33,000 nt of DNA from Octopus bimaculoides (Eukaryota). The stretch lies in NCBI RefSeq assembly GCF_001194135.2, contig NC_068992.1, forward strand, positions 64,684,164 through 64,717,163, written 5' to 3'. Made by a program: the position numbers and the translations under genes. Below are positions 1 to 33,000 of this stretch, in pieces. Position 1 is the stretch's first letter, and each line of letters opens with the position of its first letter. Below the pieces are notes generated by a model. It ran no database searches, was not told where the DNA came from, and saw only the letters and a list, made by a program, of their open reading frames with translations.

Positions 1-434
1 TAATTTCTATTTTTTTCCCCCTTACATATTTCTTTCTCTCTTGGATGCCCTTTTATTTTCCTTAAAACCCGTTGAAATCCTTTTCATAGTGAATACTACT
101 ACTCGCATATCAAAGACGATGCTGCCTCCACACTACGTCTCCTTCTACTGCAACTAAATTAATGAGTTGCATACCACTTCCATTCAAGGCCATCCCGTAT
201 ACCCGTTTCTCCTCCATCTCTTATCATCTTTACTTTCTGTCTGTTTGTCTCCTCATCTCCACCCCCACCCAACACATATACCTTCATAATTTCAGAACTA
301 TTTCTTTACAGAAATGCATCTCGCTGACATTTCCTTTTCGCCAAAATTTCTTTCCTGCAAGAGTTCAAACTATGTTCAAGTAGGTCAAGGTCGCATTTAC
401 AAAAGGTCGAGGGCATCGCTCCCCACGCCCTGAA

Positions 435-590
435 TAATAATGGTTTCATATTTTAGCACATAGCCAGCAATTCGACCCCTGTGTTCAACTGGTACTTATT
501 TGACCCCGACCGATTTTGACCTTAGAACGTAACGAATCCGAAGATATATTGCAATGCATTTTGTCTAATACCCTCGCGATTGGGCTTTAT
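435..590 (-). mobile_element. SINE family A (core ..gtcgataaa(a)taagtaccagttga..), degenerate
   Basis: Reverse complement of the core at 455-510. Confidence 0.65.
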
Positions 591-640
591 AATAATAATA
601 ATAATAATAATAATAGTCTTTCATTGAAACAGACTGGTCA

Positions 641-851
641 TATGGCGAGCTAGCAGAATGGTTGGCATCCCGGACAAAATGCTTAGCAGCATTTCGTCCG
701 TCTTTAAGTTCTGCCGACGTTGACTTAGTTTTTCAATCCTTTGGGAGTCGTTAAATAAGTACCAGTTGAGAATTGAAGTCGAAGTAATCGACTATCTCCC
801 TCCCCGGGAATTTCAGACCCTGTACCTATAAGAGAAAGGATTATTATTATT
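641..851 (+). mobile_element. SINE family A, near full length with (ATT)n tail
   Basis: tRNA-like head tggcgagctagcagaatggtt.., core gtcgttaaataagtaccagttgag, tail gattattattatt. Confidence 0.75.
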
Positions 852-2374
852 AAGAATGAAAGCCCACAACCAAAGATGAAGAATTACCGAATGAATAAAA
901 AGAATTAAAAAAAAAAATTCTAGCATTGACTGATTTCCCTATATATTATTTAAAATTTATTTAGATTATATTCAATTATTTAAAAGAATAAAAAATAAAA
1001 TAAAAATACAGGAGAAAAGCAGAAATGGCCGAGAGAGAAGAGGAAATTAAACCAGACAGTTTTAGTAAATATTTACTGGTCATTATATGAAACGGGGTAG
1101 ATAATTGCAAGGTGTGTCAATTATTGGGTAGCAATTAATTAAACTGAAGGGGTGGATACAGAAAGTGCGCGCACGCACAGACACACATAAAATACATACA
1201 TATAGAAATATACACACACACACACACACATGAATTAATGTGTGTGTGTGTGTGTGTGTAAGTTTTTAACGTCATATGCAGATATATCTAAATCAAACGA
1301 AATTTAGAACTCAATGCATTTGCAATAGTTAATTCTTCAATAAGAAGACGTAAGTGATTATCGTCTTTTCTTCACTTCAACTTCATTCTTGCAGGCTAAC
1401 GAGAGAAATGACCTAACAAAAATACAAAAAAATAAAAAGGAAAACAGGGAGCTTGCCCCAGGTCACTCTGATCGAGCAGACTTGTAATCAAAAGCGCTCC
1501 AGCTATGACATCATATCCTTTTGTTTATTACGGACTACACTGTTATGTCTAAGGGAGTCCTTTTTACAGAAGGGCGTAGAGTTTGGAGGAAATTTAGTTG
1601 TTATTTCTAGCCGGTTAGGCAGCCGCATAGAAGCGCCTTCGTTGCTCTTGTAACAATGATGCGATGTGAAATGGTGTACAGTGTTAGGGGTCAGAAATAT
1701 ATCTAACATTACTGAGCTTTATATAGACTGGTACACGGCCAATGCTATATTTAGGAGATGGTGAGGCGTTCATGCGTCTTCCAATATTTAGCGAAAGCAC
1801 AAGTTTAAAATAAAATAGCAATGATAACGGTTAATCGAGGTCTCTCGGAGGAAATTCTCATGACTCCCGTGTAGATTAAAACTGTTGGACTTCAAATATG
1901 TTATATCAAGGTCTTTTCCGACACACGTTCAAATCCTGCCGAATTCGATACATGGATGATTATATTGATAACAATGTGATAGACTCAAGTGAAACCACTT
2001 GATTAAATTTTCTACTTCCTACCTCCCTCTCAGAATAAATTNNNNNNNNNNNNNNNNNNNNNNNNNNNNNNNNNNNNNNNNNNNNNNNNNNNNNNNNNNN
2101 NNNNNNNNNNNNNNNNNNNNNNNNNNNNNNNNNNNNNNNNNNNNNNNNNNNNNNNNNNNNNNNNNNNNNNNNNNNNNNNNNNNNNNNNNNNNNNNNNNNN
2201 NNNNNNNNNNNNNNNNNNNNNNNNNNNNNNNNNNNNNNNNNNNNNNNNNNNNNNNNNNNNNNNNNNNNNNNNNNNNNNNNNNNNNNNNNNNNNNNNNNNN
2301 NNNNNNNGGGTTAGGGTTAGGATCGACCACTCAAGACTAGCTAGCGCGTCCGGGACCGTGCTGCTTTAGTAGTA

Positions 2375-2377
<3 letters not shown>

Positions 2378-2413
<36 letters not shown>

Positions 2414-2452
2414 CAATAATAATAATATATATACATATATATATATATATAT
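2378..2452. repeat. (TA)n microsatellites
   Basis: Direct reading. Confidence 0.95.
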
Positions 2453-2760
2453 ATGCGTGTGCACGCGTATATATGTATGTATGTGTGCATGTAAATCTCT
2501 GGATAGGCAGGTTCTTTGTGATTTTGTCATATGAATATATATTTAACTACGTACGTATATACACACACACACATATGTAAAGGTATTTTGGATTTCTACT
2601 CGTATATGTATGTATATATACACACGAAACGTCTGTTGATATTTAAATATTATCAAATGAATCAATGAGAATAAAATAAGCTTGTCTAGATTGTAAAGGT
2701 TGTCGGTTATGAAATGGTCAGAGATTGTCTAAAAGAAGAGATAATAAATAGTGAACTGAC

Positions 2761-2869
2761 CAGTGTCGGCGTTGAGGGGCCCAGCATTCATAAATTCTAT
2801 GATGCCATCAATACTTTTTTTGTTGCCATTTAACTTCCAGTTGCCTCCAACGAAGAATTTTCGACCCAT
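2761..2869 (-). CDS. TPI1: Triosephosphate isomerase, first coding exon ([36 protein letters not shown] + phase-1 G)
   Basis: Manual translation gives the TIM N-terminal signature [13 protein letters not shown], including the catalytic Lys. ATG context is caccATGg. The exon ends at ACT G|GTCAGT, matching the first-intron position I recall for vertebrate TPI (after ..ADT). No downstream TPI exon was recognised in 1-2760. Confidence 0.95.
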
Positions 2870-2959
2870 GGTGATTGATGTCTGATGTTTCTGTCTCTTT
2901 AAAACAGCTTACAATGGGTTGAAAGGAATCAAACACTGTCTCTTAGTGCGACTGTTGCT

Positions 2960-3360
2960 GTGACAAAGAGAGGAGGAAAGAGTAAGAGAGACAGAGGGAT
3001 AGAGAGAGATACTGTTGCACGAGCAGAGAGAAGAGGAGGTAGAAGAGAGAATGAGTGAGAGATATTGTAGTGACATAGAAGGGAGGAGAAGTGCTCGAGA
3101 GGCTGTTACTCTGAGAGAGAGGAAGGTAAGAGCGAGAGGTAGTGTTTTGATAGAGAGAGAAGAAGATCGTGGTTGAAGGACAGTGCTACTATGAGAGAGA
3201 GGGAGGTAAGGGTGAGAGCTACTGTTTAGAGAGGGTAGGAGAGCGTGATTGAGAGACGCTGTTACTCAGATAGAGAGGAAGGGGATAGCATAAGAATTAA
3301 ACTAAGACAGAAAGAGAGAGAGAGAGAGTAAGAGACTATTACTGAGGCAGGAAGGGAGGT
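2960..3360. repeat. GA-rich polypurine low-complexity tract upstream of the TPI exon
   Basis: Recurring gagagagaggaagg and tactgtt blocks. Confidence 0.85.
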
Positions 3361-4013
3361 GACAAGGTCGTTTGACGTTGAACGTCCTTGACGTTCTCTC
3401 AAGGTCGATTGTATGTATGATTGTTGGTAATGTTCAACTGCAGACAGCAAAGACCTGGCTTACATTTCAGTTTAAGGTACGTCACACAAACACAGAAATT
3501 TGCAATTTGGAATTCAGAAACAAATTTTTAAAAAGACGAAAAAATAAAAAAAATAGGGTGAATATATATTAAGTATTAAATGAAAACGGTTAGAAATATT
3601 TTTAAATAAATATTTTTTACAGCAGTGATCTGTCTACTTTTTAACTAGTTTCTCGATTTTAAAAATCATTTTAGAATATCATAGAATATCCCTTTCTTTC
3701 TTTCTTACACACACACACACACACACACACAGAGGGACATAGCCAAGTACAAAACATTTAAAACTCCACCCACTGACAGACACACTCATGCATGTGTACT
3801 TGAGCATATGTGTGTGTAAGCCATCTAAGAGTACATTAGTTAGATAAAAATGCACTCTTATATCTATCAGTAGAGTAGGTATATGAATTGAAGTGTACAG
3901 TACAGCAGCAGTCCGACTTGCAAGGAAAGAACGCCATAATGCTGAACAGGAATGCAAAATGCACAAATCAGAGATCAACAGGATAAAGTGCAATAGATCA
4001 TCCAACCATCTCA

Positions 4014-4594
4014 TTTATTTGAATGGATCTTTTTTAAAACGGGGGCCACATTTTTCATTAACGAAACACTTTGAAACTTGGAACACTGGTAGAATGTGTC
4101 ATATAAAACATCTTTTTCTCTTAGTCTTCTTTAAAAAAAAAGAAATCCCTAAGTTATTCCATGTTAAAGTTGTCGTAGTTCTGTAATTTCAACCGATCAC
4201 TGACGTCCATTCAGCCGATATACATTAAGTGCCGACTACATAAACAAACGATTCAGAAACAATTCTATCGGTGATAGGGTTAGGGTTAGGGTAAAACAGC
4301 AAATTTAAAAAGAAAAAAGAAAAACGAAGCTATGGAAATTAAATACGCTTTACACCACTTAATCAGCCAAAGGAGTAAATATAAACAACTGAATACTTGT
4401 CAGTGATTGGTTGAAATTATCGAAATAAGACAATTTTTTACATGAAATAAATTCGAATACAAAAATATTTTTCTGTTCTATAACACAAAATAGATAAGTA
4501 TACGAAGTTTGAAAGTCTTTCGGTACCAAAAACACTACGTAAAACATTAATGAAAAATGTGGCCCCCGTTTTAAAAAAGATCCATTTGAATAAA
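4014..4594. mobile_element. Inverted-repeat-bounded element (48-bp arms 4014-4061 and 4547-4594) with internal TTAGGG repeats
   Basis: The arms match at 46 of 48 positions (tttatt[tg/ca]aatggatcttttttaaaacgggggccacatttttcattaa). AGGGTTAGGGTTAGGGT lies at ~4275-4292. Confidence 0.75.
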
Positions 4595-5650
4595 ACGAAC
4601 TGTCCGATGAAGAATTAAATTTTAAATATAATGAAAAAACTGTAAAGTTTTGTAATTAGGGGCGGGGTACCTTATTAATAAAGATGCTACGTTCCGTTCG
4701 TCGGACAGTTTTGGTTGAGAATGGAACAAAATAAGGTTATATGCTTAAATATACAATTTCTTCGATAGATACGCATTTAAAAATGGTTTTGTTTCATTGG
4801 CCTTTTCAATAACCAGTTATATGAAATTACAATTACGGTTTAAAATCATATTATTATACAAATCGAAGAAAACCTTAAATGAAAAGAATAGCTTCAGGAG
4901 AAGGGAAAAAACCCCTGTATACTCGGGGAAGATTAATTAATGGTAAAAAAATAATATATTTATATAAATGAAAAGATACGTCCGTTTAAAATAAAAAAAA
5001 GATTTACAAAGAACTAACATCATAAAAATACATATACATTTAGTAATATATACACACACCAAAAAACCTATATATACATATCTACATACACTAAACAGAT
5101 GTTGGTACATGGCTGCATACATATATATGTATATCTAAAGGAGATCACTAGGTGGACGGTTAATGTGCTAGAAAAAGATCACATGTAATGCGTCTTCTAA
5201 GACCGAATTGTTCTCAAGCAACAAACGTATGCGGGCAAGACAAGTGAAACTTACATAGATACATACGATATTATCCATATACATAAATAAGTATCTACGT
5301 ACATGTATACACGCACCATAATACTTCTCCGTGTGTATCAAATTTTCTACCTAGTTGTAACAGACTAGAGAAAGAAAATGTAAAGAAAATCAGAATAATA
5401 AGAGGTGAAAGAAAGAAAAAGGAAATAAGAAGCGGTGAAAGAAAGGGAAAGAGAAATAGAGAGAAATGATTTGGAAGTTCGCGTTCGTAAAAGTATTTAA
5501 CAAATTCGGTAAACTTGAAAACGCACACATATAGAACGACATGCATATCTACATACATACAAAAGTAATACACATCTTCACATCAAAATAAATATATACA
5601 TCATAACGTATATACGCAAACAAATCTATTTAATAACTGGTATACAGAAT

Positions 5651-5836
5651 ATTTCTTTATTGCCCACAGGCGGCTAAACGCAGAAGGGACAAACAAGGAC
5701 AGACAAAGGGATGAAAGTCGATTACATCGACTCCAGTGACTGACTGGTACATATTTAATCGACCCCGAAAGGATGAAAGGCAAAGCCGCGACGTCAGTGG
5801 AATTTGAACTCAGAACGTAACGGCAGACGAAATACC
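5651..5836 (-). mobile_element. SINE family A variant
   Basis: Reverse complement has the B-box gttctgagttcaaattcc, the core ggggtcgattaaatatgtaccag and a gggcaataaagaaat tail. Confidence 0.75.
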
Positions 5837-6108
5837 GATTTCTTTATTAGGCTTAAAGCCCTAAAAACACAGATGCGGACACCACAAGGACAGACAAAAC
5901 CACAGTGGGGCAAAAAACATAACGAATGTAAATGGGATGAAATTATATAATAATGAAACAAATGAAAATGACCACACGGGCCCCACTCCCATGCAGTACC
6001 ATTTGAACCATTATATGCACTATCTACAATTGTTCTTTTTTTTCTTCTTACTTTATCACCATTATTTTCCGAAAAATAACATCATTTAACATACATTATT
6101 TTTCTCTA

Positions 6109-6324
6109 TTAGTAGAACTTCATCAGTGGTTCAATATCACTCAGATTCCCTACTGGTGGCAACTCCTTGAATTCTACCTCCACTCCTGGTGGGTGAACCC
6201 TGTCTCCACACATCTCTTTCAACTTTCTGTAGTTCTCTTCTTCTTCTATCAGTTTTGCCTTCATATCCTCTGCGTAGACGTATGAAGGCACCTTCACTCT
6301 TACTATTGAATCCGACTTAATCTG
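6109..6324 (-). CDS. Unassigned coding-like fragment (..IKSDSIVRVKVPSYVYAEDMKAKLIEEEENYRKLKEMCGDRVHPPGVEVEFKELPPVGNLSDIEPLMKFY*)
   Basis: Protein-like composition and higher GC than the flanks, ending in a stop. No convincing splice acceptor or start; it abuts a CR1/L2 RT remnant. Confidence 0.4.
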   Translation of the reverse strand, partial: QIKSDSIVRVKVPSYVYAEDMKAKLIEEEENYRKLKEMCGDRVHPPGVEVEFKELPPVGNLSDIEPLMKFY

Positions 6325-6329
6325 TTTTT

Positions 6330-6960
6330 ACATCTTAAATCCTACTAACGTTAGAAGTCAATTTATAAATACTTTTTACTCTTCATTTTTTCTGCTCCTC
6401 GTCACACTACCTAATCATTCTTCAGCAACTTCCGAATCATGTCTAGATCAAATAGGAGTCCCCCAGGGGTCCATACTGGGCCCATTACTGTTCCTTATCT
6501 ATATAAATGATAATATTTGCATTTCTACTAATTTATTAAATTTTCTACATTTCGCTGATGACTTTACTATTTTTATTAGTCACCATGACCTTCCCTCCCT
6601 ATTCAATACAATTAATTCAGAACTGGACAAGGTTTATCTATGGCTTATCACTAATTGGCTTACCCTTAATATAAAAAAATTACCTGCTACATGCTTCTCT
6701 CCACAAAGTCCAAACAGCTTCATCCTAATGTCTTCATCACAGGTAAAGCAATTTCACATGTAACAGCCACAAAATTTCTCAGCATTCATATTGATGAGTT
6801 CCTCAGTTTCAAAACACATATAAGCAATTTATTAAAACAAAATACCCGTACTCTTGGTATGTTAATTAGAATTTCTTACCTTCGTCCTGAAAATGTTAGA
6901 ATCATTCTTTACTATACTCAAAATTCTCTTACTCTGTTGCTGCCAGACTTAAAGAGATTT
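6330..6960 (+). mobile_element. CR1/L2-type LINE reverse-transcriptase remnant (frameshifted)
   Basis: GVPQGSILGPLLFLIYIND...FADD, then NSELDKVYLWL..NWLTLNIKK and TKFLSIHIDEFLSFKTHI across frameshifts. Confidence 0.88.
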
Positions 6961-7646
6961 ACTTTTTATATACCTTTATGATTACCTTGCTTGCATGCAA
7001 AGGATATATCTTTTTTGTTTGTTTTTTTTTATACAATTATTGACCTTTCTATTTTTTGACCTCCTACCAAATTGCCCAAACCAGCCAGGCTGCCAAAGTG
7101 CTTAATCTGGTTNNNNNNNNNNNNNNNNNNNNNNNNNNNNNNNNNNNNNNNNNNNNNNNNNNNNNNNNNNNNNNNNNNNNNNNNNNNNNNNNNNNNNNNN
7201 NNNNNNNNNNNNNNNNNNNNNNNNNNNNNNNNNNNNNNNNNNNNNNNNNNNNNNNNNNNNNNNNNNNNNNNNNNNNNNNNNNNNNNNNNNNNNNNNNNNN
7301 NNNNNNNNNNNNNNNNNNNNNNNNNNNNNNNNNNNNNNNNNNNNNNNNNNNNNNNNNNNNNNNNNNNNNNNNNNNNNNNNNNNNNNNNNNNNNNNNNNNN
7401 NNNNNNNNNNNNNNNNNNNNNNNNNNNNNNNNNNNNNNNNNNNNNNNNNNNNNNNNNNNNNNNNNNNNNNNNNNNNNNNNNNNNNNNNNNNNNNNNNNNN
7501 NNNNNNNNNNNNNNNNNNNNNNNNNNNNGTTGTGTCGCTGAATTTTTACTGAGAACATATATTTTTTTCATGGTTAGATGATTCGGCATCTATTTCTAGC
7601 ATATAGGAGTCCACTTTTGCTGGTCATCCCTCTTATTTTTGTATGT

Positions 7647-7689
<43 letters not shown>

Positions 7690-7744
7690 ATATGGGCGAG
7701 GGTGAGTTTGTGCGTGTGTACAGAAGAGGCTTCCTCAAATGTCT

Positions 7745-7890
7745 GGGGAATTCTTAGATGCAGTAGATAACATCTGTTACCTAGGTACCCAAATTAGCAA
7801 TGAAGGAGGATGTTCTGAAAGCCTACCGGCTAGAATAAGAATAGGCGGGGCAAAGTTCAGGTAAATACTACCTTTGTTTGTCACAAGGGG
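7745..7890 (+). mobile_element. RTE LINE internal fragment
   Basis: Degenerate VDNICYLGTQISNEGGCSESL.ARIRIG.AKF, which overlaps the 5' end of the copy at 28421. Confidence 0.7.
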
Positions 7891-8157
7891 GTAGGAGAAT
7901 ATCACATATATCCACACATACAAACACTTTGGTAATGTTCTCTTTATTATATTTTTAACAAACACATATAAGAATACAGTTTAACACACAAACACACACA
8001 AAGGAAATAATATGAGAGTAAAAATAAATAATATATAAGTTTTTACCTGATACAGCACATGACGATGGTGGCGATCAAGACTAATATGATGACAACAAGT
8101 AGGCCAATAACTAAAGAAGAAAAGAATAAGACACTCAGTCAAACATTATTTTATATA

Positions 8158-9006
8158 CGAGGGGGTAGAAAGGGTACCCAAAAGAAACCGGAACTTTGCA
8201 ATATTATTTTATTCACTTAGTTTTACATGTTTACATTTTTATCACCCTCAAGGTAATTTTCCATTTCAAGCAATGCACCAGTCCAGACGCAGTCCTGGAA
8301 CTCTTCTAAAGTGAAGCCTTTTAATACCTCTGTCGTTTTTTTCTTCACCTCTTCCGCATCTGCAAAATTCTGTAGCACCAGCTTTCATCACCAGTGATGA
8401 ACTTTGGAAAAAGGTCCAGATCAACTTGCAACTTTTCTTTCAGTTGATGACATTCATTCAGTTGTGACTTCTTTTGATCTTCTCTGAGCAAGTGAGGCAC
8501 AAAGTTTGCTGCAACTCTTTTCATTCTTAATTCCTCACTCAAAATTTGTTGACAGCAGCTTCAGAACACACCAGTTATATCAAAAAGTTTGTCACTTGTT
8601 TGGTGCCTGTCCTCTAAGATCAGTTCATGAATTTTCAGGGATGTTCTCATTCATTCAAGAGGTTGACAGTCACCGTGAACAAGGTTGCTCTTCAAGTGAC
8701 AAGTGACCATTCTTAAAGCATGGAAACCACTTGTAAACTTATGTTTTGCTCATGGCAGTGTCCTTGTAAGCTGTTTTAAGCATGACAACAGTTTTGGCTG
8801 CCGTTTTCCCCAGTAGAAATCGATGAATAGGAGAGAAGCACTGCAAAACAAAGATGCACCACAGTGCAGTAAGACCTCACTCAATGACACCATTTGGCAG
8901 ACTGATGCCTGAGGATCACATCAAGTGACTTGTAGTGACAGAAGCCTGAATTACAATGAATTTGTCCTACAGAGAGTATTTCCGGTTTCTTTTGGGTACC
9001 TCCTCA
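8158..9006 (-). mobile_element. Internally deleted, decayed mariner (Tc1/mariner) transposon
   Basis: TIR core GGTACCCAAAAGAAACCGGAA at both ends (left copy has a ~9-bp insertion) and TA on both flanks (8156-57, 9007-08). Transposase remnants: MKRVAANFVPHLL..KFITGDESWCY and a C-terminal EEVKKKTTEVLKGFTLEEFQ..YLEGD. The middle of the catalytic domain is missing. Confidence 0.92.
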
Positions 9007-10942
9007 TATAGTTAACTGAAAGCTAAGATATTTAATGTAATAGTCAAAACCAAATCGATCATCATTCAAAATTACTAATGTGATTAAAAAAATTAATTAG
9101 TTTTATGATAAATGCTGTCAAAATTGAGAGAGACAATTGCAAGAATAAAATGGACAAAAAAATTGGAGAAATGCCATAGGAAAAGAGTCGGGTAAGTTTG
9201 GGTGATAACTCTAGATATGTTCCGTTCTTATTAGACCTCTTCATTGCACTATGACACAATACCATGAGAAAATGTACAAACTTTGCTTACATTCATTTGG
9301 AGGGAAATGAGGAAGTCTCTAAAAAAAGAAGGAGAAAACTGTAAGGCCTTCTCCTATCATTCACTTGTTTTCTATCACAGAATTATTACATGACTTGGAA
9401 AAATTTCAATATGATTTTCAAAGTTCATAATGACAAATTTATTTCGCTAAATTCTTCATTATTTTCAAAGTAGATTTGAACAAAGAAGATTTTTTGGATA
9501 GAAATATTATAAGATTAGTGTTAAACTCATTCATACATTCTTGGTACAGTTATTAAACTGTCAATCAAATTTAGACTTGAATTTCAATAAAAGATTCCTT
9601 ACTGTTATAAAAATCTTGTCTGAGAGGCATTAGCTAACATCCATAGCTNNNNNNNNNNNNNNNNNNNNNNNNNNNNNNNNNNNNNNNNNNNNNNNNNNNN
9701 NNNNNNNNNNNNNNNNNNNNNNNNNNNNNNNNNNNNNNNNNNNNNNNNNNNNNNNNNNNNNNNNNNNNNNNNNNNNNNNNNNNNNNNNNNNNNNNNNNNN
9801 NNNNNNNNNNNNNNNNNNNNNNNNNNNNNNNNNNNNNNNNNNNNNNNNNNNNNNNNNNNNNNNNNNNNNNNNNNNNNNNNNNNNNNNNNNNNNNNNNNNN
9901 NNNNNNNNNNNNNNNNNNNNNNNNNNNNNNNNNNNNNNNNNNNNNNNNNNNNNNNNNNNNNNNNNNNNNNNNNNNNNNNNNNNNNNNNNNNNNNNNNNNN
10001 NNNNNNNNNNNNNNNNNNNNNNNNNNNNNNNNNNNNNNNNNNNNNNNNNNNNNNNNNNNNNNNNNNNNNNNNNNNNAAAAAAAAAAAAAAAAAAAATATC
10101 TGTGAAATACTGAAACATTATTATTGACTTGGAAAGACCGATGCTGTTTCTCCATGAACTTGGTGGCACCATTCAATCAAGAAGAAATTCTTGGACAAAA
10201 GACATAGCTAGCTGATGACAAGATCAAATGATGAATAGATATCATCATCACCATCACCAACACCATCATCATCATCATCATTTGGATGTTCCCTTTTTCC
10301 ATACTTGCACCAGCTGAGTAATGGTACAGCTTTCTATTTAACTCCAGCTGTCATGTCCTGAATATATCGATGAGTCCAAGAGTCAAAAGGAGTCTACATT
10401 TTCTTAGGACTTCATCAACACTGAAAATGGTTAATTAATGAAATCATGGTATCTGTTACCACGAGCTATTTGTATATGGGTGACAGTTGGCTCGTTAACC
10501 ATTTACCATCTTTCCTCAGACATATTGCAATGGAATGACTGGAATAAATATTCTTTTCAGTCTAATAAAAAGACAGAACACCAAGAAAACAATGACATGA
10601 AGAACTCCAACTTGCTTTAAAGAATTTTTTACCATTTCCTTCCTGAAAAGTTGTTTTCTAAATGAAAAATACCAGCTCCACCTCAATATTCACAAAAGAT
10701 TTTTCTCCGCCAAGAAAATGAAATAGAATTTCTATCACTATACTTCTTCCCTCATTATAGCACAATTCTTTTACTTGCTTCAATCATTGGACTGCAGCCA
10801 TGCGGGAGTACTGCCTTGAAAGCTTAAAATGAAGAAATGAAGCCCAGTTGTGAACACATGGGGCAAGTCAAGGTGTGGGAAAGAAACAGTAGGACACACA
10901 CACACACAAATGCAAGCTTAAAGATTTTAAAATCATTTTAAC

Positions 10943-11019
10943 TTATGAAACATGACAGTTTGTTCTGCCACTCTCCCACCCCACACACCATCCACTATGA
11001 ATCTTAAATATTCCATCAC
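10943..11019 (-). CDS. Secreted four-repeat protein, probable last coding exon (GDGIFKIHSGWCVGWESGRTNCHVS*)
   Basis: Acceptor ctttccattgcagagtttcag, phase-1 compatible, TAA at 10943-10945. With it the chained CDS is 1377 nt (458 aa + stop). Confidence 0.62.
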
Positions 11020-11304
11020 CTGAAACTCTGCAATGGAAAGTTCAAATGATTTTATCCTGGATTCTGGGACATTATCAAAGAATTCACTTCCTAACTGGAT
11101 TTCTTCTCAGTTGGCTGTTCACTACATTATACACCCAACCATTTTATGTTTGTGTATATGTGATGTTTGTGTATATGTGATGAAAATATGTGTGTATGTC
11201 TGTCTCTGTATGTGTGCATGTGTGCCTTCATTTCTACTGATGTTGATGTCTGACATTTAAAATTCACAATATTTAAACAAGACATGTTCCCGTATACCGC
11301 ATAC

Positions 11305-11404
11305 CTTCTGTTATTAGACTAAATTCTATCACCATGTGATTCTCAGTTCCGCTTTCTTTTGTTGCTTTGAATTTATACACTGACTCACCATGCTTCAAAC
11401 TTAT
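11305..11404 (-). CDS. Secreted four-repeat protein, exon 9 (ISLKHGESVYKFKATKESGTENHMVIEFSLITE), phase 0->1
   Basis: Acceptor ctatcatttcag, donor G|GTATGC, 100 nt; same I-x-L...E-x-Y pattern as exons 5 and 7. Confidence 0.82.
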
Positions 11405-12467
11405 CTGAAATGATAGATTTGAAATATTATTTACACAACTCAGCTGTTTGAGTATTGATTTTGAGTTCCTTCAGTTCTTTATTAAGGTGTTGATCTTATT
11501 CGTCCTAGCACTCTCTATTTGTCTTTACGTTTTGTAGGGGAGAGACATTAAATTCTTTCCATCCCCCTCCAATAATATTTATATCAGTTCAATATATAGA
11601 TTCTACTGCTTGACTCTTCTCCTGTTCAGAAATATCCATCAAACATGTGATTAGCATTTTTGATCCTAATTCACTCTTAATGTCGTAAACCACTCATCCG
11701 TGAACCGCTTGAAAATGCACCTCATCACTAGGGACACAAACTAGTGGCACAGGATATGACTCGTATCATTGAAATCCATCGATTAGAAAGAAAGTTATTA
11801 TGTTCTGAACACACCTACCCATTCTTACTCTGTTTTGGCCAAATCCTTCTTTGAACAGGGAGTTAAAACACCAGAGAACTGTAGATGAGCATAAGATTTA
11901 AGAGAATGGCTCTCCATGCGACACTAATGGTAGGACATGGATTTAGCAGTGCAGAGCAATAGAACAGTCAACAATTATACACAGCTCCCACTGCATACAG
12001 TGGTAAGATGTAGCACTTAGGGGTACCTATTCACAGTAAGGTGGACTAAACTAGTGAGACTTAAACAGCACTGGAGATGAAGTTTTGATTATTTATGTGA
12101 AAAGTGACACTTTGTGAAGGAAGAGTTTACTTTGAAACAAGTAACACCTTCATCATCAATATTATCACCATCTCCACCACCACAACTGCCACCATCATCA
12201 TCATCATCATCATCAGATGGGAGGTTTGGGGGAATAAAGGAGGGAAGAAAGAAAAAATTAACCACAAGGTTGTGAAAAAAGACAACCCAGACTTGAAAGG
12301 TAATAGGATGGGTTATTTAGTGGTGGAGGGGAAGGTCTATAAATATTTTCAGAAAAGATTTTCAAGTTGGCTCTACTAGTATTTTGAACCCAGTCATTTT
12401 GAAATCTCAAATTCACTAACATACATCATTGGATATTTTAAAATGGGTTAATAAAATATTTTTTTAC

Positions 12468-12694
12468 TTCATTGATTTTGAAAGGTTTATCCATAAAATG
12501 CAGTTTTAAGCCTGTTACTTTATCATCTTCATACGTCTTCAAATGGAAATTATCAACACAGTTAGATTTATGTTCACAGTGATTTCGCCAAATTAAACCT
12601 TTAGAGAAAGAAGATAGTGTGTCTTGAATTATTTCTACAGCGAAAGTTTGCTCATGTTCTTCAGGAGAACTAATTCTCAGATACCAATTTTTAC
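12468..12694 (-). CDS. Secreted four-repeat protein, exon 8 (KNWYLRISSPEEHEQTFAVEII...KPFKINE), phase 1->0
   Basis: Strong acceptor tttttttctttattgcag, 227 nt open. The donor GAA|GTAAAA is weaker but sits at the same position in the repeat as the phase-0 introns of repeats 1-3. Confidence 0.82.
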
Positions 12695-12737
12695 CTGCAA
12701 TAAAGAAAAAAATGAATTATTTTCTCAGTATGCGAGT

Positions 12738-12748
12738 GTGTGTGTGTA

Positions 12749-12803
<55 letters not shown>

Positions 12804-12820
12804 AGAGAGAGAGAGAGAGA
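12738..12820. repeat. Compound (TG)n(TA)n(GA)n microsatellite
   Basis: Direct reading. Confidence 0.95.
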
Positions 12821-13571
12821 AGGAGGGAGAGAGCAATAACAAAATGGAGGGGATAAATAGGTGGTATTTATCAACTTTTAGACATTATATTATGTCAATT
12901 TATTTATTTACTAAAAGGACAATTATAACAATATACATACATGTATGACATATAATGCTTTACATATATAATATATAAAGTATAAAATATTAGTAATTAT
13001 TAAAATATATAACATAGACCAATAGAAATTGGGATAATATCTTACAGCTGTTTCAACCAAGAGGCAATAATACCTCATTCTACTTTTATCCCTCCAGTGG
13101 ACTGAAGTAACTAGTAGATGAAATTGAGGTACTTGGGTGTTTCTCTAGGCTTAGTCAGAGATTTTAGAAAGTACATAGGGTCAAGTTACAAATATAAATA
13201 CACACATATGTACATAATTTTACATATACATACATATACATAAATATACATAAATACATATACCTACACATAAATGTACATGCATATGTGTATGTATATG
13301 CATACAAATGAATCAATTATGATTATTATTATTAGATGCATTATATTATTCATATTAGATAAAATATAAACAGAGGTATGAGAAAGTTATTATAAGAGGA
13401 GTAATATTGTAATTTATAAAATCAATATATCTTAAAATTATTTTAGTTATGTAAGAATGAAACTGTGTGTACATGAGGAATATACATACATATACGCACA
13501 TACATATATATTTCCATACAAACATACTAATAGGTGTGTGTGAATGGTTTCGTTGTTCAATAAAATCTTAC

Positions 13572-13665
13572 TTTGCAGTAGTTTGCATGAATATTTAGCT
13601 GAGACTGTCTTGTATAGGTTAGTACAACCATATTCTTCTCCAGTAAGTATACTTGTCAGGGCAAG
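13572..13665 (-). CDS. Secreted four-repeat protein, exon 7 (LALTSILTGEEYGCTNLYKTVSAKYSCKLLQ), phase 0->1
   Basis: Acceptor ataatttttcag, donor A|GTAAGA, 94 nt. Confidence 0.88.
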
Positions 13666-13788
13666 CTGAAAAATTATGAAACAATTCACTTTAAGTTAAT
13701 TACTTTTATTATATATTTAAATTAATGCAAACACTTACATTGATATAAGGGCAGTCCTTGTCATTTTGAACTTCATTTTTATCATTAA

Positions 13789-14858
13789 TCATCATCCTCG
13801 TTTAACGTCCGCTTTCCATGCTAGTATGGGTTGGACGATTTGACTGAGGACTGGTGAACCAGATGGCTACACCAGGCTCCAATCTGATTTGGCAGAGTTT
13901 CTACAGCTGGATGCCCTTCCTAACACCAACCACACCGAGAGGGTAGTGGGTGCTTTTACGTGCCACGGCATGAAGGCTAGTCAGGCAGTACTGGCAACAG
14001 CCACACTCAAAATGGTGTCTTTTATGTGCCACCTGCACAGGAGTCAGTCCAGTGGCACTGGTAATGACCTCGCTCGAATGTCTTTTCACGTGCTACCGGC
14101 ACAAGTGCCAGTAAGGCGACGCTGGTAATGATCACGCACAAATGGTGCTATGTACGTGCCACTGGAACGGAAGCCAGGCAGCTGCTCTGGCAACGATCAC
14201 GCTCGGATGGTGCTCTTAGCGATCCACTGGCACAGGTGCCATCATGATTTTGCTTTCACTTGCCCCAAAGGTCTTCGCAAGCAGAGTTTAGTGTCCAATG
14301 AAAGAGATGTTAGCATGGGTGCCAGTCGTCGAATTTAGTTCGATTTCGATTTCACTTGCCTCAACAGGTCTTCACAAGTGGAGTTTAGTGTCCAATGAAG
14401 GAAAAGTACGCATAAGTGGGCTGGCTACTCCCCTGGCGGAGGCCTTGGATTTAGGTCTCACTTGGCTTGCCGGGTCTTCTCACGCACAGCACATTTCCAA
14501 AGGTGTCGGTCAGAAGTCATTGCCTCGGTGAGGCCCAATGTTCGAAGGTCGTGCTTCACCACCTAATCCCAGGTCTTCTTGGGTCTACCTCTTCCACAGG
14601 TTCCCTCAACTGCTAGGGTGTGGCACTTTTTCACACAGCTACCCTCATCCATTCTCACCACATGACCATACCAGCACAATCGTCTCTCTTGCACACCACA
14701 ACTGATGCTTCTCAGGCCCAACTTTTCTCTCAAGGCACTTACACTCTGTCGAGTATGCACACTGACATTACACATCCAGTGGAGCATACTGGCTTCATTT
14801 CTTGCGAGCTTACACATGTCCTCAGCAGTCATGGCCCATGTTTTACTGCCATATATAG
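13789..14858 (-). mobile_element. 5'-truncated RTE-clade LINE (ORF2 C-terminus, 3' UTR, (CAT)n tail) in intron 6 of the secreted-protein gene
   Basis: GSKTWAMTAEDMCKLARNEASMLHWMC..ERRLCWYGHVVRMDEG..GRGRPKKTWD; 3' end catcatcctcgtttaacgtccgctttccatgctag. Confidence 0.93.
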
Positions 14859-14920
14859 TGATCAATAAAAATCCTCACATCTTCCATCTCTCTCATTAAT
14901 CATATATATATATATATATA

Positions 14921-14969
14921 TCATCATCATCATCATCATCATCGTTTAACGTCCGCTTTCCATGCTAGC
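14921..14969 (-). mobile_element. RTE 3'-end stub with (CAT)n tail
   Basis: (CAT)n cgtttaacgtccgctttccatgctagca only. Confidence 0.8.
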
Positions 14970-15089
14970 AACACACACATATATAAACAGAAAAACACAA
15001 ATGTACATTTGCATACACACACATATGTGTGCAAGTACGTACACAGTGACATACAGAGAATAACTCCATTTAATGTGGGAAACCTCTGA

Positions 15090-15260
15090 CTGGTTGACTT
15101 GCTAGAAATAAGTGCCAAATCTCTTTTAAATCACATCCCACTGTCTTAGAGAAGAAGGACACACTGAATAAAGCCTTTCGGTGATGTTCATGGCTGGAAT
15201 GTCTTTCTTTCTTGATCCAATCAAGCGAGCCCAACCAGGACTTTGATAACGACACAAAAA
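15090..15260 (+). repeat. Unclassified dispersed repeat (related pieces at ~1470-1620 (-) and ~31790-31870 (+))
   Basis: Shared gctagaaata(g)c..aaatc..aaatcaca and atggctggaatg..gatc..atca(g)agcga segments. Confidence 0.45.
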
Positions 15261-15295
15261 TAGAACAGAAAAGATAAAAAACACAGAATTCTTAC

Positions 15296-15528
15296 TTTGA
15301 GAATGTCAAAAGCGTTGTTGGTGTCATTGAAGTATATATCAGCCTTATTTGTTCTTATATTTCCAATATTGGTAAAACCAGCTAATGTGGGAATGTACGC
15401 TAGCTTTCTTAATATTACATGATGTGAAGAATATCTTCCACTGCCATACACTCCAAGAGTTACCTTTATTAACATTATCTTACTTATTTGTCTGGGTTGT
15501 GAGGTTAATTCTACTTTCCACATCGAAG
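15296..15528 (-). CDS. Secreted four-repeat protein, exon 6 (SMWKVELTSQPRQISKIMLIKVTLGVYGSG...NAFDILK), phase 1->0
   Basis: Long polypyrimidine acceptor ttttcttctttcttttttag, donor AAA|GTAAGA, 233 nt open. Confidence 0.9.
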
Positions 15529-16267
15529 CTAAAAAAGAAAGAAGAAAATAATATAAAAAAACAAACAGTCAAAAAGATGGTAGAGTAGTTGTGAGACATT
15601 AACAAATGAAATGTGCTGAAAGAAAAGAAGAAAAATTGGAATTACTTGGCATTTTAAGATCCAAGCTATTCCTCAAAGGATGGTGACTGAAATATTTCTT
15701 GGAATAATTTTGTTGAAATACAATGTCTTCGTCTCAATTAATTTAGAGAATGACGAAGCATTTATTAAATAACTCTGGAATTTTAATGAAGGGTTTTCCA
15801 TGTAGACCACTTTAAAACAAAGAATTGATATTAGGGAAGTAGGGGCCATCTTTGGCAGGTTGGCACCAAAATGGTTCAGAAGTAAATGAATGGTAGCTGT
15901 TAATATTTGTAATCATATTAAATTCAATGATTTAAATAATGAATAGGAGAAAGAATTATCATTAACAATATTTATTACTAACATTAAACACTTTCGATAT
16001 ATATGTAACAATTTATTGTATGTTTTGTATGTAAATCAAACAAAATGTGAACTTGTAAAAGGTGAGAGCTGCAATATCTCATATAAATAAAATCAGAATT
16101 GCCTTTTAATAGTGAGAATAATTTCTTAGAGAGAAAGTGGGGGAGTAAAAATAATATTTAATGAAACAATATTCATCCAAGATCTAAAATTACAAGGTGT
16201 CCCAGCTACAATACGAATGGTCTCTACGGAGGGCTTAATTCTAAGGCTTTTGTAAGCCTGCTGAAAC

Positions 16268-16531
16268 TTCATCATCATCATTGTTTAACATCCATTGTCC
16301 ATGCTGGTAACATGGAAGGCTGCACCAAACTCCAGTCTGATTTGGCATAGTTTTCTGCAGCTGGATGCCTTTCCTAATGCTAACCACTCTAAGAGTCTAA
16401 TGGTTGCTTTTATGTCCCACCGGCACAGGTGCCATTTGCGTGACACCAGTATGTGCCACGACTGTGATTTTACTTGACTTGATGGTTCTTCTTCTCAAGT
16501 ACAACATAATGCCAAAGGTCTTGATCATGGC
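16268..16531 (-). mobile_element. Diverged, internally deleted RTE 3' fragment
   Basis: (CAT)n, then ..ctccagtctgatttggcatagttttctgcagctggatgcc.., matching the 3' UTR of the other copies. Confidence 0.8.
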
Positions 16532-16753
16532 AGAATGTAGTGTTTAGTTTTAGATCTTTGGTTTGGGAAATGGATTTGGTGTCAGGAAGATTTATCTGTT
16601 GAAAGTAACATCAACAGCATGGAACATTTAGAATTCATCCTGCTCCCTCTCTTTATTATCAATAACATCTGGTAAAAGCCACACAGGTAACAAGACAGAA
16701 CTATTTCATTGTTTCTTTTAAGATTATATGAGAAATACTTTTTATCAACTTAC

Positions 16754-16853
16754 CATTTACCAATAAACATTCATGGTAAGAAAGGTGAGAAAATGGAGTA
16801 TGAAGATAAATACAGGAATACGTTTCGGAAGTTTTCATATTCTTCAGTTTGAT
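16754..16853 (-). CDS. Secreted four-repeat protein, exon 5 (IKLKNMKTSETYSCIYLHTPFSHLSYHECLLVN), phase 0->1
   Basis: Acceptor gttattttaatttag, donor G|GTAAGT, 100 nt; 110-nt intron from exon 4. Confidence 0.9.
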
Positions 16854-16963
16854 CTAAATTAAAATAACAAAAAACAAACAAAATTACATCTCCAGGAATT
16901 ACATGGGTTTACACAGGTGTCACATTTGTCCTGGATCCAGTAATAATAAAGAGTTTTACTTAC

Positions 16964-17169
16964 ATCTGTGTCCAGATTAAATTTTCCTTTTGTCAATAAC
17001 TTTATTTTTAATGGTGTATATGTTTCCATAGGTAGAAAGAATGATTTTTTTGATGTTTTAGAATTTTCTCTAAATGGTACTCTTATTTTAACATAAGGTG
17101 CTAACTCTAAAAAAAGCTCATAATTGCCATATGCCTTCTCACGTTTAACTTCAATGGTCCAGTGTGTCC
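16964..17169 (-). CDS. Secreted four-repeat protein, exon 4 (THWTIEVKREKAYGNYELFLEL...KFNLDTD), phase 1->0
   Basis: Acceptor cttacttttctag, donor GAT|GTAAGT, 206 nt open. Confidence 0.9.
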
Positions 17170-17685
17170 CTAGAAAAGTAAGAGACAATAAACACGTGTC
17201 ATCATCAGGGACAACAAAATTTCAAAATTAATAAACATAAAAGAATCATCATCTTGTAAGGAGGTTGGATATAAAATCAAATCTTTAGAATATGATTGGA
17301 AAACATTTAGTTTTTCTGCTCTTCAACCATAGATTTATTACATTTCTTTTCATTTGTAATTTATTTAGATTTATTGATTTCTATATCAAACAACAGAAGG
17401 AGAGGCTTTAAAAACTTTAAATAGTCACACATATGAGAAGGTACCACTAAATGTAGAATAATGTGTCTTTCCTGGGGATTGAAAGGCAACAATAGGATTT
17501 GAACTCATAATATTGATCTTTGCAGTTGAGCTCACTAATATTACAGTCACTATGCTTCCTTGTGCATTTTGTAGGGTGTGGAGGTTGTACAAAAGAAAAC
17601 AATTCCTTGAGGAATTAAAAGAGAGAAAAAAAAAAAAACAGTAAAAGAACAAATAATGAAGAACAGTTCTGAGGCAAAATCTTAC

Positions 17686-17773
17686 AATTTGCTAATGTCA
17701 ATTCAGATCCGCTGCATGGTGTTTGGCACAGAACACCATACACTTCCTGAAGATCCTGATTTTGGACAATTGC
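17686..17773 (-). CDS. Secreted four-repeat protein, exon 3 (AIVQNQDLQEVYGVLCQTPCSGSELTLAN), phase 0->1
   Basis: Acceptor cttctattttag, donor |GTAAGA, 88 nt; only this frame is open through to the donor. Confidence 0.8.
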
Positions 17774-17814
17774 CTAAAATAGAAGTACATCAGTGAAGGA
17801 TTTTAAAATAATTT

Positions 17815-17985
17815 CATGATGATGATGCTGGGAATGATGATGGTGGTGGTGGTGGAGGTGAGGGGGTGATGATGTTAGTGGTGGTGGTGGTAGTGGTGGT
17901 GATGTTGGTGATGGTTGTGTTGGTGAGGATGTCCATGGTGAGAGTGATGATGACGATAATGATGATGATGGGGATGATGATGATA
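17815..17985. repeat. Compound (GAT)n/(GGT)n trinucleotide tract in intron 2
   Basis: Direct reading; it explains the His/Pro/Ser/Ile-run ORFs in the track. Confidence 0.92.
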
Positions 17986-18465
17986 ATGACAGTAAAACAT
18001 TTGTAGCGAGACCAAATGAAAACAGCAAAAATATATGTGTTAAAAATTTCAGTTGATCTATTCGGCACAGGGTGGATGGAACTATGCAAATTGTGGAATA
18101 CACCCAACAGTGTTTTGAGTTGAAATATAGTTGGTTCAGTCAAAAGTTCAAATGCAGCTGGGGGGTTGAAATGGGAAATAAAAGTTATTTCCAGATGTTT
18201 TCTCGGAGGAACTAAAGTTAGCGTAAATATAATTTATTTATGCCATTCATTGTTCACCATTACACTAAGGTCTTCTTGACCCCCCCCCCCCNNNNNNNNN
18301 NNNNNNNNNNNNNNAAAATATTGTGAAATTTAATTGGAACATTCTGCATATAAAACACATTAATTACCTGTTTCAGCTTATTTCTTTTAAAATACCAAAA
18401 TACCATAATTCTTGATGAAACAGGTGTAATAAAATCTGTGTGTGTGTGTGTTTATTTTAATTTAC

Positions 18466-18662
18466 CTTGAACTCAAAAGACGGACCAACTTTAATAACTT
18501 GTGGTCTTGTTTCGTTATCCAAGTTAATTTCAGTTTTGCAGCAGTCCTCCATATTTGCACATGGTATGTTTTTATATTTATCCTTGTTCAAAGTAACGTG
18601 AACTGGATTACTATGTACCTCAGTGAAACAAACTTGTACATCCCATTTTCTGGCCTGGGTAT
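18466..18662 (-). CDS. Secreted four-repeat protein, exon 2 (TQARKWDVQVCFTEVHSNPV...VGPSFEFK), phase 1->0
   Basis: Acceptor ttatttgtcag, donor AAG|GTAAAT, 197 nt, open and phase-compatible on both sides. Confidence 0.85.
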
Positions 18663-18784
18663 CTGACAAATAATTTGAAAAAAAAGAAAAATGTTTGTCA
18701 ATTATTTTTAAAACATCTTAAAAATATTTATACTGTGAATAGTTATTCTATTCTTCTCCTCTCTAGGCTCCAATATACTCAGCT

Positions 18785-18930
18785 GAAAAAAAAGGTACCA
18801 GCACTAGATTGGTACTTATTTTCAGGTGTGACATGAAAAGAATCCCCTTGTTCAAGGATGCAATGCATCGCCCTGTCTAAGAATTGAACCCATGAACCTA
18901 TGTTTGTGAACCCAACATCTTGAGCCTTCA
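18785..18930 (-). mobile_element. Degenerate tRNA-derived SINE head and body
   Basis: Reverse complement reads ggttcatgggttcaattc..gcatccttgaacaagg..ataagtaccaatc. Confidence 0.5.
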
Positions 18931-19624
18931 CAAAGGTTAAATAATAATAAAGAAATAGCATGAAATTGGTTTGTTATTATGAAATTAAATAGATTTTAGT
19001 TCAATAAAGTAATTGTGATTTAGAGTAAAAATTGTAATTTTGGCAGAAAGCACTTTTTTGTGTTGGGGTGGGGTGAAGAATGTTCTGTCATCATAGAACC
19101 TCACAAAGAATGGTGCAAACAAACTCCCTTTAAATGGGAAAACCAAGTTCAAATGACTGCAGTACAGGAATTCTGCAATAGCATTAAACTTTTAGCTACC
19201 ATATTTCTGTTGAAATGCACTGCCAATTAATTTTGGAAGTTGTGAAGAATTCATTGAAATAACTTTGTCATTATGAAGCTAATGAGATTTTGATGGAAGC
19301 TTTTACTTCACATCATTTTAAAACAGAGAATGTCTATGATTCAACCAGGAGTGACGTTATTATGCAGTTTGGGGTCAAAAAGATTAAACCAAGTGACAGA
19401 TAAAGTCAACCATCCAAGAACAGGAACAGAAATGAACTCTACAACAAGCTACCACAGAATCCTCAACTATCCAGTTCCACTCTTTAGACTTTAGCTGACC
19501 TGAGGCTGTTGCACAAGCCCCTAATCCAAGGTACCATACAGTAGAAACTGACCTGAAAACAAACCTCTTCATCATACACAGCCATACATAATGATTGCAG
19601 AAATAAATAAATAAGAGAACTTAC

Positions 19625-19679
19625 AAAGGAAATGAGGTAAAACAAGGAATGAAATACTCCAATAGGAAAGAACCAGCAT
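19625..19679 (-). CDS. Secreted four-repeat protein, coding exon 1 (signal peptide MLVLSYWSISFLVLPHFL + phase 1)
   Basis: gccATG start, 18 mostly hydrophobic codons, strong donor T|GTAAGT. Joins in frame to the next exon to give ..FLYTQA/RKW, a plausible signal-peptidase site. The ATG choice is inferred; the frame is open a little further upstream. Confidence 0.7.
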
Positions 19680-19937
19680 GGCAGTGGATGGAACGAATTG
19701 GATGTTCTTGACAAATGGTAACTTTCCTTTTATTCTTGAAATCTTTTCTAAACACTCAGTGTTGATTAGACTTTTCTAAATGTTTGTAGACAGGAATATT
19801 ATTAATTTCTTTACTTTCTTCTGTTTAAATGTATTTACAAACTGTAAAGAAAAAGAATAACATTTTTGGGACTTCAAATTTCTAGGTTGTTTTTTTGTTT
19901 TTTTAATAAATCAACAGAACTGAAAGTCTGACAGAGA

Positions 19938-20002
19938 TCATCATCATCATCATCATCATCATCGTTTAACGTCCGCTTTCCATGCTAGCATGAGTTGGAC
20001 GA
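19938..20002 (-). mobile_element. RTE 3'-end stub with (CAT)n tail
   Basis: (CAT)n cgtttaacgtccgctttccatgctagcatgagttggacg. Confidence 0.82.
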
Positions 20003-20129
20003 GCGAGATCTGGGGATATATTTTTTTAATGTTTGGACAATTGGATTTTAGCTTTTATAACATATCTGGCAGTTATAACGAAGCTTTTTATAACTGAATA
20101 ATAGATAGAAACATACATATATAGAATAT

Positions 20130-20485
20130 ATTACACTAATTATTTTTTGCTTTTGAACTCGGGTCAAACACTATAGTTTAGAGGCCAGGGACTGACGATG
20201 TGTGACGATGTGAATGTTCCGAGTCCTCTCCCCACCCCGCCTTTCGCGAGAGCGCATTTTTTTTTCATATTCGTTCAGAGCAAGTTGTTTAACATCTATT
20301 ACACTATTTTTCTTTTGTTTCTTGGCTCCGGTGAGACGTCTCGGAACATTCACGATGTGAATGTTCCAATGTTCTGAGCCCTCTCCCCCCCCGTTCGCGA
20401 GCGCGCATTTTTTTTCTTCATATTCGTTCCCAGCAAGTTTTTATTTTTAAATTTTTTGTTACCGGGTCAAACGCTTTAGTTTAAC
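20130..20485 (-). repeat. Tandem array (~2.3 copies) of a ~150-bp unit
   Basis: Repeated gacgatgtgaatgttcc..gcgcatttttttttcatattcgtt..gcaagtt and cgggtcaaac blocks. Confidence 0.8.
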
Positions 20486-20494
20486 CGTTAATTC

Positions 20495-20950
20495 ATGTTA
20501 TATATATATATATATGCGTTTGTTTGTGTGTGTGTGTGTATGCATACATGTGCATGTACGTATGCATATGTGTACATGTGTATGTATGTATGTATGTATG
20601 TGAGTATTTGGGTACGTGTGTTGACTTATCTGCGTGTGTATATGTAAACGTATGTTTATGTACTGATATGTTCAAGTTGTGTATATAACTGTTACTCTGT
20701 CGAAGGGTCAATGTCTTACATACACACATGCAAAGATAAACCTACCTATGCATTCGTACAAGCACACACAATCATATAAATGCGTACACACATACATATA
20801 CGTATAATTTTACAGTATACACATATATACATTTATTCATCTATAAATGTCTATTTTCACATACAACGTTTAAAGACAAATACACACATACGTACGTACA
20901 TGCGTATGTACATGCATATACACGCATACATACACAGACGTATATATATC
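20495..20950. repeat. Degenerate (TA)/(TG)/(CA) purine-pyrimidine microsatellite field
   Basis: Direct reading. Confidence 0.85.
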
Positions 20951-21169
20951 ATGAATTAACTGCTACTTTGTCAGTTGCAGCTCCAAGTTCAATCAATGAA
21001 CAGGTCGCAGGCTTACAAACATCTTCCACATCTCTTTTGGGATTACCGTTGTTTTTTGAACTATTATACAACTTTTGCTATTTTCCGGGTCTTCTGGACA
21101 CATTGCCTGCTTAGGCAGGTTCGTTTTTTTTTTGTGCGAATTCTCCCTGTATAAAATTTTTTACACAAT

Positions 21170-22270
21170 CAGTACAACATGGAAGTTGACGTCTCCCAAC
21201 ATGTAATTCCAGACTTCTTGGAGGAATTGTGCAGACAAATGTTACCCTCCCTCCCATTTTGCCAAACGAAGGAAGAGAAAAACATACCAGAGAATGGTAA
21301 AACCGACTTCCGAATTGAAACACAGAATGGTAATGGAAAAATGAACTAGGCGTCCGTGGCCGGCGTCACTAGAGAAACAGTGCAATTCGGCCAGGGCGAG
21401 CTCGAAAAATATAAAAGCTTATTGCAGAGGGAAAGAGCGAACATGAAGCTGACTCCCCCAGAAGAATTGATATACAACACAAAACGCAAAGCAATAGTTT
21501 ACAGAACTCTGTCCCTGGTAACAAAAAAGATAGAGATGGCATCTAAGGATACTATCGAAAATGCCTACTACCAATTTGGCACGACATAAAATACGTAAAT
21601 AGAGGCAGGCACTTCGACTCAGTCTAGGTGAGATTCGTTTCCGAAGAGGAACCAAAGGAACACTCTACGTCTCCCTTAAAGTTGACAGATCTGATGTTAC
21701 TGCCGACTTACCTTGGAAGACGAATATGGAAAATAAGGATAGCGGGGGTCCCACGATGCGATGCGGCTGGTGGCGGCTGTACTGCTGAACCTGGAGGATA
21801 GAGCCACTATCCTTCAGGCCACCCGGCTACACCAGCAGACCTGGTGGGGCCAATGTCAGGAGCTAATAATCCAGGCCACCCAGAAAAAACTTGGAAGAGA
21901 TTACAAAACAAACAATATTGTCGGACGAGACCACGCTAAGAGTCATGGTGGACGGGCAAAAGGGCTCCACGTGCCCACAGGTCCTTCAACCAAAAGCACT
22001 CCCTCCAATTAACCCATCACAGTCTGATGACCCGAAAAAAAGCAAGGGGGAGCCAACCAGTACGGCGACGAAAACCCATCAACCCACCACAGACTGACAA
22101 CCCGAAAGAAAAAAAGAAGTCGACCAACACCACGATAAAGCAGCCCACATCAAAGGTGCCAAGGGGAATTGGAGGACCCCAAGAGGGACACCCCAAAGGA
22201 ACTACTTCCAACCTTATTCGGAGAGCGATGACGGATGGACAATGGTCAAAAAGAGACGAAAAATGAAAGG
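21170..22270 (+). pseudogene. Decayed non-LTR retrotransposon ORF1 (gag-like; L1/Tx1-like) remnant
   Basis: Across stops and frameshifts: KIEMASKDTIENAYYQFG..KYVNRGRHFDSV*VRFVSEEE..LMLLPTYLGRRIWKIRIAGVP..LRVMVDGQKGSTCP, then a low-complexity basic tail and SDDGWTMVKKRRK. These motifs resemble ORF1 RRM/CTD regions; no ORF2 is visible. Confidence 0.55.
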
Positions 22271-22280
22271 GGTTAACCTC

Positions 22281-32383: not shown

Positions 32384-32779
32384 GGAATTTACAAAAAAAA
32401 AACAAACAAACAAACAAAAGACGAAGACGGGTGTGTAAGCAACAAGCAGGTGTATTTGTGTTACGCTCGGGAAGGTGAGAAAGTCTTTTACGTTTCGAGC
32501 CTACGCTCTTCAACAGAAAGAAATAAGAGAAAATAAACAGAGGGTGAATAAACAACTGTATATTAGGTAGTCCGGAAAGTTCTGAGCGTTTTTAATCTAA
32601 ATCTTTTAACGTGTCATTGAACACACCTGAAACGTAACGCAGTTAAAACTTTGGCGTTGTTTCAAGTGGTAGTTCATGTCTTCTTTGTTCCTGACTAAAA
32701 ATAGATTTATCTTTCATTCTGGTTACCTTCTATGGTCATTTGAAATGGATAACCAAAATTTCCCTTTCCTCATCCCCTC

Positions 32780-32910
32780 TTTCTCCCGCCAATATTATTT
32801 TTGCTAAGTTTATAATTTGCTTGCTAATTGTCCTTTCAGTACTTCCTCACCTCCGCCCTACATTAAATGCGTTAAACACAAACTTGACTCTGTCTTGGAA
32901 AGATAAGTCG
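32780..32910 (+). mobile_element. CR1-like LINE ORF2 C-terminal remnant
   Basis: acattaaatgcgttaaacacaaacttgac..tggaaagat resembles the TLNAFKHKLD..WKD end of CR1 ORF2. Confidence 0.45.
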
Positions 32911-33000
32911 AAGGTTTTTCTACATTTGGGTAAGAGTTAATCTCTGGTGTGACGAGTTTAGGTTGAAGAGCACAACAAAAGCGATGACATGTAACTCTGA

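Follow-up and report, generated by a model that had tools for sequence, protein, structure and literature searches.

The PLAT/LH2 domain (PF01477) is a beta-sandwich of about 110-120 residues composed of two four-stranded sheets, which is C-terminal in pancreatic lipase and lipoprotein lipase and N-terminal in lipoxygenases. In lipases, it is extracellular and bears disulfides. LOXHD1 is made of 15 tandem PLAT domains, and these are cytoplasmic, as is the PLAT domain of polycystin-1 and the REJ family. PLAT domains bind lipid, membrane, or a protein partner through residues of their loops (Ca2+ or Trp loops). Outside the family described here, the fold accompanies other domains in secreted lipases, in lipoxygenases, and in proteins of the cytoplasm.

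The gene considered here lies on the minus strand of a 33,000-nucleotide stretch of the Octopus bimaculoides genome (the window; NC_068992.1, positions 64,684,164 to 64,717,163). Its main product is probably a type I membrane glycoprotein with four PLAT/LH2-like domains and a transmembrane (TM) helix, representing an octopod family of shuffled modules with a putative binding function. Its modules share with PLAT/LH2 domains the size of the sandwich (about 100-115 residues), the eight strands, and the only high-probability Foldseek matches, while they differ in having no detectable sequence relationship to PLAT, in standing four in tandem without a catalytic domain, and in their predicted membrane anchorage. 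The tandem PLAT-type sandwiches are reminiscent of LOXHD1 and the association with a membrane protein of polycystin-1. In contrast to both, the octopod repeats come after a predicted signal peptide, bear sequons and Cys pairs, and are placed before a predicted TM helix, therefore they should face outward.

The locus is O. bimaculoides LOC106884469, which belongs to a small and rapidly diverging gene family known only from octopods. The preliminary description presented it as a hidden gene of ten exons for a secreted protein; however, it has been annotated twice, as UniProt A0A0L8I326 and as RefSeq XP_014791356.1 (LOC106884469). The ten minus-strand segments do join into a stop-free reading frame of 1377 nt (458 aa), all internal boundaries being AG...GT and all phases as described. 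The features of the window are as follows:

19625-19679, minus strand: exon 1, with the start codon and the greater part of the hydrophobic leader, MLVLSYWSISFLVLPHFL...
18466-18662, minus strand: exon 2, end of the leader (...YTQA) and module 1 long exon, strands 1-5, phase 1 to 0
18292-18314: assembly gap of 23 N, within intron 2 (17774-18465)
17686-17773, minus strand: exon 3, module 1 short exon, strands 6-8, AIVQNQDLQEVYGVLC..., phase 0 to 1
16964-17169, minus strand: exon 4, module 2 long exon
16754-16853, minus strand: exon 5, module 2 short exon, containing Cys196 and Cys211, both invariant in the family, and the N215 sequon
15296-15528, minus strand: exon 6, module 3 long exon, MWKVELTS...IKVTLGVYGSG...
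13572-13665, minus strand: exon 7, module 3 short exon with the invariant Y305, G306, and C307, also C320
12468-12694, minus strand: exon 8, module 4 long exon, NWYLRISSPEEHEQ..., the best-conserved region of the family
11305-11404, minus strand: exon 9, module 4 short exon, phase 1 end, donor GTATGC
10943-11019, minus strand: exon 10 as predicted earlier, GDGIFKIHSGWCVGWESGRTNCHVS and stop, without support from relatives or annotation
8043-8110, minus strand: TM exon, acceptor ttctttAG, phase 1 in, encoding (V)IGLLVVIILVLIATIVMCCI(R)
7113-7528: assembly gap, lying 0.5-0.9 kb beyond the TM exon in the downstream direction

Exons 1-9 are real, since UniProt and RefSeq use the same nine exons (A0A0L8I326 is 100% identical across all of them, and nine exons of XP_014791356.1 coincide with them exactly) and paralogues with 40-68% identity align onto the same segments. 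The introns of the paralogue P0010 gene match those of LOC106884469 in positions and phases, and the sequence before the ATG, CCATC.ACTGCC-ATG, is common to exon 1 and P0010. The sequence CM046612.1 (L002) is 100% identical to the window, its gene span being 19679-8043. The 23-N gap falls within intron 2, so the coding sequence is unaffected; no family member except P0012 has extra residues at the exon 2/3 junction, and the AF2 model is continuous and confident across this junction, which spans the gap. The first nine exons of the ten-exon model were thus correct, while exon 10, and hence the 458-aa product, found no support.

Family searches returned 18 matches at first and 30 when HMMER was run exhaustively over 1.84 billion representatives. 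The source names of the 18 matches and of seven more were all Octopus or Argonauta, except for one spurious TM-only match, and all members are labelled “uncharacterized”. Each Octopus genome has roughly 8-10 loci. Twelve gene or protein IDs of the family were searched for in the literature, and no paper mentions any of them. These sequence searches and the HMMER scan agree with the earlier view of a lineage-restricted protein without a named orthologue. Being in UniProt and RefSeq already, the gene itself is no discovery; what is new is the structural and architectural annotation of an orphan family restricted to octopods.

The closest relative of LOC106884469 is a paralogue of the same species (68% identity), whereas among O. 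sinensis and O. vulgaris proteins that align along most of its length the best show 56% (60% for a single O. sinensis fragment of 215 aa), a pattern suggestive of birth-and-death turnover. Such turnover, together with the absence of a tail and of the 42-nt stalk mini-exons that vary in number across the family, could be expected if LOC106884469 were a young paralogue in decay or already without function, its tail and stalk having been lost. We regard this as very improbable, since all ten coding exons are open and have canonical splice sites, all family-invariant residues are retained in the product, and the AF2 model is confident.

The ectodomain follows a hydrophobic leader, MLVLSYWSISFLVLPHFLYTQA, which is evident in the translation, conserved family-wide, and has small residues at -3 and -1; its residues 2-23 form a helix in the AF2 model. 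The exon boundaries bear out the four modules of one long and one short exon, symmetric at phase 1, and the module starts KWDVQV, HWTIEV, MWKVEL, and NWYLRI are all present, as are the four sequons (N68 NET, N113 NWT, N215 NAS, and N283 NDT) and 12 ectodomain cysteines; Cys pairs are conserved within the family. Each long exon has a Trp no more than four residues from its start, and in every one of the four modules strand 6 begins at the internal phase-0 intron. The modules have a common architecture and predicted eight-strand fold, but no significant sequence similarity: pairwise comparison of the four revealed none (z from -1.4 to 1.9 against shuffles), and HHalign probabilities among them did not exceed 1.5%. 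Module number varies from 3 to 5 across the family; for example, P0005 and P0006 have one extra module and P0021 is without module 4. Most likely, the phase-1-symmetric modules were duplicated, lost, and shuffled within the family.

The AF2 model of the full-length protein (pLDDT 80.8, pTM 0.74) is all-beta, with modules of 93-109 aa having eight strands each, a count that concerns strand number and not the assignment of strands to sheets. The resemblance to PLAT/LH2 sandwiches proposed earlier is supported by Foldseek, where PLAT domains were the only low-rmsd matches of probability 1.00: lipoprotein lipase (6e7k, 8erl, 9nrn), pancreatic lipases (2ppl, 1eth, 1hpl, 2oxe), and the lipoxygenase 3fg3 (8R-LOX). 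These matches, with rmsd of 4.1-5.5 A over 114-136 columns and E of 0.02-0.12, refer to the full model as a whole. Repeat 1 alone was modelled with a pLDDT of 90.5, and its best-probability match was the lipoxygenase 3dy5 (probability 0.85, borderline TMq 0.48). Probably, judging from these models, the modules are PLAT/LH2-like eight-strand beta-sandwiches, the superposition being supported for at least one of them.

Perhaps these are generic eight-strand sandwiches which merely converged on the PLAT shape, or which are nearer to C2 or other domains, so that neither PLAT/LH2 kinship nor lipid binding would be required. This possibility, the less likely one, is favoured by the sequence data: Pfam PLAT (PF01477) gave no match at E<=10 for the window protein or in 17 family members. 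Among PDB sequences, nothing relevant was retrieved by the whole protein or by profiles of repeats 3 and 4, and the two profiles matched no PLAT protein. The Foldseek E-values and the TMq of repeat 1 point the same way, as do the CBM, collagen-binding, and Fab sandwiches which closely follow the lipoxygenase in the repeat 1 search and the C2-domain proteins matched by the full model at low probability. However, all low-rmsd full-model matches with a probability of at least 0.99 contain PLAT and come from three different protein families, the top-probability match of repeat 1 is again a lipoxygenase, and domain size and strand count agree with PLAT.

The preliminary description regarded the product as secreted, while the C-terminal end of the gene argues for a membrane anchor. 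RefSeq joins exon 9 not to 10943-11019 but to the TM exon, which has good splice sites and a phase fitting exon 9. The encoded segment (hydropathy 3.36) shares 59% identity (E=1.6e-4) with the TM of paralogue P0003, and the TM exon with its flanking intron is nearly identical to that of P0010. Of the 30 family products that reach 300 aa or more, 18 have a TM helix, followed in 16 of these 18 by a tail of 43-196 aa with Tyr motifs, most relatives being type I membrane proteins with cytoplasmic tails. Based on these sequence comparisons, membrane anchorage of the product is more likely than secretion. UTRs are missing from the RefSeq model, in which gene and CDS cover the same range, so the exon 9-TM junction may rest on homology. 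The 2015 annotation runs past the exon 9 donor GTATGC, yielding GMRYTGTCLV and a stop.

If exon 9 were instead spliced to 10943-11019 as the terminal exon, a 458-aa secreted four-module protein without an anchor would be formed, as the sole product or as an alternative isoform. At 11019 there is an acceptable acceptor, tttcAG, from which the frame runs open as far as the stop; moreover, TM-less isoforms branching right after exon 9 are predicted at the related O. sinensis locus LOC115217968 (X2-X4; P0043, P0019, P0041) and for P0007, which makes a soluble product conceivable. We nevertheless find this splicing unlikely: no paralogue aligns to the 25 residues of exon 10, which both annotations lack, its DNA has no similarity to the P0010 stalk mini-exons, equally long frames (25 codons or more, in the correct phase) arise by chance from 6 of 36 acceptor-like sites in the interval, and an intact conserved TM exon of the correct phase lies downstream.

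In the membrane-anchored product, the cytoplasmic tail has 3 residues beyond the 19-residue hydropathy window, with the RefSeq end ...MCCIR. The RefSeq CDS terminates within the TM exon region (TAA at 8045-8043); read as an internal exon, the TM exon ends at 8047 with the donor CAG|GTAAAA, conserved in P0010. It is possible, though less likely than not, that LOC106884469 encodes a full signalling receptor in which this donor leads to a tail exon hidden in the gap 7113-7528, the sole unread spot where such an exon could sit, and that ...MCCIR is truncated by the assembly. The RefSeq stop would then be merely a TAA overlapping the donor; the conserved P0010 donor and its flanks reach the tail exon of that gene, tails of at least 43 aa prevail among the TM-bearing relatives, and the gap is only 0.5-0.9 kb away. 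On the other hand, the tail HMM and tblastn detected no tail exon in the readable 5 kb that separate the TM exon from the TPI gene, and P0005 is likewise short-tailed (11 aa). The tails of the relatives bear the motifs D/E-I-Y-x-N and Y-E-E/D-L. No canonical ITIM (S/I/V/L-x-Y-x-x-I/V/L) was found in the window product or in these tails, and the ITAM pattern (YxxL/I-x6-8-YxxL/I) was absent, the sole ITAM-like pair being YSDL-x4-YEEL of P0021, the spacing of which is too short.

Most probably, in the type I membrane glycoprotein proposed above, the leader would be cleaved, leaving four beta-sandwich domains of eight strands lined up in tandem as a rod, in each of which the long exon would provide strands 1-5 and the short exon strands 6-8, followed by the single TM helix encoded at 8110-8047. 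By analogy with the PLAT domains of lipases and lipoxygenases, the ectodomain may bind a lipid, a membrane, a hydrophobic surface ligand, or a protein partner, and long-tailed relatives might relay this binding via their tyrosine motifs. The LOC106884469 copy would be either tail-less or have its tail exon concealed in the assembly gap; should it really have no tail, it could act as a co-receptor, decoy, or adhesion molecule.

This organisation resembles that of the clustered immune-type receptors LILR/PirB and KIR of vertebrates: a leader, 2-6 tandem sandwiches on phase-1 exon units, a stalk, a TM segment, and a tail with Tyr motifs, as well as members with and without a tail or TM, a domain number that varies, and fast turnover specific to the lineage. 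The octopod family differs in its fold, which is not Ig, and in its tails, which have no canonical ITIM and a single short-spaced ITAM-like pair (P0021). In Foldseek, the matches to PirB and KIR had an rmsd of 14-28 A. An immune role of the octopod family is pure conjecture. It is a rather doubtful proposition that octopods evolved cell-surface recognition receptors in which an extracellular, ligand-binding rod of PLAT-like (lipid- or surface-binding) domains replaces Ig and shuffling of exon modules generates tailed (phosphotyrosine-signalling), tail-less, and soluble forms.

If this were true, such octopod receptors could sense hydrophobic or lipid contact cues, for example, in immunity or in skin and sucker recognition. 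If confirmed, the family would represent an unusual case of PLAT-type domains used as outward-facing modules of receptors with a TM helix and Tyr-motif tails, and would clearly exemplify the shuffling of phase-1 exon modules within a family confined to one lineage. For work on cephalopod-specific cell-surface recognition, it is a concrete candidate.

LOC106884469 lies on the minus strand, and splicing of its ten proposed segments reproduced the open chain of 1377 nt (458 aa, no internal stops) of the preliminary description, including the exon phases. The internal exons are all bounded by AG and GT, with GTAAG, GTAAA or GTATG donors and pyrimidine-rich acceptors. The gene, previously regarded as hidden, has existing annotations: UniProt A0A0L8I326_OCTBM (443 aa), found by protein search, is 100% identical across exons 1–9, and the search also gave 13 more Octopus proteins with 38–68% identity to the window protein, which tblastn places on the same nine exons. 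RefSeq XP_014791356.1 (LOC106884469, 455 aa) shares a cluster with A0A0L8I326, and its locus (GCA_001194135.2, CM046612.1:64,682,206–64,713,842, reversed) matches the window at 100% identity, gaps included; the RefSeq gene extends no further than the CDS, with no UTRs.

The window has 37% G+C and nine N-gaps. The following features lie in the introns or beyond the gene.

Features of the window outside the coding exons
18292–18314: N-gap of 23 N in intron 2, between exon 2 (18466–18662) and exon 3 (17686–17773)
17774–18143, minus strand: two overlapping 109-aa ORFs in intron 2, with Ser, Pro, His and Thr/Ile runs
13862–14856 (intron 6) and 28530–29294: copies of a dispersed repeat in opposite orientation, about 88% identity
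14563–14865, minus strand: 100-aa ORF of the intron 6 repeat copy, motif …RLCWYGHVVRM…GRGRPKKTW
12747–12800: (TA)27 microsatellite of intron 7; the acceptor of exon 8 follows 53 nt downstream

The gap in intron 2 leaves the reading frame unaffected, since it lies within the intron, extra residues at the exon 2/exon 3 junction occur in P0012 alone among the family proteins, and the AF2 model is continuous over this junction (pLDDT 84–90). The intron 2 ORFs derive from low-complexity simple-sequence DNA adjoining this gap and are not evidence of coding. The intron 6 ORF had no match in Pfam; it resembles the C-terminal part of ORF2 proteins encoded by non-LTR retrotransposons.

Three candidates are available for the 3′ end of the gene.

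Candidate 3′ ends
2015 annotation: read-through of the exon 9 donor, giving …ITE-GMRYTGTCLV and a stop
Preliminary description: 10943–11019, minus strand, exon 10
RefSeq: minus strand, exon 9 spliced to an exon at 8110

Exons 1–9 are upheld by UniProt, RefSeq and tblastn of the relatives, while exon 10 is aligned by no relative. Its DNA lacks similarity to the stalk exons of the family, and its length is unremarkable, as in-phase ORFs of at least 25 codons occur at 6 of 36 acceptor-like sites nearby. The RefSeq end coincides with a transmembrane (TM) exon at 8110–8047, which was picked by a minus-strand hydropathy scan independently of the RefSeq model. This exon has the acceptor ttctttAG and the donor CAG/GTAAAA, its entry phase 1 is the exit phase of exon 9, and its coding sequence, (V)IGLLVVIILVLIATIVMCCI(R), shows 59% identity (E=1.6e-4) to the TM segment of the closest paralogue. 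A TM helix and a cytoplasmic tail are present in most paralogues, and the TM exon of the paralogue P0010 is nearly identical to that of the window, flanks included. Since this conserved, in-phase exon is used by RefSeq, the main product of the gene is probably not secreted, as had been proposed. Soluble products have a precedent within the family: at O. sinensis LOC115217968, isoform X1 is a TM form, and isoforms X2–X4, which branch directly after exon 9, lack the TM segment.

The RefSeq stop is a TAA overlapping the conserved donor of the TM exon, and from the equivalent donor P0010 reaches its tail exon. The gene that follows downstream, also on the minus strand, encodes triose-phosphate isomerase (1–2869, first exon about 2869–2750; product recorded with PF00121), and its position leaves about 5 kb for a tail exon of the receptor gene. 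In the readable sequence of these 5 kb, tblastn with all paralogue C-termini found no tail exon; the tail HMM run against all ORF fragments recovered none for the window gene, and a scan of phase-correct acceptor-ORFs revealed no tail-like exon downstream of the TM exon. The gap at 7113–7528 could be a hiding place for it.

The P0010 gene (locus L001) represents the full plan of the family: a leader exon is followed by four pairs of long and short exons, then by three stalk mini-exons (42 nt, phase 1), and finally by the exons for the TM helix and the tail. At L001 30297–31776 (paralogue LOC106880589) the three mini-exons are near-identical, as is their flanking intron sequence, and each encodes an N-glycosylated stalk unit of 14 aa (DEIHFNETTVVNKT and similar); they are a very recent tandem exon duplication, setting the stalk length. 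The window gene has no stalk mini-exons, and a search for homologues of these in the interval from exon 9 to the TM exon gave scores at the shuffle level.

The description of the window protein as a series of long/short exon pairs with recurring motifs was largely right. The repeats share an exon plan, strand count and intron position, but have no detectable sequence similarity: their pairwise Smith–Waterman comparisons against shuffles gave non-significant z-scores (−1.4 to 1.9), and HHalign of the per-repeat family profiles gave probabilities of at most 1.5% between repeats. In every module a long exon (phase 1 to 0) is followed by a short exon (phase 0 to 1), the phase-1 introns being positioned between domains. 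Each module has eight strands in the AF2 model, and the position of the internal intron coincides with the beginning of strand 6 in all four (residue 84 with strand 83–89, 182 with 182–187, 293 with 293–298, and 400 with 400–405). Each long exon has a Trp no more than four residues from its start (W25, W117, W219, and W328). Module number varies within the family: P0005 and P0006 carry one extra inserted module, in which the long exon is that of module 2 and the short exon is of the module-1 type, and module 4 is missing from P0021. The exon-pair phases, eight strands, intron position, Trp and varying module number indicate that the four modules likely share a common modular origin, which is based on structure and gene architecture. 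In P0007 and P0019 the TM segment and tail are replaced by a Lys-rich C-terminus, conserved between O. bimaculoides and O. sinensis.

The suggested PLAT/LH2 likeness was supported at the level of the fold. Built on an alignment of 17 sequences, the AF2 model is all-beta beyond the leader (mean pLDDT 80.8, pTM 0.74), and in Foldseek against the PDB only PLAT-bearing proteins reach a probability of 0.99–1.00 with an rmsd of 4.1–5.5 Å (114–136 columns), although E-values of the lipase and lipoxygenase matches are modest (0.02–0.12).

Foldseek matches of the window protein
Lipoprotein lipase: 6e7k, 8erl, 9nrn
Pancreatic lipase and related proteins: 2ppl, 1eth, 1hpl, 2oxe
Coral 8R-lipoxygenase: 3fg3

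As the query is all-beta and the PLAT/LH2 domain is the sole beta-sandwich known in these proteins, the match must be to PLAT, and at least one module is clearly PLAT-like in the predicted structure. Repeat 1 modelled alone (pLDDT 90.5, pTM 0.83) also forms eight strands; its best-probability match is the lipoxygenase 3dy5 (probability 0.85, TMq 0.48, rmsd 6.1 Å), with generic sandwiches ranking near it, so that the PLAT likeness of this model is borderline. An immunoglobulin-receptor reading would follow from PirB, which has the top Foldseek E-value, but was rejected, as the rmsd is 28 Å and the TM-score 0.11. The nominal top matches (PirB, KIR, binary-toxin B components and phage tails; rmsd 14–30 Å) are meaningless, as are the high-rmsd phage tail proteins that alone were returned from viral structures. 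At the sequence level, Pfam and PDB searches with the whole protein were empty, and the profiles of repeats 3 and 4 found no relevant match among PDB sequences; weak repeat 4 matches to the NLRP4 PYD and a phage muzzle protein (E 0.1–0.8) were taken as chance. Since Pfam PLAT matches neither the window protein nor any of 17 family members, PLAT membership in the sense of homology is putative.

Profile search found 18 family proteins, and an HMMER scan, run exhaustively on 1.84 billion representatives, gave 30 matches, many of them fragmentary. Source names are known for the 18 and seven further ones, the remaining representatives being mostly short; the named sources are O. bimaculoides, O. 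sinensis, O. vulgaris and Argonauta hians. A fish protocadherin match was spurious (TM-only). Named members are all “uncharacterized” or “hypothetical”; the UniRef name “Vitellogenin domain-containing protein” of P0007 (LOC106873066) has no supporting Pfam family in the scan of 17 members. The literature mentions none of twelve gene/protein IDs of the family, and no paper tying PLAT domains to octopus or cephalopods was found. The window gene is most similar to a paralogue of its own species (68%), whereas among the O. sinensis and O. vulgaris proteins that align along most of its length the highest identity is 56%, and this pattern suggests, from sequence comparison, a rapid birth-and-death evolution; P0017, a 215-aa O. 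sinensis fragment, has 60% over 47% of the query. Several of the paralogues are located on a contig that equals the chromosome of the window in length. Tails of the TM-bearing members share D/E-I-Y-x-N in Octopus and Argonauta and carry C-terminal Y-E-E/D-L/F motifs; canonical ITIM or ITAM motifs are absent from them.

The window protein carries a leader and then an ectodomain of four sandwiches with glycosylation sequons and Cys, and the in-phase conserved TM exon belongs to its locus. It is probably a plasma-membrane protein with a PLAT-like rod facing outside. PLAT domains of lipases serve for colipase/GPIHBP1 and lipoprotein binding, and those of lipoxygenases for Ca2+-dependent membrane binding; by analogy, the ectodomain might bind a lipid, a hydrophobic surface or a protein partner. 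The tailed relatives would signal via tyrosine phosphorylation, and the window copy, if truly tail-less, could be a co-receptor, decoy or adhesion molecule. These genes are of interest as an orphan receptor-like family, restricted to octopods, whose extracellular PLAT-like architecture is unusual.
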